IMG/VR virus record: IMGVR_UViG_3300025402_000001
DNA length: 64,000 bases
DNA from: an uncultured virus (IMG/VR IMGVR_UViG_3300025402_000001)
Taxonomy: Duplodnaviria > Heunggongvirae > Uroviricota > Caudoviricetes
Reading direction: 5' to 3' (one strand)
Shown: positions 1-64,000 of the stretch, piece after piece
How the letters are laid out: the number at the start of each line of letters is the position of its first letter
How positions within the stretch are numbered: the stretch's first letter is position 1
Translations under genes and position numbers: made by a program
Notes under the pieces: generated by a model
The model's input: only the letters and a program-made list of their open reading frames with translations
What the model was told of the DNA's origin: nothing
The model's database searches: none

Positions 1-16
1 TCGTATCTCTTAGTCA

Positions 17-247
17 TTATGCCTTCTCCTCTTCGTACTGGCGACGTGTCATGTACACGATGCCCATACCGCTCAGTGTGTTTGGGTTTGGTTTGCACAC
101 CCCGATGATGTCATCAGGTGACTCCACCGGCTTAGTGTACTGGATTGGGTATGATACATCGGGCGTTGTTGGTGTACGTCCCCAAGTGCGTGATACATAG
201 CGCGCCTCGTCGCGTGCCCTGCATATTGAATTAAGTGATCTTGCCAT
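17..247 (-). CDS. hypothetical early protein
   Basis: ORF with GAGGAG RBS upstream, co-oriented with neighbouring early genes. Confidence 0.5.
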   Translation of the reverse strand: MARSLNSICRARDEARYVSRTWGRTPTTPDVSYPIQYTKPVESPDDIIGVCKPNPNTLSGMGIVYMTRRQYEEEKA

Positions 248-302
248 GGTGTTGCTCCTCTTGTGTTAGTCCATCCATTATAACGACCTTTACCGGTCAT
301 TG

Positions 303-569
303 TCAATCATATACGCCGATCTCGCCGGCATTGATCCACTCTGCGTGCAGTCCATACCGGCGCAGGGTGTTGGTGATCAGTGGGTTGATGCCAAACTCCC
401 AGTCCAGTATCCGATAGCCGTCGTAGTAGTCAGCCCACACTGTGTCGCGGTCGTAGTAGTCGTAAATACCCTCGGCGCTGATCTGAAAATTCTCGATGTC
501 ACTGCGCTCGTACACTGGAGCGCCGATCTTTTTGAGTGCGTTAAATGCCAGTCTGTGGTTGCGTTTCAT
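303..569 (-). CDS. hypothetical early protein
   Basis: 88-aa ORF with GGAGG RBS. Confidence 0.65.
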   Translation of the reverse strand: MKRNHRLAFNALKKIGAPVYERSDIENFQISAEGIYDYYDRDTVWADYYDGYRILDWEFGINPLITNTLRRYGLHAEWINAGEIGVYD

Positions 570-720
570 ACTACCTCCGTGTTTGTTTTGAAATATAAAC
601 TAGGTGTTTTTTCGTCACTGTTTAAAGGAGCAGATTGAGCCGTTTTGGTCGATCTTTTAAACCACCTTTGACCATCAGTCGTATAGAAAAAAGTAAAAAC
701 TGGGACATCTAAAAAAGTTT

Positions 721-978
721 TCATACTGCCTCCAATAATTGATCTAAAGTTAAGTCTAAGAACTCGGCAAACTCATCAAAGGCAAAGCCTCGCTCCCAGT
801 TATTAAACATTCTGTCTTCGTTGCCGTAGCACTCAGGGTGCCGGTATGCAATAAAGTCGTGATACAAGGATTCATAATTCATACTGCCGTACTTGGCGAT
901 TGCTTTATCTGTATTCATAATGTTAGTCCTTGTAAATGATTTCGTAGTTAAGTACAACAAACCTCTTTCTTGGCTCAT
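721..978 (-). CDS. hypothetical early protein (alternative start near 918)
   Basis: ORF; both candidate ATGs have AGGA RBS. Confidence 0.55.
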   Translation of the reverse strand: MSQERGLLYLTTKSFTRTNIMNTDKAIAKYGSMNYESLYHDFIAYRHPECYGNEDRMFNNWERGFAFDEFAEFLDLTLDQLLEAV

Positions 979-987
979 AGCTACTCC

Positions 988-1056
988 TTATTTTGAAGTG
1001 GTGAATGCAAGTAATACTGGAATAATTACTAACAACGCAATTAAAAAATCTGTCAT
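988..1056 (-). CDS. small membrane peptide MTDFLIALLVIIPVLLAFTTSK
   Basis: hand-translated; AAGGA RBS; single hydrophobic segment. Confidence 0.5.
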   Translation of the reverse strand: MTDFLIALLVIIPVLLAFTTSK

Positions 1057-1074
1057 GGTAGTCCTTTATGTGAT

Positions 1075-1126
1075 GGTCTCATCAGTATACTATAAAAGTA
1101 TAGACCACGTCAACGTGGTTTCGACC
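1075..1126 (-). ncRNA. type II hammerhead ribozyme
   Basis: minus strand reads GGUC GAAA CCACG-uuga-CGUGG UC^ UAUACU-uuuau-AGUAUA CUGAUGA GACC; full core and three perfect stems. Confidence 0.92.
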
Positions 1127-1128
1127 TG

Positions 1129-1434
1129 TCAGATAAACTGGAAATACTCGGGGTTAAACTCGCCCCACTGCTCTGCCTTGTCGCCGATCAGCGAGCCCTT
1201 ACCGAGCTCATGGTCAAACACTGCCACGCAGTCCTGATCCAGTGCCGTTGCCAGCACGGCCAGCGAGCCCTTGTGGCTGATGTACTGGATGATGACTGTA
1301 GGCTCGTCGCGATCATAAGAAACACGCAGTGCAACGATGTCCTGCACAAATACCAGCGCGACTTCTAAGGTCTTGTCCACACTGTTAGTATTGCCGATAA
1401 ACGGGTTATTAAGTCCGATGTTGATTGTGTACAT
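1129..1434 (-). CDS. S-adenosylmethionine lyase (T3 gp0.3/SAMase-like), probable anti-restriction protein
   Basis: DEPTV and DQDCVAV correspond to T3 SAMase EEKTV and EQDCVLV; first gene after the early promoter. Confidence 0.75.
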   Translation of the reverse strand: MYTINIGLNNPFIGNTNSVDKTLEVALVFVQDIVALRVSYDRDEPTVIIQYISHKGSLAVLATALDQDCVAVFDHELGKGSLIGDKAEQWGEFNPEYFQFI

Positions 1435-1672
1435 ATAGTCCTTATTGTATATGGTTAGTACTGCCTCGAGCTCACTACATTGTAATGAGCTCTGAGCACT
1501 ACTATCGTCCGACTGTTGCGATTACTTAGCGCCGTCGGTACTTCTTTAGCTCCCCTTGCCACTGTCTAGGCTGAGAGCACAGGCACCTATGCACCTGATC
1601 TGCCACATGATTAGAGAGCTTGGTACTTAGTCGGCTCTTAAGTGGATTAGCCACTGCACTTCCTATGTATCT

Positions 1673-1701
1673 AATATAACGACCTTGCAATGGAATGGCA
1701 A
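1673..1701 (-). promoter_or_regulatory. host sigma70-type early promoter
   Basis: TTGCCA-17 nt-TATATT on the minus strand, facing the early genes. Confidence 0.65.
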
Positions 1702-2007
1702 CAACTAAATGCAAATAGTTTGTATGCCTTATATCTATTGGCTTAGATGGTGATACTAATACTTGACTAAACTGTGGGGTTATGTGGTAGATAGTGGGAT
1801 GGGTTACACAGTGACTAATAGCCAACACTCGTCCACCCACCAGTCTGCCTCCTCGCGTACGCGTGCCCTGTGAGCCTTTATAGTATATGGTAGGCAAGCG
1901 ATCAGTGCACACCCTAGGCTACCCCCTCACCTCATAGCCACTCGACCCACAGAGCCCTTCTCGTGCCTCCTATCCGTCAATAGGTACATACCCTTAGTGC
2001 CACTTAA

Positions 2008-2192
2008 GTTAGTAGCCACTAACATCATGCACCACATTGGTGCGCTGGTCTGCGTTTCACATTGTGAGATAGCATACCACAATGTGAAACGTTTGGGCGC
2101 GAGGCTATGTGGAGTGAGTGCTTACTTACATCATGCACCAATGTGGTGCGCCCCAGTGAGTACTCACTTACTTAGTGCACCAATGTGGTGCA
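2008..2192. repeat. three 37-bp composite operator units (2008-2044, 2114-2150, 2156-2192)
   Basis: GTKAGT-N4-ACTWAC, 4 nt, then TGCACCA-N3-TGGTGCR in each unit. Confidence 0.85.
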
Positions 2193-2469
2193 TAGACTGT
2201 GTGGGCTACTCTGCTCGGCAGGGCGCGGGGCTATGTGCCAATGTGTCACGTTCAAGCATGCTTTCCTTGGTGGGGTGTTGTTTATATACCACATACCCCA
2301 ATTTGGGTCCCGTGGACTGACCGGCCGGCGGGGGCCCCATAGACCATGAGTTTTGTATAATTCCATGCAAAAACCCGTTTTTCTAAATTTTTTTTTTGAA
2401 AAATACATTCTATATACGAATAATGATATATAGACTTATTTCTATATAACTAAAAGTAGTCATTTGTCA

Positions 2470-2580
2470 GGGTAGTATGGGTAGTACCCCTTACTTTATC
2501 ATTTTTAAAATTTTTTAAAATAATAAACGTAGTGGTGGGGGTAACCTGGAAAACAGCGCGCTTCTAGTACTACCCATACA
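2470..2580. repeat. copy 1 of a ~115-bp element with inverted ends and AT-rich core
   Basis: GGGTAGTATGGGTAGTACCCCTTACTTTATCATTTTTAA shared with the copy near 62940; right end GTACTACCCATAC. Confidence 0.85.
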
Positions 2581-2615
2581 AAAGGGGACAGAGTCAAGCT
2601 ATTTTTTCCCGTGGT

Positions 2616-2647
2616 GAGGCGCTTTACCTATTTATTTGCATTAATAT
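2616..2647 (+). promoter_or_regulatory. phage promoter motif at start of the late arm
   Basis: GAGGCG...TGCATTAATAT, 4 nt before ATG 2652. Confidence 0.75.
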
Positions 2648-2651
2648 AAGT

Positions 2652-2963
2652 ATGACAGATAAGTATGTATACCAAATCCAAGGCGCGTTAGAGAACGCCG
2701 CCGGTGAGTTTAAAGGCTTGCGGATACTGGTATGTGACCTGTACAACTTTGACTCAGTGGATGTGCCAGTGGATATACTGGACAACGAGACGGCAAAGTA
2801 CATCCAGTTTAGGCTAAACTGCACCAAGGAAATAATGAACATAGCCAAGCTGCCATTTAAAATCCAAGATAATATTCGGGGGCCGTTAGGGCCCTGGCTG
2901 GACCACTGGGTCCGAGAAAACTTCCATGGCGATTTTAGCAACAGAAAAAGTCTTAACTTATAA
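2652..2963 (+). CDS. hypothetical protein (probably leaderless)
   Basis: 103-aa ORF directly after the promoter motif. Confidence 0.65.
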   Translation: MTDKYVYQIQGALENAAGEFKGLRILVCDLYNFDSVDVPVDILDNETAKYIQFRLNCTKEIMNIAKLPFKIQDNIRGPLGPWLDHWVRENFHGDFSNRKSLNL

Positions 2964-3918
2964 CTACTGGAAGCCAGCCTACAAGATTGAGGTTGGTGAC
3001 TACCTGTTTGACCACAACGGAAAACCTACTAAGGTTACACTGGTCCAGCAGTACCACACCCAGGATTGCTACAGGGTCACCCTATCTGACGGGCTGACTA
3101 TCTCAGGCGACAAAAACCTGGCATTTCCCACAGAAAACTTAAAATACCGAAATAGGTTACAAACCTATAAGGGCTTCTTTAAATTTCGAAGACCATTAAG
3201 ACCTATGAGTATCGAGGCTTTACAAAGCACATCTTTAAAAATAAAAGACAAGGAACTAGCATACTCCATCCCGTCTACTAAACCCTTAGCTTTACCACAC
3301 CAGGACCTACCAGTACCCCCATTCGTATTTGGGTACTGGTTTATAAACAAAAATGCCACAAACCATATCAGATCCCCTAAGGCATATAAAGACATAATAC
3401 CTCAAAAATTAAAAGACCGGGGGTACCTGATAACCCAGCAGCGTTGTCATAAAACCCATCGCATGGTCTATAGTACCGAGCCTAGAGTTGAAATGCAGCT
3501 GATTGGTAAAATACCAACCAACATCCCAGATAACTACCTACTAGGATCTATGGATCAAAGAATTGATCTGCTCTCTGGTATACTGTACGCCAAAAGAGGA
3601 TGGTACAACTTAAAAAACGATAGGTTTACCATTACCCTAAAAAGTTATCAACTTATACGGCAGATACAGGGGCTTGTAGAATCCCTTGGAATTAAAACAT
3701 CAATGTACTACAGGGAAGATAACAACGAGTATGTGTTCTCATTTCGTAGCCGTTTGCAGCTTATGGACCACCAGGTCTCACCAAAAATAAAAGTCCATCA
3801 GGCCCGGCGGTACATTGAACACATTAAACAAATTGAGCCACAGCTGTGTGTTCATATAGAAACCGAGGGGGCTGATAAGAGCTTCTTAGTCGGGGAAGGT
3901 TTTATATCATGTCTTTAA
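2926..3918 (+). CDS. free-standing intein-like protein (Hint plus degenerate LAGLIDADG domain)
   Basis: N-terminal block AILATEKV..VGDYLFDHNGKPTKV, LPVPPFVFGYW, QRIDLLSGIL, C-terminal block RRYI..CVHIET..FLVGEGFI; no terminal His-Asn. Confidence 0.8.
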   Translation: MAILATEKVLTYNYWKPAYKIEVGDYLFDHNGKPTKVTLVQQYHTQDCYRVTLSDGLTISGDKNLAFPTENLKYRNRLQTYKGFFKFRRPLRPMSIEALQSTSLKIKDKELAYSIPSTKPLALPHQDLPVPPFVFGYWFINKNATNHIRSPKAYKDIIPQKLKDRGYLITQQRCHKTHRMVYSTEPRVEMQLIGKIPTNIPDNYLLGSMDQRIDLLSGILYAKRGWYNLKNDRFTITLKSYQLIRQIQGLVESLGIKTSMYYREDNNEYVFSFRSRLQLMDHQVSPKIKVHQARRYIEHIKQIEPQLCVHIETEGADKSFLVGEGFISCL

Positions 3919-5354
3919 CACAAAAACAAGAAGTTACGTTAAGTAAATTCGCAGATGCCCATAAACACTGGCCCAAGCAACAGCTAGACTCCACACTGTG
4001 GCAAGTCAAATGGTCCCTGCAGGCACTACCACACCAAAAAGAACCAGAAGATGGAGAGTATGATACATTCCTTATGCTTGCCGGCCGCGGCTCTGGCAAG
4101 ACACACACTGCTAGTCATTGGATTGGTATTCGTGCTTGGAAGTACAGCGGAACCCGCTGGCTTGTCACGGCACCCACTTCAAATGATATTCGGGCTACCT
4201 GCTTCGAGGGAGACTCAGGACTCCTCAACATCATCCCCGCCAGCCTCATCAAAGACTACAACAAATCCCTGTTTGAGATCACCCTCACCAACGGATCCAT
4301 CATTCAAGGCATCCCCGCCTCCGAGCCGGAGCGCTACCGCGGCAAGCAGTTCCATGGCGCCTGGTTTGACGAGCTCTGCGCCTTTGACTACCTTGACCAA
4401 GCCTACGACGGCGTCCAGTTTACCCTCCGACTCAAAGACCCCAGAATCCCCAGGGTGCAGCAAATTATTACCACCACCCCAAAACCTAAAGAGCTCATCG
4501 TTGACCTCAACGAGGGTAAGGTCGGAGGGGATGTCTACGTCGTCAATGCCTCATCATACGACAACCGGGACAACCTATCAGAGACATTCTTCAAGCAGCT
4601 AGAGACGTATGAGGGAACAGATATTGGAAGGCAGGAGATCTATGGACAGATCCTTGACCCCGAAGCAACGGGTATCATCAAACGTAAAATGTTTAAGATG
4701 TGGCCCGCAGACAAACCAACCCCCGAGCTAGAGTACGTCATTGCCTCCTATGACCCAGCAACATCCGAAAAAACAATGAATGACCCCACCGCATGTACCG
4801 TATGGGGAATTTTTGAACAAGAAGACAAGGGGACATCCATTATTTTACTGGACGCATGGGACCAACACCTTGCGTACCCACAACTACGACGTAAAGTAAT
4901 TGATGACTTCAAAGAAGTTGTGTACGGATCTGATAACACCTTCGCTAAGGGCCGTAAAGCCGACCTGATACTCATGGAGGACAAGAGCGCAGGTATATCC
5001 CTCATCCAGGAACTGCAGGGCTCCGGGGTGCCTGTAAGGGGCTACAATCCACAACGTGCTGATAAGGTTCAAAGACTTAACATTGTCGCGCCCCTCGTTG
5101 CCAAGGGAAAGGTTTACATACCAGAAGATTCTAAAATCAAAGGTGACTTTGCCGAGTGGGCTAAGCGATTTCTTCGCCAAGTGTGCTCATTTCCAGAAGC
5201 CGGAGGCCATGACGACTATGTTGATAGTCTTTCCCAAGCCTTGAGAATATTAAGGGATTCTGGTTGGATTCAATTAGATTTCCTTCCTGCTCGCGACTAT
5301 GATTATTCAGATGACATATCTGCTAGAAAGTTTTCTAACCCTTATTCACAATAA
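3909..5354 (+). CDS. terL: terminase large subunit
   Basis: Walker A AGRGSGKT, Walker B AWFDE, ITTTPKP motif, nuclease motifs SYDPA and HDDYVDS. Confidence 0.95.
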   Translation: MSLTQKQEVTLSKFADAHKHWPKQQLDSTLWQVKWSLQALPHQKEPEDGEYDTFLMLAGRGSGKTHTASHWIGIRAWKYSGTRWLVTAPTSNDIRATCFEGDSGLLNIIPASLIKDYNKSLFEITLTNGSIIQGIPASEPERYRGKQFHGAWFDELCAFDYLDQAYDGVQFTLRLKDPRIPRVQQIITTTPKPKELIVDLNEGKVGGDVYVVNASSYDNRDNLSETFFKQLETYEGTDIGRQEIYGQILDPEATGIIKRKMFKMWPADKPTPELEYVIASYDPATSEKTMNDPTACTVWGIFEQEDKGTSIILLDAWDQHLAYPQLRRKVIDDFKEVVYGSDNTFAKGRKADLILMEDKSAGISLIQELQGSGVPVRGYNPQRADKVQRLNIVAPLVAKGKVYIPEDSKIKGDFAEWAKRFLRQVCSFPEAGGHDDYVDSLSQALRILRDSGWIQLDFLPARDYDYSDDISARKFSNPYSQ

Positions 5355-5365
5355 TTTTAATAAAT

Positions 5366-5398
5366 GGGGCGTATTTACCTCATTTTTTGCATTAATAT
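5366..5398 (+). promoter_or_regulatory. phage promoter motif
   Basis: GGGGCGT-N15-TGCATTAATAT. Confidence 0.8.
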
Positions 5399-5482
5399 GA
5401 ATAGGAAGTAAAAAGCGCCTGCAGCGCCCGTTTAGGCCCGTACCTAAACTAGCTTCCAACTATTCAACTTACGGGAGTTAAA
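5399..5482 (+). ncRNA. structured leader with RBS pseudoknot, upstream of HNH gene
   Basis: P1 GGAAGT/GCTTCC, P2 GCGC/GCGC, P3 GTTTAGG/CCTAAAC; loop CCCGTA pairs with TACGGG at the SD. Confidence 0.7.
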
Positions 5483-5947
5483 ATGAAACAATGTACAAAA
5501 TGTGATTTATTATCCGACAACTTTGGAAAACATAAGCATACAAAAGATGGATTAGCTTCTTGGTGTAGAATTTGTAAAAATAAACAAACAAATTTTAAAA
5601 AAGATGCTAAAATGAAAGATAAACGCGGGCATGTAAACAGAATAATAAACCAAAGACGCGCAGAATCTAAAAAACAAAATGTTGTGTTTGAAATAGACTC
5701 CGAATACGCATTTAGTCTTGCTCAAGATATTTGCCCCGTTTTAGGGATAACATTATCTTGGACTGAAAGAAATGGTAAGGCCACAGATAACTCTCCGTCT
5801 TTAGATAAATTTAATCCCAAATTGGGGTATATTAAAGGTAATGTGGCTTGGATATCCTTTAAAGCAAATACAATTAAAAGCAATGCTTCCTTCAATGAAA
5901 TCCAGGCTGTAGCAGACTGGATGAAATCAATAGAACAAAACCAATAA
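5483..5947 (+). CDS. HNH homing endonuclease
   Basis: CxxC pairs, CPVLG..SPSLDKFNPKLGYIKGNVAWIS..AN..K. Confidence 0.85.
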   Translation: MKQCTKCDLLSDNFGKHKHTKDGLASWCRICKNKQTNFKKDAKMKDKRGHVNRIINQRRAESKKQNVVFEIDSEYAFSLAQDICPVLGITLSWTERNGKATDNSPSLDKFNPKLGYIKGNVAWISFKANTIKSNASFNEIQAVADWMKSIEQNQ

Positions 5948-5949
5948 AC

Positions 5950-8793
5950 ATGGCAAATCCAAAACTTCCGATTCAAGCAGGCAACAATCTACCTATGCAG
6001 GACCGGGAAGATGAAATCCATGACGCCAAAGACCAAGACATCGAGATGGAAGAATTTGAGGACGCCCTTGGATTAGACGAAGACGAAGTTGAGCAAGAGG
6101 TCATTGAAAATGATGATGGCTCGGTTATTGTAAACTTCATGCCAAAATCTAGTCCAAAAGACTCCCCAGAATTTTATGCAAACTTAGCCGGTGTATTTGA
6201 CCAAGACGATTTAAACGAACTTGCTAATGAATATTTAGACTACATTGACGTTGACCGGGAGTCACGTAAGCAACGAGACAAACAATACGAAGAGGGTCTT
6301 CGCCGCACTGGTCTCGGTAAAGACGCACCCGGTGGTGCCACATTTGATGGTGCCTCTAAGGTTGTGCACCCAGTCATGGCAGAAAGCTGCGTAGATTTTG
6401 GTGCATCATCGTCAAAAGAATTATTGCCACCCGATGGAATTGTTAAATCAAACATCAAGGGCACAGCCGACAGAACAAAAGAAGAAGTTGCTAATCGTAA
6501 AGTAGAATTTATGAACTGGCAGCTCACAGAACAAATACCTGAGTTCCGCGACGAAATGGAGCAGTTGCTGACCCAACTCCCACTAGGCGGTTCTCAGTTC
6601 CTTAAATGGCGCTATGACGCCGAGCAAGCAAGACCAACATGTGAGTGGGTCCCAATTGACAATATACTCCTTCCGTATTCATCTACAAACTTTTACACAG
6701 CGCAACGTGTAACTGAAGTACAAGACATTACAGAGGATACATTCTTACAACGTATCGAGGCAGGTATCTACATTGATATTGACTCAGACTATACATCAGA
6801 TGCCCCGTTAACAGAACAGACTCGCTCACAAGAGGCTAACAATAAGATCGAGGGCAAAGAAGAGCCATCTAAAAACATTGATGGTCTACGCCGTATTTAT
6901 GAAGTAACCTGTTTCATGCGTTTAGATGACGATACAGAAACAGAAGGCCGACGCGCCCCGTACATCCTAACTATTGATGAGACAACATCCAAAGTATTAG
7001 CACTCTACCGCAACTGGGAATGTAACGATGAAAAACTGGAAAAACTGGACTGGTTTGTCGAGTTTAAATTTATTCCTTGGCGTGGAGCTTACGCCATTGG
7101 ACTGCCTCAGCTTATTGGTGGGCTATCTGCTGCTCTTACCGGCGCTCTGCGTGCTTTACTTGACGCTGCGCACATCAACAACAGCCAGACGCTACTTAAG
7201 CTCAAAGGTGGAAGAATTGGTGGACAGTCTGATAGAATCGAGCCAACGCAAGTTGTAGAGATTGAAGGCGCACCTGGTGTTGATGATGTACGTAAGATCG
7301 CGATGCCGATGCCGTTTAACCAACCGTCTTCTGTACTGTTTAACTTATTAGGTTTTTTAACAGACGCAGCTAAAGGTGTAGTAACTACCGCCGAAGAAAA
7401 AATTGGCGAAGCAAACAACAACATGCCCGTTGGCACAACCCAGGCGCTTATTGAGCAGGGTGCCAAGGTATTCTCCTCTATTCATGCCCGTCTGCATCGC
7501 TCACAGGCTAAATCTCTTGCCATCATCTCACGTATCAACCACTGGTACCTAGATGAGATGGACAACCAGTCCGGAACAGAGATTAAGGTACGTGACTTTG
7601 CGTACAACTCTGATGTACGTCCAGTATCTGACCCTAACATATTCTCCGAATCACAACGTGTTGCGCAGAACCAGGCACTCTTACAGATGGCCTCTTCCGC
7701 GCCTCCGGGGATGTTTGATATCCGTGCCGTGTACCGCCGCGTACTACACCAGCTAAAGATTCCATCAGTAGAGGAAGTACTGCCAAATCCGTTAGGTGCC
7801 TCTGAGTCTAACCCAGCGCTTGAGAATGTCTCCATGACAATGGGACGACCAGCCGCGGCCTACCCAGACCAAGACCACATCTCACACATTAAGGTCCACC
7901 TAGAGTATGCAGAAAATCCAGCGTATGGTGGAAGCCCAGTCATTGGGCCAGTATTTGCTCCACATGCACTCGACCATATCAAGCAGCATTTAACACTGCA
8001 CTACCTCCAGTCAATGCGATCATACGTAGCACAAGCATCAGGCGGTAAAGATACACTTAATCTACATCAAGAAAACGCCCTAGACATAGAGTCACAACAG
8101 GCCTTAGCATTGGCGTCGCACATGGTAGATCAGGATGCTAAAGAAAATATGTCTGAATTTTCACAAAGAATTTCAACCTTGGCCCAAAAAGTTCAACAGG
8201 CCCAACAGGCTCAGCAACAACAAGCCGCTAATTCAGACCCAACAGCACAGGTTATTCTTAAGACTCAAATGGCTGAGACCCAGCGCAAGACACAAGAGTC
8301 ACAGGCTAAGATGCAGCTGGAGATGCAACAGGACCAACAGAACTACCAGCTTGAGGTTGCAAGACTTCAACAACAGGTTCAAGAGTTACAGGCTAAGTAC
8401 TCCACACAGACGAACATTGATAACCAACGCAACGCCACAGATATTGCAATGGCAAACATCAATAACGCCGCAAAAGAGCGTATTGCTATGATATCAGCCG
8501 GTGCTCAGATGGATCAACAACAGGCCCAACTAGACCATGAGCAAAACCAATCCGCAATGCAGGCCATTGCTGCATCGGATCAGGACATACGCCAGCATGG
8601 ACTAACAGTACAGCAGCAGGCATTTGAGGTACAGGCAAATCAAGTTAAACAACAGGCTGATGCACAGCAAAAAGCTGCATTGGCTGCGCAACAACACGGT
8701 CAACAACTGCAACAAAATGATCAACAGCATCAACAGGCATTAGAACAACAAGCATCAGCACCACAACCAACTACCACACCAGGAGCACAATAA
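5950..8793 (+). CDS. portal protein with long Gln-rich coiled-coil tail
   Basis: position after terL, size, ASKVVHPVMAE motif, coiled-coil C-terminus. Confidence 0.85.
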   Translation: MANPKLPIQAGNNLPMQDREDEIHDAKDQDIEMEEFEDALGLDEDEVEQEVIENDDGSVIVNFMPKSSPKDSPEFYANLAGVFDQDDLNELANEYLDYIDVDRESRKQRDKQYEEGLRRTGLGKDAPGGATFDGASKVVHPVMAESCVDFGASSSKELLPPDGIVKSNIKGTADRTKEEVANRKVEFMNWQLTEQIPEFRDEMEQLLTQLPLGGSQFLKWRYDAEQARPTCEWVPIDNILLPYSSTNFYTAQRVTEVQDITEDTFLQRIEAGIYIDIDSDYTSDAPLTEQTRSQEANNKIEGKEEPSKNIDGLRRIYEVTCFMRLDDDTETEGRRAPYILTIDETTSKVLALYRNWECNDEKLEKLDWFVEFKFIPWRGAYAIGLPQLIGGLSAALTGALRALLDAAHINNSQTLLKLKGGRIGGQSDRIEPTQVVEIEGAPGVDDVRKIAMPMPFNQPSSVLFNLLGFLTDAAKGVVTTAEEKIGEANNNMPVGTTQALIEQGAKVFSSIHARLHRSQAKSLAIISRINHWYLDEMDNQSGTEIKVRDFAYNSDVRPVSDPNIFSESQRVAQNQALLQMASSAPPGMFDIRAVYRRVLHQLKIPSVEEVLPNPLGASESNPALENVSMTMGRPAAAYPDQDHISHIKVHLEYAENPAYGGSPVIGPVFAPHALDHIKQHLTLHYLQSMRSYVAQASGGKDTLNLHQENALDIESQQALALASHMVDQDAKENMSEFSQRISTLAQKVQQAQQAQQQQAANSDPTAQVILKTQMAETQRKTQESQAKMQLEMQQDQQNYQLEVARLQQQVQELQAKYSTQTNIDNQRNATDIAMANINNAAKERIAMISAGAQMDQQQAQLDHEQNQSAMQAIAASDQDIRQHGLTVQQQAFEVQANQVKQQADAQQKAALAAQQHGQQLQQNDQQHQQALEQQASAPQPTTTPGAQ

Positions 8794-9014
8794 TGGCAAA
8801 AAACCCACAAGACGGCGGCGAATTAGGCTTCCGTAAAACATACAAAATGACTGGAACTCAAAGTTCTGGCGGCGGTCCAGCAGCTAAAGTAGACACAGGA
8901 ACCTCAGGTTCTAAACGTGCTAACAACGCAGTACTTAATCAAAACAAAGTTCGTTCCAGCAAAGTTGGACCAGACAAAAATTTAAAAGAAGTTAAGACAG
9001 GTAACTTTTATTAA
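8793..9014 (+). CDS. small basic hypothetical protein
   Basis: TAATG translational coupling to portal. Confidence 0.65.
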   Translation: MAKNPQDGGELGFRKTYKMTGTQSSGGGPAAKVDTGTSGSKRANNAVLNQNKVRSSKVGPDKNLKEVKTGNFY

Positions 9015-9022
9015 TATAAATT

Positions 9023-9054
9023 GGGGCGGAATACTGCCCTATTTGCATTAATAT
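9023..9054 (+). promoter_or_regulatory. phage promoter motif
   Basis: GGGGCGG-N14-TGCATTAATAT, 4 nt before ATG 9059. Confidence 0.8.
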
Positions 9055-9058
9055 AAGT

Positions 9059-9250
9059 ATGAAAGACTTTATTAGTGAAATTATCTCTCGTACGAGAGAC
9101 GAACAAAAGAAAATAGCGGAAGCCGTCACCGCTGGAAATAATGTAAACTCCTTTGAGGATTACCAACGCCTAGTTGGAAGACATGAAGGTTTTTCAGAGA
9201 TACTGAACATTATTAACGAGATTTTGACGGAAGACGAAGACGACCTGTAA
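9059..9250 (+). CDS. small head-module protein
   Basis: 63-aa ORF between portal and GroES-like gene. Confidence 0.7.
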   Translation: MKDFISEIISRTRDEQKKIAEAVTAGNNVNSFEDYQRLVGRHEGFSEILNIINEILTEDEDDL

Positions 9251-9270
9251 AGGTTATAGGAGGCAGCCGA

Positions 9271-9714
9271 ATGGCAGCATTTGATGTTAGAGCAAAAGAA
9301 GAACCAGATACTAGATCCGAAGAAGAATGTTTCCCGGTTGTAGAGCATGGAACTGAAGTAGCTGGAGATAGAGTTTTAGTTCAACTAAGACGCCCTAAAA
9401 CAGCAAGTAAAGGCGGGATCATTTTTGTAGATGAGACCACACAAACGATTAAATTTAATGAGACTGTAGCTAAGGTTGTCCAGGTTGGACCTTTGGCATA
9501 CCGAAACCTAGACGACTTAACCCCCTGGATTGAAGGTCCTTGGTGTAAAGAAGGCGACTTGGTACGTACAATTAAGTACGGCGGTGACCGATTTGTGGTT
9601 GACGCAGGAGATGAGGGAGCACCCGTGGTGTTCATTACCTTACAGGCCCGTGAAATCATTTCTCGTATTCGATCTTTTGAATACGCACAGAAAATGAAGG
9701 CGTTTGTTGATTAA
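9271..9714 (+). CDS. groES: GroES/Cpn10-like co-chaperonin
   Basis: GDRVLVQ..KTASKGGII..VVQVGP..KEGDLV..KYGG pattern. Confidence 0.85.
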   Translation: MAAFDVRAKEEPDTRSEEECFPVVEHGTEVAGDRVLVQLRRPKTASKGGIIFVDETTQTIKFNETVAKVVQVGPLAYRNLDDLTPWIEGPWCKEGDLVRTIKYGGDRFVVDAGDEGAPVVFITLQAREIISRIRSFEYAQKMKAFVD

Positions 9715-9737
9715 CTTTTGTAAAAAAGAAAGTATGT

Positions 9738-10733
9738 ATGGCAGAAAATGAAAAAGATGTTCCTATTAAGGAACGCGAGGATGGTTCATTCCTTGCAAAG
9801 GTAGATTTTCCTGAAGAAATTGAGGACGAAGAAACCAAAAAACCAAAAAAAGACAAAAAAGAAGAAGAAGAGCATGACGAAGATGCTCAGGATAACGCAG
9901 AAGAAGATGCAGATGACGACGAAGGTGCCGAATCTGATGAAGAACGCGAAAAAATCCGTGAGGCACGTCGTGAAGAGCGCAGACTTAAGAAAGATTTAAA
10001 GAGACAGCGCGATCTTACCTCTAAAAACAAGATTACAACGCTTGAACGCCGAAATGAAGAGCTTGCTCGACGTTTGGCTGCTGTAGAGAGCACCGCGGCA
10101 TCATATCAGTTCGCACAAATCGACAAACAGGTGGAAGATGAAGCCACCCGCGTTGAATATGCAAAAATGAAGATGTTGCAGGCGGCTCAAAACGGCGACG
10201 CGGCAGGTCAGGTAGAGTACTTGGAGCAATTGACAGATGCCAAACAGCGTCTGCAACAAGTACAGTACTACAAAAAACAACAACTCGAGCAGGCAAAGAC
10301 ACCTAAACAAAATGTGCCTAACGAGATCAGTACAGAGGTTCAAGCCAATGCAACAAAGTGGCTTAAAAAGAACAACTGGTACGATCCGCAAGCTCGAGAT
10401 ACAGATAGTAGAATTGCCAAGGTAATAGATCAAGAACTCGCCACAGACGGATGGGATCCAAGTGACCCTGAGTACTGGGATGAGTTAGATAGTCGTTTAT
10501 CCGCACGTTTACCACACCGCTATACATCGCAAGGTGGAAAGCAAGCAAAGCGCTCAGCGGGCCCAACAGCCTCCAGCCGAGTAGCAAATGAATCAAGCGT
10601 TAAGCCAGGAACAATCACACTAAGCCGTGAGCGTGTACAGGCCATTAAAGACGCTGGTTCGTGGGACGATGTAACTAAACGAAATAAAATGATCCGCGCA
10701 TACGCCACGTATGACCGCGCTAATAAGGAATAA
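9738..10733 (+). CDS. capsid scaffolding protein
   Basis: acidic N-terminus, long coiled coil, upstream of capsid gene. Confidence 0.7.
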   Translation: MAENEKDVPIKEREDGSFLAKVDFPEEIEDEETKKPKKDKKEEEEHDEDAQDNAEEDADDDEGAESDEEREKIREARREERRLKKDLKRQRDLTSKNKITTLERRNEELARRLAAVESTAASYQFAQIDKQVEDEATRVEYAKMKMLQAAQNGDAAGQVEYLEQLTDAKQRLQQVQYYKKQQLEQAKTPKQNVPNEISTEVQANATKWLKKNNWYDPQARDTDSRIAKVIDQELATDGWDPSDPEYWDELDSRLSARLPHRYTSQGGKQAKRSAGPTASSRVANESSVKPGTITLSRERVQAIKDAGSWDDVTKRNKMIRAYATYDRANKE

Positions 10734-10738
10734 TTATC

Positions 10739-11296
10739 ATGGCAAATACAAGAATTAAACGTGACTTAGACGACCGCATGGCCGACAGAGCACAAGAAGT
10801 AACCGAGCGCGCTACAACGGCCGCTCCTGATGACATTGCACGTCGTGAACGCCTTGATGCGTTTAGAGACAAGTGGGCAAATAGTGCGTTGCCAGATCTT
10901 CCAGGTGGCATTATTCCTGGAATGCACTTATGTTGGTTGTCAACAACCAACACTTACGACAGTATCGACAAACGTATGGCGTTGGGTTATGAGCCAGTTA
11001 AAGCCTCCGATCTCGGAAAAGGCTTTGAAGGACTAGGCAAAATGAGCTCCGGCAAGTTTGAAGGCTGTGTTAGTTGTAACGAAATGGTACTTTTTAAGTT
11101 ACCAGAGGATATCTATCAAGAAGTAATGCGGATGCTCCATTTGGAAGATCCGCTTGAACATCAACGCAATATTACAGCGCAGGTTCGCGACACAGCGCAA
11201 GGTAATAAAGGTGGACGTTCAGTTCTTGAGGGCGGTCTTTTGGAGATGGAAAAAGATACTGCAAAAGCGAATAACAAAAACATTCGTTTCCAATAA
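10739..11296 (+). CDS. head-module hypothetical protein
   Basis: 185-aa ORF with RBS between scaffold and capsid genes. Confidence 0.7.
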   Translation: MANTRIKRDLDDRMADRAQEVTERATTAAPDDIARRERLDAFRDKWANSALPDLPGGIIPGMHLCWLSTTNTYDSIDKRMALGYEPVKASDLGKGFEGLGKMSSGKFEGCVSCNEMVLFKLPEDIYQEVMRMLHLEDPLEHQRNITAQVRDTAQGNKGGRSVLEGGLLEMEKDTAKANNKNIRFQ

Positions 11297-11329
11297 CATT
11301 CTTCAAAAATAACAAAGGAAATAATATAA

Positions 11330-12004
11330 ATGTCCACAACATTTAAACCCTTTGGTCTGAAGCCAGTGTATCATCCTAGCGGTCTTGATCGTGCAGTGCC
11401 ATTCGTTGGCACTAACACATACAATCCCGGTACGACTTACACAGCTCCCTACTCGTTGTCTGGCGCGCAAGTTGCGTTCTACCAGTACACACCAGTAGCA
11501 TTGACAGCTTCAGGTCAATTAACCGTAGCAGCACAAGCAGCATCTACAACTTCAATCAGCCGTGTTTATGGCGTGTTTGATGGCGTAGAGTACACAAACT
11601 CCGATGGTCGTCGTTCAGTAGCTAAGTATGCTCTGAAGACAACTTTGGATGCGTCTACACAGATCATCTTCTGGATCTTTGCTGATCCTCAGTTGGTTTA
11701 TGAGATCCAAGCTAATGGTTCAGTAACAACTGCAGCTATTGGTACACAATACAACTTTGACACAACCGCCGGCTCCCTCGTAACTGATGGTACAGCTATT
11801 GGTGTAGGTGGCGCAGGCTTCTCTACTACAGCTCTCTTGGCAACTCCTGTTGCAGCTGGTGCACAAGGTCAAGTACGTGTTGTTGGATTAGGCCGTGAAG
11901 TAGCATACCCAGCAGGCAGCAACAATGCTTGGGGTGATACATACACGATTGTTCAAGTACAGATCGCAAACAACATGTTTGCAGCCGCTTCGGTCTCGAT
12001 CTAA
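11330..12004 (+). CDS. putative capsid decoration/cement protein
   Basis: N-terminal PFGLKPV, Ala/Thr/Gly-rich, directly upstream of MCP. Confidence 0.65.
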   Translation: MSTTFKPFGLKPVYHPSGLDRAVPFVGTNTYNPGTTYTAPYSLSGAQVAFYQYTPVALTASGQLTVAAQAASTTSISRVYGVFDGVEYTNSDGRRSVAKYALKTTLDASTQIIFWIFADPQLVYEIQANGSVTTAAIGTQYNFDTTAGSLVTDGTAIGVGGAGFSTTALLATPVAAGAQGQVRVVGLGREVAYPAGSNNAWGDTYTIVQVQIANNMFAAASVSI

Positions 12005-12024
12005 TTAACGAAAGGAAATAGCAA

Positions 12025-12942
12025 ATGGCAACCCCAATGCGTAGTACCGACTTTCGTGCGGTAGTCGAACCGATTATCAACGAAGTCTTTGATGGTGTGT
12101 ATGAACAACGCGCCGACGAGTGGAAAGGATTTGTAGAACAGATCCAAGGTATTCCACGTAACTATCACGAAGAAGTAATGCTCTTCGGTATGAATGCTGC
12201 ACCTGCCATGCCTGACGGTACTCCTGTCAGCTATGACCAAGGTGGTACATTGTACATCACCCGTTTCATCTACCAAATCTATGGCTTGGCTTATGCCTTG
12301 ACCAAAGTATTGATGGAAGACGGCGATCACATCCGTATCGGTAGCACCTTCGCTAAACACTTGGCTCAGTCTATGATTGAAACCAAAGAAACCCTTTGTG
12401 CTAACTTGTTGAACTTCGCGTTCACAACTGGCTACGTTGGTGGCGATGGCGTTACATTGATCAATACAGCTCACCCTGTAGCTAACGGTTTGACATACTC
12501 AAACCAGTTATCCACAGCAGCTTCATTGTCACAAACTTCTGTTGAACAGATGTTGATTCAAATCCGCGGCGCTATTGACAACAATGGTAAGCGTATTCGT
12601 CTCAAGGCTGAACAATTAGTTGTTCCACCAGCACTCGAGTTCCAGGCTGAGGTTATCCTCAAATCTGTACTCCGTTCTGGTACAGCTGACAACGATTTGA
12701 ACCCTATCAAATCAACAGGCATGTTGCCTAAAGGTACACACGTGGTTACACGTCTGTCCTCTAGCAAAGCCTGGTGGGTTCAGACCGACGCTGAAAATGG
12801 TCTCATGCTTGTTAATCGCCGTAACCTAGAGAAATCTATGGAAGGAGACTTTGAAACTGACTCCATGCGTTACAAAGCAACCGAGCGTTACGCGACTGGA
12901 TGGCACGATGCACGTAACATCTTCGGTACAGCAGGTCTGTAA
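12025..12942 (+). CDS. major capsid protein
   Basis: 305 aa, LVVPPALEF..ILKS and DFETDSMRYKATERY motifs, biased codons, followed by terminator. Confidence 0.88.
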   Translation: MATPMRSTDFRAVVEPIINEVFDGVYEQRADEWKGFVEQIQGIPRNYHEEVMLFGMNAAPAMPDGTPVSYDQGGTLYITRFIYQIYGLAYALTKVLMEDGDHIRIGSTFAKHLAQSMIETKETLCANLLNFAFTTGYVGGDGVTLINTAHPVANGLTYSNQLSTAASLSQTSVEQMLIQIRGAIDNNGKRIRLKAEQLVVPPALEFQAEVILKSVLRSGTADNDLNPIKSTGMLPKGTHVVTRLSSSKAWWVQTDAENGLMLVNRRNLEKSMEGDFETDSMRYKATERYATGWHDARNIFGTAGL

Positions 12943-12971
12943 TCAGCTTTAAAATAAAGTTGTAAAAAAGC

Positions 12972-13012
12972 AAAAAACCCGGCCCAAAAAGCTGGGTTTT
13001 TTGCATTAATAT
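12972..13012 (+). terminator. intrinsic terminator fused to promoter motif
   Basis: AAAAAACCCGGC..GCTGGGTTTTTT then GCATTAATAT. Confidence 0.8.
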
Positions 13013-13016
13013 ATGT

Positions 13017-13487
13017 ATGAAAATAGTTTCCAGACAACAAGCCATTGAACAAAAGCTAACCCGGTATTTTACTGGTAAGCCATGTAAACATGGCCATATT
13101 ACTGAAAAATTATTAAGTAATAGAACCTGTGTTGAATGCAAACGATTAGATAAAATAAAATGGGGTTCTCAACCTCATATAAAATCAGCATCAATTGCTA
13201 GAGCAAATGCTCACAACAAAAAGCACCCAGAAATGCATTTAGCTCGTACACGTAAACGCCAGGCAGCGTTATTGCAAAGAGTTCCAACTTGGGGCCCCCA
13301 CGCACATCTTATTATAGCCAAGTATCAACTAGCCAATATGCTATCTCAAGCATCTGGCGAGCCATACCACGTAGACCACATTATCCCACTGCAGGGTAAA
13401 AAAGTATCAGGTCTTCATGTCTTTTCCAATCTCAGAGTCATCCCTGGCTCAGACAACTCCAAAAAATCGAATAAGTTCGTAGTTTAG
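13017..13487 (+). CDS. HNH homing endonuclease
   Basis: RYFTGKPCKHGH..CVEC and HVDHIIPLQGKKVSGLHVFSNL..N..K. Confidence 0.9.
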   Translation: MKIVSRQQAIEQKLTRYFTGKPCKHGHITEKLLSNRTCVECKRLDKIKWGSQPHIKSASIARANAHNKKHPEMHLARTRKRQAALLQRVPTWGPHAHLIIAKYQLANMLSQASGEPYHVDHIIPLQGKKVSGLHVFSNLRVIPGSDNSKKSNKFVV

Positions 13488-13518
13488 GGCGGAATATCCC
13501 TTTATTTTGCATTAATAT
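13486..13518 (+). promoter_or_regulatory. phage promoter motif
   Basis: AGGGCGG-N15-TGCATTAATAT. Confidence 0.8.
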
Positions 13519-13614
13519 GTATAGGAAGATTAATCCCATTCTGACCGCCGACACTTCCCGGTGAGACGACTTAGAGACAGCTTGGGATACCCACTAAGAT
13601 AAGGAAACACCCAA

Positions 13615-14187
13615 ATGTCAAGCACATTTACATCCCCCCTACGCGTTTTTAAGCGTAACAACCCTACAAACGATGGTACTATTTTTCCAGACAACACTGG
13701 CGCAGCCCGTATTAGCCAACAGTCTTACATCACAAACCCAATCACCACTACAACCGGTACAGCTACTACCTTAACAACAGCCGACCTCGGTTCTACAACT
13801 GTAACCCCATTCGTATTGCCAGCTGGCGCTATTATTGAAGGTTTTACACTGTATCAAGACGTAGCAGCTGGTGGCCTCGTAGGCGGCGTTATCACTGTAT
13901 CTATCAGCCAAACTAACCCAACAACTGGCGCTGTTACCACTACCGCTATTGGTACAGTAACCCCAACAGCAGCTGGTGGCCGTATCGCTGGTGCGTTCAC
14001 AGCTACTGCAGCAACTGCGGCTATCATCGAAAACATTGGTACACTGGACGCTACATTGACTTTCTCTGCGGCTTCTGTAACAACATTGTCAAGCGGCTCT
14101 TTGGGCGGTACAATCTCTGTTGACTACACAGCACGTAACTATGATGGTTCTATTGCTGCCTATGGTTCTGGTCTTTCTAACAGCTAA
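13615..14187 (+). CDS. virion structural protein
   Basis: Thr/Ala/Gly-rich, strong RBS, hairpin at 14194-14209 after stop. Confidence 0.65.
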   Translation: MSSTFTSPLRVFKRNNPTNDGTIFPDNTGAARISQQSYITNPITTTTGTATTLTTADLGSTTVTPFVLPAGAIIEGFTLYQDVAAGGLVGGVITVSISQTNPTTGAVTTTAIGTVTPTAAGGRIAGAFTATAATAAIIENIGTLDATLTFSAASVTTLSSGSLGGTISVDYTARNYDGSIAAYGSGLSNS

Positions 14188-14234
14188 TATTGACGGCGGG
14201 GCAACCCGCCTCCTTTAACTTTTAGGAGAAACCT

Positions 14235-15020
14235 ATGGCTAACGCCTACAATCCGTATACATCCCCACCCCATTCCGTAACCGTCCAAGGCGCTTACGAG
14301 CCGTTTGACTTGCAAGTTTCACGCAATCAAATCATGGGCCACCAAATCCTAAGTATTTTTGGTTATCAAGCTGCTGTAACAACTACACCTATTGCTGTTT
14401 GGGAAAATGCTGCTGCTTATGTATACCCGACAGTTGCAGGTCAAATGACTGTAGTGAGTACCTCAGCCTCTGATGACACGCTTGCAAAGGTTTTAATCTC
14501 TGGTTTAGATGCAAACTTTGCACCTATATCTGAAGTTATTGCCCTAAATGGTACCACTGGTGTAACAACTGTTAATAGCTATTTACGTATTAATAGCATG
14601 GTACTAACATCCGCAGGCACAAGCCAAAATACTAACGTCGGCACTATCACCGCTAAACAATCTAGCAATACTGTTGCACAGATTAATATCGGTATTGGTA
14701 AATCACAAAGCACCGTGTACACTGTTCCAGCGGGTTATACTTTTTACTTAGATCAAGTTGAAGTTAATTCATCAAACAGCTACACTAGCGCAACAATTTT
14801 AACTTACAAAGTACAAACAATTAACAACACTAACGGTGTTAAAATTGTAGCACTACAACAACCATTTGTTGCTATTTATACAATTACTAGACCAACGGAT
14901 CCATTTGCTTACGCTGAAAAAACTGACATTCAATGGCAGCTATCAACTAGCACAGGTTCTGTTGCAGTAGGTATTATTGTAGCTGGTAAGTTAATCAAGA
15001 ACGATAGCCAGTCGGCTTAA
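14235..15020 (+). CDS. virion structural protein
   Basis: 261-aa ORF with AGGAG RBS in the structural module. Confidence 0.65.
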   Translation: MANAYNPYTSPPHSVTVQGAYEPFDLQVSRNQIMGHQILSIFGYQAAVTTTPIAVWENAAAYVYPTVAGQMTVVSTSASDDTLAKVLISGLDANFAPISEVIALNGTTGVTTVNSYLRINSMVLTSAGTSQNTNVGTITAKQSSNTVAQINIGIGKSQSTVYTVPAGYTFYLDQVEVNSSNSYTSATILTYKVQTINNTNGVKIVALQQPFVAIYTITRPTDPFAYAEKTDIQWQLSTSTGSVAVGIIVAGKLIKNDSQSA

Positions 15021-15028
15021 GGCACTAG

Positions 15029-15592
15029 ATGTATCAAGTATACTGGATACACCATAAAGATCATAATAACTTGTTTACTCAAGGTTATATCGGTGTATCC
15101 AATAATACTGAAAAAAGATTTTCTAAACACAAATCACAAACTAATCAAAACACACACATAAACCCAATTTTAACAAATGCTGTTAAAAAATACGGTTGGA
15201 ATAATTTAGTGAAAGATATTATTTTAATAGGCAATAAAGAATATTGTTTAGAAATAGAATCAAAACTAAGAAACACAAAAGAAATTGGTTGGAACATTGC
15301 CCCCGGTGGTGGTATGCCAAATGTTAAATTTGGCAATGAAAACCCAATGCGAAACCCAATTGTTGCAGCCAAAACAGCAGCAACTAAAAAAGGAATTGCA
15401 ACAAGGGGGTATGGTTGGCAACATTCTGAAGACACTAAAAATAAAATAGCTTTAAGTAAATTTGGTAAACTAAAACCTGGCAAAAAAGTTTTTGTAAACG
15501 GAATAGAATTTATTTCACAAAAATTAGCAGCTGAGCATTTTGGCATACATATTAGAACGTTTAAAAAACGCTATAAAAACGGAGAACTATAA
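15029..15592 (+). CDS. GIY-YIG homing endonuclease
   Basis: VYWI..GYIGVS..R..H, GWN, NUMOD3-like HSEDTKNKIA; AT-rich. Confidence 0.85.
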   Translation: MYQVYWIHHKDHNNLFTQGYIGVSNNTEKRFSKHKSQTNQNTHINPILTNAVKKYGWNNLVKDIILIGNKEYCLEIESKLRNTKEIGWNIAPGGGMPNVKFGNENPMRNPIVAAKTAATKKGIATRGYGWQHSEDTKNKIALSKFGKLKPGKKVFVNGIEFISQKLAAEHFGIHIRTFKKRYKNGEL

Positions 15593-16215
15593 TGCCTCCT
15601 GTATATTTGGATACAAGAGGAAACTCGGTACTTTCTGTTGCACTGTGTGATCGGTGCAGCAGAAAGTTCGCCTATGTAGACCTGATGCCCGATCCCAACT
15701 TCCCTGGGATGCGGGTATGCAAGGAAGATTTAGATAACTTTGATCCATGGCGCCTACCAGCCCGTCAGACTGAAAACATTGCACTACGCTTTCCACGTCC
15801 TGATGTATCCGTTGCTACAGGCCCAATCGGTGGTAATCAGATTATGACCGAGAACGGGTTCACTAACCAAAACGCTTTATTTATTGAGGGCGTACCATCT
15901 GCAAATACTCAGGGTGATTTAAACACCATGAGCAACGTGGTGCCGTCACCAATGACCCTGGCACCAAAGGTTGGATCAGTATCACCAGCGACCGGGACTA
16001 AGTCCGGCGGCACACATGTAACAATCTATGGTAGTAACTTTACCGATGTCGCGACTGTCCGCTTTGGTGGCACAGTAGCAACATTTAGTCTGGTTGACTC
16101 CACCACTATCACCGCAGTAACGCCAGCCTATGCCGTCACTGGTATCGTCAACGTCGAGGTATTTTCTCCGTTCGGTAACAGCACAGCGTACGGGGCGTTT
16201 ACCTACACGACATGA
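15592..16215 (+). CDS. CxxC protein with C-terminal IPT/TIG (Ig-like) domain
   Basis: CDRCSRKF; PKVGSVSPATG..GGTHVTIYGSNF..VRFGG..ITAVTP. Confidence 0.8.
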   Translation: MPPVYLDTRGNSVLSVALCDRCSRKFAYVDLMPDPNFPGMRVCKEDLDNFDPWRLPARQTENIALRFPRPDVSVATGPIGGNQIMTENGFTNQNALFIEGVPSANTQGDLNTMSNVVPSPMTLAPKVGSVSPATGTKSGGTHVTIYGSNFTDVATVRFGGTVATFSLVDSTTITAVTPAYAVTGIVNVEVFSPFGNSTAYGAFTYTT

Positions 16216-16715
16216 TAAATAAATTTTGTGTTTATGCCCATACAAAGCCCGATGGAACAATATTTTATATTGGAAAAGGGTTAAAAAGAAGATCTAAAGA
16301 AACTAGATTAAGAAACAAATATTGGAAAAATGTTGTAAATAAGCACGGTTACAATATTGTAATACTGGCAGATAATTTAACCAATGAAAAAGCGCTTGCA
16401 GAAGAAATTTTGTTAATAGCCCATTTTAAAAAGTTCAATAATCTTACCAATATTACCTCCGGCGGAGAAGGGTTAGTTGGATATAAAATGTCTAAAGCTG
16501 CCAAGGACAAAATTAGAGCAACAAAATGGGGGAGCAATAATCCACATTTTAAAGGCAATATTATTGCAAAAAATATAAAAACCGGGGAACAAAAATTGTT
16601 TGTCGGAAATAAAGAACTAGAGGCTTTTGGTTTTGATAACAGTCACGTTTACAGATGCGTTTCTGGAAAAAGAAAAACACACAAAGGCTATACTTTTGAA
16701 AGATCAATAGCGTAA
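16212..16715 (+). CDS. GIY-YIG-like homing endonuclease
   Basis: VYAH..FYIGKG..R, LTNITSGGEG, C-terminal HKGYTF; AT-rich. Confidence 0.8.
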   Translation: MINKFCVYAHTKPDGTIFYIGKGLKRRSKETRLRNKYWKNVVNKHGYNIVILADNLTNEKALAEEILLIAHFKKFNNLTNITSGGEGLVGYKMSKAAKDKIRATKWGSNNPHFKGNIIAKNIKTGEQKLFVGNKELEAFGFDNSHVYRCVSGKRKTHKGYTFERSIA

Positions 16716-19384
16716 TGGCGGACCAAAGTATCACACAACTACCCGTCGCTATCTCCCTAACAGGGGATGAGCAGACGGTCGTGGTTCAGAGGGGCGTCAC
16801 CAAGCAGGTACAGGTTAGCCTGATTGCCAACGCGGTATCCCCCGGCAAGTTGATCACCAACGTCGTACTAGACGCACAGAACTATTTGGTGTTTTATTAC
16901 AGTGATGGTACTACATCAAAGACTGGCCCAATACCAGGATATATCTCAGCAACAATCAATGGCTCAGGTCATTTAATACTGACACTCACCACTGGTGGCA
17001 CTGTTGACTGTGGTAATGTAGTCGGACCTCAGGGCCCAGTTGGACCCACAGGCGCCACAGGCACTGCAGCGACTATTGCGGCGGGCACAGCAACAACATT
17101 ACCTTACGGCGCAACCCCAACGGTAACAAATTCAGGTAGTAGTTCTGCAGCAACGTTTAACTTTGGAATACCAGCGGGTGCCCCTGGTGCAACCGGAACA
17201 TTTAGTGGCGGCACGACGGGCTTTACACCAAACACACCAACCTCTGGCGCTGTGGTGCTCGGTGGTACGTTAAATGCTTCTAATGGTGGTACTGGTGTGG
17301 TAACTCTGACGGGCTACGTAAAAGGCAATGGCACGTCGGCCATGACGGCCAGTTCAACGGTACCAACAACGGATTTAAGTGGCACCGTCACAAACGCACA
17401 GTTAGCTAACTCAGCGATCACTATCAACGGTACGGCTACGAGCCTTGGAGGCTCGATTAGTGTAGGGACAGTGACCTCTGTGGCCGCCACTGCGGGGACA
17501 GGAATTAGCGTATCGGGAAGTCCAATCACTTCTAGCGGTACGTTGACCATTACCAATACGGCCCCGGACCAGACAGTAGCATTTACCAACGGCACAGGCA
17601 TTAGTGTTACGGGTACTTACCCTAACTTTACAGTAACTAATACAGCGCCATCAAGTGGCGGAACGGTGACCAGCGTCACAGGCACGGCCCCCGTAGTTAG
17701 TAGTGGGGGCAATACACCAGCGATTAGTATGGCCGCGGCGACAACGTCGGTGAGCGGATATTTAACATCCACCGACTGGAATACGTTTAACAACAAACAG
17801 CCAGCGGGTACCTATGTAACCAGTATTACCTCCAGCACTTTAACAATCGCTGGAACAGGCACTATACCAACAATTAACCTTTCGTCTGGTATTGTTACAG
17901 CAGGAACCACGGGCTCCGCAACATTAATACCTGTCGTCACTGTGGATACGTATGGCAGAGTAACAGCGGTAACAACAGCCGCAAATCCTCAGGGCACTGT
18001 GACATCTGTCGCAGGTACAGGCACAGTAAATGGCATCACACTCACGGGCACAGTGACAAGCACTGGTAGCCTGACACTCGGTGGTACACTTAGTGGCATT
18101 GGAAACACCCAGTTAACTAACTCAAGTATCACAGTAAATGGTAACTTGGTTAGTTTAGGAGGAAGCACCACAGTAACAGCCAACACAACAAATGCGTTGA
18201 CAATTGGTACGGGTTTATCTGGTACCAGCTTCAATGGTTCGGCGGCGGTTACTATTGCTATTGATAGCACCGTGGCTACCCTAACAGGCTCACAGGCATT
18301 AACCAACAAGACAATTAGCGGCGCGAGCAACACACTAAGCAACATTGGTAACAGCTCGTTAACAAACAGCACATTAACCGTTGGAACAACAAGCATCGCG
18401 TTGGGTGCAACAAGCCTTACACTTGGTGGACTAACAAGCGTCGCCGTAACACAAGACCCAACAAGCGCACTACAACTAGCAACCAAGCAGTACGTTGATA
18501 ATATAGCGCAGGGGTTAAGCACCAAGGCACCGGCACTAGTTGCCACAACGGCAAACATTACACTTTCTGGTGAGCAGACGATTGATGGGTTTACAACGTC
18601 ACTTAGTCGTGTGCTGGTTAAGAACCAAACACTACCTGCAAACAACGGCATCTATTTATCTAATCCAGCTGCTTGGGCTCGCACCACAGACGCCAATACC
18701 TGGAATCAGTTAGTCTCCGCCTATGTGTTTGTCGAAGAAGGAACAATTAATGGCGATACAGGCTGGGTCTGTACTAGCGACCCGGGCGGCACATTAGGCG
18801 TTACAGCAGTTACTTGGGTCCAGTTCTCTGGCGCGGGCACATATACAGCTGGTACAGGACTAAGCCTAACAGGCACACAGTTTAGTATTACCAACACGGG
18901 GACGGCGGGGACATACGGATCTGCTACATTAATTCCTGTTATTACTACAAATGCGCAGGGTCAGGTTACCAGCGTTACTACGGCATCGAACCCACAGGGT
19001 ACTGTAACGTCAATCACATCGTCTACCTTAACGGTGGCAGGTACATCTGCTATACCAACAGTTAACTTAACTAGCGGTATCGTTACCGCAGGCACAACGG
19101 GCTCAAGCACACTAATCCCAGTTGTAACGGTGGATACTTATGGCCGTGTAACTACGATTACAACAGCATCAAACCCACAGGGCACGGTGACAAGCGTATC
19201 TGGTACTGGTACAGTTAGCGGCATTACTTTAACAGGCACCGTAACATCAAGTGGTAGCTTAACACTTGGCGGCACATTAGATTTATCTAGCCCACCAGCA
19301 ATCGGTGGTACAACAGCAAATACCATAACAGGTACTACTATCACTGCAACAAAATACGTCGGTATATCCGGAGGAACATTTTAA
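16715..19384 (+). CDS. tail fibre protein
   Basis: short collagen-like GPQGPVGPTG run, repeated GTVTSV and VTVDTYGRVT fibre modules. Confidence 0.8.
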   Translation: MADQSITQLPVAISLTGDEQTVVVQRGVTKQVQVSLIANAVSPGKLITNVVLDAQNYLVFYYSDGTTSKTGPIPGYISATINGSGHLILTLTTGGTVDCGNVVGPQGPVGPTGATGTAATIAAGTATTLPYGATPTVTNSGSSSAATFNFGIPAGAPGATGTFSGGTTGFTPNTPTSGAVVLGGTLNASNGGTGVVTLTGYVKGNGTSAMTASSTVPTTDLSGTVTNAQLANSAITINGTATSLGGSISVGTVTSVAATAGTGISVSGSPITSSGTLTITNTAPDQTVAFTNGTGISVTGTYPNFTVTNTAPSSGGTVTSVTGTAPVVSSGGNTPAISMAAATTSVSGYLTSTDWNTFNNKQPAGTYVTSITSSTLTIAGTGTIPTINLSSGIVTAGTTGSATLIPVVTVDTYGRVTAVTTAANPQGTVTSVAGTGTVNGITLTGTVTSTGSLTLGGTLSGIGNTQLTNSSITVNGNLVSLGGSTTVTANTTNALTIGTGLSGTSFNGSAAVTIAIDSTVATLTGSQALTNKTISGASNTLSNIGNSSLTNSTLTVGTTSIALGATSLTLGGLTSVAVTQDPTSALQLATKQYVDNIAQGLSTKAPALVATTANITLSGEQTIDGFTTSLSRVLVKNQTLPANNGIYLSNPAAWARTTDANTWNQLVSAYVFVEEGTINGDTGWVCTSDPGGTLGVTAVTWVQFSGAGTYTAGTGLSLTGTQFSITNTGTAGTYGSATLIPVITTNAQGQVTSVTTASNPQGTVTSITSSTLTVAGTSAIPTVNLTSGIVTAGTTGSSTLIPVVTVDTYGRVTTITTASNPQGTVTSVSGTGTVSGITLTGTVTSSGSLTLGGTLDLSSPPAIGGTTANTITGTTITATKYVGISGGTF

Positions 19385-22300
19385 ATGGCACAAAGCGGCT
19401 ACACACCAATTTCAATTTATTATAGCGCAACAGCTACTAATGTCCCGTTAGCAGCAAACCTTACCAGTGGTGAGCTTGGCATTAACATTGCTGACGGTAA
19501 GTTGTACTACAAAGACAACGCCGGCACAGTTCAAGTTCTAGCCTCTAAAGCTGGTAATATCAACGTGTCCTCAATTAGTTTTGGTACAACAGGATTAACA
19601 CCAAGTACAACAACTACGGGTGCGGTAACTGTTGCGGGCACCTTGGTGGTATCAAACGGTGGTACTGGGCAAACAACTTTAGCTACGGGGTCAATAGGGT
19701 ATGGTCAAGGAACAAGTGCACATGCTGCCTTAGCAATTGGCACGGCGGGACAAGTACTAACGGTTAACAGCGGGGCCACAGCTCCACAGTGGGTAAATGC
19801 CTCGAGTATTATTGGAGGTGCTGGTGGCTCTAATACTCAAGTGCAGTACAACAGTTCTGGCGCTTTAGCTGGCTCTGCTAACCTTACATTTAATGGAACA
19901 ACTTTAACCTCAACAGGCTTTGCTGGTCCAATTAGTGGTGTAGTTACTTCTACATCCATAACAGATTCAGGTCTGACTTCTGGTCGTGTTACCTACGCTG
20001 GTACAGCAGGGCTATTGCAAGATTCTGCTAATCTTACGTTTAATGGCACTACATTAACTGCAAATACATTAAATTTAACTAATGCGCTTACTACTTCTTA
20101 TGGCGGTACTGGATTAACTTCATTTACTGCTGGTGATTTACCGTATTACAGTACAGGCACTGCATTATCTAAATTAGCAATTGGTACTAATGGCTATATT
20201 TTGCAGTCCAATGGTTCTGCTCCGACATGGGTATTAGCCTCTTCTGTAATCGGTGGTGCTGGCGGTTCAAACACCCAAGTTCAATACAATAGCTCTGGCT
20301 TATTGGCTGGTTCTGCTAACCTTACATTTAACGGCACAACACTTACTACAGCTAACGATGCCTCTATATCAGGTCTTACTGTTGGTAAGGGTGGTGGTAG
20401 TGTTAATAGTAATACTGCTGTTGGCGGTGGCGGTGCTTTAGCATTGAATACAACTGGTGCAAACAATGTAGCCGTTGGTTCTGGTGCTGGATACGCAAGT
20501 ACTACAGCCAACAATAATATTTCTATAGGTACAAACTCTGGCTCAACTGCTAATACTGGTTCAAATGTAAGCGTTGGTGTTGGTGCAAACCAATCTAATA
20601 CTGGTGGAAACAACACAGCTATTGGACATAATGCTTTAATATTTAATTCTACCGCATCTAATAACACCGCAGTAGGTTATCAAGCTGGTTACGCTAATAC
20701 AACAGGAACTATTGATGCTTTTGGTTCTTCTGCATTAGGCGCAAATACAACTGGCACAAGAAATGCGGCATTTGGTATTTTTGCATTACAAAGTAATACA
20801 ACTGGTGTAAGTAATACCTCAATGGGTCGTGCTTCATTAGCAACAAATACAACAGGTAATTACAATACTGCATTTGGTGACGCTGCTTTAAACGCAAACA
20901 CCACCGCATCTTCATGCTCCGCAGTGGGTTTTCAGTCTGGTTATAACAATACTACTGGGATTAATAATAACTTCTTTGGTTATCAAGCTGGTTTTAGTAA
21001 TACAGTAGGAAATGCAAATTCATTTTTTGGTCATGTGGCAGGATATTTCTCTACCGGGTCTAATAATGTGGGAATGGGTAGTCAAGCATTAGGAAACTCA
21101 GGAGCAGGTAACAGTAATACTGCTATAGGTGTTACAGCATTACAATTTACTACTGGCTCAAACAACACCGCTGTTGGTTATGGTTCTTTAGTTTCAAACA
21201 CCACCGCATCTAACAACACAGCAGTAGGTTATCAAGCCGCATACGCAAATACCACAGGCGCAAACATAAATGCTTTTGGTTACAAAGCCTTAACTGCAAA
21301 TACTACTGGCGGTCAAAACGATGCGTTTAGTTATAGTGCATTAGCTTCTAACACCACAGGCTCACAAAATGCGGCATTTGGTTTTACTTCTTTATTGCAA
21401 AACACCACAGGAAGCAACAATTCAGCTTTTGGTTATCAATCGCTTTACTCAAACACCACCGCTTCTAACAGCACTGCAGTAGGTTATCAAGCTGGGTATT
21501 CTGCTTCTGCTGGATGTTCAAATAATACATTTATTGGTTATCAAGCTGGTTATTCATCAATTACAAGTGGTTCTAATCAATTTTTTGGTTATTTAGCTGG
21601 TAGAGATGTTACTACTGGTTATTACCATACTATTATTGGTGCTTATAACGGCAATCAAGGCGGTCTAGACATCCGTACAGCAAATAACTACATTGTGTTA
21701 TCTGATGGTCAGGGTAATCCTAGAGGTATTTTTGATGGTAGTGGTAATTTTGGAATTGGTACTACTAGTCCAGGAGTTAAATTAGATGTTACTGGCACAA
21801 TAAGAGCAAGTCAATCTTTAGTTTTTGGCTCAAATGGAACTACAGGAGCAGGAAGTATTTATTCCGATTCAAATTGGGGATGTCTTATTACTGCTAAACA
21901 AACATCTCCAGCTTTAGCAGATTTTATGTGGCAAAGTGCTTCTTCTGTAGAGCGGATGCGTATTGACTCTAATGGTCAATTATTGATTGGAACTACATCA
22001 ACTGGTTCTTCAATTCCAAATGGTTTTTGTTTTGGTGTACCTGGTGGTGCTTCCGCAATAAATATTGGTCACCCAAATGCTACTCCTAGCGGATATAACT
22101 ATGTAACATTTGCCTATAATTCAAGTCAAATTGGTTCTATTACTCAAGCTGGCACAACTGGTGTTCTTTATAATGTAACTTCAGATTATCGTTTAAAAAA
22201 TGATGTAACACCAATTCAAAATGCTTTAAATATTGTAGAAGCACTTAATCCAGTTAGTTTTACTTGGGTAGATGGCAGACCTGATGATGGTTTTATTGCT

Positions 22301-22480
22301 CACGAACTACAAGCCGTATTACCTAATTGCGTAACTGGCGAAAAAGATGCTGTAAACGAAGATGGAACACCTCATTACCAACAAATGGATAATAGCGGTG
22401 TGATTCCATTTTTGGTTAAAGCTATTCAAGAACTAAACGCTAAAGTAACTGCACTTGAAGCACAATTAGGAGCTAAATAA
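19385..22480 (+). CDS. tail fibre/spike with beta-roll repeats and C-terminal intramolecular chaperone (peptidase S74)
   Basis: many NTAVGYQA repeats; TSDYRLK..GFIAHELQ..LVKAIQEL. Confidence 0.88.
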   Translation: MAQSGYTPISIYYSATATNVPLAANLTSGELGINIADGKLYYKDNAGTVQVLASKAGNINVSSISFGTTGLTPSTTTTGAVTVAGTLVVSNGGTGQTTLATGSIGYGQGTSAHAALAIGTAGQVLTVNSGATAPQWVNASSIIGGAGGSNTQVQYNSSGALAGSANLTFNGTTLTSTGFAGPISGVVTSTSITDSGLTSGRVTYAGTAGLLQDSANLTFNGTTLTANTLNLTNALTTSYGGTGLTSFTAGDLPYYSTGTALSKLAIGTNGYILQSNGSAPTWVLASSVIGGAGGSNTQVQYNSSGLLAGSANLTFNGTTLTTANDASISGLTVGKGGGSVNSNTAVGGGGALALNTTGANNVAVGSGAGYASTTANNNISIGTNSGSTANTGSNVSVGVGANQSNTGGNNTAIGHNALIFNSTASNNTAVGYQAGYANTTGTIDAFGSSALGANTTGTRNAAFGIFALQSNTTGVSNTSMGRASLATNTTGNYNTAFGDAALNANTTASSCSAVGFQSGYNNTTGINNNFFGYQAGFSNTVGNANSFFGHVAGYFSTGSNNVGMGSQALGNSGAGNSNTAIGVTALQFTTGSNNTAVGYGSLVSNTTASNNTAVGYQAAYANTTGANINAFGYKALTANTTGGQNDAFSYSALASNTTGSQNAAFGFTSLLQNTTGSNNSAFGYQSLYSNTTASNSTAVGYQAGYSASAGCSNNTFIGYQAGYSSITSGSNQFFGYLAGRDVTTGYYHTIIGAYNGNQGGLDIRTANNYIVLSDGQGNPRGIFDGSGNFGIGTTSPGVKLDVTGTIRASQSLVFGSNGTTGAGSIYSDSNWGCLITAKQTSPALADFMWQSASSVERMRIDSNGQLLIGTTSTGSSIPNGFCFGVPGGASAINIGHPNATPSGYNYVTFAYNSSQIGSITQAGTTGVLYNVTSDYRLKNDVTPIQNALNIVEALNPVSFTWVDGRPDDGFIAHELQAVLPNCVTGEKDAVNEDGTPHYQQMDNSGVIPFLVKAIQELNAKVTALEAQLGAK

Positions 22481-22791
22481 TGTTTACATGGAATATAGTA
22501 CAGATGGACAGACTTACTTCTGACGGCTTTGTAGTTACTGTTCATTACACAGTAAACGCAGTAGATGGTGAATTTACTGCTTCAACTTACGGCACAGTAG
22601 GCTACACACAAGAAGATAAAGCGTATATCCCTTACGCTGACTTGACTGAAGCTGAAGTCGTTGGCTGGGTACAAGAGTCACTTGGTAAAGATACAGTAGA
22701 GGCGAGTCTGACTGCACAGATTGAAGCACAAAAGAATTCTGTACAAGAAGCTGGATTACCTTGGGTTTCAGATACAACATTGCCAGCATAA
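22480..22791 (+). CDS. fibre-associated small protein
   Basis: coupled ORF with IPYADLTE..V.GWV..GLPW pattern. Confidence 0.7.
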   Translation: MFTWNIVQMDRLTSDGFVVTVHYTVNAVDGEFTASTYGTVGYTQEDKAYIPYADLTEAEVVGWVQESLGKDTVEASLTAQIEAQKNSVQEAGLPWVSDTTLPA

Positions 22792-22824
22792 GTTTTATAA
22801 CCGCAGTACAACTAGGAGAATGAA

Positions 22825-23061
22825 ATGAGCGAAAACACGAAAAAAACTCAAATCACCATCAATGATGTAAGTTACAACTTTGAAGATTTAACAGTAGAGC
22901 AACAAACGCTGTTTAATCATTGCGTAGACCTTGACCGCAAAATTGGCAGCGCAGCATTTAACCTTGACCAGCTCAATGTAGGCAAGAATGCCTTCATCAA
23001 GTTGCTAGAAGATTCACTAGCGGCCCCGGTTGAAAAAGCCGAAGTGGAAGTACTTCAATAA
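22825..23061 (+). CDS. small coiled-coil protein (possible fibre chaperone)
   Basis: ORF with AGGAG RBS after the fibre genes. Confidence 0.65.
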   Translation: MSENTKKTQITINDVSYNFEDLTVEQQTLFNHCVDLDRKIGSAAFNLDQLNVGKNAFIKLLEDSLAAPVEKAEVEVLQ

Positions 23062-23100
23062 AAACCTTGGCGGCCTAACCCGCCGCCAACTTACATAAGA

Positions 23101-23340
23101 ATGATAATGGACTTCCAGTCAATGATGAACTTTATCCTACCTACCGCCTGCACTGTGCTGGGCTGGTTTTGTAGGGAGCTTTGGACCGCGGTTCAAGAAC
23201 TCAAGAATGACGTGGCCAAGCTGCGCGAAGAGCTTCCAACCCATTATGTCAGCAAAGATGACTTTAATGACAGATGGTATGAAGTTCTCAAATCGTTACA
23301 CCGGATTGAGGACAAGCTAGACGGTAAGGCTGACAAATGA
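23101..23340 (+). CDS. membrane-anchored coiled-coil protein (holin/antiholin-like)
   Basis: N-terminal TM segment, RIEDKLDGKADK tail, lysis-module position. Confidence 0.6.
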   Translation: MIMDFQSMMNFILPTACTVLGWFCRELWTAVQELKNDVAKLREELPTHYVSKDDFNDRWYEVLKSLHRIEDKLDGKADK

Positions 23341-23528
23341 GAAAGCAGATCCACAAGTCTAAGACTATGTGGTTCTCTTTCGCTTTGGTTGTCTTTGGCG
23401 CGCTGATGGATAACTTCTCCAGCCTACAAAACGTCATTGATGAGAAATACTATGGTATCATTCTTGTTGCCATCGGCATCATTGTAGCAGCGCTGCGCTT
23501 TGTAACTACAGAAGGCGTAGACCAATAA
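23337..23528 (+). CDS. putative holin
   Basis: KSKTMW start, two TM segments, LRFVTT end. Confidence 0.65.
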   Translation: MRKQIHKSKTMWFSFALVVFGALMDNFSSLQNVIDEKYYGIILVAIGIIVAALRFVTTEGVDQ

Positions 23529-23938
23529 TGTTCCCACTATCGGCACTCACTTATGTTAAGTTGGCAGCAGGAGCTCTTATTTTACTTGGCAGCATTTGGT
23601 TTGGCTGGCATCTACGGGATGTGGACTTCCAGTCGTACAAAGCCAAACAGGCTATTGAGACACAAAAGCTCCAAGAAGCGCACCAAGCGTCCGCCGACAG
23701 AATAGAAAGTGAAAAGAATGCTCAAATCCGTGATATTAATACTAAGCTCGTTGATGCTATTAGCGAGCTGCGTAGCCGTCCCAGTCGCGCCCAAGCCACC
23801 GGCACTGGATCGTGTGGAACTGGGGCAACCCTTTATGCCGACGATGCAGAGTTTCTTGTCAGGGAAGCTGCCAGAGCAGACATTATCCGTACCGGCCTTG
23901 CAGCCTGCTACGACCAGTACGACGCGCTAAATAAATAA
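23528..23938 (+). CDS. i-spanin (Rz-like)
   Basis: N-terminal TM, coiled coil, ARAD..L.AC..QY end. Confidence 0.75.
   Translation: MFPLSALTYVKLAAGALILLGSIWFGWHLRDVDFQSYKAKQAIETQKLQEAHQASADRIESEKNAQIRDINTKLVDAISELRSRPSRAQATGTGSCGTGATLYADDAEFLVREAARADIIRTGLAACYDQYDALNK
23718..23930 (+). CDS. o-spanin (Rz1-like lipoprotein) embedded in +1 frame
   Basis: signal peptide with lipobox LLASC, Pro-rich mature part, fully inside the i-spanin gene. Confidence 0.75.
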   Translation: MLKSVILILSSLMLLASCVAVPVAPKPPALDRVELGQPFMPTMQSFLSGKLPEQTLSVPALQPATTSTTR

Positions 23939-23981
23939 TAAACCCCAATTTGCATTAATATATGCAGAGTAAGGAGCATGA

Positions 23982-24500
23982 ATGAAAAAGCTATTAGTAG
24001 TACTGATGTGGGTAGTTGGCATATTTGCAGCGATCCACTTCACAGACAGGTACACCCAGATTGAAGAGAACATCATGGCCATCGCTAAATCCACACTAGA
24101 CTTTATCACCAAGGAGGAAGGTGCCCGTAACAAGGCCTATAAGGACTCTAAGGGCCTATGGACCATCGGAGTTGGGCATCTCATCAAGTCCGACGAGCAG
24201 CACCTCATCACCGCGACCCTAACAGATGAACAGGTACAAGAGCTTCTGAGAAGCGATTTAAGGTGGTGTAGCGAGGCCGTAGAGAGATCGGTGAGGGTCA
24301 GCCTTACCCAGGGTCAATTCGACGCCCTGTACAGCCTATGCTTTAATATCGGTGAGACAAATTTTAAGAAATCCACAGTGGTCAAGAAGATCAACGAAAA
24401 TGACCTACAGGGTGCAGCTGACGCCATACTGATGTGGAACAAACCAGATGTGCTTATAAATCGTAGAAAGCGCGAAAGAGCGCTATTCTTAGGGGCGTAA
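23982..24500 (+). CDS. GH24 endolysin with N-terminal hydrophobic (SAR/signal-like) segment
   Basis: EEG..AYKDSKGLWTIGVGH E-D-T triad, QFDALYSLCFNIG, RR..ERALF; promoter motif at 23951-23961. Confidence 0.9.
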   Translation: MKKLLVVLMWVVGIFAAIHFTDRYTQIEENIMAIAKSTLDFITKEEGARNKAYKDSKGLWTIGVGHLIKSDEQHLITATLTDEQVQELLRSDLRWCSEAVERSVRVSLTQGQFDALYSLCFNIGETNFKKSTVVKKINENDLQGAADAILMWNKPDVLINRRKRERALFLGA

Positions 24501-24524
24501 ATAGCCTGTTTTTTGCATTAATAT
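24492..24524 (+). promoter_or_regulatory. phage promoter motif
   Basis: GGGGCGT-N15-TGCATTAATAT. Confidence 0.8.
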
Positions 24525-24561
24525 AAGTAGGACTACTCAACCAATCACTCAAGGAATTACC

Positions 24562-25182
24562 ATGGACGGCTTTAAAACATTACCAAGATACAAAGCTGGT
24601 GGACTAGTCAAGACACCAGTAACCGGCGACAAAAAGGCTGCAGCACCATCTAAGGCCGTAGCAAAGCCAGCCTTTAAGGGCAGCGACGTAGCTAAAGAAA
24701 AAAGCAAGCCCGCAGGTCATAAAGACCCGTACATCAAGTCTAAAGAGTCAGGTAAAACCGCAGACTTTCCAAGCGCCGCTGTAAAGGGCCGTAAGGCAAA
24801 AGCTACTGGCACCGTGAGCAAATTCAAGTGTGGTGGTAAGATTGTTAAAAAAGCTGATGGTGGCATCATGGACGCTATTGGTGGTGTTGGTACACAGCTT
24901 AAGAACAACGTTATGGGAACACCAGAGCAGAATCGTATCGCTCAGGCCCAAATGGACAAAGTAAAGGCACGTAAAGCCGCTCAAGCTGCAGCTTTAATGC
25001 AAGGCCAAGGTGGTGCTAGTGCACTACAACAAGGTGCTCTAGCTGGTGGTTTAGGTGGTGCAGCACCAGCACCAGCACCAGCACCAGCACCAGCACCAGC
25101 AATGCAAGCTCCGGGCGGTGTAAGCCCAGCTGGCCCTGTACCTACCCAGAAAAAGGGCGGCAAAGTAAAAGGCAAGTGCTAA
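24562..25182 (+). CDS. basic low-complexity protein with repeated xKxGG/xAxGG motifs
   Basis: YKAGG, FKCGG, KADGG, KKGGKV; PA repeat. Confidence 0.7.
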   Translation: MDGFKTLPRYKAGGLVKTPVTGDKKAAAPSKAVAKPAFKGSDVAKEKSKPAGHKDPYIKSKESGKTADFPSAAVKGRKAKATGTVSKFKCGGKIVKKADGGIMDAIGGVGTQLKNNVMGTPEQNRIAQAQMDKVKARKAAQAAALMQGQGGASALQQGALAGGLGGAAPAPAPAPAPAPAMQAPGGVSPAGPVPTQKKGGKVKGKC

Positions 25183-25183
25183 T

Positions 25184-25351
25184 ATGCCAATTAATTCAAA
25201 AGCCCAACAGGGCGCTATGTACGCCGCGGCCGCTGGCAAATCAACCCTTGGCATCCCTAAGAAGGTTGCCAAGGAGTTTATTAAGGCAGGGCCTGCGTCA
25301 AGCAAATTACCAAACAAAGTAACCAAGCGAGCAGCCGGAAGAGGGCGTTAA
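25184..25351 (+). CDS. small basic protein MPINSKAQQGAMYAAA...
   Basis: hand-translated 55-aa ORF filling the gap exactly. Confidence 0.65.
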   Translation: MPINSKAQQGAMYAAAAGKSTLGIPKKVAKEFIKAGPASSKLPNKVTKRAAGRGR

Positions 25352-25352
25352 T

Positions 25353-26420
25353 ATGGCGTACAGTGGAACCACTGGAAATACAACAGTCAACGTTGATCAA
25401 CTGATCTCCTTTGCGTTTCGTGACGCCGGTAAGACCGCTGAGGAGATGACCCCGGAGCTTATTGGTGCCGCCAAGCAGGCATTGTTTTACAATCTTCAAA
25501 ACCTATCTAACCTCGGTGTTAATCTTTGGTTGTTGGAGAACATGCTCGTTGGCGCCGTAACGGCCCAGCAACAGTTAGTCCTACCTAAGACAGTGATTGA
25601 TGTACGAGAATCAAACTGGGTCTACATTATCAACCAGGCAGCCTCTGAGTACTTGCCTATTAGTAATCCAGATTCACCTGCAGTATTTGATCAAAACCTG
25701 TCCTTGGTTTCTACCTCCACAGTTGGTGCTAACTATTTTGGTCTTCAGTACCAATCAGCACAGCCTGTCTACTACGTTGGGTTTAATGGCTACGCAGTAG
25801 GTACTGGCACAACAACATATAACTTTGCCTATGAGACCAGCGAAGATGGAATCACTTGGACAACAGTAAAGCAACTACCGACTACAACACTCTCAGATAA
25901 AGAGTGGGCCTACTTTAACATCACCACAACACCAACGCACCTTTACTACAGGCTGCGTGAAACGGTTGCACCTACGTTCTCTATACGTCAAATCGTATTC
26001 TCTACGAGCCAGCAAGTCATTCCACTCGCCCGTTTAAATCGCGATGACTACTGGAATCTCCCAAATAAACAGTTCCCTAGCCAGCGCTCATTGCAGTATT
26101 GGTTTGATAGGACCATTGAGCCCTCGATGTACATCTGGCCAGTGCCCAATAACTCGTTTCAAATGTTTCAGTTAATTGTTGAGGTTCAAATGCAAGATGT
26201 AGGATCTTTGACAAATCAGATTTACGTACCTGACCGATGGATTAATTGTGTTCAAAAACAATTATCACATTCTATGTCTTTACAACTACCCGGTGTAGAT
26301 TTGCAACGTGTTCAATATCTAGAAGCTCAAGCACAAAAAGCATTCCTACAAGCCAGCGAGGAAGACAGGGACAAATCACCTATCTATTTCCAACCCAACA
26401 TCAGCTATTATACAAGATGA
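25353..26420 (+). CDS. head-tail adaptor/tail tubular-type protein
   Basis: LNRDDYWNLPNK..YWFDR..IWPVP pattern; tail-module position. Confidence 0.65.
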   Translation: MAYSGTTGNTTVNVDQLISFAFRDAGKTAEEMTPELIGAAKQALFYNLQNLSNLGVNLWLLENMLVGAVTAQQQLVLPKTVIDVRESNWVYIINQAASEYLPISNPDSPAVFDQNLSLVSTSTVGANYFGLQYQSAQPVYYVGFNGYAVGTGTTTYNFAYETSEDGITWTTVKQLPTTTLSDKEWAYFNITTTPTHLYYRLRETVAPTFSIRQIVFSTSQQVIPLARLNRDDYWNLPNKQFPSQRSLQYWFDRTIEPSMYIWPVPNNSFQMFQLIVEVQMQDVGSLTNQIYVPDRWINCVQKQLSHSMSLQLPGVDLQRVQYLEAQAQKAFLQASEEDRDKSPIYFQPNISYYTR

Positions 26421-26941
26421 ATACATCAGTATATTGGATACACCACAAAGACCATACAGATATATTTAGTCAAGGCTATGTTGGTGTATCTAAAAATTGC
26501 GAAGAAAGATGGAAGTCACATGCTTCCGGTGAGACAAACACTCATTTAAAAAACGCAATTTTAAAATATGGCTGGAATATGTTAGTTAAAGAAATTGTAT
26601 TAATTGCAGATTCGGACTACTGTTTTACTATTGAAAATATGTTACGCCATAAAGAAAAAACAGGTTGGAATATATGTGTTGGTGGTGGAAATCCTCCAAG
26701 TAATTTAGGTAAAAAAAGACCAAATCATGCAGCTAAATTGCTAGGGAAAAAACGTCCAGAACACGCAAAACACATGCTTGGAAAAAACAACCCGGGGGCA
26801 GTTACCATAAAATTTGAAAATAAAGTTTTTGATACAATAAAAGATTTATCACAATTTTTAAACAAAAACTATATGACAACATATAACAGAGTTATGCAGA
26901 ATCCAAAACGTTGGGGTTACGAGGTAATTAAATGTCAGTAA
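26417..26941 (+). CDS. GIY-YIG homing endonuclease (paralog of 15029)
   Basis: VYWIHHKDH..QGYVGVS..KYGWN.LVK shared with the 15029 ORF. Confidence 0.85.
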   Translation: MNTSVYWIHHKDHTDIFSQGYVGVSKNCEERWKSHASGETNTHLKNAILKYGWNMLVKEIVLIADSDYCFTIENMLRHKEKTGWNICVGGGNPPSNLGKKRPNHAAKLLGKKRPEHAKHMLGKNNPGAVTIKFENKVFDTIKDLSQFLNKNYMTTYNRVMQNPKRWGYEVIKCQ

Positions 26942-27546
26942 TAATGTCGTACGACAGCCTTGTGCTGAATATCCAGCAGTACATGGAACGAAATGACCCT
27001 GACTTCATTGCGCAGATACCCAATCTGATTGCGCTGGCAGAGTCATCAATTGCTGCAGAGCTTAAGACCTACCTACAATTGATTGTGGTAGAGACCAATC
27101 TTGCACAGAACCAAACTGTTCTGAACAAGCCAGCACGCTGGAGAAAAACTGTCTCTATGAAGGTCAACGGGCAGCCAGTCTTACTACGCAGCCAGGACTA
27201 TGTGGCCCAGTACTTATCTGAGTCATCGGCAGGCAAGCCAGTATACTACGCGGACTATGACTACAGCAACTGGAACTTTGCCCCACAGCCAGATACAAGC
27301 TATCCTGTAGAAATTATTTACTATGCAGAGGTTCAACCATTAGATTCTTCTAATCAACAAAACCTATGGACAGCTATCGCACCACAGGCGATGTTATACG
27401 GGGCCTTGTTGCAAGCACAGGGTTACTTAAAGGCTATTGACAAGCTGCCCGTGTGGAAACAATTCTACACAGACGCCGTTGGCGCACTGAAAAAAGAAGA
27501 CAATTCACGTCGCATAGACCGCAACACAACCATTCAAGAGCCTTAA
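26932..27546 (+). CDS. tail adaptor/tubular protein A-like
   Basis: 204 aa, IPNLIALAE..FAPQPD..LYGAL pattern. Confidence 0.65.
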   Translation: MSVIMSYDSLVLNIQQYMERNDPDFIAQIPNLIALAESSIAAELKTYLQLIVVETNLAQNQTVLNKPARWRKTVSMKVNGQPVLLRSQDYVAQYLSESSAGKPVYYADYDYSNWNFAPQPDTSYPVEIIYYAEVQPLDSSNQQNLWTAIAPQAMLYGALLQAQGYLKAIDKLPVWKQFYTDAVGALKKEDNSRRIDRNTTIQEP

Positions 27547-27549
27547 TAT

Positions 27550-28818
27550 ATGACCACTCCAGTATACGTCTCGCCGTTCACAGGGACAGCTGTAACACCA
27601 ACTGATGTCTCATACCTCGCGCTGCCTTTTAGCACAAACCAGACACTAAACTGGCCATCAACTGTCAATGGTGCCGAGGTTGTTGCTGCTCGTATTATTG
27701 ACTGTACAGCATCAACATCTGGCCTATCCATTGCGTTGCCACAAGGCAATCAGGGAACACTGGGCTCAGACATCCTATTCCGCAACTTAGGCGCTTTTTC
27801 TTTCTTAGTTACAGACTACACCAGTGGTGCGTCATTTACTGTTCCCGTCGGTATCTCTAAGTATGTGTACCTCGTAGATAACACAACAGCCGCCGGTGTC
27901 TGGAACAACGTTACCTTCGCGGCGGGCACCTCTGTCGCCGACGCGGCCTCATTGGCTGGTGCAGGGCTGACAACAGTCGGTGGGCAACTAGCCACCACTC
28001 AAAACCTAGTAGATGTTACATCTTCTCCAGTCATTAATGATCTTAGCCGCGCTGCTACGTTTGTATGGAATGGCGGCGCTGGAACATTTAATTTACCAAT
28101 ATTTTCCAGTCTATCTGCCGGCTGGTTCATTGGATTTAGAAATAATGGCTCTGGCTCACTCACAATTAGCCCAGTATCCCCATCATTAATCAATGGTCAG
28201 TCATCCATCATTGCAAACCCTGGCGACTCTGGGTTTATTATGTATGACTCCGCAAGCAATGGATTTATTACTGTCGGCTTCCTTACTGCACCAAACGTAA
28301 CCTTCACAGCGGCATCCTACGATGTGGATACCATTGTAGGTAATACACTGAGCCTGGTATCCTTTGCACCAGTTATTCAGACATACATTGCGCAGTCTGG
28401 CACACGGACACAGACACTAGCCGTTACACTACCAGCAATTACCCAGATTTATATTTTGGTTAATAATACTAACCAGCTCGGGTATAACATTACGTTCCAG
28501 AATCAAGGCACAAGTCAGCCACCGTTCGTATTAACGGCGGGTAGTATTGTTACAATGTTAAGTGATGGTGTAAACTTATACCCACTGACAACGGGCTCTA
28601 CTGGTTTGTTTTATGCAACAAATGGAACCGCAGGACTACCTTCATTTTCGTTTAATAACGACACTCACACGGGCATGTATCTAGTAGGTACCAGTATACT
28701 TGGACTATCAGCAAATTCAACACAGTTAGTTAGTATTGATAATACCAACCCATCACAGCCCCTAGTAACAGTAAACGCGAGGCTGACAGCACAACTCATT
28801 AGCGGCGGTGCGTTCTAA
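27550..28818 (+). CDS. tail structural protein
   Basis: 422-aa beta-rich ORF in the tail module. Confidence 0.65.
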   Translation: MTTPVYVSPFTGTAVTPTDVSYLALPFSTNQTLNWPSTVNGAEVVAARIIDCTASTSGLSIALPQGNQGTLGSDILFRNLGAFSFLVTDYTSGASFTVPVGISKYVYLVDNTTAAGVWNNVTFAAGTSVADAASLAGAGLTTVGGQLATTQNLVDVTSSPVINDLSRAATFVWNGGAGTFNLPIFSSLSAGWFIGFRNNGSGSLTISPVSPSLINGQSSIIANPGDSGFIMYDSASNGFITVGFLTAPNVTFTAASYDVDTIVGNTLSLVSFAPVIQTYIAQSGTRTQTLAVTLPAITQIYILVNNTNQLGYNITFQNQGTSQPPFVLTAGSIVTMLSDGVNLYPLTTGSTGLFYATNGTAGLPSFSFNNDTHTGMYLVGTSILGLSANSTQLVSIDNTNPSQPLVTVNARLTAQLISGGAF

Positions 28819-30983
28819 TGGCCGCTGATAATCAGCAACAGGATACCACACAGTATACTCAGATTTATTCCTTAGCTGTTCCAGCGGGTATTAAAAGAGA
28901 TGGTACTGTGTTTCAAAACGACCAGTACACCGATGGTGTATGGTGCAGATTTCAACGTGGGGACCCTAAGAAAATTGGTGGCTACCGCACGATATTTAAT
29001 AGTCTAGTTGGCATCTACCGCGGTATGGTCGTGCAGCCATATAACGGCGTTAACTACATCTTCACTGGTAACTACCAAGAGCTCGATATATTTACCACTG
29101 GCCTCTCATTGCCAGATGGCAGTGGCCCATTTACGGCCACAATTCTCCCAGGTACAAGCTACGTTAAGTTATTGTCTAATACCTCTACATCATTTGTAGT
29201 CGCTGGAAATCAGACAACAGTATTTCCAACGGGTACTAAGATCATCTTTTCCCAGACAGGTACACCGACCGTATACACAGTAAGTACCTCTGTATTCTCC
29301 ACACCAAACACTACAGTAAATATATCCACTGGTACCATCATAGGTACCCCGACAACGGTATACATAGATAATGTGCCTGTGTTTACTGGGGACTTAGATT
29401 ATCAATCAGATCCTTCCGTTGGTAACTATCGGGTTACTTGGCAGTTTGACTCTCAGTTCAGCCCATCAGGCAACCAGCTATCCGTGTTTGCTCACCCAGG
29501 TTTAAATTTAACCAATATTGATAATGGTGTGCCAACTCAGGTATTAGTTGGTGGCATAACACCCACATCTGGAAACACCTGGACCTTCTCTGGTCTGTCT
29601 GACAGCGCAGGGTCCGCGCCAACATACAAGCCCATCAGCGTTGATGGTGGTGTATGCGTGCTTTATCCATTTATCTTTGTCTATGGCTCAGCGGGTTACA
29701 TTGCCAATAACAACGTCAGTACAACCTATGGCGACCAGACATTCTATGACTGGAACGGCCCATTAGCCAACCAGGTCAATGTGTCGTCATCCAAGATTGT
29801 TAAGGGTATGCCTATGCGGGGAGGTACTAACGCACCCGCGGGTTTATTCTGGGCAACAGACTCACTTATTCGTGTTACCTTTACAGCAGCAACAGCTCCA
29901 ATTTATTGGAACTATGATATTGTTTCCAGCCAGATCTCAATCATGTCCTCTAACTCCGTTGTGGAGATGGACGGCGTCTTCTACTGGTTAGGTATTGACC
30001 GGTTTTATGCCTACAATGGTCAGGTAACGGTAGTACCAAATGATAAAAATATAAACTACCTATTTAATAACCTAAACTACGAGCAGCGTCAAAAGGTGTG
30101 GGCGACTAAGGTCCCACGCTACAATGAGATCTGGTTCTTTTATCCTAGAGGTACGGCGACGGAGTGCACAGACGCAATCATTTACAACGTAAAAGATAAG
30201 CTATGGTACGACGCTGGGCAAGCAACTGGTGCTCAACGCTCATGTGGGTATACCACTGAGTTGTTTCCTACACCCATCTGGGCCGACTGGAACTATAACA
30301 CAATCTATGGTGCAGCCCAGACCGTTATTGCACACCCAGCTAGTCTAGCCGCACCAACTGCAAGTCAGTTTTATTTATATGGGGACCAGACACCCCAGTT
30401 CAGCCCTGGAGATAATGTAACCTTTACGACAGGCAATAGCTTTAACGCAACCTATCAAATAGTTTCCAGTCAGAACATTTATAATACTACCATTGGAACC
30501 CCGGGCGTTACATTAGTAACATGCAGCACACCGTTCTCAATTACTGTCCTTCCCGGGCAGCAAGTATTTTATGTTACTGGTGGGTTTAATATTTGGCAGC
30601 ATGAGTTTGGTGTTAATGAGATTGCGCTAAATGGCGAGGTTGCGATATACTCCAGCATTACTACCAGCGATATTAGTTGGTTAACTGGTAACCCAAGCCA
30701 AGACGCACTCCAAGGTGTTAATAGACGTATGCACCTACGACGAGTAGAGCCAAACTTCTTACAGACTGGAACGATGGCAATGACCATCCTTGGTCGTAAG
30801 TTTGCCTCTGGTCAGTCTGAGGAAAACTCTGGGCCATATTACTTTAACCAAGAGACAGGTAAGATTGACCTTCGCGTTGAGCATCGCCTAGTAAGGTTAA
30901 AGTTTGAGTCTAATGAGATTGATGGCAACTACGAGATGGGGCGTAACCTCATCACGGCTGAGTTTGGAGATGAACGTCCTTGA
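28818..30983 (+). CDS. tail nozzle/tubular protein B-like
   Basis: 721 aa, YNEIWFFYP..IIYN..WY pattern, position before ejection genes. Confidence 0.7.
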   Translation: MAADNQQQDTTQYTQIYSLAVPAGIKRDGTVFQNDQYTDGVWCRFQRGDPKKIGGYRTIFNSLVGIYRGMVVQPYNGVNYIFTGNYQELDIFTTGLSLPDGSGPFTATILPGTSYVKLLSNTSTSFVVAGNQTTVFPTGTKIIFSQTGTPTVYTVSTSVFSTPNTTVNISTGTIIGTPTTVYIDNVPVFTGDLDYQSDPSVGNYRVTWQFDSQFSPSGNQLSVFAHPGLNLTNIDNGVPTQVLVGGITPTSGNTWTFSGLSDSAGSAPTYKPISVDGGVCVLYPFIFVYGSAGYIANNNVSTTYGDQTFYDWNGPLANQVNVSSSKIVKGMPMRGGTNAPAGLFWATDSLIRVTFTAATAPIYWNYDIVSSQISIMSSNSVVEMDGVFYWLGIDRFYAYNGQVTVVPNDKNINYLFNNLNYEQRQKVWATKVPRYNEIWFFYPRGTATECTDAIIYNVKDKLWYDAGQATGAQRSCGYTTELFPTPIWADWNYNTIYGAAQTVIAHPASLAAPTASQFYLYGDQTPQFSPGDNVTFTTGNSFNATYQIVSSQNIYNTTIGTPGVTLVTCSTPFSITVLPGQQVFYVTGGFNIWQHEFGVNEIALNGEVAIYSSITTSDISWLTGNPSQDALQGVNRRMHLRRVEPNFLQTGTMAMTILGRKFASGQSEENSGPYYFNQETGKIDLRVEHRLVRLKFESNEIDGNYEMGRNLITAEFGDERP

Positions 30984-31252
30984 CCACCCCACTTCTTAAA
31001 AACACCATACAGCAGTACTTCCCGTGTGTGCCAGATTATATGAGCTGGGATGACTTTAATGGTAACCTAGCAATTCACTACGGCCAAGAACCAATGATGT
31101 TTGCCCCCGAAGAAAATTGGCAGTCAGTAGCACAGAATATGTCACAGATGCACGTATTTGCGGCGTACCCAGTGCCTAGCCCAAAAGAGTTTGCCACGTG
31201 GCAGGACTGGGCCAGAGAGTTTACTTTAATCGTCAATGGCCCATCAATTTAG
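30980..31252 (+). CDS. small tail-module protein
   Basis: coupled Trp-rich ORF. Confidence 0.65.
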   Translation: MTTPLLKNTIQQYFPCVPDYMSWDDFNGNLAIHYGQEPMMFAPEENWQSVAQNMSQMHVFAAYPVPSPKEFATWQDWAREFTLIVNGPSI

Positions 31253-31283
31253 GGCGTAAAGTAGCTCTTTTTTGCATTAATAT
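31251..31283 (+). promoter_or_regulatory. phage promoter motif
   Basis: AGGGCGT-N15-TGCATTAATAT. Confidence 0.8.
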
Positions 31284-31319
31284 AGATATAGATATAGATA
31301 TCAACACAAAGGAAATATC

Positions 31320-31469
31320 ATGCACGGACAACAAACAATGAAATACCTGAACGACAAAGCGGTATCTGACGCTATGTTAGCTAAGCATCAAAAAGATCAA
31401 ATTGATCCAGTGTTTGCAAAAGCTGCAGAGGAAGCAATTGCCGCCCGCGTAAAAAATATCACTGAGTAA
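31320..31469 (+). CDS. small hypothetical protein
   Basis: hand-translated 49-aa ORF with AAGGA RBS. Confidence 0.55.
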   Translation: MHGQQTMKYLNDKAVSDAMLAKHQKDQIDPVFAKAAEEAIAARVKNITE

Positions 31470-31892
31470 ATGTCTCATCCTTTAACAGATGCTTCTGGCC
31501 GCATGTCGGAACAGGAAATCTTTAGGCACTCCCCAGAGATAAAGAAATCCGGTGAAGACTGGAAAAAGATGTACGCCCAGGTTCACAAGCTGTTAGATAC
31601 AAACCAAGTACGTGGTATTCGCCACGGAAACTCTTTGTTTTTCTATTTGATTGAAGAGCCAAAAAAGGCACGCATATTTTTTGTTAACGCGGATGTACCA
31701 AAGAATTTCTTACGTAATCTACAAGAGTTTGCTAAGGCGATGCACGCCGCAGGATTTACTTCTGTGTATGGATTTACAGATGATTTACCAACAGTAAGAG
31801 CTATTCAGCATTTAGGGTATAATGCGGTTATTGAAGATACCGGACTGCATCCAGTTCACCATCAGACCTACAAGGTGTCTATAAGTGTCTGA
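31470..31892 (+). CDS. hypothetical protein
   Basis: 140-aa coupled ORF. Confidence 0.65.
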   Translation: MSHPLTDASGRMSEQEIFRHSPEIKKSGEDWKKMYAQVHKLLDTNQVRGIRHGNSLFFYLIEEPKKARIFFVNADVPKNFLRNLQEFAKAMHAAGFTSVYGFTDDLPTVRAIQHLGYNAVIEDTGLHPVHHQTYKVSISV

Positions 31893-34800
31893 TCCAGGGA
31901 AAGAATTATCAAACTTTGGTACTTCAATTACTCAATCTGCACAAGGAATTGTGTCTGATGTTGGGTCATTTTCTGCGTCGGTAGGCTCATCATTTAAGCA
32001 GATTACCAATAAGCCTCTTCCACTTATTGAGGCCATAGCATTAACGTATATGTTGGGGCCTTCGGGTTTGGCACTTGCTGATACAGCCGGAGCGGCAATT
32101 ATTGCGTCCGCAGCGGTAAGCGCGGCAAATGGTGGCAACATACAACAAATTGCGTTGTCTGCTGCATCAGCATACGCAGCAGCAAACGCCGGTAATATGG
32201 CAGGTAATTTAGCCGCCAGCACCGCAATGGATTATGGATTTAGTGGAACCACAGCCTCGGTACTAAAAACAATTGTTACGAGTGCCTCAGCACCCGCCGC
32301 AGCTGCAGCGCTTAGTGGGAAGTCACTAGACCAAATATTAATAAGCGGCGCCGCAGGTGCTGTGTCTGGCGCGGTCCAGTCTCAATTAGCAACACTTAAG
32401 AACTCCGATGGTAGCGCCATGTTTGATAAGGGAAGCCTTAGCTCAACATTAGTTGCTACCGCCTCCAACGCGGCGGCAAAGGCAATATTAGGTGGAAAAA
32501 GCATTGGTGATGCTATTGCCCAGTCTAGTGTATTATCAGCAACAAGCTGGGGCATCAACCAGGCCTCCGCGGCAATCAAGGACACCTTTAACCAGTTAAC
32601 CACAAAGTCAACTGCCTTAACAGATGCCGTCTCCCAAGCTAATACTTTACAGACAACAGCAACAAACTATTACAACCAGACACTTAGTCCACTTGAGGCA
32701 ACAGCCCAGCAAGAGTTTGATAGCCTAAACACTATCGCTGGACAGTTTACCACGGAGAAGGCACAGTACGATAGTCAGTTTGCTACCGGGTACACACCAG
32801 CGTTAAACGCCTATGATAGCGCAAAAGCAAACTGGACCTCAGGATTAAACTGGTTGGCAAGTCAGCCTGGATATAACTATTCATCCGCGTCATGGTATTT
32901 TAATAATTCAACATCCGGGTATACATACAACCGTTGGATAGCCCCCTGGATTGCTGCAGGAAATAACTTAACCACACAGTACAATTTATTACTGCCAACG
33001 GTTGATGCTTTAAATAAAAGTGCTGCCCAGTATAATAGCGGGGTTGATGTATTTGGCAAAACAATGACGCAGTTGTCAGATGTAAAAACAACTTACCAAG
33101 GCTATGTGGATCAAGTAACCACTGCGGCAGATACGGCAAAATCCCTATCTACCGATGTGAATAATTTAACAACCCAGCTTGGCCAACAAACAGCAGAACT
33201 TAATGCAAATGAAGCAACGGCTGTTAACGAGTTAGTTAAAAACGCGGCAGACTTAGCAGTAAACCAAATTATTGACCAGACCAATGTTAATAAACTGGTG
33301 TCCCCAGAGGCTATTGCACAATACAATGAAGATACCGCCAATGGTGTGAGCCGTGTTGATGCCTTTGCTAACGCACAAAATACAGATATTACTGTGCGCG
33401 TTGGCGATATGCCAGAGTCAGTACAGCAGGCATTTAATTCACTTGTTCAGTCAGGTGATACACCATCTGCTGCGGTGGCAATTGCCGACCAAGTTAATAA
33501 AATGCCGACAGTGGCCCAAGACGCATTTAATAACGCACTACAAGATGGTATTAGTAGCACACAAGCACTATCAGATGCCCAGACAGTGGCGGCGTTAACA
33601 CCAGCGCAGCAAGCACTATACAGTACCGCATACGGGCAAAATAACAGCGTCAGTACAGCAATTAGCAACGTACAGGAATACGCCACATTAGATTCTCAGC
33701 AGCAGCATATATTTAATGCTGCATTGAATCAAGGAACCGCCGTAAGTGGCTCTTTGGAAAATGCTCAAAATTTTGCAGCATTAGATAAAACACAGCAAGA
33801 CATTGTTACGTCATCCATGGTGCAGGGTGGTACCGTTGCTAATGCCTTTACTGATGTGCAGAACTACAATAAGATGTCGCCAAACGAGCAGTCAGTATTT
33901 GATGCGGCAACTAAAGAGGGACTAACTGTAAATCAGTCCTTTACTAATACTTCTGATTTTACAGGATTAAACTCCACTCAGCAAGAGGTATTTAGTAAAG
34001 CATTGACGGCTGGTGTAAATACCACCGACGCATTATCTGCAGCACCTACTATCGCTGGAGAGTCAAGTATCTCCCAAGAAACTTACTTTAAGTCTTTAGC
34101 CCAAGGTGTTAGTAACACTGAAGCATTGAGTACATCAGCCTCAGTAAATGAAATGGCAGCTAAGGACCAGACCCTATTTAGTCAGGTTGTTAGCTCTGGT
34201 GTAGATATAAGAGATGCACTGACAACAACGCCTACGCTATCAAGTCAGTCTGATATTGCGCAGAAGGCGTACTTTAACTCGTTGTCCGAAGGGCAAAATA
34301 ACTCATCGGCGTTAAACACATCATCATCAGTAAATGCGATGAGTGACAGCCAGCAGAGTATGTTTAGCAAGATATCAAATACTGGTGTATCTACATCTGA
34401 CGCATTGGTTGCGGCACCAACCATTAATAGCTCTTCTGATATAGCAAAATCTGCATACTTTGACTCGTTGAAATCTGGAACAGATAGTAATGCTGCTGTA
34501 GCAGCTCTTCATACAGATGAGACAATTAATAAATTTAGTACTACAGCACAGGCTGCATTTAGTAAGGCATATCAAGAAAATCCAGATTTAAACGCAGCAG
34601 TGGCTTCTGCTTCATCTGTAAACTCAATGACTACCTCACAACAAGAAATGTTTAGTAAGGTACTTGATACAGGTCTTACAACTAGAGAAGCCCTGACAAG
34701 TGCTCCAGTTTTAACTTCTGCTTCTGATATTGCACAAAATTCATTTTTTAACTCTTTGACTGAGGGTAAAAATAGCGTGGCTGCATTAAATACAGCCTCT

Positions 34801-37299
34801 GGAGTAAACAGTCTAAGTACATTAAATCAAGATTATTACCAATCGGGTACAAATCTTGGATTAGATACTGCTAGTGCTTTAGCGTACGCACCAAAGATTT
34901 CAGCATTGAGTACTACAGCACAACAAACATTCTACAGTGATGCAAAAAATGGTGTTGGACTAGACGCAGCATTTACAAGTGCCTCACAGATTAATAATCT
35001 TACCCAGTCACAACAGGCGTCATACGAGAACGCGATTAGTAAAGGGCTGGATACCACACAAGCACTAACCGTTGCAAACAATGCTAGTATGTTAAATCTA
35101 AATGCTCAAAACGGATACATTGAGCAGGTTAGATCTAATGTTCCGACTACTACAGCAGATGTACTGTCAACTACTTTAGGTCAAATATTTGGTACAAGTA
35201 CTGCTCCAACAAATATTAATACCCCAAGTACTTTGACAGACCCTGCGGCTATTGCGTACTATAACTCGCAGATGGTTAAACCTGGTGCGGACCCAGTTTC
35301 TGTCGCTGCAACAGCTGCAAATGTACAGGCGTATAATGCCTTAGATCCTGTTAGTAAGCAAAATTACGAATCTTTAGCTGCAACAAAAGGGTTTACTCCT
35401 CAAACAGCCATGGCGGAAACGCAGTCTGTAATCAATGAGTTTAACTCACAACAAGAAGCCAATGCAATAGCCGCTGGAAAAACAAGCTACGTTGATAACA
35501 CTGGTAAGTTAAATATTCTTGTTACAGGAACTAATTATACCCCAACACAAGCTCCAGATATTAGTAAGGCAAGTCCTGGGCTACTAAATACACTAAAGCA
35601 ATTTGCTGGGGTGTATGGTTTTGGTGATGCAGACCCAAATGCAATGTTGGGTAACATTTGGGGAACCGGTTCAACTGGAAATGTTAGTGCCCCAGCTTTA
35701 TGGGCCGGTGGTACTGCAGATCAGCAATTAGCTGCTTTAAAGGCACTCCAAGTTAACTACCCTGAATTATCTGCATCTGATAAAGCTATTGTTAACCAAA
35801 TTGCAGCTAAAGTAGCAGCGGCTCCAGTGACAACTAAACCAGTTATTGGTCCTGCCGGAGGTGGTGGTAACGCTGGAGCTGGGGCAACAGGAGAGTCGGG
35901 ATCACCTGGAGCACCTAGTACTGGTGGTTCTACAACCACTGGCGGAGCTACAACACCTTCAGCCACCCCATCCAGCCCATCAGATATTATGACGGTGTAT
36001 CAAAACTTATTAAATAGTTTTTATACAGGTAATGGTGGATCCGGAACAACAGCTCCGGTTTTATCTGGAACATCTACGGGGACCAGTTCGGTTACCTCGG
36101 CGGTTCCTGTTGGTCAAACAACAGATAGTAAAGGAAATATCACCACGTCATTTAGTGATGGGTCTTCCAAAACAGTTAGCAGTACAGGATCTTTAATAAA
36201 CTCGACAGCAGCTGGAACGGGCTCTAAGATTAGCAGCACAGCAACTGGAACCGGTAGCGGAACAACAGGAACAGGCGCAGGAGCGACAGGCACTGGAACT
36301 GGTACCACAGGAACAGGCACTGGAACTGGCACGGGATCTGGTAGTGGTTCAGGCACTGGAACAGGTACTGGGACCGGCACAGGATACAGTGCCTCGTCAT
36401 ATGGTTTTACTGCACCACAGTTACAATCCGGAACGGGCTCATTAACCAACCTAGTAGGAACACTGGGTGGTGGTAAACAAGCCACATTGGTTGGCCTTCC
36501 AACAACACAAGAGACAGTAGCACCAGAGACAAATATGGTATACACACCAAACACAGGAGCAGGATCAATGCCAGCAATTATGCCACAACAATTCGCATCG
36601 GGGGGAAGTACCTCAGCCTCAGATTTAACTGGCGGGACATACAACCCCATTGGTCAAACCAGCACTGGGATAGATCATCTAACACCTGCCATTGCTGCGG
36701 CACATAAGGCACAGCTTTTAGGGATGCCCACAATTACCGAGACTGCGTCACCGTTGTTTGCCACTCAGTACAGCCAGTCCCCTATACAGTCCCTTTCTGA
36801 GACGGTAAACCCTGCCAAAATGGCTGAGGGCGGTGGGTTGCCATCACCAACATATAACTACAACCAGACAGGGTTTCCGCACATGAACCCATCCATTGTT
36901 AAGGCAAAGGGCCCCGTTGGTTTAATGGGTCTACCAGGCCACGCATACGGAGATTTAAGTGGTCGATTAGTGGGCATGCCCCCAGGTCACTCCGAGGGTG
37001 GCGAGATTGAAGGCCACAACCCAGAATTTTATTCAGAGGGCGGACTACAGCACTTTGTTCAAGGTGGCGGTACCGGCACATCTGATTCAGTACCAGCGAT
37101 GTTGGCAAATGGTGAGTTTGTGATCCCTGCCGATGTGGTATCCGGTTTAGGCAACGGTAGTAACGATAGTGGTGCTCAAATTTTAGACCAATTCTTAAAA
37201 GCAATTCGCGCACATAAGCAAAGCAATAAACCCGAAGATTTACCACCAGACTCAAAAGGCCCATTGGGCTATCTCTTAGAAGCAAAAAGGAAAGCATAA
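31885..37299 (+). CDS. giant internal virion/ejection protein
   Basis: 1804 aa; ~60-aa helical repeats, TG low-complexity linker, C-terminal GTGTSDSVPAMLANGEFV module. Confidence 0.7.
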   Translation: MSDPGKELSNFGTSITQSAQGIVSDVGSFSASVGSSFKQITNKPLPLIEAIALTYMLGPSGLALADTAGAAIIASAAVSAANGGNIQQIALSAASAYAAANAGNMAGNLAASTAMDYGFSGTTASVLKTIVTSASAPAAAAALSGKSLDQILISGAAGAVSGAVQSQLATLKNSDGSAMFDKGSLSSTLVATASNAAAKAILGGKSIGDAIAQSSVLSATSWGINQASAAIKDTFNQLTTKSTALTDAVSQANTLQTTATNYYNQTLSPLEATAQQEFDSLNTIAGQFTTEKAQYDSQFATGYTPALNAYDSAKANWTSGLNWLASQPGYNYSSASWYFNNSTSGYTYNRWIAPWIAAGNNLTTQYNLLLPTVDALNKSAAQYNSGVDVFGKTMTQLSDVKTTYQGYVDQVTTAADTAKSLSTDVNNLTTQLGQQTAELNANEATAVNELVKNAADLAVNQIIDQTNVNKLVSPEAIAQYNEDTANGVSRVDAFANAQNTDITVRVGDMPESVQQAFNSLVQSGDTPSAAVAIADQVNKMPTVAQDAFNNALQDGISSTQALSDAQTVAALTPAQQALYSTAYGQNNSVSTAISNVQEYATLDSQQQHIFNAALNQGTAVSGSLENAQNFAALDKTQQDIVTSSMVQGGTVANAFTDVQNYNKMSPNEQSVFDAATKEGLTVNQSFTNTSDFTGLNSTQQEVFSKALTAGVNTTDALSAAPTIAGESSISQETYFKSLAQGVSNTEALSTSASVNEMAAKDQTLFSQVVSSGVDIRDALTTTPTLSSQSDIAQKAYFNSLSEGQNNSSALNTSSSVNAMSDSQQSMFSKISNTGVSTSDALVAAPTINSSSDIAKSAYFDSLKSGTDSNAAVAALHTDETINKFSTTAQAAFSKAYQENPDLNAAVASASSVNSMTTSQQEMFSKVLDTGLTTREALTSAPVLTSASDIAQNSFFNSLTEGKNSVAALNTASGVNSLSTLNQDYYQSGTNLGLDTASALAYAPKISALSTTAQQTFYSDAKNGVGLDAAFTSASQINNLTQSQQASYENAISKGLDTTQALTVANNASMLNLNAQNGYIEQVRSNVPTTTADVLSTTLGQIFGTSTAPTNINTPSTLTDPAAIAYYNSQMVKPGADPVSVAATAANVQAYNALDPVSKQNYESLAATKGFTPQTAMAETQSVINEFNSQQEANAIAAGKTSYVDNTGKLNILVTGTNYTPTQAPDISKASPGLLNTLKQFAGVYGFGDADPNAMLGNIWGTGSTGNVSAPALWAGGTADQQLAALKALQVNYPELSASDKAIVNQIAAKVAAAPVTTKPVIGPAGGGGNAGAGATGESGSPGAPSTGGSTTTGGATTPSATPSSPSDIMTVYQNLLNSFYTGNGGSGTTAPVLSGTSTGTSSVTSAVPVGQTTDSKGNITTSFSDGSSKTVSSTGSLINSTAAGTGSKISSTATGTGSGTTGTGAGATGTGTGTTGTGTGTGTGSGSGSGTGTGTGTGTGYSASSYGFTAPQLQSGTGSLTNLVGTLGGGKQATLVGLPTTQETVAPETNMVYTPNTGAGSMPAIMPQQFASGGSTSASDLTGGTYNPIGQTSTGIDHLTPAIAAAHKAQLLGMPTITETASPLFATQYSQSPIQSLSETVNPAKMAEGGGLPSPTYNYNQTGFPHMNPSIVKAKGPVGLMGLPGHAYGDLSGRLVGMPPGHSEGGEIEGHNPEFYSEGGLQHFVQGGGTGTSDSVPAMLANGEFVIPADVVSGLGNGSNDSGAQILDQFLKAIRAHKQSNKPEDLPPDSKGPLGYLLEAKRKA

Positions 37300-38198
37300 T
37301 GGCAAGCACAGGACTCAGTGGATTAATCTCCAACACAGGTGTACAGACAACGGCAATGCCGTCTTGGTATGACACAGCACAACAGAACGTTGTTAGTCAA
37401 GCACAAGCAGCTAACGCTGGTGCACCGACGCCACAGCAGACCGTTGGGCAGAACGCTGTTAATGCACTATCTGGACCAACCAACGCCTTCACACAGGCCG
37501 GTGGCACACTGCAGAGCATTGCCAGTGGTGCGGCTAATCCATGGAACACAGATGCCTCCGGTAATGTAACACCAAATACAAACACTGCACTAGGTGGATT
37601 ATTTCAGGCACAGAACCAACAACTGAACCAACTAATGCCAACCACAACGGCACCGGTTGAGGCCGGTAACATTGGCTCTGGCAACTTTGGTGGCTTACGT
37701 GGTCAGACAGCGGTTGATACCTCTAAGGCAAACGCCTTGGCAACACTGAATACAGCACAGAACCAAGCCGCGTTACAGAACCAAGCAACCGGTGTAAATG
37801 CTGGTGCTGCAGCTGGTAACGTTGGTCAACAAAATATTAACAATCTATTGACAACCGGTCAGTACCAGCAGGCATCACCTTACGTTAACGCAACAAACCT
37901 AGGTAATGTCTTGTCCTCAGTAACCCCAGGTCAGACAGTCTCTAACTCAACTAACTTATCTCCTGTTAACCAAATTGGTGGTTTGATTAGTGCCTTAGGT
38001 GGTGGTGCAAACACAGGAATACTTAACCAATTATTTGGTGCTGGATCTGCTGCTGTTCCAGGTGTTGGGACAACCCCAGGTACTGCTGCTGTACAACCAG
38101 GTTTACTAAATCAATTGTGGTCTTGGGCTAATTCGCCAAGTACTCCCGCTGTTGATCCAAATACAACATACGACGCTACAAACGGAACTATCCCTTAA
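37299..38198 (+). CDS. DNA ejection (pilot-like) protein
   Basis: Gln/Gly/Ala-rich, GNFGGLR motif, position. Confidence 0.6.
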   Translation: MASTGLSGLISNTGVQTTAMPSWYDTAQQNVVSQAQAANAGAPTPQQTVGQNAVNALSGPTNAFTQAGGTLQSIASGAANPWNTDASGNVTPNTNTALGGLFQAQNQQLNQLMPTTTAPVEAGNIGSGNFGGLRGQTAVDTSKANALATLNTAQNQAALQNQATGVNAGAAAGNVGQQNINNLLTTGQYQQASPYVNATNLGNVLSSVTPGQTVSNSTNLSPVNQIGGLISALGGGANTGILNQLFGAGSAAVPGVGTTPGTAAVQPGLLNQLWSWANSPSTPAVDPNTTYDATNGTIP

Positions 38199-38207
38199 GG
38201 AATCATT

Positions 38208-40052
38208 ATGGCACTACCAGATAGCGATACATCAGTACAGTCCGGATTAGACGCAGTTGCACCGGAAGCTGCGGCGGTACCCTATGGCAAGGCCCCTGCA
38301 GCCCGCGGACCATATGCTCTACCAACAGCACAAGGTGCTATTGGTGTGGACCCAGAGCTCTTGGCCAACATGCAAAAACTTATTGATGAAAAGCAAGCCC
38401 AGAAGGGTAGCTTCATGGAGAACATGAAGGACGCGCAGGCCTGGTGGTCTGGTGGCGTCGCTGGGCCATCTGAAGGTTTACGTAATCGTGAAATAGATAA
38501 ATCCCGTCAGGAGCAAGAGCTCTTTGGTATGCGTAGCCAGTTATCACAGGCTAAAATTGGAATGGCTCAAACCAAGGCACTTCAAGAAAGTTTATTTGGT
38601 AGCCCCACCAATGCAAGTACTACAAACACATTGCCCCCATCACACATTACCGCAGGCGCACCCACCTCTGGATCATCCATGGTCCAACAGGGAGGTATGC
38701 TTGGATTGGTAGAAGATCCAGCCCTTCGTCAAAGTATTGGCAATCAGGCATTAAGAGATCCCGTTGGGGCCCAAAAAGCTATTCAAGAATATTTAGCTAA
38801 GAACGCCAACAAGACGGATATGATCAAGGACGTACAATACATGGTACAGCACGGTCTAGTTGATCCTAAACTCATCCCAGCTGCAGTATTGACTAAGTTC
38901 GTTGGCCCTGGCGCCTTTGTTCCACATGATGTTCGCGGCACCGCTGGTACTGGACAGGCCACACCATTTGGTACAGCAACTGGTGTTGCTGGCGGTGCGC
39001 CTGTAGGAGCTCCTATGGCTCCTACAGCAGCTCCGGCGGCTGCTCAAATACCTATGCCTTTGGCAGCCCCTGCAGCCCCTGTAGCGGGACCACAAGCAAT
39101 ACCCGCAATTAGGCCACCAGCACCGCCTCAAATAACAAGACCCCCCGCTCCTGTAGCTCCTGTAGCTCCTATTGCCCCTGTACCTCAAGCTCCTGCTCCT
39201 GTAGCTCCTGCTCCAGCTGCACCACAACGGGTTGTTTCTCCGTTTGCTCCCGGCACTAAGGAAGACCTTGAGTTTAAATCTAAGAGCGCAGAGGTACCTA
39301 TTGCTGGTGCTACGTCTCAGGCCACTGAGTCTGGTAAACTGTACGCCGCGGGTGAAAACACACTACGTACACAGGGTATGTCCGCTGGTACACGTCAGGT
39401 TACTCAAGACGCCACAATGCGGTTATTAGATGACCCTGAGGTTAAAAATATGGTTGGCAAGTACCAAACAGGCTCTAAGGCAGATGCTTTTGTTCGCCAG
39501 ATGCAGGCCGGTATCGAGGCCGGTAACTTTGGTTCCATTGGTCTTAAGGAGCTACAAGAGAATTTAGCTAAGTCCGGTGCAAGCCCTGAAGCAATCCGTA
39601 AGTTTGCTCAATTAGAGAGCTTTATGAAACAGAACGAGCTTGAGTGGTCCACAAACTACCTTAAAGGTCAGGGCGCTGTTTCGGATAACGAGCGTGGTTT
39701 GGTGCAAAAAGCTGTTGGCTCTGTTAATGACCCAATTGGTAAACTAAAAACACTAACCGCTACATTACGTGAGCGTGCATTATTTGACGCCGAGGTTTAT
39801 AATGCGTACAAGAAAAATAAAGGTATGAACTTTGGTGATTTCTTGGATAGCGATCAGTTTCAAGCATTAAATGATAAGCACAATAACCGCTTGGCAAATA
39901 TATTAAGCATGAACCCAGCGGATTTAAAGTCCAATGAAGGCTTTAAGATTCAAGCTGGTGTAGCAACACCTTCTGCATCAGGCTCTAGTTGGGATGCAGC
40001 AAAAGAAAAAAGATACCAAGACTTTAAAGCATCACAAACAAAGGCTAAATAA
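38208..40052 (+). CDS. DNA ejection protein
   Basis: 614 aa, Pro/Ala linker, KGQGAVSDNER motif. Confidence 0.6.
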   Translation: MALPDSDTSVQSGLDAVAPEAAAVPYGKAPAARGPYALPTAQGAIGVDPELLANMQKLIDEKQAQKGSFMENMKDAQAWWSGGVAGPSEGLRNREIDKSRQEQELFGMRSQLSQAKIGMAQTKALQESLFGSPTNASTTNTLPPSHITAGAPTSGSSMVQQGGMLGLVEDPALRQSIGNQALRDPVGAQKAIQEYLAKNANKTDMIKDVQYMVQHGLVDPKLIPAAVLTKFVGPGAFVPHDVRGTAGTGQATPFGTATGVAGGAPVGAPMAPTAAPAAAQIPMPLAAPAAPVAGPQAIPAIRPPAPPQITRPPAPVAPVAPIAPVPQAPAPVAPAPAAPQRVVSPFAPGTKEDLEFKSKSAEVPIAGATSQATESGKLYAAGENTLRTQGMSAGTRQVTQDATMRLLDDPEVKNMVGKYQTGSKADAFVRQMQAGIEAGNFGSIGLKELQENLAKSGASPEAIRKFAQLESFMKQNELEWSTNYLKGQGAVSDNERGLVQKAVGSVNDPIGKLKTLTATLRERALFDAEVYNAYKKNKGMNFGDFLDSDQFQALNDKHNNRLANILSMNPADLKSNEGFKIQAGVATPSASGSSWDAAKEKRYQDFKASQTKAK

Positions 40053-42409
40053 TGGCAGATGAATTGACACCTCAAGAGCAGGAAGAGTTTGAGTTCCGTC
40101 ATCGTGCGGAGCAAGAGCAACCACAGGCCGCTGCTGCTCAACCAACAAATATTCCAGGTACTAGCGTAGACTACTCCGCACCGGGTTTTGTTGCTGGCAC
40201 CGCTGGTGTTGTTGGTGGTGCTATGTTAGGCCCCGGATTAAAATCTGAGTTTGACAAGTACGGTATCCCTGGTCTAAAGCCACAGGCCACCACAGCTCCT
40301 CAGGTTCCCCCAACATTTAAGAGCCCGACAGAGGTTGCAGCTCAGGCAATTAAAAACCGCCAAGGTAGTGTTACTGTTGAGGGATACCCATCCAACCCTA
40401 ACGCAAATTATGGCCGTAGCCAGTTTGTAAACCCTGAGGGTAAGGGTTTATTTTATGGTACCGGTGAGACGGGCGACTACTCTGGTGTACGTAAGTCTGC
40501 AGAGGAGGCAATAGCCGCAGAGAAGCAATTCCCTGGCATGAAATCTATTCAGGGTGGTGCAACACCATTCTCTGTTCCTGAACATGTCGCTAAGGAACTA
40601 GAGTCATTAAAAATTCAAGAAGACGCGGCAAGAAACGCACACAACCAAGCAGAGGTAAGCCGTATTGCACATCTTCGTGCGTCTCGCCTGCAGGCAGTAG
40701 AGAACGCATACAAAGAATTAAACGCTAAGCCAGGATTTATGGAGTCCTTGCGTGGTGCTCCAGTACAAGCAGCACGTCGTGGTGTTGAGAATGTTGGTGA
40801 TTTTTTAAACAGAACAATTAGCCCGCATGGTATGGCAACGGCAGGTAGCCGCGCCCTTGGTGCGCTTGGTGGACTTGACGTTGGCCTACAAGGCACCAAC
40901 GCCGTGGAGCACGCCATGAAGGGCCAGTACGGCCGTGCCGCAGTGAGTGGTCTTGGTGCTCTCGGTGGTGCCGCGGCGCTTACACGTCACCCGTTGTTAA
41001 TGCCTATTGGTATGGGCGTTGCTGCGGGGGCTCCGTACCTCAATGAGTACTTAGACACACTGGCAGAGAAGCACCCAGGTCTGCACCTAGCAGATGGTGG
41101 CAGTGTTCCTGAGATGGGAACTGCACAGGCCTATGAACCTAGCTATAGTGAAAAGATTCGTGACTACGCAGCTAAATATATGAGTCCACAACAGGCAGAT
41201 ACATTGTTTGGTGGTCCAAGAGCAACCACGGCGGATAAGTTTAATCCGATTGGTATGGCGCTACAGACCCCAGGGGCAATTGCTGATTCAGCTAAGGGCT
41301 TTGTTGAGGCAGGACAAAAGGGTGACTACCTTGGTGGTATGGGTAACTATTTAATGGGAGCTATGAACGTGGCCCCAATGCTAAAGCCCGCTGGCCAAGT
41401 AGGTAGGGCCGCACTTAAAGAGCTTGGCCCTAAAGCCGCAGATATGGCGGAAAACTATTTAGCTAAATTAGGTGGTGTCCATTACGCTGTTCCAAATGAA
41501 ACTAAATTCATGCGCGCCAGTGAGGCTTATGCTCCACAAGAAGGAAAAACCTTAAATTTAACTCAATCAGATAGACTAAAAGCTATTGAGGGTGAATTAG
41601 GTGGACATGAATTTTCTGGTCACCAAATAGATAAACCTGAATACAAAGAAGCAAATGCTGTATGGGGTGTTGCATCCCCACAAGAAGCTACCAAAATTAT
41701 TAACCGTAACAAAAAAGTTCCTGAAGGACAATCTATTTGGGCTCCGTTAATTGGTAGTGAGACACAACATCAAACAAACCCTCATGTATTTGATCCTATG
41801 CTTGAAGAGTTTTATCACCAAGTAAGAACTGGTAATTTGACTCCAGAAACTGCAGCTAAAATGAAAGCTGCATTAGGCAAACAAGAGTTTGGTTCTGGTG
41901 CTAGAAAAGGCCAGTTGATGTTTCCTAATACTCCCGATGTAACTAATGAAGAAGCTATTCGTAATCTAAGTGGTACTTTTGAAAATAGAGGACCTTTAGC
42001 AAACGTTTTATTTGGTGCTCAAGGTGCTGGTAAAACAAAAGGTCAAATTATAGATTACAAAGGCATGTTGCAAGATATGGCTGATCCAAAATCTATCGGT
42101 GCTCCAACGCATTCTGTTGGTACTAGAATTTTTACTTTAGACAATAACGCTTCATATCGTCCGGATTTACATTCTGCTTTTCCTCATATTTTAAGTGGAA
42201 CTGATATGGGAGTATCTCATGCCCCCGTCCCTAAAGAATTGATACTGGGAGATTACATGCAACAATATAGAGACTTTACTGGCAAAGAGCCTGGTACTTG
42301 GGCCTTTACACGTAAACCTTTATCTGTTCAAATGACTGATAAACTATTACGTAAGATGGAAGCGGCAGGCCATAAAAAAGGCGGTAAGGTTAAGAAGGCT
42401 AAGAAATAA
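40052..42409 (+). CDS. multidomain internal virion protein
   Basis: 785 aa, coupled; hydrophobic glycine segments; LADGG and KKGGKV motifs. Confidence 0.6.
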   Translation: MADELTPQEQEEFEFRHRAEQEQPQAAAAQPTNIPGTSVDYSAPGFVAGTAGVVGGAMLGPGLKSEFDKYGIPGLKPQATTAPQVPPTFKSPTEVAAQAIKNRQGSVTVEGYPSNPNANYGRSQFVNPEGKGLFYGTGETGDYSGVRKSAEEAIAAEKQFPGMKSIQGGATPFSVPEHVAKELESLKIQEDAARNAHNQAEVSRIAHLRASRLQAVENAYKELNAKPGFMESLRGAPVQAARRGVENVGDFLNRTISPHGMATAGSRALGALGGLDVGLQGTNAVEHAMKGQYGRAAVSGLGALGGAAALTRHPLLMPIGMGVAAGAPYLNEYLDTLAEKHPGLHLADGGSVPEMGTAQAYEPSYSEKIRDYAAKYMSPQQADTLFGGPRATTADKFNPIGMALQTPGAIADSAKGFVEAGQKGDYLGGMGNYLMGAMNVAPMLKPAGQVGRAALKELGPKAADMAENYLAKLGGVHYAVPNETKFMRASEAYAPQEGKTLNLTQSDRLKAIEGELGGHEFSGHQIDKPEYKEANAVWGVASPQEATKIINRNKKVPEGQSIWAPLIGSETQHQTNPHVFDPMLEEFYHQVRTGNLTPETAAKMKAALGKQEFGSGARKGQLMFPNTPDVTNEEAIRNLSGTFENRGPLANVLFGAQGAGKTKGQIIDYKGMLQDMADPKSIGAPTHSVGTRIFTLDNNASYRPDLHSAFPHILSGTDMGVSHAPVPKELILGDYMQQYRDFTGKEPGTWAFTRKPLSVQMTDKLLRKMEAAGHKKGGKVKKAKK

Positions 42410-43464
42410 TGCCTAAGTTATCTCTACCTGAAATTCGTGCGCTGTTGGATGAGGCCAAGGCGGCCTATAAGGCCAAGTTTACGACAGGATTTTATCATGG
42501 TAGTCCAGCAAATAACATAGAGGCATTTGATCCCACAAAGTCTGCTAAGGATCCAATGTACATTACTCCTAAAGCGACTTTTGTAACTAGGGACCCAGAG
42601 TTTGCGGAATCATTTTTGTCAATGAACAACAGTGGCAAAGTTAAATCTGGCTCTACTATGTATCCAGTAAATGTCAATCTAGGACAACATTGGCACCCCG
42701 ATACACAGGAAGGTCAACAGGTTATTTCAGACTTTATTGAAAAGTATCCGAAGCGCGTTAACCTTGAAAAGGGTTTAAAGCGTGGTGACTGGACAGCGAT
42801 TGAAAACTCAGACTTTTTAACGCACTTAAAAGATACAGGACATGATACCTTCCACGTAGTAGAGGGTGGTATCCCTAACGTCGGTGTATTAAAGCCTGAA
42901 AACATCCGTGGCAAGTTTGCTGAGTACAATCCTGATGAGGCAATGAACCCAGACTTTATGAAGGCAGCTGGTGGCTCTGTTGAGGGTTACGCTGGTGGTG
43001 GTGAGGTACTAAAGAAGGTATTAAAGTTTGCTGAGGATGTACCATTTATTCATTACAGCAACCACCCGTCACTTAATAGACTAGAGCCCAGCATGTATGG
43101 TCGCGGCATTAAGGGGCAAGAGGCGGCAAGGCTTAAAGATGCTCCAGATATTAAAGACCGTAGCTACTTCTACGTAAATAAGGGTGAGCAGACAATGCCA
43201 CCAGAGCAGGGACTTGGTAGCCAAAAGTATCAAGGTACCGCATCAAATGTATACAACGCGGCCGAAGACCCAGAGGGATTTCATGCCATTGCTAAGAGCC
43301 GTGCACTTGATCCATACATGATGTCTTTTGGTCGTGAGATGGTAGATCCTGCCGTTAAGGCCACCGAGCTAGAGCGCCTTATTAAAGGTGCGGGCTATGA
43401 GGGCTACCACACCGGTGATGTGGGGCTGATGTTCAACCCCACACCGGTTAGTAAAGCACCGTAG
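42409..43464 (+). CDS. putative ejected effector with ADP-ribosyltransferase-like domains
   Basis: FYHGS..FD..FVT.DPEFAESF..MYPV..NIRGKFAEYNP; second FIHYS..RSYFY..GYEGY domain. Confidence 0.55.
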   Translation: MPKLSLPEIRALLDEAKAAYKAKFTTGFYHGSPANNIEAFDPTKSAKDPMYITPKATFVTRDPEFAESFLSMNNSGKVKSGSTMYPVNVNLGQHWHPDTQEGQQVISDFIEKYPKRVNLEKGLKRGDWTAIENSDFLTHLKDTGHDTFHVVEGGIPNVGVLKPENIRGKFAEYNPDEAMNPDFMKAAGGSVEGYAGGGEVLKKVLKFAEDVPFIHYSNHPSLNRLEPSMYGRGIKGQEAARLKDAPDIKDRSYFYVNKGEQTMPPEQGLGSQKYQGTASNVYNAAEDPEGFHAIAKSRALDPYMMSFGREMVDPAVKATELERLIKGAGYEGYHTGDVGLMFNPTPVSKAP

Positions 43465-43837
43465 CTTTAACCCAATTAGCAAACTGATGCAACTGTTCTG
43501 GCGTTGCATCTCGTTTCATACAATTTGCCATATTGGAAAGCCATTGCACATTGCCGATGGTATATCCTTTTTCAGGATCTATTTTATCTAACGATGGGCT
43601 TGTCTGAAGTATTTTTCCTTTTTGATGACCCCAAGATAATTCAGTATTAAACACTGGACATTTATCAGGAAAAATAGAAATTAAATACTCTAATGTCAGA
43701 TCAAACGGAATGTTTAATTTTTTGGCGCGGTATTTAGTTTCAAAAAATCGACGTTTAATACAACCCCCTTTGGTGGACATTAACCTGTCTTGATGTTTTT
43801 TGGAACGAATTGCTTGTTTTTCTTTTTGCGAAAGCAT
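43448..43837 (-). CDS. HNH homing endonuclease (same family as 5483)
   Basis: CPVF..SPSLDKIDPEKGYTIGNVQWLS..AN.MK. Confidence 0.85.
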   Translation of the reverse strand: MLSQKEKQAIRSKKHQDRLMSTKGGCIKRRFFETKYRAKKLNIPFDLTLEYLISIFPDKCPVFNTELSWGHQKGKILQTSPSLDKIDPEKGYTIGNVQWLSNMANCMKRDATPEQLHQFANWVKATVLY

Positions 43838-43925
43838 TTTGATACTCCTGAATAGTAGTTTGAAGTTGATAGGTGAGTCTTAGATTCAGGCTAAGACAAA
43901 GTTTTCGAACACTCTGTCCCTATCT
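43838..43925 (-). ncRNA. structured leader with RBS pseudoknot, upstream of HNH gene
   Basis: P1 GATAGG/CCTATC, P2 AGAGT/ACTTT, P3 GTCTTAG/CTAAGAC; loop CCTGAAT pairs with ATTCAGG at the SD. Confidence 0.7.
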
Positions 43926-43929
43926 ATAC

Positions 43930-43962
43930 ATATTAATGCAAAAAACTAGGCAAATCCGCCCT
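43930..43962 (-). promoter_or_regulatory. phage promoter motif
   Basis: AGGGCGG-N15-TGCATTAATAT. Confidence 0.8.
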
Positions 43963-45901
43963 ATTTTTTGTACCTTTTTGAGACCCAGCCGTCTCCGGCT
44001 AATGGAAAATCAGGAGCCCATTTTGGTGGTTGTGTTACCATTTTTAACACATCAGCCAAAGTCTGTTCTGCATTTTTCTCATCAGTTAATAAAAGGTATT
44101 CATCATGTATCAAGTTAGTCACCTCGTAACCGGCTTTATCAAGCCTAGTAAGTCCCTCGGCCAAAAAATCACGTGCGGTACCCTGCACCGCGGATTGAAA
44201 CAACGAACTACCAATAATCTGATTCCTACCCCACTGCCTTGTATATGTGCTCTGAGTGTGGACAGTGACCCCGACCTTTTGCTGACCCCACGGAGTGGTG
44301 ACCAGCTCGAGCTGTGGCCTCTGCCAGCAGATGAGTCTACCTGATGGCAGCTGCATCCATAGCGCGTTCTTTGCCACCTTCAGAACCAGCTTATCCCCGG
44401 CACGAAACGGATTACCGGGATTCTCAACTGCTTGAATCGCGGCATTTTCGCACAATGCCCACAAAGCCTTCACTTTCACATACGAACTGCGGTAGCCATC
44501 TACTGCGTTCTTGGCTTGAGCCTCACTAAGTTTTACACCCATCCCCTCCGCGTACTTAACAAGTCCTTTCGCGCCTTGTCCAAACATTGCACCTAAAACC
44601 GCTGACTTCGCGATTTGGCGCTGATCTTTAGTAACGTCGTCATAACTGACGTGATAAAGATTATCTGCTGCAAATGTTTTATACTCATCTAATCCTTTCC
44701 GGAACAATTCCACTTTATCTTTTTGCCCAGCCAGGTAGACGCCAACTCGGTTTTCAATTGAGCTAAAATCCACGTCAACGAAGGTTTTTCCCTCTGGTGC
44801 TCTAATAGCGGAGCGTACAAGGGAGGAAAGTTCTCGCATCGTACCATTTCCTCCCATAAATACGTTTGGTATTGCCTGTTCAATTTCCTCATCTTCAAGT
44901 GTGGGGCGCGCAATATTCTGCAAATTAAGCCCACCACGGCTCGCCCAGCGGCCAGTACTAGCGCCATGATATACCAATGTATTCCTAATCCGTCCTTCAC
45001 GTTGTATCTCCATCATTTTAGCGTACTTAGCCACGCTAGTTTGGCTTCCTTCTTGGCGCAGTTCTAAAGCTCTGCGAAGGGGTTTAAATAGGTGCTCCAG
45101 TTTAAGTGTTTTCTCTACTGTCTCGGCTGTTAAATCTGGTAACGGATCAATCATCATCTTGTTAACCCAACCCAGCAATTTGGCCCTCTCAGACGGCTTA
45201 AAACCGGTCAAGGCGACGCATTCGTTATCTAGTTGGTCCTGGGCCCTCACCACGGCCAAGACGGCGCTGTGGAGCTCGTTAGGATCAACCGGTACGCCTT
45301 TTAAATTAATTTTCTGAGTCAGTAGCCAAACTTCCTGCTCGGCCTCTGTAAGGGGCCTTAAATTGGCTACAATCGCCATCTCTGTGCGTACGTCCTGTGC
45401 GCAGTAATCAAACAACTCACGCATTAACTCTGGATCTTCATTAAAGGTGCCTTTATGGGGCTTGCACAACTTCTGGATCAGGTATCTACCACGGGTATCT
45501 TTTTGGTGCGCGCTGTCCATGAAGATGGCTGCATCACCCAATGATTGTGGCACGTTGTTGGCTGCTGCTATGGCCATGGAGTCAACGCACTGCTCTAGCT
45601 TTAAGGGAGGCCAGCCGTATTTAGGCACACAGACACAGTTCCAGATGGCGTACTCGAACATGGCGTTCCATGCTTGGATCTTGCCACCATCTTTGACGTG
45701 CTTTAAAAAACGAGAAAAAGCCATCACCGTGTTTGTGTCTGGTTTGGGTGCGTTGTAAACCGCTACATCGCTGGGGTTTGTGCCGTACGCAATACACAAC
45801 ACTTCCGTTGTGGGGTCGTTGGCGTAGATATCCAGACCGCGGTCGGTTAGATCAATGTGGCTACGTGTCTCAAAGTCAATACTAAAAATTTGCTCTTTCA
45901 T
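43961..45901 (-). CDS. polA: DNA polymerase family A with 3'-5' exonuclease
   Basis: IDFET exo I, TGRW, DFSSIENR motif A, RQIAKSAVLGAMFG motif B, IHDE motif C; start set at ATG after AGGAG. Confidence 0.93.
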   Translation of the reverse strand: MKEQIFSIDFETRSHIDLTDRGLDIYANDPTTEVLCIAYGTNPSDVAVYNAPKPDTNTVMAFSRFLKHVKDGGKIQAWNAMFEYAIWNCVCVPKYGWPPLKLEQCVDSMAIAAANNVPQSLGDAAIFMDSAHQKDTRGRYLIQKLCKPHKGTFNEDPELMRELFDYCAQDVRTEMAIVANLRPLTEAEQEVWLLTQKINLKGVPVDPNELHSAVLAVVRAQDQLDNECVALTGFKPSERAKLLGWVNKMMIDPLPDLTAETVEKTLKLEHLFKPLRRALELRQEGSQTSVAKYAKMMEIQREGRIRNTLVYHGASTGRWASRGGLNLQNIARPTLEDEEIEQAIPNVFMGGNGTMRELSSLVRSAIRAPEGKTFVDVDFSSIENRVGVYLAGQKDKVELFRKGLDEYKTFAADNLYHVSYDDVTKDQRQIAKSAVLGAMFGQGAKGLVKYAEGMGVKLSEAQAKNAVDGYRSSYVKVKALWALCENAAIQAVENPGNPFRAGDKLVLKVAKNALWMQLPSGRLICWQRPQLELVTTPWGQQKVGVTVHTQSTYTRQWGRNQIIGSSLFQSAVQGTARDFLAEGLTRLDKAGYEVTNLIHDEYLLLTDEKNAEQTLADVLKMVTQPPKWAPDFPLAGDGWVSKRYKK

Positions 45902-46091
45902 ACATGCTCCTGTGGCAAGCCAACGTATTGGCGGTTTAATAAAAACGTACAAAATCAACTATTAGTTTACTTTTTCGTACATTTTTAAACTTTTTATTAC
46001 AAATCAGTACTTTAACATACTTTTTTACACATTAACATACTGTGTGTTAAAGACGCATTTTAATGTTAAGGTGCATCTTTAAACTTCATAC

Positions 46092-46130
46092 ATATTAATG
46101 CAAAAAAGGGGCCTCCCAAAGGAGCCCCAA
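46092..46130 (-). terminator. intrinsic terminator fused to promoter motif
   Basis: GGGGCTCC..GGAGGCCCC-TTTTTT-GCATTAATAT on the minus strand. Confidence 0.75.
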
Positions 46131-46152
46131 ATCACCACCATGTGAAATAGTT

Positions 46153-46632
46153 TTATTTGTTTCCGTGGTTTGCTATTAATTTGCACCAAGCAATAAACAC
46201 TTCGTTTGACATATCTTTTTTCATCATGTTTAATGCTTTATGTACGATTTGAATGTTATTTGGGTTGTACCCCATATTACTATCAATTCTATCCACGGAA
46301 GCATCGACACCAAATTCTAAAGGTATCCCAGTAAAAGCGCATAGTTTATCTTGTGCTTCATACCGATCACTAATCTCCTCAATAGTTAGCTCAAAATTTA
46401 TACTACGTTTTTCTGCGCCGTGCTTTAGTTTAGAGTGAACTTTACCTGGTATCTCACCATATCCACGCCAAGCAGGATTTTTGTCGAGCTTGGCGTTTCT
46501 GTTTGGAGAACGATTGTTTAACGCGGTTCGACAAGAAGCACATACAGCGTTGTTGGCATTTGCTTTTTGGACAGAATCAGCACGCTTGTAGTGTATTGTC
46601 TTACCACATTTAGGGCAATCTCTTATAAACAT
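46153..46632 (-). CDS. HNH homing endonuclease
   Basis: CPKC/CASC, CAFTG..SVDRIDSNMGY..NIQIV..N.MK. Confidence 0.85.
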   Translation of the reverse strand: MFIRDCPKCGKTIHYKRADSVQKANANNAVCASCRTALNNRSPNRNAKLDKNPAWRGYGEIPGKVHSKLKHGAEKRSINFELTIEEISDRYEAQDKLCAFTGIPLEFGVDASVDRIDSNMGYNPNNIQIVHKALNMMKKDMSNEVFIAWCKLIANHGNK

Positions 46633-46634
46633 AA

Positions 46635-48509
46635 TTATATTTCGCACGATCCAGCACTGCATGCTAGGGTTTGAACACCCTCTACGTTGTCTGTGTTCTC
46701 CTTTAAATCTAGCCAGTTAATTTTAGGGATTTTGGCTTTGAGCTCTTCATACTCTTCTTCGGTGCATTCTTCATAAGGACTTTGGCGGTAACTTCCGCCG
46801 TCGTAGGGGAGGTAGCTAACTCCACTGATTTCGTCGAAGTGGTCCCATGTCCAGGCTCCGACACTTGGCCAGTCTTTTTCTGCAACTGAGACGGTGACTG
46901 AGGGCTTGTGCTCACACCAGTATCGCTGGTAGGTAAGCCAGAGTTCGAGGTGACTAATGGGAGTAACGTCGTCCCGTACGAGTCCGTCGGGGGCTCTTTG
47001 AGGAAAACTGAAGACGGTAGTTTGGGTTGGCTTGTAAACGCAGTCTTCAGCTGGTACTCCTTGTCCAATAAGGAACTGGGTGAGAGGATCTTTTTTATCT
47101 CCACGCACTCTTCGGATATAGTATTTAGCATGGCGAGGGTGGATGCCGCTCGCCGAATTAGTGAGCTGGGATACTGTTCCACTTGGCTTGACGCATGTGA
47201 TAGCAGCGCTGACAGGGACTCCGAGAATAGCTGCCCATTCTTTATTTGTATCTCTAGCGCATTCTCTAAGTTCTGTAAGTAGTTCATTTAATTCTGGTCC
47301 TTGGGTTGTGAGAAGGGGATTATCATAGATGCCGGTGAGGGAGACACCCAGTAACCGCTCCTCTTCAGTATTTCTCTGCCACACCTTGCGCAGATAGGGG
47401 AACTTTGTGAAGGTAGACTGGATGGTACCAAGGATAGCGGCGAGGCGCACCTTACGCAAGAGAGTTTCACGGTTGTCGTCATGGCGTACTACACATTCAC
47501 TAAGATTGCAAAATTGGTAGGGTCGTAAAATGATCTCACTGCACGGATTTGTACCGAACTCAAAATTTGGATCTCGATGCCCGTATTTTTCAACCGCCTT
47601 TTTAGCAGCCTCCCGATTGAATATGCCTCGCTCACCGGAATGGGAGTTGTAAAGTGATAGCCATTCCTCCATGAACTTTCCGACAGTAGGTGTCTCATTA
47701 TACACCGCACTGTTGTTCGCAAGAGCCCTATGCGGAGCGGTGTCCCACCATGGTCCAGCTTTTGCATGTCTAATCCTTTCGTCGTCCAGGTCGGAAAGTG
47801 AAATCATAGCTGATCGGCGTACGCCACCCACTACAACCACCTCACCAATTTTACACATCAAGTCGTGGCACTCTAGGCTGTTTAGCTTACGACCCTTGGC
47901 GTGTTTAAATGTTGCTACAGTAAACTCAAATAGATCAATTAGTGGTTGTGGCCCGGAAGCTCTTCCACCAAATGTTTTGAGTCGTGCTCCGGCAGGTCTA
48001 ACATTGCTGACGTCCCACTGCGGGATTTCTCCAGCCCAGAGGCTTGCGAGGAGTAAACGTAATGATTTTGCCCAGCCTTCTTTGGAGTCGTGGACTGTGA
48101 TGCGATGCTCGGACTCAAAAAGTTTTTCCGGCACTTCAGGCAGTAAGGATATATATTTGGCCTCGACTGAGAATCCCACACCTGTTCCACAGAGCAGGAT
48201 AAACATGGCCTCATCGAAAGACTTGGGGTCATCCACTGGAAGATACGAGCAATTATAGACGCAAGTATTGTCACGATCGGCACTCTTTCCTGCAGTCATC
48301 ATGGCTCGCATGGACGGCATCAATTCAAGGTTAACAATAGACTTGTACAAGTCTGCTTTTAGTTCTTCATTGCCAGTGATGGCTGGTGTACGGCTAAAAA
48401 TATAATCTGTAAATCTGGTTACTGTCTCTGGCCAACTTTCACGACGACCCTTGTCATCTTGATAGCGGGCATAACGGCTGGCGGCAATGTACTCTTGATA
48501 CTGGTCCAT
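46635..48509 (-). CDS. nrdJ: ribonucleotide reductase, class II (B12-dependent) type
   Basis: YNCSY, TNPCSE, CNLSE, KPSGTVS, C-terminal CSAGSC; no beta subunit in window. Confidence 0.88.
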   Translation of the reverse strand: MDQYQEYIAASRYARYQDDKGRRESWPETVTRFTDYIFSRTPAITGNEELKADLYKSIVNLELMPSMRAMMTAGKSADRDNTCVYNCSYLPVDDPKSFDEAMFILLCGTGVGFSVEAKYISLLPEVPEKLFESEHRITVHDSKEGWAKSLRLLLASLWAGEIPQWDVSNVRPAGARLKTFGGRASGPQPLIDLFEFTVATFKHAKGRKLNSLECHDLMCKIGEVVVVGGVRRSAMISLSDLDDERIRHAKAGPWWDTAPHRALANNSAVYNETPTVGKFMEEWLSLYNSHSGERGIFNREAAKKAVEKYGHRDPNFEFGTNPCSEIILRPYQFCNLSECVVRHDDNRETLLRKVRLAAILGTIQSTFTKFPYLRKVWQRNTEEERLLGVSLTGIYDNPLLTTQGPELNELLTELRECARDTNKEWAAILGVPVSAAITCVKPSGTVSQLTNSASGIHPRHAKYYIRRVRGDKKDPLTQFLIGQGVPAEDCVYKPTQTTVFSFPQRAPDGLVRDDVTPISHLELWLTYQRYWCEHKPSVTVSVAEKDWPSVGAWTWDHFDEISGVSYLPYDGGSYRQSPYEECTEEEYEELKAKIPKINWLDLKENTDNVEGVQTLACSAGSCEI

Positions 48510-48591
48510 TTATTGGTCTCTATAGTTATATGGTGGATAAAAAGGGGAGGCCACAGTTTCTATGGCTCTCCCCCGATACTACAAAAGCAAT

Positions 48592-48927
48592 TTACTTCTT
48601 AGGTTTTGTTTCCGTGCTTTTTAGCACTCCCTTAGTCTTCTTGGAAACTGCTGGGATTACTGGATTGGTTACCACCGCAATCTGGGCCATTGTCTCGTAG
48701 TATTCCAAGGTCTTTGTCAAGGCACTATGCAGCTCTTGTACAAACTTAAAGTTTGCCTTGTCATAGTCACCTAGATAAATATTAACCATATCTTTTCCAG
48801 TGCTAATGGCTAGGCTGATATTGAAGTTATCTTTATCGGTGCCCTCACCTGATAGGTCAAGAAAGCTAGGAAGACCATAGTCCGTGCTTGGAAAGAACTT
48901 ACTAAACTTCAGCTTGATGTTCTTCAT
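48592..48927 (-). CDS. hypothetical protein
   Basis: ATGA-coupled 111-aa ORF. Confidence 0.6.
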   Translation of the reverse strand: MKNIKLKFSKFFPSTDYGLPSFLDLSGEGTDKDNFNISLAISTGKDMVNIYLGDYDKANFKFVQELHSALTKTLEYYETMAQIAVVTNPVIPAVSKKTKGVLKSTETKPKK

Positions 48928-49442
48928 ACAGCAAAGTCCGACGCTGCTGATGTAGACCCACCAAACTTCTCACCATCCTCTAACTTCTGCACATTGTTCA
49001 AGCCGGCAGCAATACCCTTAGAGCCGCTTGTATCGTACGGATACAAAGTGATGGATGCACGGCCATAGCAACCTGAGTAGAACTCGCTGGTGTCGATGAT
49101 TGGGTTCAGGTCTTGGTCTACAATACCTGGGCGTTCGTTAGAGCTGGCGTTGATAAAGTAATGACCTGCATAAGCCGCGTCATCTTTCTCTGCATCACCA
49201 TCACGTAGTCCGCCTTTAAGGAGCTTAGGTACTGAGCCACCCCACACGGCTGCGTTGATTGTCTTGGTCTCTTCAAACGCCTTCTTAAAGCGCGCCACTG
49301 TCTCTGTGTCTGACTTAGGGATAAGGATGGATACAGAGTACTTTAACACGCCGTTTGGTGTCTCAGCTGGCTGGAACACGTTAGCGTAAGAGAAGCGAAC
49401 CTTGCCAGTTACAAACTTGGTCTTGATTGATTTTGTTGCCAT
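48924..49442 (-). CDS. single-stranded DNA-binding protein (DUF2815/gp2.5-like)
   Basis: VRFSYANVF..KYSVSILIPK..LRDGD..YSGCYGR..GLNNVQKL.DGE; promoter motif at 49509-49519. Confidence 0.9.
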   Translation of the reverse strand: MATKSIKTKFVTGKVRFSYANVFQPAETPNGVLKYSVSILIPKSDTETVARFKKAFEETKTINAAVWGGSVPKLLKGGLRDGDAEKDDAAYAGHYFINASSNERPGIVDQDLNPIIDTSEFYSGCYGRASITLYPYDTSGSKGIAAGLNNVQKLEDGEKFGGSTSAASDFAV

Positions 49443-49555
49443 GATGATTATTACCTTTTTAACATAAAGACTGGACTTCATTTGGGGCCAGTCTGTCTAC
49501 CCATACACATATTAATGCAAAAACAACCTACTTTTTATTTCACAATATGAGATAT

Positions 49556-49813
49556 CTAGCTATCATATAATAAACCTAGCTCCCCCAGTGCCTGCTTCAT
49601 TGCTAGGGCCCTAATGAAGTCGGTCTGGTACTCAGGCTCGTACAGCAACTCAGGGTCATCTGCTACAATGTCTAAAATTTCTTCAATGGATCCCCTGATC
49701 TGCATGACACCCTCTCGGTGTTTGCCTCCAGGGAGACCATCAAAGTCCTTCATAAACTGGTCGATTAGCAGGTCCGGAACATCAAACTCCGTGTCATAAC
49801 AAATAACCTGCAT
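49556..49813 (-). CDS. hypothetical protein
   Basis: 85-aa ORF with AAGGA RBS. Confidence 0.6.
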   Translation of the reverse strand: MQVICYDTEFDVPDLLIDQFMKDFDGLPGGKHREGVMQIRGSIEEILDIVADDPELLYEPEYQTDFIRALAMKQALGELGLLYDS

Positions 49814-49822
49814 ATTGATTCC

Positions 49823-49966
49823 TTATTTAGCTACCATTACGAGCCCAATATTTCCAATTGCATACCCTAGGAACATGATACCAGTGCCTATACTACCCTT
49901 CCAGAACTGTTCACAGGCTATGTAGAAGTATACCGCGCCCATTGCTGCTATTAGCCATGTACTCAT
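49823..49966 (-). CDS. small two-TM membrane protein
   Basis: hand-translated MSTWLIAAMGAVYFY...GYAIGNIGLVMVAK; ATGA coupling. Confidence 0.6.
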   Translation of the reverse strand: MSTWLIAAMGAVYFYIACEQFWKGSIGTGIMFLGYAIGNIGLVMVAK

Positions 49967-50514
49967 CTAAAACCACTCAATCTTGGCGAAAATGAGAACG
50001 TGGCCTGGTACGGATCAGGATTTGGTTGGACGTTATCATCGACCAAAGCACGGATATTCCAACCCAAATTAATATAAATACAACGAGCAAAGCCAACAGG
50101 GGTAATAAGAGTAAATTGAAATAGCCCATTAGCGTGTACCAGACACCATCCTGCTTTTGCATTGTCATTGTCCTTAATAGTCTTGTCACCTTGAACACTA
50201 CATTCATAGGGGGTTTCTAAATACTTAAGACCAAAGCTATACGCTGGATTACGCCATAGCCAATGGACTTGTGACCACCATTGGCCTGGGGGAAACATTG
50301 TTTGAAAAGTAGCGTCACCATTGAGTGAATTATCTGGCGTCATAAACCAGCCTAACCAACTAGGCAAACGTGGCTCCACTGCCTCATAGCTATGATTACC
50401 ACACCAACCATATTGGGGGGTTGCAAACAATGGCAACACTGGCGCCAGTATAACGGCAAGCAATGTCACCAATAAATTGATTGGAACCAATAAAGCGTAA
50501 AGTACATAAATCAT
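49963..50514 (-). CDS. Trp-rich membrane-anchored phage protein
   Basis: N-terminal TM, WFMTPDNSLNGD, WLWRNPAYSF. Confidence 0.65.
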   Translation of the reverse strand: MIYVLYALLVPINLLVTLLAVILAPVLPLFATPQYGWCGNHSYEAVEPRLPSWLGWFMTPDNSLNGDATFQTMFPPGQWWSQVHWLWRNPAYSFGLKYLETPYECSVQGDKTIKDNDNAKAGWCLVHANGLFQFTLITPVGFARCIYINLGWNIRALVDDNVQPNPDPYQATFSFSPRLSGFR

Positions 50515-51665
50515 ACAAAATCCTCCTTAGCATCTTCCTTAGCCCGTACCAGTTTTGGCTCACCTTCTGGTCGTAGGATCAACTCACCTAACCACGCGGC
50601 GACCTGCCCCTTAGGTCCCAGCTTCTCCAGTGTAGCTATTGATTTGAGCTTCTGGGGCTCCCAAATCGTTTGTGGGTCCATACCCCTCTCAACTAGCACA
50701 ACGGCCGCTAGGGCGCTGTCAGAGATCTTACGGTGTGTCTTTGTGGTGGAGAGTGTGTACCCTGGTGGAACAATGTTCTGATTAATAGCACGACTTAGAG
50801 CAAACTCTTCTACATCGTTACACCATGTCTTTAGCCCTTGAGCTTTGGCGAGGACTTCGCTGACTTCTTCTTCGGTGAGGAGGGGCGGGGCTTTGAACTC
50901 TTGACGGGCGAGCTCGGTGTTAAAATCCGACCGGGCGCGGCACTGCGCTTTTGCGCGGCAGAACTGACACCACTCACCGGGGAGGAACTCACCGGCACCG
51001 CCCCACGCTTTCTTGGCTTTGCTTTTGACAAAGTACTCGGCCCAGTCGATAAGTTTACGGATGCTGGTACCATCGGTACTGATACTGTCAAGTCGGGGTT
51101 GATGTATCGTGTAACTGACTTCTTGGATTTCCGGGAACTCTTCTTTGAACTTGGAGTAGGCTCCAAGTGCGTAAAGTCGTAGCTGCGGGTTATCTTGCGC
51201 ATGTACCGGAATGCCTTTTCCGAACTTGAGGTCGATGACGCGAATGGTGTGCTTAGAAAGTATAACCACATCGGCCGTACCAAATCCGTCAGGAACCCAA
51301 TCACTGAAGTCCACACGCTGCTCAAATAAAGGTGTATCGCCGTCTCCAATCTGAGACCGGACATAAAGAACGTAGTTATCAACGTTGGCCTCGAAATCGT
51401 CTCGTTCAATGGGGGAGTAGTTTTTGTAGATCGGGTGCGTCTTGATGATTTCGTATTCGCGGTCATATTCGTCGTGTCCTATTTGATTAAATTGAAGTCG
51501 TAGGCGTATTTCGCCAAGTGAGTGTGCCAGTGTACCTTCCGCAGAGAAATCAATCCCCTTGGTATTTCGTTTCTGTTCTGGTAGTGTGGCCTCAAGTCTG
51601 GCCGAGGGGGTGCAGGATAGCCACCTTTTGGAGCCTGAAGCGGATAAAAGCGCATGTGCTGTCAA
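50511..51665 (-). CDS. Cas4-like PD-(D/E)xK nuclease (DUF2800)
   Basis: HALLSASGS.RWL.C, FGTADV, IDLKFG, NPQL.LY, CQFC..C. Confidence 0.9.
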   Translation of the reverse strand: MTAHALLSASGSKRWLSCTPSARLEATLPEQKRNTKGIDFSAEGTLAHSLGEIRLRLQFNQIGHDEYDREYEIIKTHPIYKNYSPIERDDFEANVDNYVLYVRSQIGDGDTPLFEQRVDFSDWVPDGFGTADVVILSKHTIRVIDLKFGKGIPVHAQDNPQLRLYALGAYSKFKEEFPEIQEVSYTIHQPRLDSISTDGTSIRKLIDWAEYFVKSKAKKAWGGAGEFLPGEWCQFCRAKAQCRARSDFNTELARQEFKAPPLLTEEEVSEVLAKAQGLKTWCNDVEEFALSRAINQNIVPPGYTLSTTKTHRKISDSALAAVVLVERGMDPQTIWEPQKLKSIATLEKLGPKGQVAAWLGELILRPEGEPKLVRAKEDAKEDFV

Positions 51666-51696
51666 TTTAGTCTTTCGTGTCTGATTAGTCGTACAT

Positions 51697-51736
51697 ATAT
51701 TAATGCAAAAAAGGCACCCTTTTGAGGTGCCTTTTT
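51697..51736 (-). terminator. intrinsic terminator fused to promoter motif
   Basis: AAAAAGGCACCT..GGGTGCC-TTTTTT-GCATTAATAT on the minus strand. Confidence 0.8.
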
Positions 51737-51761
51737 ATTTATTTTTTAGGTAGGGCGGAAT

Positions 51762-52157
51762 TTATTCTTTTAATGCCTTAATTAAAGCAGCTATTTCACC
51801 GTTAAAATCTACCACAACTTCTTTTTTAATATCCTGCTTGATATCCATACGTTGTGAGTAGTCGTCTGGGTATTGTCCTTTTAAGGCCACTTCAGCAACT
51901 CTAGAATTAAAGGCTTTATTGTCAATGTTAGCTAGTAGCATCATCTCCCAAAACGCCTGCCCGTAGGTAGTTGCTAGGTCTAGTACCTCAGCAAACTCCG
52001 GATCCTCTTTTTTCCACTTAGCTGCGGTGGCCTTACTGATATTAATTGCGGCGTACATGGTTTTTTGGGATGCGCCCTGCTTACCGAGTTCCAAAACGGT
52101 CTTAGCCATTTCCTCAGTGAACATTTTTTTATTTGGTGATGGTTTTTTTGTGGTCAT
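51762..52157 (-). CDS. putative terminase small subunit (HTH)
   Basis: GASQ..INISKAT..W....PEFAE..A...GQAFWE..FNS pattern typical of TerS. Confidence 0.6.
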   Translation of the reverse strand: MTTKKPSPNKKMFTEEMAKTVLELGKQGASQKTMYAAINISKATAAKWKKEDPEFAEVLDLATTYGQAFWEMMLLANIDNKAFNSRVAEVALKGQYPDDYSQRMDIKQDIKKEVVVDFNGEIAALIKALKE

Positions 52158-52256
52158 AATTTTTCTAATTATTGTGGGGTGCCTGGATTCTATGATGGCT
52201 CCAGGGGGCCATTAGCTTTCTTTACAGCTCGGAGAGCTTCACAGCTAGTCCTATCT

Positions 52257-52289
52257 ATATTAATGCAAAAAACCGCACCATTCCGCCCT
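52257..52289 (-). promoter_or_regulatory. phage promoter motif
   Basis: AGGGCGG-N15-TGCATTAATAT. Confidence 0.8.
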
Positions 52290-52533
52290 AAAAATCACCG
52301 GGCAGAATGATAGTCTTTTTAGGTGCCGAGGGTGGCGTTTTATCGCCATGCTCCCTGCGGTACCTTAACGCGTCATTTAGCATCATCTTGGTCATTGCCA
52401 GCGCTTTTTCCTGGTGCTCCTGCTCCTTTTGGGCGTTGGTTCGCTCAGCTTTTCGCTCTACTTCCTTGATGATATTGTTGCTAATTCCTGCGTGTTTAAG
52501 CAGCTGCTTGAGGTTCACTTGGGGCCTCCTCAT
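52288..52533 (-). CDS. hypothetical protein
   Basis: ORF in the minus-strand operon. Confidence 0.55.
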   Translation of the reverse strand: MRRPQVNLKQLLKHAGISNNIIKEVERKAERTNAQKEQEHQEKALAMTKMMLNDALRYRREHGDKTPPSAPKKTIILPGDF

Positions 52534-52711
52534 TTACCTGTGGTGCGCACTGTGCCTGTATGGCATTGATCAAACCAACAGATTGAACAAACGGCAAGGT
52601 GCCTAACAAATTCAAGATGGCGTTAATATCTTTAACACTAAACTTCAATGTTAAAATTTTGCTCTCTAATGGGTCTACTTCTGTTGCTGCTACGTCGACT
52701 GTATCAGTCAT
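52496..52711 (-). CDS. hypothetical protein
   Basis: ATGA-coupled ORF. Confidence 0.6.
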   Translation of the reverse strand: MTDTVDVAATEVDPLESKILTLKFSVKDINAILNLLGTLPFVQSVGLINAIQAQCAPQVNEEAPSEPQAAA

Positions 52712-52998
52712 TTTTTACTTCCTTTCTTAGGTTGTTTAATTCCAAACATTTCATATCTTGCTTCTAACTGCTTCGGGTCTGTGCAGTACTGGTTAAGCTC
52801 CATCTTCTGACAATACATATCCATTAAGGACTCGCAGCGCATGTCGTGGAGGGTCTTAATGCCAAGTAATGCGTTTAGTACATCATCTTCGCTCATTGGT
52901 ACAGGGTGATCGCCGTAATGTTTGAACAATAAATTGATATCCTCACTAGTTTGCCACGCCAGCATAATGGCAGATTCTAGGTCAATTTTTGGGTTCAT
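52708..52998 (-). CDS. hypothetical protein
   Basis: ATGA-coupled ORF. Confidence 0.65.
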   Translation of the reverse strand: MNPKIDLESAIMLAWQTSEDINLLFKHYGDHPVPMSEDDVLNALLGIKTLHDMRCESLMDMYCQKMELNQYCTDPKQLEARYEMFGIKQPKKGSKK

Positions 52999-53225
52999 TT
53001 CATCCTCTTCTTAGCTTTTTTAATATCTGCGTCAAAGTTAACGCTATACCAACCACCGACTATCTTAATTGCTGGGAGTAGTACTTCCCATGAAGCAATG
53101 TCATCCTCATGCCAAGCATCGCCATTTTTCATCATACTTGAGACACTGACATAACTTTCTGCTAGACCAGATCTTATAATCTCGTCTGTAAAATCATTAT
53201 CTAATTCTAATTTCATTTCCCACAC
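52995..53225 (-). CDS. hypothetical protein
   Basis: coupled ORF. Confidence 0.6.
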   Translation of the reverse strand: MWEMKLELDNDFTDEIIRSGLAESYVSVSSMMKNGDAWHEDDIASWEVLLPAIKIVGGWYSVNFDADIKKAKKRMK

Positions 53226-53446
53226 TCCTCTTCTTGTTTGTTTACTTTAATTCGTTTTGCAATCTCCCGGCCAATGTACCACTGCGCCTTGCGTAGGTCT
53301 TCTACCGCGTCCTTCTTTAGATCACATCGCCAGATATACTTTAGTGCGTTACCAAGGTTAAACTCCATGTGCTCTGTGATTTGAATACACTCAACGCCAC
53401 TTGGGTGCTCTGTATAGTGCTTAGGATGGTTGACTGGATCGTGCAT
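53213..53446 (-). CDS. DUF3310 family protein
   Basis: DPVNHPKHYT..ECI..GNALKYIWR..K..EDLRKAQWY. Confidence 0.88.
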   Translation of the reverse strand: MHDPVNHPKHYTEHPSGVECIQITEHMEFNLGNALKYIWRCDLKKDAVEDLRKAQWYIGREIAKRIKVNKQEEECGK

Positions 53447-53615
53447 GTCTTAGCTCCTTAAGTTGTTTTTCCATGATCTGTAGCTCTTCCTGGCTATCAC
53501 ATACCCAGAGCCCCAATAAATCTTTATACATGCTAGTGTCGATATCTTCCACACCGCAAATTGTCTCCATAACATAACTGCCTCTGTATCTGTGCTCCAC
53601 AATGAAATGAGTCAT
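53421..53615 (-). CDS. hypothetical protein
   Basis: ATGA-coupled ORF. Confidence 0.55.
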   Translation of the reverse strand: MTHFIVEHRYRGSYVMETICGVEDIDTSMYKDLLGLWVCDSQEELQIMEKQLKELRHARSSQPS

Positions 53616-53923
53616 AGCTTTAATTCCTTTTTAATGAACTCAACACCCTTAAAGAAATGATACCTCCAATACTTTTCTGTTACCCCAACGTCAGCATAAT
53701 TTAATCCATCTAAAAACGCCTCTAATACAAATTGTTGTTTTGTTGGCAAAACATCTGATATCATTCTTCGGATATCACTTACATCTTCCGGGTTCCAAGG
53801 CAGCCACCCCTCAAGTATCGGTGGGTTGGGCTCAACGCTATCCTCTTTTTCAAGGGGGTCAATGTCCTCATCCGAAAGCCTGGGGGCAATAGCGTTGATC
53901 TTGTGCTTGGTTTTTGTTTTCAT
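53612..53923 (-). CDS. stand-alone sigma70 region 4-like HTH protein
   Basis: IRRMISDVLPTKQQFVLEAFLDGLNYADVG..KGVEFIKKEL resembles sigma4; promoter motif at 53927-53937. Confidence 0.55.
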   Translation of the reverse strand: MKTKTKHKINAIAPRLSDEDIDPLEKEDSVEPNPPILEGWLPWNPEDVSDIRRMISDVLPTKQQFVLEAFLDGLNYADVGVTEKYWRYHFFKGVEFIKKELKL

Positions 53924-53924
53924 A

Positions 53925-55268
53925 CTATATTAATGCAAAATTCAGGGTGTCTAGAAGGGCCTGTTGCAAATTTATTTTTCCGTCCAGTACCTTGACCACC
54001 TGCTCGTCGATACTATTAGACATTGTTAGGTGGTGTATAATAACGGGCTTGGTCTGTCCTTGTCTGTATATCCTTGCATTTGCCTGTATATAGTTCTCTG
54101 AGCTCCATGGGAGATCAAACCAGACTGTCTGCGCTGTATCACCAACGTTGCACTGAAGATTGAGCCCGATGCCTCCAGATTGTGGGTGTGCAAATAGCAT
54201 GCGGATCTCTCCTCTACGCCACGCCTCAATGTTGTCATCATCCAATACCACACCCTGTGGAAACTGAAGCCGTAGTCTTTGGAGGGAATGTTTGAAGTGG
54301 TAGAACACCAGCGTAGGAGAGGAGCTCTCCTCCATGATCGACTCAAGATATTCCAGCTTAGAGCGGTGGACTTCATGCGTGTCCCCCTGCTCGTCATAGA
54401 CCGCGCCTGATGTAAATTGAAGGAGCTTGTTCGCGAGTGCCGCCGCTGTTGGGGCTGTGATTTTTTCTTTTTTGATGTCGACAACCATCTCTTTTCTAAG
54501 CTCATCGTATTGTTTCCTTACCTGTGGGTCAAAAGATATACTGTGGTATACATAGGTACATTCGGGTAGTTGCAGGTAGTCCTCTGCCTTAAGTGAGAAA
54601 CAGATGTCTGATATTTTGTCCTGTACAATCTTATCACATCCGGCCTTAAACTTCCATGAGTACACCACCCGGGTGTGCCGGTTCATTTGATCCGGCGTCA
54701 TGTATTTGTCCCTAAAGCGGGTAAGGCTAGTCTCCAAACGCTCTCCTAAGTCCAATATACCCACCTGGGACCAGAGATCTTGCATGCCCTGAGGGGTAGG
54801 TGTACCAGTGAGGATTAAACGCCGTGAGAAGCCCTTTAAATGCTTCTTAAGCGCCTTGAATCGTTTGGTGCTTGGGTCCTTAAATCTGGACGATTCATCT
54901 ATTACTAAGTTAGTAAACACTAACTTGTCTGAAAGGCCACAGAGCCACGCTACGTTTTCAAGGTTAACTAAATAAATATCTGCCTCCAAATTTAATGCTG
55001 CTAGTCTTTGGCTTGGGCCTCCCATTATCTTGCTGACTTTGAGGTGCTTTAGATGGTCCCATTTTTTCACCTCGGCATCCCATACCGTCTCTGCTACTCG
55101 CTTGGGTGCTATGATTAGTGTCTTCCCCACGAATTGTTCCGCTATGATCGTCAGGGCGGTTGTTGTTTTCCCCAAACCTGGGCAAAGTAAAAGTCCCATG
55201 TTTCGTACGGATATCGCCTTGTTGATTAGGTCTTGTTGATACTGGTGTAGCTGTGTTCTTTTTAGCAT
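53925..55268 (-). CDS. SNF2-family SF2 helicase
   Basis: LHQYQ, PGLGKT, VIDESS, LTGTP, GIGLNLQ, QANARIYRQGQ. Confidence 0.92.
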   Translation of the reverse strand: MLKRTQLHQYQQDLINKAISVRNMGLLLCPGLGKTTTALTIIAEQFVGKTLIIAPKRVAETVWDAEVKKWDHLKHLKVSKIMGGPSQRLAALNLEADIYLVNLENVAWLCGLSDKLVFTNLVIDESSRFKDPSTKRFKALKKHLKGFSRRLILTGTPTPQGMQDLWSQVGILDLGERLETSLTRFRDKYMTPDQMNRHTRVVYSWKFKAGCDKIVQDKISDICFSLKAEDYLQLPECTYVYHSISFDPQVRKQYDELRKEMVVDIKKEKITAPTAAALANKLLQFTSGAVYDEQGDTHEVHRSKLEYLESIMEESSSPTLVFYHFKHSLQRLRLQFPQGVVLDDDNIEAWRRGEIRMLFAHPQSGGIGLNLQCNVGDTAQTVWFDLPWSSENYIQANARIYRQGQTKPVIIHHLTMSNSIDEQVVKVLDGKINLQQALLDTLNFALI

Positions 55269-55611
55269 GTGTTTGATTCCATATCCAGTCTGCAATGTCG
55301 TAGTGGTCCTGCATTGTCCCATTGTCCTTCATCTTGTTTGCCTTGCTGCTGATAAACGCGATGTTACCAACGACGTACCCAATCTCGGGGTGTATCTTAT
55401 CTAGCTGGGGGGTATCGAGGCGGGTCTTTCCCTTACCCAGCCCCGACGCGCCCCATACAAATGGTGTATTAAATATGGGGCACACATCGGTTGCAATGTC
55501 TACTAGGTCCTTAAGCGTGAGATTAAATGGGACATTGTCCCTAATGGACCTGGCCCTTGCGTTGCCTAGGTATGCCTTAAGGTGTTGTAGCTTTGTTGAT
55601 GAAATCATCAA
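54964..55611 (-). CDS. HNH homing endonuclease with tail overlapping the helicase gene
   Basis: CPIF..PQLDKIHPEIGYVVGNIAFIS.KAN.MK. Confidence 0.8.
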   Translation of the reverse strand: MMISSTKLQHLKAYLGNARARSIRDNVPFNLTLKDLVDIATDVCPIFNTPFVWGASGLGKGKTRLDTPQLDKIHPEIGYVVGNIAFISSKANKMKDNGTMQDHYDIADWIWNQTHAKKNTATPVSTRPNQQGDIRTKHGTFTLPRFGENNNRPDDHSGTIRGEDTNHSTQASSRDGMGCRGEKMGPSKAPQSQQDNGRPKPKTSSIKFGGRYLFS

Positions 55612-55852
55612 TTTGCTCCTTGCTTCTTAGGATTTGTACCTCAAAGCCCTGTTCATTTAGTTGGGAAAAAACTATCGTCTGCCTTGGAGATATCTTGCCA
55701 GTCAAAGTCTTTAGCTCCACTAGATACACCTGCCCCGCTAGGAAAACTAGACGATCCGGTACCCCCGACACTGAGCTGATCCACTTGAAGCTCAGGCCCT
55801 TTGACTCTTTTACTTTTTTGTTTAAGTAGCTTTCCACTTGCTTTTCTAGCAT
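55577..55852 (-). CDS. VRR-NUC domain nuclease
   Basis: LEKQVE..GVPDR..VELK..G..S.RQ. Confidence 0.9.
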   Translation of the reverse strand: MLEKQVESYLNKKVKESKGLSFKWISSVSGVPDRLVFLAGQVYLVELKTLTGKISPRQTIVFSQLNEQGFEVQILRSKEQIDDFINKATTP

Positions 55853-56249
55853 GTTTTTCTTTCTCATGTAAACAGATCTTAAAGATCTGGCCGGCTAAGT
55901 GACCGGATAGGTAGGCCCGGGTCTCATTGACAAAGTTATCCTCTTCACCTATATGCTCGGCCAGATGATCCACAGCGTGACTAACTTCGTGAGCAATCGT
56001 ATCAACCAGCTCGCCAAGGTTATCGTTAACAAGAGACATATCAAAAACCAAAATAATGATAGCATCTTTTCCGTCGCCAATGAGGTGCGTCTCAGCAATT
56101 CCACAATCCAGCGCGTTAGCTTTAAGGGTAACATCGTGATCCTTTAGTATCTGTTGAAAGACAGTATTGTCAAAGCATAGCTTAACGATGTCTGGAAAGA
56201 ATCCGACGTTGAGCTTGTAGTAGTTATACTTTTTATTTTTGATGGCCAT
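55653..56249 (-). CDS. HExxH-motif protein (metallopeptidase-like)
   Basis: IAHEVSHAV...NETRAYL. Confidence 0.65.
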   Translation of the reverse strand: MAIKNKKYNYYKLNVGFFPDIVKLCFDNTVFQQILKDHDVTLKANALDCGIAETHLIGDGKDAIIILVFDMSLVNDNLGELVDTIAHEVSHAVDHLAEHIGEEDNFVNETRAYLSGHLAGQIFKICLHEKEKHARKASGKLLKQKSKRVKGPELQVDQLSVGGTGSSSFPSGAGVSSGAKDFDWQDISKADDSFFPTK

Positions 56250-57739
56250 TAGTGTCTCGTGTTCTTTGGCTTGTTTAGTTGGGCCAGGATCTCTTCTCGC
56301 TCCTCGTCATCAAGGTCATCGACTGAGACAGACTCCTCAAAGATTTCACCTGTCTCAACAAGCTGCGTAATGCCACGCACGAGCTCCATGTACTCCTCCT
56401 CACCTAGGTCCAACTCATCGGCCCAACCCTCCACAAATACCACCGGCATCTTCTTGGTCATCTATTTCCCCTTAATATATTTAGCATGCGTTTTGTGTAG
56501 GAATCTTTTGGTGTTTTTTCCTGCTCAATGTGTTGCTTTAGGAGTGCAATAACACCAATCTCAACGAGCTTACTGGTTGTGAATTCATTGAGGTCAAGGT
56601 TGTAATTTGCGGAGCCGTCATCATTCTCACTGACGTAGGTCATTGTGAACTGGATGTCGTTTGTATCTGATAAATAGGGCTTTGTCATTTCTTTAGTCCT
56701 TTACGTAGTTCATGTGAGTGTAGTTTTTTGCCTGGGTCCTTTACCTCACCGGCCGACTTGGCCACCTTGGCGGCCTTAGTGCGACCGACAACTTCACCTG
56801 TGGATAGTACAAAGTCATGCTTGGCTCCCTTGGCGCCCTTGCCGGCCTTTTTGATGATGTCGTCGTGGCTCTGTGATGGTGTGCCCTTGACTACCTTGCC
56901 GGACTTCTCTTTAATTGCTGGCTCAATTACTTTAACTTTTTTAGTCATCTCTTTTCCTTTTGTTGTACGTGCCACTGACATAGCTCCTTGTAGTACCTAA
57001 TTTCTTTTTCATATTTTTCATAGGTTCGGTTGTAAATATCAATCTGCTGCTGTAGCTCAGGGTCTTTGGGTTTGGCCCAGTAGCCTGCTAGTGCGCCTGC
57101 TAGGAAGGCGATGAATAGTTCAGTCATTTTTCCAATCCGTTTCTTAAGCACACAAACCGATATACTTTTGAGCTGCCTCTTGTTAGTCCTTCAGCTTGGT
57201 TGCCGGCTCTTTGACATTGTTCTTGCGACGTAAAACCATCAATGTGTTGCAGTGCCACGCTGTCACCATTGGCAAGTACTCCGGCATAAATATACATTAC
57301 TAAAATCCAATTCATACATTTCTCCAATATGTGTCGTTAGGGTTGGCCAGCATGCTGGCAATAAGCTCGTCTGCGGTTTGGAACCACTGGATGCACTTGA
57401 GCCCGTCTGCTTGGTAGATGGTGAAGCTCATCTCAATACCTCTGCTGATTTAAGTTCACCTGTTTCACCATCATGGATAAGTTTCAATGCTCTTTCCGAG
57501 TTTCTTACATAACAGCTTATTGGAGCTTCTGACCATCCATGTTCATTAAAAGTTAAAAATGTTGTGTAATCGGGCTTAAATTCCGGCTTGATGCGAAAAT
57601 CCAAATTTTTGTTGCTCCAAACTGGGTCAGTTGTATCAAACCACTCATTTGAATTTCCCACATGACTGCATAAAGTTCTTGCTTCAATTTCAGCACCATC
57701 AGCCCATGCTTTTATTATTTCTGCGTGTGGGTGTTTCAT
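56249..57739 (-). other. run of small hypothetical genes (56249-56461, 56458-56688, 56685-56948, 56945-57127, 57124-57315, 57428-57739)
   Basis: consecutive ORFs, mostly ATGA/TAATG coupled. Confidence 0.6.
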
Positions 57740-57742
57740 AGC

Positions 57743-59473
57743 CTATTCTCCTATTCCGTGGGCGCGTTCGATGGCGCGGGCGATTTCAATTGGGAAGTAT
57801 TTGTGTTTGGCTATCTCCCAGCATTGGTCTACATACTCTTGAGTTTGTTTGTAGATTTCCATACACTGCTCATCAGTCAACGGGATACGTTGCGCGTCTT
57901 GCCGGTCTTGTGTGGTGAAGGTGGTCATTTCTCGCTTGCCTCTTTTTCTAATTGATGTACTTTGCTCATTGCCTGTGTTGCCAAATTGTGCATATCTTTG
58001 TACTTGCGTTTCCATTCTTCAATTTCTTCACGCATTATTCCAACCACATAGTCTGCGTTATCTAATAAAGCATCTACCTCTGATTTTGATGGCTTATACG
58101 AATGTCTATCAAACCCCCACGGCTCGCTAACCAAATCCCAATTTCTGTTTCTCAACGCCTCTATTTCGGCTTGTTGCTGGCGTAGCATGGTGGCTGCTTC
58201 TTTTAACTTTTCTTTGTCAGAAAATATGTCATGTTCTGCTTCTTTGTAAGTTGTAATCTTTTCTAATTCATCTGCTAGTTCATTTGCGTTCATTTCTCTT
58301 GTGCCTTTCTTAATAGCCACCCAGCAATACAATCAAAGTAGAAAACCAAAGAATTAAATTAACAGTAATAACTACTGTAAAATATATTTGCTGATTATTC
58401 ATTTCTCTTGTGCCTTTCTTAGTATCATTAGGCAATCTTGTACGTCATTTACTGCTTCATCATTACATGACAAACGCAATAAATCTTCAGCCCATTTGAG
58501 AGTGCCAATTAGTTTAGACTTTTCATCAGCCGTTAGTGCCTTTCTTAGCTCATAAAATTCTATGATTGCCTCTGCAAACATCACAGGAAAGTCTGCATCA
58601 GAACCTGCTCTTAATAAACCTTCCGCTATACCGCCTTGATGTAAATAAATATTGTGTATTTCTTCAGTAGTTAATTTCATTTCCCTTGCGCCTTTCTTAG
58701 TAAGTACCCAAAACAAAAAGATAAAATAAACCAAACCGCTAAAGTAATCATTTCTCACTCGCTTTCTTTAGTATTGCTCTAGCAAATAAAGGTAACTCAG
58801 CATTTAGCATAACAACCGCTGGATGCGTTTCGTTCCAACATTCAATTATTTCCTCATCTGTTAGGTTTGCTGGATGGGTGTAAAGTGGAATAGGCTCTGT
58901 TGTTCCTGTAACTTTCCACGCAAACTTAATGTCGTAGACTGTTGCACCTTCACCTTCGGGGTAAAAATGTCCTACTGGTTTTATATTCATTTTTTTGTGG
59001 CTTTCTTAAATAAATCTAGCAATGATATAAACAATAACCGCACCAAGTAACCACCATTTAAAACTTCCATCAAATACCCAGTTTATAAAGTTCATTTGCA
59101 TAACCCATTTCTCCATTTGATTTATAGCGCAATAACTCTCTATTCAACGCCTCTATTTCAGCTTGTTGCTGGCGTAGCATATCGTTAAGTCTTAAAATTA
59201 CTAACTTAGCGCCTTCTAAATCTTCAGCTAGTTCATTTGCGTTCATTTCAGCGCCTCCTTAGCCCACCTAATATGGTCATCGCACTGCCACTTAATCTTG
59301 TCATGGCTAAGCTCAACGTGCTCGTTGGCAATAGACTGTAGTACCTGTTTCAATGCTTCTATTTTAGCTTGTTGCTGGCGTAGCATTTCAATAGCTTGTT
59401 TAACTGCTGGTAAATACCCAACAGAAAGCATCTTTTCAAACTCCTTTAAATCAGCTAGTTCATTTGCGTTCAT
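57743..59473 (-). repeat. cassette-like array of nine small ORFs joined by a conserved junction sequence
   Basis: junction CTAAGAAAGGCACAAGAGAAATGA and variants at 57925, 58290, 58399, 58677, 58748, 58987; three MNANELA..MLRQQQA paralogs. Confidence 0.8.
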
Positions 59474-59597
59474 TTTCTCACCTGTAAAAGTATTGGCCCG
59501 AATCTATAAACATAGTATAAATCGCCACCATTAAAGCGCACTGAGTTCCACTGTAATGGCTCGCCTTTAAACCACGGAGCCTTATAAAATCGTATGT

Positions 59598-60098
59598 TCA
59601 TTCACCATCCTCCACCATAATACCATTATCTCGGCGGTAAATTTCCTCGTCGGTAAACACCTTGGCTATGTGCTCAGGGATGTGGGTCTGCGTCATGCGG
59701 ATGTTGTGGATGTGCATGTTAGACAGCGAGCACACTGGGCGGTATTCCAGTGGTGATCTGCCATCCTTGCCACGACAACCCCAGTGAAAATCAGTACGGA
59801 TCTTTTCGTGTGGGTCTGTGTCGTACACACAGGCGTCTTGGTAGGGCGCGTCATCATGGATGTTGCAACGCTGATAGTCAAGGCCGCCGTCGATCATGTA
59901 CTCCTTACCATTGGCGTCTACATAGGTCTTGTAGTCATGTCTGTTGTAGCTCTGCATCATTGTGCCATCGGGGGTGATGATGCGGTTGGCTAACAGGCGG
60001 GGCTCTTTATTAAAGATCGTGTCCCAGTTGGCCTCAAATTGTTCTTGATTTTGTGGGGCGATTTGTTTGTCACCCTTACCTCCGTCGTGCTTTGTCAT
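59598..60098 (-). CDS. hypothetical protein
   Basis: AGGAG RBS; QSYNRHDY..IDGG.DY motif. Confidence 0.65.
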   Translation of the reverse strand: MTKHDGGKGDKQIAPQNQEQFEANWDTIFNKEPRLLANRIITPDGTMMQSYNRHDYKTYVDANGKEYMIDGGLDYQRCNIHDDAPYQDACVYDTDPHEKIRTDFHWGCRGKDGRSPLEYRPVCSLSNMHIHNIRMTQTHIPEHIAKVFTDEEIYRRDNGIMVEDGE

Positions 60099-60099
60099 G

Positions 60100-60345
60100 C
60101 TATCTCCTAAACAGTGCTGTTGATTTACGTCTGCCGTATACACGGCGAATGCGTAGCGCTTGTATCATGCCGAATGTCTTGTTGCGGTGGCCTTGATGCG
60201 CCCTACGGATTTGCTGCATCTTAAAGCGCAGTACTAGACTAATTGATTTTTGTCTAGTAACAAGTGTCCTACGCCGACCAAACCCCCCAAACACGGAGGT
60301 GAAGTCGTTGCGCTTAATAAACTTGCGTCGGTTAAAGTGTTTCAT
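60100..60345 (-). CDS. Arg-rich small basic protein
   Basis: 81-aa ORF in the operon. Confidence 0.5.
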   Translation of the reverse strand: MKHFNRRKFIKRNDFTSVFGGFGRRRTLVTRQKSISLVLRFKMQQIRRAHQGHRNKTFGMIQALRIRRVYGRRKSTALFRR

Positions 60346-60480
60346 TCTGTGGATTACCAGCTAGGGCAAACTGTGCGTACTGCCACGCTGTATCGCGTAC
60401 CTCTGCGGGGGTTGCGCCCCGTGCAATGAGCCCCATGGTGGCGGCCACTGCAAAGGCAAATAGTTGTTCGTCTTGTGTCA

Positions 60481-62781
60481 TTAAAAAATTCCTTCATCAA
60501 ATGTTTCTATTGAGTCAATATATTTCTGTGCCTTGTCATTAAACTTAACACCCATGTATACGTGTGATCTCTCACCATTGGTGCGTATCAGGTCTGACTT
60601 GACACAGTTCTCCTGTGTCGCGGCTAAGAAACGTCTCTTAAATGCCTGCTCGGTTCCTGGGGCCATTGACTTCTTAAGGGCCCAGTGCTTGTACGCCGAG
60701 AATACATCATCCTTACTTACCACTGCTGACGCCTCAAAGATCAATGCGTCCTCAACAAAAGAGCCAATAGGATTGCCCAGCTCAGCCATAAGGTCTAAGT
60801 ACTCCCTACCTGACTCAGGCTGTACAAAGTGACCGCCCCTTGCAATGCGTCGCTTAAGTCCAGCCATTGCCCAGTTAAAGACGCCGGAAAGTTCTTGCTC
60901 TAGCTTGTGTGATAGGTCTGTGTCCTCCTTGTTAAAGAATGACTTGGTCATCTTAAGCACCAGCATACGTCCGGTAAGCGCGTTAGAGTTCTCAGTTAGC
61001 TGTAGTACCTCATTGGAGTAGATTACTAATCGCGTTGGTAGGTATCCGTTCCAGCTCTCCTTGTTCTTTCTATTGACTGTAATAGTGTCGCCGCCAACAA
61101 TTCTAAGGAGTTGAGAGACAACAGCACTGCGGTTACGCTCAGGGGCACGGGCGTCTGTGAAAGAAGCGAGTAGCTTACCCAGCCAAGGTTGCAGGCCAAA
61201 AGTATCACAAAGTTCTCCTAGTTCTGGCGCGACTGTGTTGTGCTGTCCAAGCAGTGCCACTAGCACCTTGTTGATCGTCCCCTTGCCGGATCTGCGAGGA
61301 CCAATCACGTTAAAAAACTTCTGCTGTCTTGTATCACCCGACAGGATATAACCAAACATCTCCTGCAGTAGGTCGATAGACTCTTGGTCATCAGGCCATA
61401 TAGACTGCAAGAACGCCTCCCACGTTGGGCTTGTGGCTAGTGGGTTGTACTCAAAGGGCAACGAGTTCTGTGTAAAGAAACCCAGTGAGTGCGGTATCAG
61501 TATCGAGTCCTCTAAGTGAAACAACCCATTCATCAGGCTGACCAGCTTTGAGGCCTCAGGCTTGGTGCGTGCGTAGTCCTCCAACCAAATGGGTGGCTTG
61601 GTGTTTGGGTGGTTAGGTAGGTGGACAATCGACTTGACCGCGTCTAACGCGCCCGATACTGAGGCCGGTGATGGGTTAAATGGTGCGAGAGCGCCCTGTT
61701 TGCCGGCCTTCTTGCACTTATCTAGGAAGGTGTACACCCTTGCCCGTATGGTGGCCTCCTCGATGACCTCGTAGTGTGTGCCTACGTGGATATAAAAGTC
61801 GTCGGCGTAGTGCACCAGCTTATAGCCCTCCTCAGAGGAGTAATAGTTATCTAAGAATGTACGGGCGTGGTTCATGGTGCCAGCGTCTAGGATGATGTCT
61901 CCCTTGGCGAGTGCCTGCGTGCGTACCCGCTGGTTCACTTGGAAAATCAATGAGCGCAGTGTGGCACCCGATCCCTTAAATGTCCTCCACTTGTTCTCGC
62001 ATGAGTAGTCACCCGTTGAGGTGTAGGATGAGCCCGTTGCTGACCAGCGATCCCACGCCTCACAGGCCTCCACATCACCGCCAAACTGGTGGTGCAGTAT
62101 GGCGCCGACCTTAAGCCACTCATGGTAACCACAGTTCGGGTCTAACTGGGTGAGTAATTCCGTCTCGACGCGGCTAATATCCCAGTCCTCCACGGGTGGT
62201 GTGTAGTCACCAAACGCGTCGCCGGTGTGTCTTAGTGTGCGCTCGGGGATGACAGAGGTCAGGTCTTGTGGTGTTGTTGGTATGGTGCCTGATAGGTGGT
62301 GCCCTGTGACTGTGAAGAATCGTCCGGTACTGTATGCCTCAAACCCAATGGCGTGATCTGCGTGTGATGCAAACAGGGAGGAGCGTGTGAAAATCTTTAC
62401 CCCTGTCCCCGATGGGCTGATCTCCATGTAACCATCGACTGTGTTGGCTAGATCCTGCATTGCCTGATTGGTGAATCCCTCAATGGTGTGGTCGTAGCAG
62501 TCATCTAGGTCGATGCCCACTAGGTCGTCGTCCTTTGAGAAGACAAACCCAATACCTGAGAACTTATCTGTCGTGTATGCCTCCTCAACCGCAAGGAAGT
62601 CTGTCCATGTCTCGGGGTTGGTCGATGAGGCCGGTCTGCCATTGGTCTGTAGTGGCATTTTTGACCATCTCTTGTTGTCTCCCTCGCCTACCTCCACGAA
62701 CGACCACATCACCCACCTCGGCACCTTTTTGAGTGTGGTGGGGATATTGTGTGTCAGGACGGGTAATGTTGTTGGCTTCAT
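60481..62781 (-). CDS. primase-helicase (AEP primase, PriCT-2, D5-like SF3 helicase)
   Basis: GIDLDDC, EISPSGTG, GRFFTVTG; YHEWLKVG..WDRWS; Walker A GPRRSGKGT. Confidence 0.92.
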   Translation of the reverse strand: MKPTTLPVLTHNIPTTLKKVPRWVMWSFVEVGEGDNKRWSKMPLQTNGRPASSTNPETWTDFLAVEEAYTTDKFSGIGFVFSKDDDLVGIDLDDCYDHTIEGFTNQAMQDLANTVDGYMEISPSGTGVKIFTRSSLFASHADHAIGFEAYSTGRFFTVTGHHLSGTIPTTPQDLTSVIPERTLRHTGDAFGDYTPPVEDWDISRVETELLTQLDPNCGYHEWLKVGAILHHQFGGDVEACEAWDRWSATGSSYTSTGDYSCENKWRTFKGSGATLRSLIFQVNQRVRTQALAKGDIILDAGTMNHARTFLDNYYSSEEGYKLVHYADDFYIHVGTHYEVIEEATIRARVYTFLDKCKKAGKQGALAPFNPSPASVSGALDAVKSIVHLPNHPNTKPPIWLEDYARTKPEASKLVSLMNGLFHLEDSILIPHSLGFFTQNSLPFEYNPLATSPTWEAFLQSIWPDDQESIDLLQEMFGYILSGDTRQQKFFNVIGPRRSGKGTINKVLVALLGQHNTVAPELGELCDTFGLQPWLGKLLASFTDARAPERNRSAVVSQLLRIVGGDTITVNRKNKESWNGYLPTRLVIYSNEVLQLTENSNALTGRMLVLKMTKSFFNKEDTDLSHKLEQELSGVFNWAMAGLKRRIARGGHFVQPESGREYLDLMAELGNPIGSFVEDALIFEASAVVSKDDVFSAYKHWALKKSMAPGTEQAFKRRFLAATQENCVKSDLIRTNGERSHVYMGVKFNDKAQKYIDSIETFDEGIF

Positions 62782-62800
62782 AGTTCCTTTCTTCTTACCT

Positions 62801-62891
62801 ATATAAATGCAAAAACTAGGGTATTTGTGGTTTCATAATGTGAAATATGGTGTAAATTGTATTAGGGTAAACCCTATTAGGGTAAACCCTA
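62801..62891 (-). promoter_or_regulatory. primase promoter region with operator palindromes
   Basis: TGCATTTATAT variant at 62801-62811; TTTCATAATGTGAAA at 62831-62845; TAGGGTAAACCCTA twice at 62863-62891. Confidence 0.65.
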
Positions 62892-62932
62892 ACTACTAGA
62901 TGTAGTGTTTTTCCAGTGGTCAACCACTAGAT

Positions 62933-63051
62933 TTGTATGGGTAGTATGGGTAGTACCCCTTACTTTATCATTTTTAATATTTTTAAAAAAATAAAAACGT
63001 AGTAGTGGGTAAAGTGCGTTTATACCCGTACTACCCATACTACCCATACAA
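62933..63051. repeat. copy 2 of inverted-end element (perfect 24-bp IR), candidate origin
   Basis: TTGTATGGGTAGTATGGGTAGTAC ... GTACTACCCATACTACCCATACAA around an AT-rich core. Confidence 0.85.
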
Positions 63052-63084
63052 TCAAAAATTCCGCCCCAATGGATTAAAATAAAG

Positions 63085-63237
63085 TTAGAGGCAGAACACA
63101 GTCCCGTTTGGGGCTGGCATGCAGGTCACTACCCTGCCGTCAGGGGTGAATACCACTGTGTCTGCCAGTGCATAGGCAATGTGCCCTAGGAAGTAAACGG
63201 CGGTAACAAGCAATAAGATTTTGATAAACATGTTCAT
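63085..63237 (-). CDS. small secreted two-Cys peptide
   Basis: hand-translated: signal peptide then DTVVFTPDGRVVTC..TVFCL. Confidence 0.6.
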   Translation of the reverse strand: MNMFIKILLLVTAVYFLGHIAYALADTVVFTPDGRVVTCMPAPNGTVFCL

Positions 63238-63434
63238 AGTTTCACCTGATAGTTTAAGTTGTCATTTAGGAAGTTATACGCCCACTTCCGGAAGGCCACT
63301 CGGTTTTCATTGGTCTGCTCATCTGTCGGATCCCACTCTGCCACTAAGACAAACTCCCCCTCTAGATTGTTAAACTCGATGCCAATAAGGTCACCATCTT
63401 GGTAGATATCGGTTGGTATTACTTCTTGTTTCAT
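63234..63434 (-). CDS. hypothetical protein
   Basis: ATGA-coupled ORF with AAGGAG RBS. Confidence 0.6.
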   Translation of the reverse strand: MKQEVIPTDIYQDGDLIGIEFNNLEGEFVLVAEWDPTDEQTNENRVAFRKWAYNFLNDNLNYQVKL

Positions 63435-63742
63435 AGTTGCTCCTTGGTTAATTGTTTCTCTTCCCAGTTATCGGGCGACCCATAGTCCCCACGGCTGGAG
63501 CGCATACGCTCCTCGTCTCGGTATCGTGGCTCTACTGTCCACCACGCCAGTGAGGCCTCCTTGTACTCTAGGAAGTCATCATTAGGCTCAAACAGGGGAT
63601 GGTTCATGCCCTCTATGTCGACTGTACATACCACGTCTGCCTGCCGTACCCATGGCGTGCCACGTAGCTTGTTGCGCGCCCTTATAAAGCGGTTGTACAC
63701 CTTGGTCTGCTCGGTTGATAGGTGTGTCATATTACTCCTCAT
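63431..63742 (-). CDS. hypothetical protein (likely start 63730)
   Basis: ORF after the sigma gene with GAGGAG RBS. Confidence 0.6.
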   Translation of the reverse strand: MRSNMTHLSTEQTKVYNRFIRARNKLRGTPWVRQADVVCTVDIEGMNHPLFEPNDDFLEYKEASLAWWTVEPRYRDEERMRSSRGDYGSPDNWEEKQLTKEQL

Positions 63743-64000
63743 TTTCTTCTAAGAACTTCTCATTTTCAAGTGAGTCCAATGATACTGGCTCACGGCTGAT
63801 GTACCCCCTAAGCTGGTGCACCCTTGATACACTGATGTCAAGTATGGCAGATAGCTCGGTCACTGTTGGCTCACGTCCCAGTAACTGAGACAGTACACGC
63901 TCCTCGTACTTCATCTTCTTGATGTTCAGCATGATGTTGACCGGCAGTCGGATAATGTTTGAGGTGTTGTTGAGCTCACGCAGTACAAACCGCCTGATAA
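63732..64000 (-). CDS. sigma70-family factor, 5' part outside window; ends after region 3
   Basis: frame open to the window edge: IRRFVLRELNNTSNIIRLPVNI..LGREPTVTELS..REPVSLDS, matching RpoD IRQAITR..TIRIPVHM..MGREPTPEELA..KEPISME. Confidence 0.85.
   Translation of the reverse strand, partial: IRRFVLRELNNTSNIIRLPVNIMLNIKKMKYEERVLSQLLGREPTVTELSAILDISVSRVHQLRGYISREPVSLDSLENEKFLEENEE

Follow-up and report, generated by a model that had tools for sequence, protein, structure and literature searches.

The stretch of DNA analysed here, 64,000 nucleotides from the uncultured virus record IMGVR_UViG_3300025402_000001 and referred to below as the window, represents most of a dsDNA phage genome organized into two divergent arms. 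The right arm begins at 2652 and encodes terminase, portal, and capsid, the last being 66% identical to that of the Caulobacter phages GB2A/RW; the minus strand carries small ORFs followed by primase and polymerase genes. A host search against a genome collection returned only one weak match, to Streptomyces. The gap between the arms contains three 37-nt direct repeats with a 15- to 20-nt element in both orientations (2007-2193) and a 14-bp perfect inverted repeat (2053-2091), all of which are possible origin or packaging signals. Elsewhere in the window, Rfam detects a DUF2815 RNA (49440-49503, minus strand; 73.8 bits) before a 185-aa ORF (48924-49481). In addition, a 330-aa ORF on the plus strand (2926-3918), which overlaps the start of the terminase gene, has a weak LAGLIDADG match as well as matches to terminase-family inserts and looks like a free-standing intein-type element.

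The leftward early arm (Table 1) comprises a sigma70-like promoter, an RNase III-type hairpin, a gene for a SAM-lyase-like protein, a compact hammerhead ribozyme with a further promoter-like sequence inside its DNA, a run of small ORFs, and another sigma70-like promoter; the first and the last of these promoters share an 18-nt repeat. The sequence-only reading had named the SAM lyase as the first early gene, and in this genome the lyase-like gene does come first: no RBS-led ORF of at least 20 aa was called in the 1.5 kb upstream of it on the same strand. Its position in the arm, together with the presence of distant homologues within the opening kilobases of T7-like genomes (for example, at 1046-1405 of 40,688 in a Ralstonia phage), suggests that the gene is expressed early. 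In relatives, the lyase-like gene is often the second or third gene.

Table 1. Features of the leftward early arm, in the order of the minus strand
Feature	Position	Strand	Remarks
Sigma70-like promoter, probable start of the leftward early arm	1673..1701	-	10/12 consensus bases; 17-nt spacer
RNase III-type hairpin opening the arm	1456..1504	-	21 nt before the start codon; z -6.1
SAM-lyase-like protein, 101 aa, phrog_11722 family	1129..1434	-	Glu44 and Gln67 match catalytic residues; Gly-x-Tyr lid absent
Stop codon (TGA) of this ORF	1131..1129	-	followed by a 2-nt gap before stem II
Compact type II hammerhead ribozyme	1075..1128	-	stems II/III/I of 4/5-6/6 bp; invariant 5' CA flank
Stem II, 5' strand	1126..1123	-	
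GAAA	1122..1119	-	
Stem-loop III	1118..1105	-	
UC	1104..1103	-	5' of the cut
Predicted self-cleavage site	1102..1103	-	after UC; descriptor search
Stem-loop I	1102..1086	-	
Core CUGAUGA	1085..1079	-	
Stem II, 3' strand	1078..1075	-	
Sigma70-like promoter inside the ribozyme DNA	1084..1113	-	-35 TTGACG in loop III; 18-nt spacer; -10 TATACT
22-aa hydrophobic ORF with RBS	988..1056	-	first gene past the cut and the promoter
Three further small ORFs of the same run (85, 52, and 88 aa)	303..978	-	no informative family match
Sigma70-like promoter	277..306	-	perfect consensus; 18-nt spacer; predicted next transcription start in the arm

The protein encoded by the first gene matches a single PHROG, phrog_11722, which is of unknown function. 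Single-sequence searches with it gave no significant match in Pfam or the PDB, the ESM Atlas returned no usable match, and a profile of its close family reached the T3 SAMase only at E 0.1, ranked below HMA domains. Its AlphaFold model (pLDDT 95) adopts a ferredoxin/PII-like fold, for which Foldseek listed Svi3-3 (6ZM9) as the best match at E 0.01 and the T3 enzyme third; VIA likewise put Svi3-3 on top (Z 7.1 and 7.4, rmsd 2.9, 85-86 residues aligned), with ACT domains within 1 Z unit. A profile of 130 members had the T3 SAM lyase as its sole match in the PDB at E<=1 (E 0.0086; hhalign E 2e-5), the alignment placing Glu44 on T3 E68 and Gln67 on the T3 QDC motif. Glu44, Gln67, and Trp90 are invariant in all 130 members. 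The catalytic residues of known enzymes are a Glu (Svi3-3 E69, T3 E68) and a Gln (Svi3-3 Q104), and mutation of T3 E68 abolishes rescue (PMC7877911). The same source describes Gly56, strictly conserved in proven SAM lyases, and Tyr58, both in the lid hairpin that encloses SAM; a Gly-x-aromatic motif 7-18 residues before the Glu is found in 12 of the 130 members and in T3 but not in the window protein. PF23780 (S-AdoMet_lyase) matches 60/130 relatives at E<=0.05 (best, 7.6e-7), and T3's own family, phrog_2226, matches 20/130, the window protein remaining unmatched by both.

The sequence-only reading had called this ORF a SAM lyase. As a statement of remote homology, and no more than that, the name stands. 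A related family with the same Glu and Gln cleaves SAM-AMP, not SAM (PMC12255297). We conclude that the window protein likely descends from SAM lyases, and we think it reasonably probable, if less so than this descent, that it cleaves SAM; the gene is thus a probable anti-defence gene. By extension, the about one thousand unannotated phage proteins of phrog_11722 (985 representatives at E<=0.001) are probable SAM-lyase relatives. As for annotation, the T3 SAM lyase is labelled "SAM-dependent methyltransferase" both in a sequence record (L410, 901-1359) and in phrog_2226, a label that hides SAM lyases.

Behind the lyase-like ORF lies the ribozyme. We defined a type II hammerhead as the core CUGANGA plus GAAA and UH round a three-way junction, with stems I and III looped and stem II open, and the window element has all of these features. 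A descriptor search recovered exactly what the sequence-only reading had proposed, namely, a complete type II hammerhead in the sense orientation, 2 nt past the stop codon, with a cut at 1103/1102, and 1126..1075 was the sole match to types I-III in the 64-kb window. A family model, which includes the window copy, also gave a single match in the 64 kb at E<=5, at the same site. When applied to 1465 shuffled windows, the descriptor that was also used on the loci described below produced 12 loose matches and none that was equally good. The minimum free energy structure of the 54-nt piece is the hammerhead fold, with a modest z of -2.0. At the level of sequence, the motif at 1126..1075 is thus confirmed as a real hammerhead of type II. 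No second copy was found within 4-5 kb downstream in two identical contigs (L012 and L102).

A search of the window with the Rfam hammerhead models, which had been suggested as a check, would have missed the element. That is, Rfam reported no hammerhead in the window at the gathering score or even at E<=10; the window copy does not reach the gathering threshold of Hammerhead_II (RF02276), and the compact copies in close loci are also unmatched, whereas three copies in one locus (L062) score 49-54 bits. Since Rfam is blind to the window ribozyme, the suggested check would give a false negative. Other ribozyme classes were not detected by Rfam in 19 mostly close loci or in 16 loci with distant homologues.

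Loci carrying homologues of the lyase-like gene contain this compact ribozyme in the sense orientation, and all type II matches in the gene-first loci lie on the sense strand. Among 35 distinct copies of equal length, every one of the 560 cells is paired and covariation is seen at 11 of 16 pairs, far in excess of controls made by shuffling or sliding. All three stems include covarying pairs (2/4, 4/6, and 5/6), and the core is invariant apart from its N position. As the copies were chosen by a pairing descriptor, full pairing is partly by construction, which does not apply to the variety of pair types; 29 of 64 distinct copies were excluded from this set, mostly because their stem III differs in length or an additional base follows the core. 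Loop I opens with U, and CA flanks the ribozyme on its 5' side, in 64/64 copies, suggesting a U-A tertiary pair; a conserved reverse Hoogsteen pair has been described for hammerheads of types I and III (PMC6155905). Many type II motifs have a pseudoknot between loop I and the 3' tail. Here, complementarity between these two parts has a longest match of 2-3 nt in 68 of 71 family contexts, and there is no family-wide pseudoknot. The window contains a 5-nt complement to loop I located 5 nt past stem II and just before the RBS, the like of which occurs in 1/71 contexts and which might form a pseudoknot.

In one locus (L134, 3908-3965), the element immediately before the SAM-lyase-like gene is a member of this ribozyme family permuted to type III. 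In two others (L007 and L009, both 1924-1990), copies directly preceding the SAM-lyase-like gene have an enlarged loop III with an extended -10-like sequence.

A further reading is that stem III and the U-rich bases that follow it constitute an intrinsic terminator behind the lyase gene. A consensus scan does list 1119..1104 as terminator-like; however, the U tract is broken, lies inside stem-loop I, and is missing from most family members. We rejected this reading, which we consider very improbable.

Of the 65 distinct close loci, among which near relatives are numerous, 46 have a type II hammerhead within 2.5 kb of the lyase-like gene and 19 do not; the module is therefore dispensable. The ribozyme lies directly upstream of the gene in 28 of the 65 loci, directly downstream in 18, and on both sides in 7 (gene maps of the loci miss some ORFs, for example in L019; the locus counts come from separate analyses). 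Five loci (L033, L035, L111, L132, and L145) have no type II hammerhead near the gene, but several of their early genes are preceded by perfect or near-perfect promoters. Viral loci found ribozyme-first have a lyase-like gene in 6 of 124 cases (4/84 among those with at least 2.5 kb of sequence), and a type II hammerhead within 2.5 kb was seen in 4/50 loci of distant homologues.

Of 213 compact copies, 158 start no more than 8 nt from the stop codon of an upstream ORF and 180 are followed by an RBS and ATG, at a median of 47 nt from the cut. The 152 proteins encoded downstream of ribozymes form 93 clusters, one of which is ArdA; 84 of the 93 cluster representatives had no Pfam match, and an enrichment of known anti-defence genes behind ribozymes is not demonstrable from this search. 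These distances and the 93 downstream clusters therefore define a portable unit of the early arm in a clade of uncultured dsDNA phages, made up of a stop codon, the compact type II hammerhead, and an RBS. As judged from sequence, this intergenic module is tied to no single gene and can occupy any gap among the first few genes. The early arms of relatives read promoter, hairpin, gene, hammerhead, gene, hammerhead, with the genes shuffled.

This distribution bears on the proposal, also made in the sequence-only reading, that the phage self-processes its early polycistron and thereby uncouples the stability of the anti-defence mRNA from that of downstream genes. A ribozyme that specifically serves the 3' end of the lyase transcript would fit the 2-nt distance to the stop codon here, the 18/65 close loci with the ribozyme directly downstream, and the stem-loop III that the cut would leave on the lyase mRNA. 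Yet, upstream placement is commoner (28/65), an identical 54-nt ribozyme sits upstream of the lyase-like gene in another locus (L142), many different protein clusters follow such ribozymes, and neither the ribozyme-first nor the distant homologue loci often combine the two. We thus regard a dedicated 3'-end function as improbable and let that part of the proposal go, with self-processing of the early polycistron retained as the best reading.

A portable module might also chiefly be a site of recombination that shuffles early genes, with RNA cleavage secondary, as in the precedent of the T4-type PeSL cassettes (PMC2839356). Consistent with this, genes between modules are exchanged, a 56-row tree implies 26 changes of the element before the lyase-like gene, ribozyme halves reassort, and identical ribozymes occur in differing contexts (8/64 sequences have more than one set of flanks, about half of these differing in gene). 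However, recombination would require neither perfect covariation in three stems nor an intact catalytic core, and shuffling is better understood as a consequence; a primary role of this kind seems to us more improbable still than a dedicated 3'-end function.

Like the ribozyme, the hairpin at the head of the arm belongs to a conserved family, recurring in relatives before whichever gene stands first. In 25 distinct copies, 98.7% of cells are paired and 6/19 pairs covary; with the box register set by the T3 hairpins, the GC/AU of the proximal box and the UG/UA of the distal box are invariant in 25/25 copies and the pairs between them covary. The geometry of the upper stem resembles that of T3 R0.3 and R0.5. 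Six determinants, with an 11-bp upper helix, have been listed for E. coli RNase III (PMC1540722). Four of these are kept here and two are not: position 3 of the proximal box is GC in 23/25 copies (E. coli preference, AU), and position 4 is unpaired (preference, AU/UA); the host enzyme may differ from that of E. coli. Across 64 loci, the slot directly before the lyase-like gene holds a hammerhead in 28, the hairpin in 15, both in none, and neither in 21, a mutual exclusion that is partly trivial as both fill one slot. Several loci without a hammerhead have a bare promoter about 60 nt upstream of the gene. Upstream of the RNase III-type site, the window leader contains two further hairpins (1510-1580, minus strand), the counterparts of which vary among relatives.

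What is new here is a ribozyme variant with a predicted sigma70-like promoter in its own DNA. The sequence-only reading noted neither this promoter-like sequence nor the hairpin upstream of the gene. The -10 hexamer TATACT coincides with the 3' strand of stem I plus the CU of the core; together, the near-consensus hexamers match 10/12 consensus bases, with a spacer inside the 16-18 nt criterion, and would place a transcription start near 1077. The embedded site is among the three best minus-strand sites in 1-2700, where the scan found 11 sites versus 5.5 expected. In 239 distinct ribozymes of the same stem I length, a set enriched for the -10 by an earlier search, both boxes occur together in 7, the -35 alone in 0, the -10 alone in 25, and neither in 207; the P value for this co-occurrence (4e-7) is overstated, since the seven promoter-bearing sequences are related and share ancestry.

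Combination of the stem III and stem I halves is otherwise unrestricted within the close clade, 10/12 other recurrent stem III types being found with several kinds of partner, but all three -35-bearing stem III types pair only with TATA stems. The -35 also persists through compensatory changes in stem III. In early regions of the clade, promoters of the same style number 79 in the sense and 1 in the antisense orientation, 23 of them with an 18-nt spacer. The promoter-bearing variant stands directly before the lyase-like gene in 11/12 loci, the window being the exception, and falls at seven places on the protein tree, six of which are forced by well supported branches. In one locus (L485), the variant precedes another gene. 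A virome-wide scan found the ribozyme-promoter combination in this clade only, with 3/82 matches being hammerheads. A general link between TATACT hammerheads and promoters was considered and rejected: a -35 with at least 5 matches occurs in 8/70, 7 of them beside a lyase-like gene.

On balance, we think it somewhat more likely than not that the ribozyme DNA at 1113..1084 acts as a promoter. A broader proposal is that about 50 bp serve both as a sigma70 promoter in DNA and as an active hammerhead in RNA, cutting off read-through RNA and starting fresh RNA at one point, and are kept by selection before an anti-defence SAM lyase of a new, lid-less subfamily; that ribozyme, hairpin, and bare promoter are interchangeable means of giving each early gene a 5' end of its own; and that the clade has moved stepwise from ribozyme to promoter. 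We advance this tentatively, rating it as plausible and just short of probable.

Is the window copy still a working ribozyme? Its loop I reads UUUAU as against UNANG in the family, and its 3' flank departs from the family as well (1/64). Loops outside UNANG are found in 5/7 promoter-bearing copies versus 2/57 others. When the surrounding sequence is included, prediction favours by 0.6 kcal/mol (-18.7 versus -18.1 kcal/mol) an inactive structure over the active one; it joins the core to the flank and pairs the next RBS with the 5' strand of stem II. Stem II of the window copy ranks 14th-15th lowest of 72, weaker than most and no outlier. In one relative (L126, 65-127), the first core base is U instead of C and both promoter hexamers are kept; this is a single contig, which could contain an error.

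The departures from UNANG, this core change, and the competing fold would all suit a module that in this lineage is now mainly a promoter, its ribozyme slow or decaying. The core is, however, intact in 11/12 promoter-bearing contexts, stems I and III show compensatory pair changes within the promoter-bearing set, and the loop I U1 and 5' CA are kept in 64/64 copies; a mainly promoter-like module is therefore unlikely in our view, if less so than the alternatives discussed above. We consider that the window copy probably self-cleaves, albeit at a rate that may be slow.

Sequence, covariation, gene order, and co-occurrence, from which we infer cleavage, RNase III action, promoter firing, and SAM cleavage, are best explained by an intergenic module that cuts the early transcript and that, in one variant, contributes a promoter too, an explanation we hold with fair confidence. 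In this scheme, host RNA polymerase would start at the promoter near 1701, host RNase III would trim the leader at the head hairpin, and the hammerhead would cut the transcript at 1103/1102. Owing to the type II topology, both products would keep a hairpin at the new end. On the lyase mRNA this would be stem-loop III, followed by a cyclic phosphate; the downstream mRNA would open at the first base of stem-loop I, which would bear a 5'-OH and lie about 47 nt ahead of the next start codon. RNA ends with a 5'-OH resist 5'-end-dependent decay, and both the 5'-OH and the hairpins would be stabilising here. Each small early gene would thus receive its own defined, protected 5' end, as from the RNase III sites in T3. 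The promoter variant would both cut read-through RNA and, shortly ahead of the next RBS, initiate fresh transcription. Among relatives, it would boost the lyase-like gene; in the window, gene shuffling, which the repeated modules would explain as PeSL cassettes do, would have left the lyase gene in front of the ribozyme.

The clade offers natural swaps at one position, including a hammerhead, a hammerhead plus promoter, an RNase III-type hairpin, a bare promoter, and one core mutant. Because these swaps surround a gene with a simple read-out, the purpose of the ribozyme is directly testable. In addition, the analysis brings to light a compact hammerhead family missed by Rfam. A 2019 review repeats the idea of cutting into single-gene mRNAs and calls the purpose of bacterial and phage self-cleaving ribozymes largely elusive (PMC6765202). 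The literature we searched, mostly outside subscription journals, contained no paper that brings together a hammerhead and a SAM lyase and, for phage ribozyme-promoter overlap or ribozyme processing of early polycistrons, nothing closer than Perreault et al. 2011 and Pr77/L1TcRz.

The protein compares with Svi3-3 (6ZM9/6ZNB), the T3 SAMase (7OCK/8BB1), and PF23780 in its ferredoxin/PII-like fold and catalytic Glu and Gln. It differs in that the beta-hairpin lid, the site of Gly56 and Tyr58, is shortened, and its family adds an invariant C-terminal Gly-x-Leu-x-Gly...Trp motif. Full membership in that class would further imply a trimer whose active sites lie between subunits, and cleavage of SAM to MTA and homoserine lactone.

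As to the ribozyme, Perreault et al. (2011) described hammerheads flanking prophage genes, including ardA, and proposed that they cut transcripts into single-gene mRNAs; these clustered ribozymes of prophages were active both in vitro and in E. coli (PMC3088659). Their set resembles ours in being type II, with a canonical core and several copies round small genes, one of which is an anti-restriction gene; in the present family, too, ArdA is found behind a compact ribozyme. The basic layout of hammerheads round phage anti-restriction genes has thus been known since 2011, which caps the surprise, and Dataset S1 of that study may already include the family described here. Our family differs from that set in its compact 4/5/6-bp form, 5-nt loop I, and lack of a family-wide pseudoknot, and in being missed by Rfam Hammerhead_II. 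It is also paired with an RNase III-type head site and has one variant that holds a promoter; the main text of PMC3088659 mentions neither RNase III nor S-adenosyl compounds.

The T4-type PeSL cassettes, as described in PMC2839356, are likewise small repeated units that place sigma70-like promoters and stem-loops between shuffled non-essential genes, but their stem-loops are terminators, whereas here the stem-loop element is a ribozyme with the promoter within it. In Pr77/L1TcRz of Trypanosoma retrotransposons, a single stretch of nucleotides serves as a promoter when DNA and as a self-cleaving ribozyme when RNA (PMC3383444). According to that source, the promoter is a eukaryotic internal one and the ribozyme HDV-like, in contrast to the sigma70-type promoter and hammerhead of a phage considered here, where transcription would begin anew at a point past the core.

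The T3 early region is a closer parallel than the sequence-only reading had it. Both have a host-type promoter, an RNase III-type hairpin ahead of the lyase gene, and, where that gene ends, a promoter combined with a processing site. That is, the order in the T3 annotation (NC_003298), R0.3, SAMase gene 0.3, and then promoter B with R0.5, is mirrored in the window by hairpin, lyase-like gene, and ribozyme with promoter. The phage is nonetheless not T7-like, as its capsid indicates, and its lyase-like protein has 101 aa compared with 152 in T3. In the window, the downstream site is a ribozyme instead of an RNase III hairpin, a hammerhead being absent from the first 3.2 kb of T3.

Follow-up and report, generated by a model that had tools for sequence, protein, structure and literature searches.

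Genes and promoter-like motifs in the window

The window (the whole stretch of 64,000 nucleotides analysed here) covers the majority of the genome of an uncultured tailed phage, for which the kind of records that it matches suggests a freshwater origin. It encodes a terminase (3909-5354), a portal protein (5950-8793) and PolA (polA, 43961-45958, minus strand), together with RNR, helicase and primase genes. Two of its ORFs carry a structured leader and match phrog_3322 'endonuclease'. One of these (43448-43837, minus strand; 129 amino acids; E = 4.6e-32) is a free-standing gene at the end of polA. It encodes a putative homing endonuclease with a predicted fold of the HNH/His-Me type and lies behind the leader called copy 2 below. 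The other (5483-5947, plus strand; 154 amino acids), whose protein is 38% identical to the first, occupies the terminase/portal junction behind copy 1 (5403-5482, plus strand).

The first-pass annotation labelled both genes HNH, which calls for a small correction. The predicted structure of the copy-2 protein (pLDDT 88.5) is HNH-like, its best structural match being the HNH enzyme PacI with moderate scores (Foldseek E 0.044, prob 0.99, TM 0.50; VIA Z 7.2, rmsd 5.2, 99 aligned). However, a Pfam search of both leader-bearing ORFs gave no HNH match, nor any Pfam match at all, and both are phrog_3322 members. By inspection, this nuclease family has D-K or D-R where classic HNH proteins have D-H. 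A PDB sequence search returned only spurious kinase matches.

Several other features of the window are recorded here. A conserved ORF of 330 amino acids (2926-3918, plus strand) overlaps the terminase start and shows a weak match to LAGLIDADG_3 as well as matches to terminase PHROGs; it may represent something resembling a stand-alone intein-like gene. A phage-encoded Cpn10/GroES-like co-chaperonin (9271-9714, plus strand) is located in the head gene cluster, and a perfect 24-nt inverted repeat with 71 nt between its arms (62933-63051) lies near the start of the primase gene.

A phage promoter-like motif, GGGCG...TTGCATTAATAT, is present in 13 copies in the window compared with 0.11 expected. 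It is found at 2636, 5387, 9043, 13001, 13507, 23950, 24513 and 31272 on the plus strand and at 43941, 46103, 49520, 51708, 52268 and 53938 on the minus strand. The example upstream of copy 2, GGGCG...TTTTTTGCATTAATAT (43926-43965, minus strand), overlaps the polA stop codon and is here part of the inserted cassette; we take it to be a functional promoter. At 2652, 9059, 13017 and 53923 an ATG directly follows the motif, which suggests leaderless mRNAs at these positions. Among 36 distinct promoter cores from related phage DNA, the next nucleotide is an A in 31 and an ATG follows directly in 10. Since the cores are mostly followed by A or ATG, we infer a transcription start (+1) at 43925, with P1 beginning at +2.

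The copy-2 leader has the same offset from its promoter as the leaderless ATGs and as copy 1, in keeping with the earlier remark that both leaders occupy the same position between promoter and ATG. With this promoter-based +1, the segment originally delimited, 43838-43925 on the minus strand, would be the complete 5' leader of 88 nt, to which the covariance models also match. No copy of the motif occurs inside either window leader; it lies upstream of P1 and of the presumed start site. Two leaders from elsewhere (L200 and L202) have no promoter motif directly upstream. In some leaders P1 can be extended into the sequence upstream of +1, an extension that is not conserved.

Two other leaders behind promoter motifs were observed in the window. 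An Rfam DUF2815 RNA (49440-49503, minus strand; 73.8 bits) stands directly behind a motif and before the gene for an ssDNA-binding protein. A different, apparently structured leader of about 95 nt (13519-13614, plus strand) follows the promoter at 13507; it begins like copy 1 (AGGAAG) and is matched by neither leader model.

Architecture of the two leaders

Copy 2 forms a three-way junction (43868-43924, minus strand) closed by P1, in which GATAGG (43924-43919) pairs with CCTATC (43873-43868). The junction carries two hairpins. P2 (43898-43915) has a loop with the self-complementary hexamer TTCGAA (43909-43904), and P3 (43877-43897) has the stem GTCTTAG/CTAAGAC (43897-43891 and 43883-43877) and the anti-SD kissing loop CCTGAAT (43890-43884). 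A further hairpin, P4 (43843-43857, TACT/AGTA), displays ATTCAGG (43853-43847). The Shine-Dalgarno (SD) sequence AGGAG (43849-43845) is divided between the two, with three nucleotides (AGG) in the kiss and two (AG) in P4, and the ATG follows at 43837-43835. The P1 and P3 pairings named in the first-pass annotation are all present on the minus strand, and CCTGAAT is, as was noted there, exactly complementary to the ATTCAGG that overlaps the SD. Copy 1, on the plus strand, has the P2 loop CCTGCAG (5418-5424), the P3 loop CCCGTA (5437-5442) and a P4 (5466-5479) that includes TACGGG (5470-5475) with the SD GGAG (5474-5477).

The core fold of copy 2 has a z-score of -2.9 against 300 mononucleotide shuffles. 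When the RNA is folded without the kiss, the copy-2 SD is already predicted to be mostly paired by way of an alternative linker helix, and the kiss may therefore not be the sole brake.

A covariance model (R1) built from nine copy-1-type leaders, with no member of the copy-2 subtype, retrieved copy 2 as its best non-self match in 64 kb (28.8 bits, E = 1.3e-4). The reverse test, a copy-2-type model on copy 1, was weaker (17.2 bits, E = 0.15). The R1 match and the covariation described below together uphold the original proposal that copy 2 is a second copy of the same leader family with compensatory changes.

A covarying leader family

We collected 31 distinct leaders, all from this phage group, using protein-first scans, DNA patterns, comparison of junctions and model searches of whole records. 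All 31 form the three-way junction. R1 matched all 23 leader loci supplied to it at E <= 0.0015. In a 23-row alignment, 97.4% of 385 cells in the nested helices are paired, with double changes in 15 of 17 pairs; the 31 leaders share ancestry, so such counts do not represent independent events. None of 500 shuffles reached this level of pairing and slid controls gave 34-51%. In the same alignment, P1 is paired in 100% of cells (double changes in 6 of 6 pairs) and P3 in 98.8% (6 of 7 pairs).

A descriptor scan of 381,612 bases found 15 leader sites and one false match, with none in 138,788 shuffled bases. Of six matches in a pattern scan, three were copy 2 in near-identical phages and three were unrelated. 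Another pattern scan gave 59 matches, including seven distinct leaders with a 6-bp kiss and a nuclease gene; the remainder were dropped as chance. In a further scan, eight of nine matches were leaders already in the set. Covariance models favour consensus letters. Six model matches were discarded, five as antisense echoes (L203, L204 and L218-L220) and one (L335, E = 0.03) that had no ORF.

Among 80 nuclease loci from the protein-first scan, only those of this phage group have the leader, which is thus not general to phrog_3322. Patterns for both leader subtypes gave no match in GTDB genomes, and a blastn search of INPHARED with two leaders gave only short chance matches. The leader is a real, covarying RNA family.

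Pairing of the P3 loop with the SD

Each of the 31 leaders forms 6-7 bp between its P3 loop and the SD strand. The pairing is entirely Watson-Crick in 30 and is made by 21 different sequences, and the target strand always ends 6-9 nt before the ATG. As the kiss does not enter the model scores, those 15 leaders that were first detected by model or junction searches provide an out-of-sample test: all 15 are paired.

P4 has at least 3 bp in all 31 leaders and at least 4 bp in 24. Its inner three pairs are intact in 93 of 93 cells, a level not reached in any of 2000 shuffles; the patterns of the 59- and nine-match scans fixed P4 and SD letters for some copy-1-type members, and the covarying P4 variants came from other searches. 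These variants include ACT/AGT changed to ATT/AAT and to ACC/GGT, with T-A/C-G and C-G/T-A swaps. In every leader the kiss and P4 together contain the whole of the best SD match. Since the SD strand is displayed as the P4 loop, the contact is a loop-loop kiss. The first-pass annotation was thus right about the pairing between the loop and the SD but missed P4: the partner is better seen as a hairpin loop than as a free strand. The linker between P1 and P4 is 5-14 nt long (median 8), short enough that it may strain the kiss in cis.

Downstream genes and mobility of the cassette

Nuclease-like ORFs of five classes follow 30 of the 31 leaders: 19 phrog_3322, four HNH, two endonuclease VII, four T5orf172 and one GIY-YIG/NUMOD3 (28 of the 30 were classified by scans of family libraries, whereas L178 and L180 were placed on the strength of their resemblance to L028). 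T5orf172 is itself a member of the GIY-YIG superfamily. The remaining leader, in L337 (600-991, genome G110), precedes a conserved gene of 102 amino acids with no PHROG match and may be what remains after a nuclease gene was lost. The same 102-amino-acid gene is leaderless in the window (2652) and in L028 and L029.

Nuclease genes do not require the leader, as four in the window (13017-13487, 15029-15592 and 26417-26941, plus strand; 46153-46662, minus strand) and one in L028 lack it. Those in the window comprise one HNH-like, two GIY-YIG and one phrog_1035/3322 gene; the one at 13017 is a leaderless gene and the one at 46153-46662 appears to overlap the end of the RNR gene. A weak match to leader model R2 (26361-26416, plus strand; 16 bits, E = 0.29) resembles a P1-only remnant of a copy-2 leader. 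It lies directly before the GIY-YIG gene at 26417, within the upstream coding region, and may be due to chance.

Distribution of the leader is patchy. At the end of polA, two of five alleles contain promoter, leader and nuclease gene and three contain none of them; the promoter-like motif is missing from all three empty alleles. The cassette thus extends over approximately 43448-43965. At the terminase junction, leader and nuclease occur in eight of 80 loci (three distinct cassettes), while in the other 72 the leader is missing and the next gene is not such a nuclease; the promoter there is native and not part of the insert. L028 and L029 form a filled/empty pair for a T5orf172 gene. At both the terminase and the lysozyme junctions, the transcript that begins with the leader would run on into conserved genes further downstream. 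The nuclease-family ORF is therefore optional at a site between conserved genes, as in free-standing homing endonuclease genes. This arrangement, together with family membership, suggests that the leader-borne genes encode homing-type endonucleases, with presumptive nuclease and homing activity.

Some arrangements of neighbouring genes should also be mentioned. In L119, L128, L105 and L141 the nuclease stop codon precedes the start of the following gene by 1-2 nt, which places the SD of that gene within the last nuclease codons and would favour keeping the insert. In L012 and L013 (approximately 2350-2950) a DNA polymerase gene is split by a region that looks by eye like a group I intron and contains a phrog_3322 relative; an Rfam scan of L012 at the gathering threshold gave no match. 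In L200 (1584-2390, genome G045) two tRNA genes directly follow a leader-bearing HNH gene, an arrangement that we take to be reminiscent of T4 segB.

The self-complementary P2 loop

A feature overlooked in the first-pass annotation is a self-complementary core (a palindrome of at least 4 nt) in the P2 region of 30 of the 31 leaders, the sole exception being L338. Six different cores occur (TGCA, TCGA, GGCC, AGCT, AATT and CGCG; the last was identified by eye in L198, for which the script had scored a palindrome on the stem side). Such words are present in 5-33% of background hairpin loops in the same DNA. Six of seven distinct P2 cores are self-complementary, for which the binomial p is 0.0004-0.007 against a background of 20-33%, a figure weakened by shared ancestry. 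Hexamers in copy-2-type leaders are TTCGAA, GTCGAC, CTCGAG and GTGCAC. That of L216, GUGCAC in the RNA, is the HIV-1 DIS word, and the copy-2-type loops have flanking adenines on the 3' side. Duplex strength is low for some hexamers, at -4.1 kcal/mol for copy 2 (weak) and -0.4 kcal/mol for TAATTA.

The two window leaders would cross-pair poorly. Eight genomes have at least two leaders. None of these genomes repeats a kiss word, and in five the P2 cores are different as well; the leaders of G017 and those of G110 have a core in common, and in G004 one core is missing. Judging from these palindromes, pairing of two leaders at the P2 tip (dimerisation) is somewhat favoured over its absence, and a regulatory role for such a dimer is a more tentative proposition, which we consider rather doubtful.

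Proposed mechanism and alternative explanations

The covarying pairings, their overlap with the SD, the link with nuclease genes and the patchy distribution lead us to view the leader as, most probably, a portable cis-acting translational brake for free-standing homing-type endonuclease genes. Transcription would start at approximately 43925 and the RNA would fold into P1, P2 and P3 around the three-way junction. Next would come a P4 hairpin of 3-4 bp, whose loop of 6-7 nt contains the upstream half of the SD, and the P3 loop would kiss this loop along its full length. With AGG held in the kiss and AG in P4, the SD would be buried and ribosome loading low despite the phage promoter. Control would be exerted by RNA and not through the cognate protein, and if the P2 tip joins two leaders, the brake could depend on leader concentration. 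Such a brake would keep a risky nuclease scarce while the promoter, at some sites, also serves downstream genes. Because the promoter is upstream of the whole fold, the release used by T-even late promoters is not available, and the brake would be either leaky by design or released in another way, for which the P2 loop is, by analogy, the best candidate.

One alternative is a concentration-sensing switch, in which leaders join at their P2 tips and the P3-P4 kisses are made reciprocally in trans. Repression would then operate only when leader RNA is abundant, giving negative feedback that weakens in mixed infections, where the gene is diluted. The retention of self-complementarity through sequence change in P2, the four palindromic copy-2-type hexamers with their DIS-like member, the poor cross-pairing of the window copies and a linker short enough perhaps to disfavour the kiss in cis are all consistent with such a switch. 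Yet the copy-2 and TAATTA duplexes are weak, the palindromes may owe their outer pairs to closure of the loop within a single molecule, L338 has no palindrome and both G017 leaders have the same P2 word. We therefore consider the switch possible but doubtful, and its fully protein-free form, with dimerised leaders burying each other's SD, slightly less probable again. If it operates, a selfish nuclease gene would gauge how much of its own transcript is present, distinct loop words would keep most co-resident nuclease genes independent of each other, and expression would rise on dilution by a nuclease-free co-infecting phage. Should P2 dimerisation control translation, this mRNA leader would be under the control of its own concentration; in the portions of the literature accessible to our search, no such leader was found described for phages or bacteria.

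The remaining explanations invoke other partners or another function for the fold. The junction nucleotides (GAA/GAC and CTA/CTYA) might form a binding site for a metabolite, or for a common factor of phage or host, whose binding stabilises or opens the kiss. These letters and the first P3 pair are indeed conserved across subtypes, a built-in OFF fold needs some release and, by analogy, a kissing loop controls an RBS hairpin in cobalamin riboswitches (as given in the accessible part of PMC10327014). We nevertheless regard a ligand as unlikely: few nucleotides are invariant enough for an aptamer, no Rfam riboswitch matches and the downstream genes are selfish nucleases rather than metabolic genes. 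Autogenous control, by binding of the nuclease to its own leader RNA or to the P2 palindrome as a DNA operator, appears more improbable still. It has a precedent in I-TevI, whose autorepression at its operator is established (PMC2988022, in the text available), P2 forms an inverted repeat shortly after the presumed +1, and the loops of the two window leaders differ. But an identical P2 loop (TGTCGACAA) precedes phrog_3322, HNH and T5orf172 proteins, which makes control by a cognate protein unlikely, G-U pairs in P2 stems point to RNA and one leader stands before a non-nuclease gene. The cognate, nuclease-specific regulation envisaged in the first-pass annotation is likewise not supported, as one scaffold serves five nuclease classes and one non-nuclease gene, and near-identical copy-2-type leaders precede unrelated proteins (phrog_3322 in L023, T5orf172 in L028). 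Least probable of all, in our estimate, is that the fold mainly stabilises the transcript or is an RNA bound by the nuclease, with only incidental overlap of the SD. A 5' stem starting at the presumed +2, and leaders that head transcripts into conserved genes at the terminase and lysozyme junctions, would be compatible with this. The kiss, however, changes in 21 ways and always overlaps the SD, ending 6-9 nt before the ATG; in addition, there is no HEARO match, and a single guide RNA would not be expected across unrelated nuclease classes. We therefore retain the RNA-based translational brake as the preferred explanation.

Comparison with known systems

At the gathering threshold, Rfam 15 identified only the DUF2815 RNA elsewhere in the window and nothing at the leaders. 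E-value scans of both window copies gave no credible plus-sense match, and a scan of 19 leader loci and L012 yielded only two tRNAs. A reading as an HDV-like or hammerhead ribozyme was rejected for want of an Rfam match; we also take the topology of both ribozymes to differ from that of the leader.

Fremin 2023 (PMC10690425) includes, in the parts available, anonymous candidate structured RNAs located before nucleases. One of these, DNAVirus_1290, is 92 nt long, comes from 15 freshwater phage sequences, is listed as palindromic and is located no more than 25 bp from HNH as well as from GIY-YIG genes (PMC10690425). The accessible supplement tables contain no sequences matching six leader motifs, so that the comparison is by description; our family may be DNAVirus_1290 or a similar candidate, which bears on its novelty. 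The main text, as far as available, gives no reading in terms of an SD kiss, P4 or nuclease control (PMC10690425). A literature search that included the available text of Weinberg 2017 (PMC5737381) and of the HEARO paper (PMC9755519), with most subscription papers outside its scope, found no description of the leader.

Like the leader, HEARO/omega RNA is a structured RNA located 5' of an HNH-type nuclease gene (PMC9755519, in part). The leader has no RF02033 match, is only about 85 nt long and is associated with unrelated small nucleases instead of IscB. In cobalamin riboswitches (L5-L13) a kissing loop from a junction-borne hairpin likewise governs an RBS hairpin, according to the section consulted of PMC10327014. 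The leader has no cobalamin aptamer or Rfam match and its kiss sequence varies freely; the likeness is one of analogy, not homology. Palindromic tips mediate RNA dimers in HIV-1 and MoMuLV, and the HIV-1 DIS, the MoMuLV GACG and the oskar loops also present a self-complementary word of 4-6 nt at a hairpin tip (PMC7357161, in the text available). Those loops function in eukaryotic systems, in the packaging of genomes or the transport of mRNA, whereas the P2 loop is a candidate for dimerisation that is located next to an anti-SD kiss in the 5' leader of a phage gene.

The closest parallel is with T-even phages, where RNA structure sequesters the RBS of homing endonuclease genes and a late promoter, by omitting the inhibitory half, lifts repression (PMC2988022 and PMC3014915, in the parts available). 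The hairpins of I-TevI/II/III, segB and Aeh1 mobE likewise bury the RBS of a phage homing-type nuclease gene; as described there, they are gene-specific, are confined to read-through transcripts and are avoided by use of the late promoter. The leader differs in having its promoter upstream of the whole fold, in its four helices with a loop-loop kiss and in the use of a single scaffold by five nuclease classes. Leader model R3 gave no significant match on T4, Aeh1, SPbeta or MW202545; its best match (E = 0.05, before T4 gene 30.7) has no three-way junction and was rejected.

What is known of how free-standing homing endonucleases limit harm to their own phage comes solely from a handful of gene-specific hairpins in T-even phages. 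Here, five nuclease classes share one modular RNA, which thus has the look of a mobile regulatory part itself. Its small size (about 85 nt) and its 21 natural, perfectly compensated kiss variants facilitate testing and make it of use in RNA engineering. The leader would work like the RBS-sequestering controls of phage homing endonucleases and is set apart from them by its architecture and by its promoter logic.
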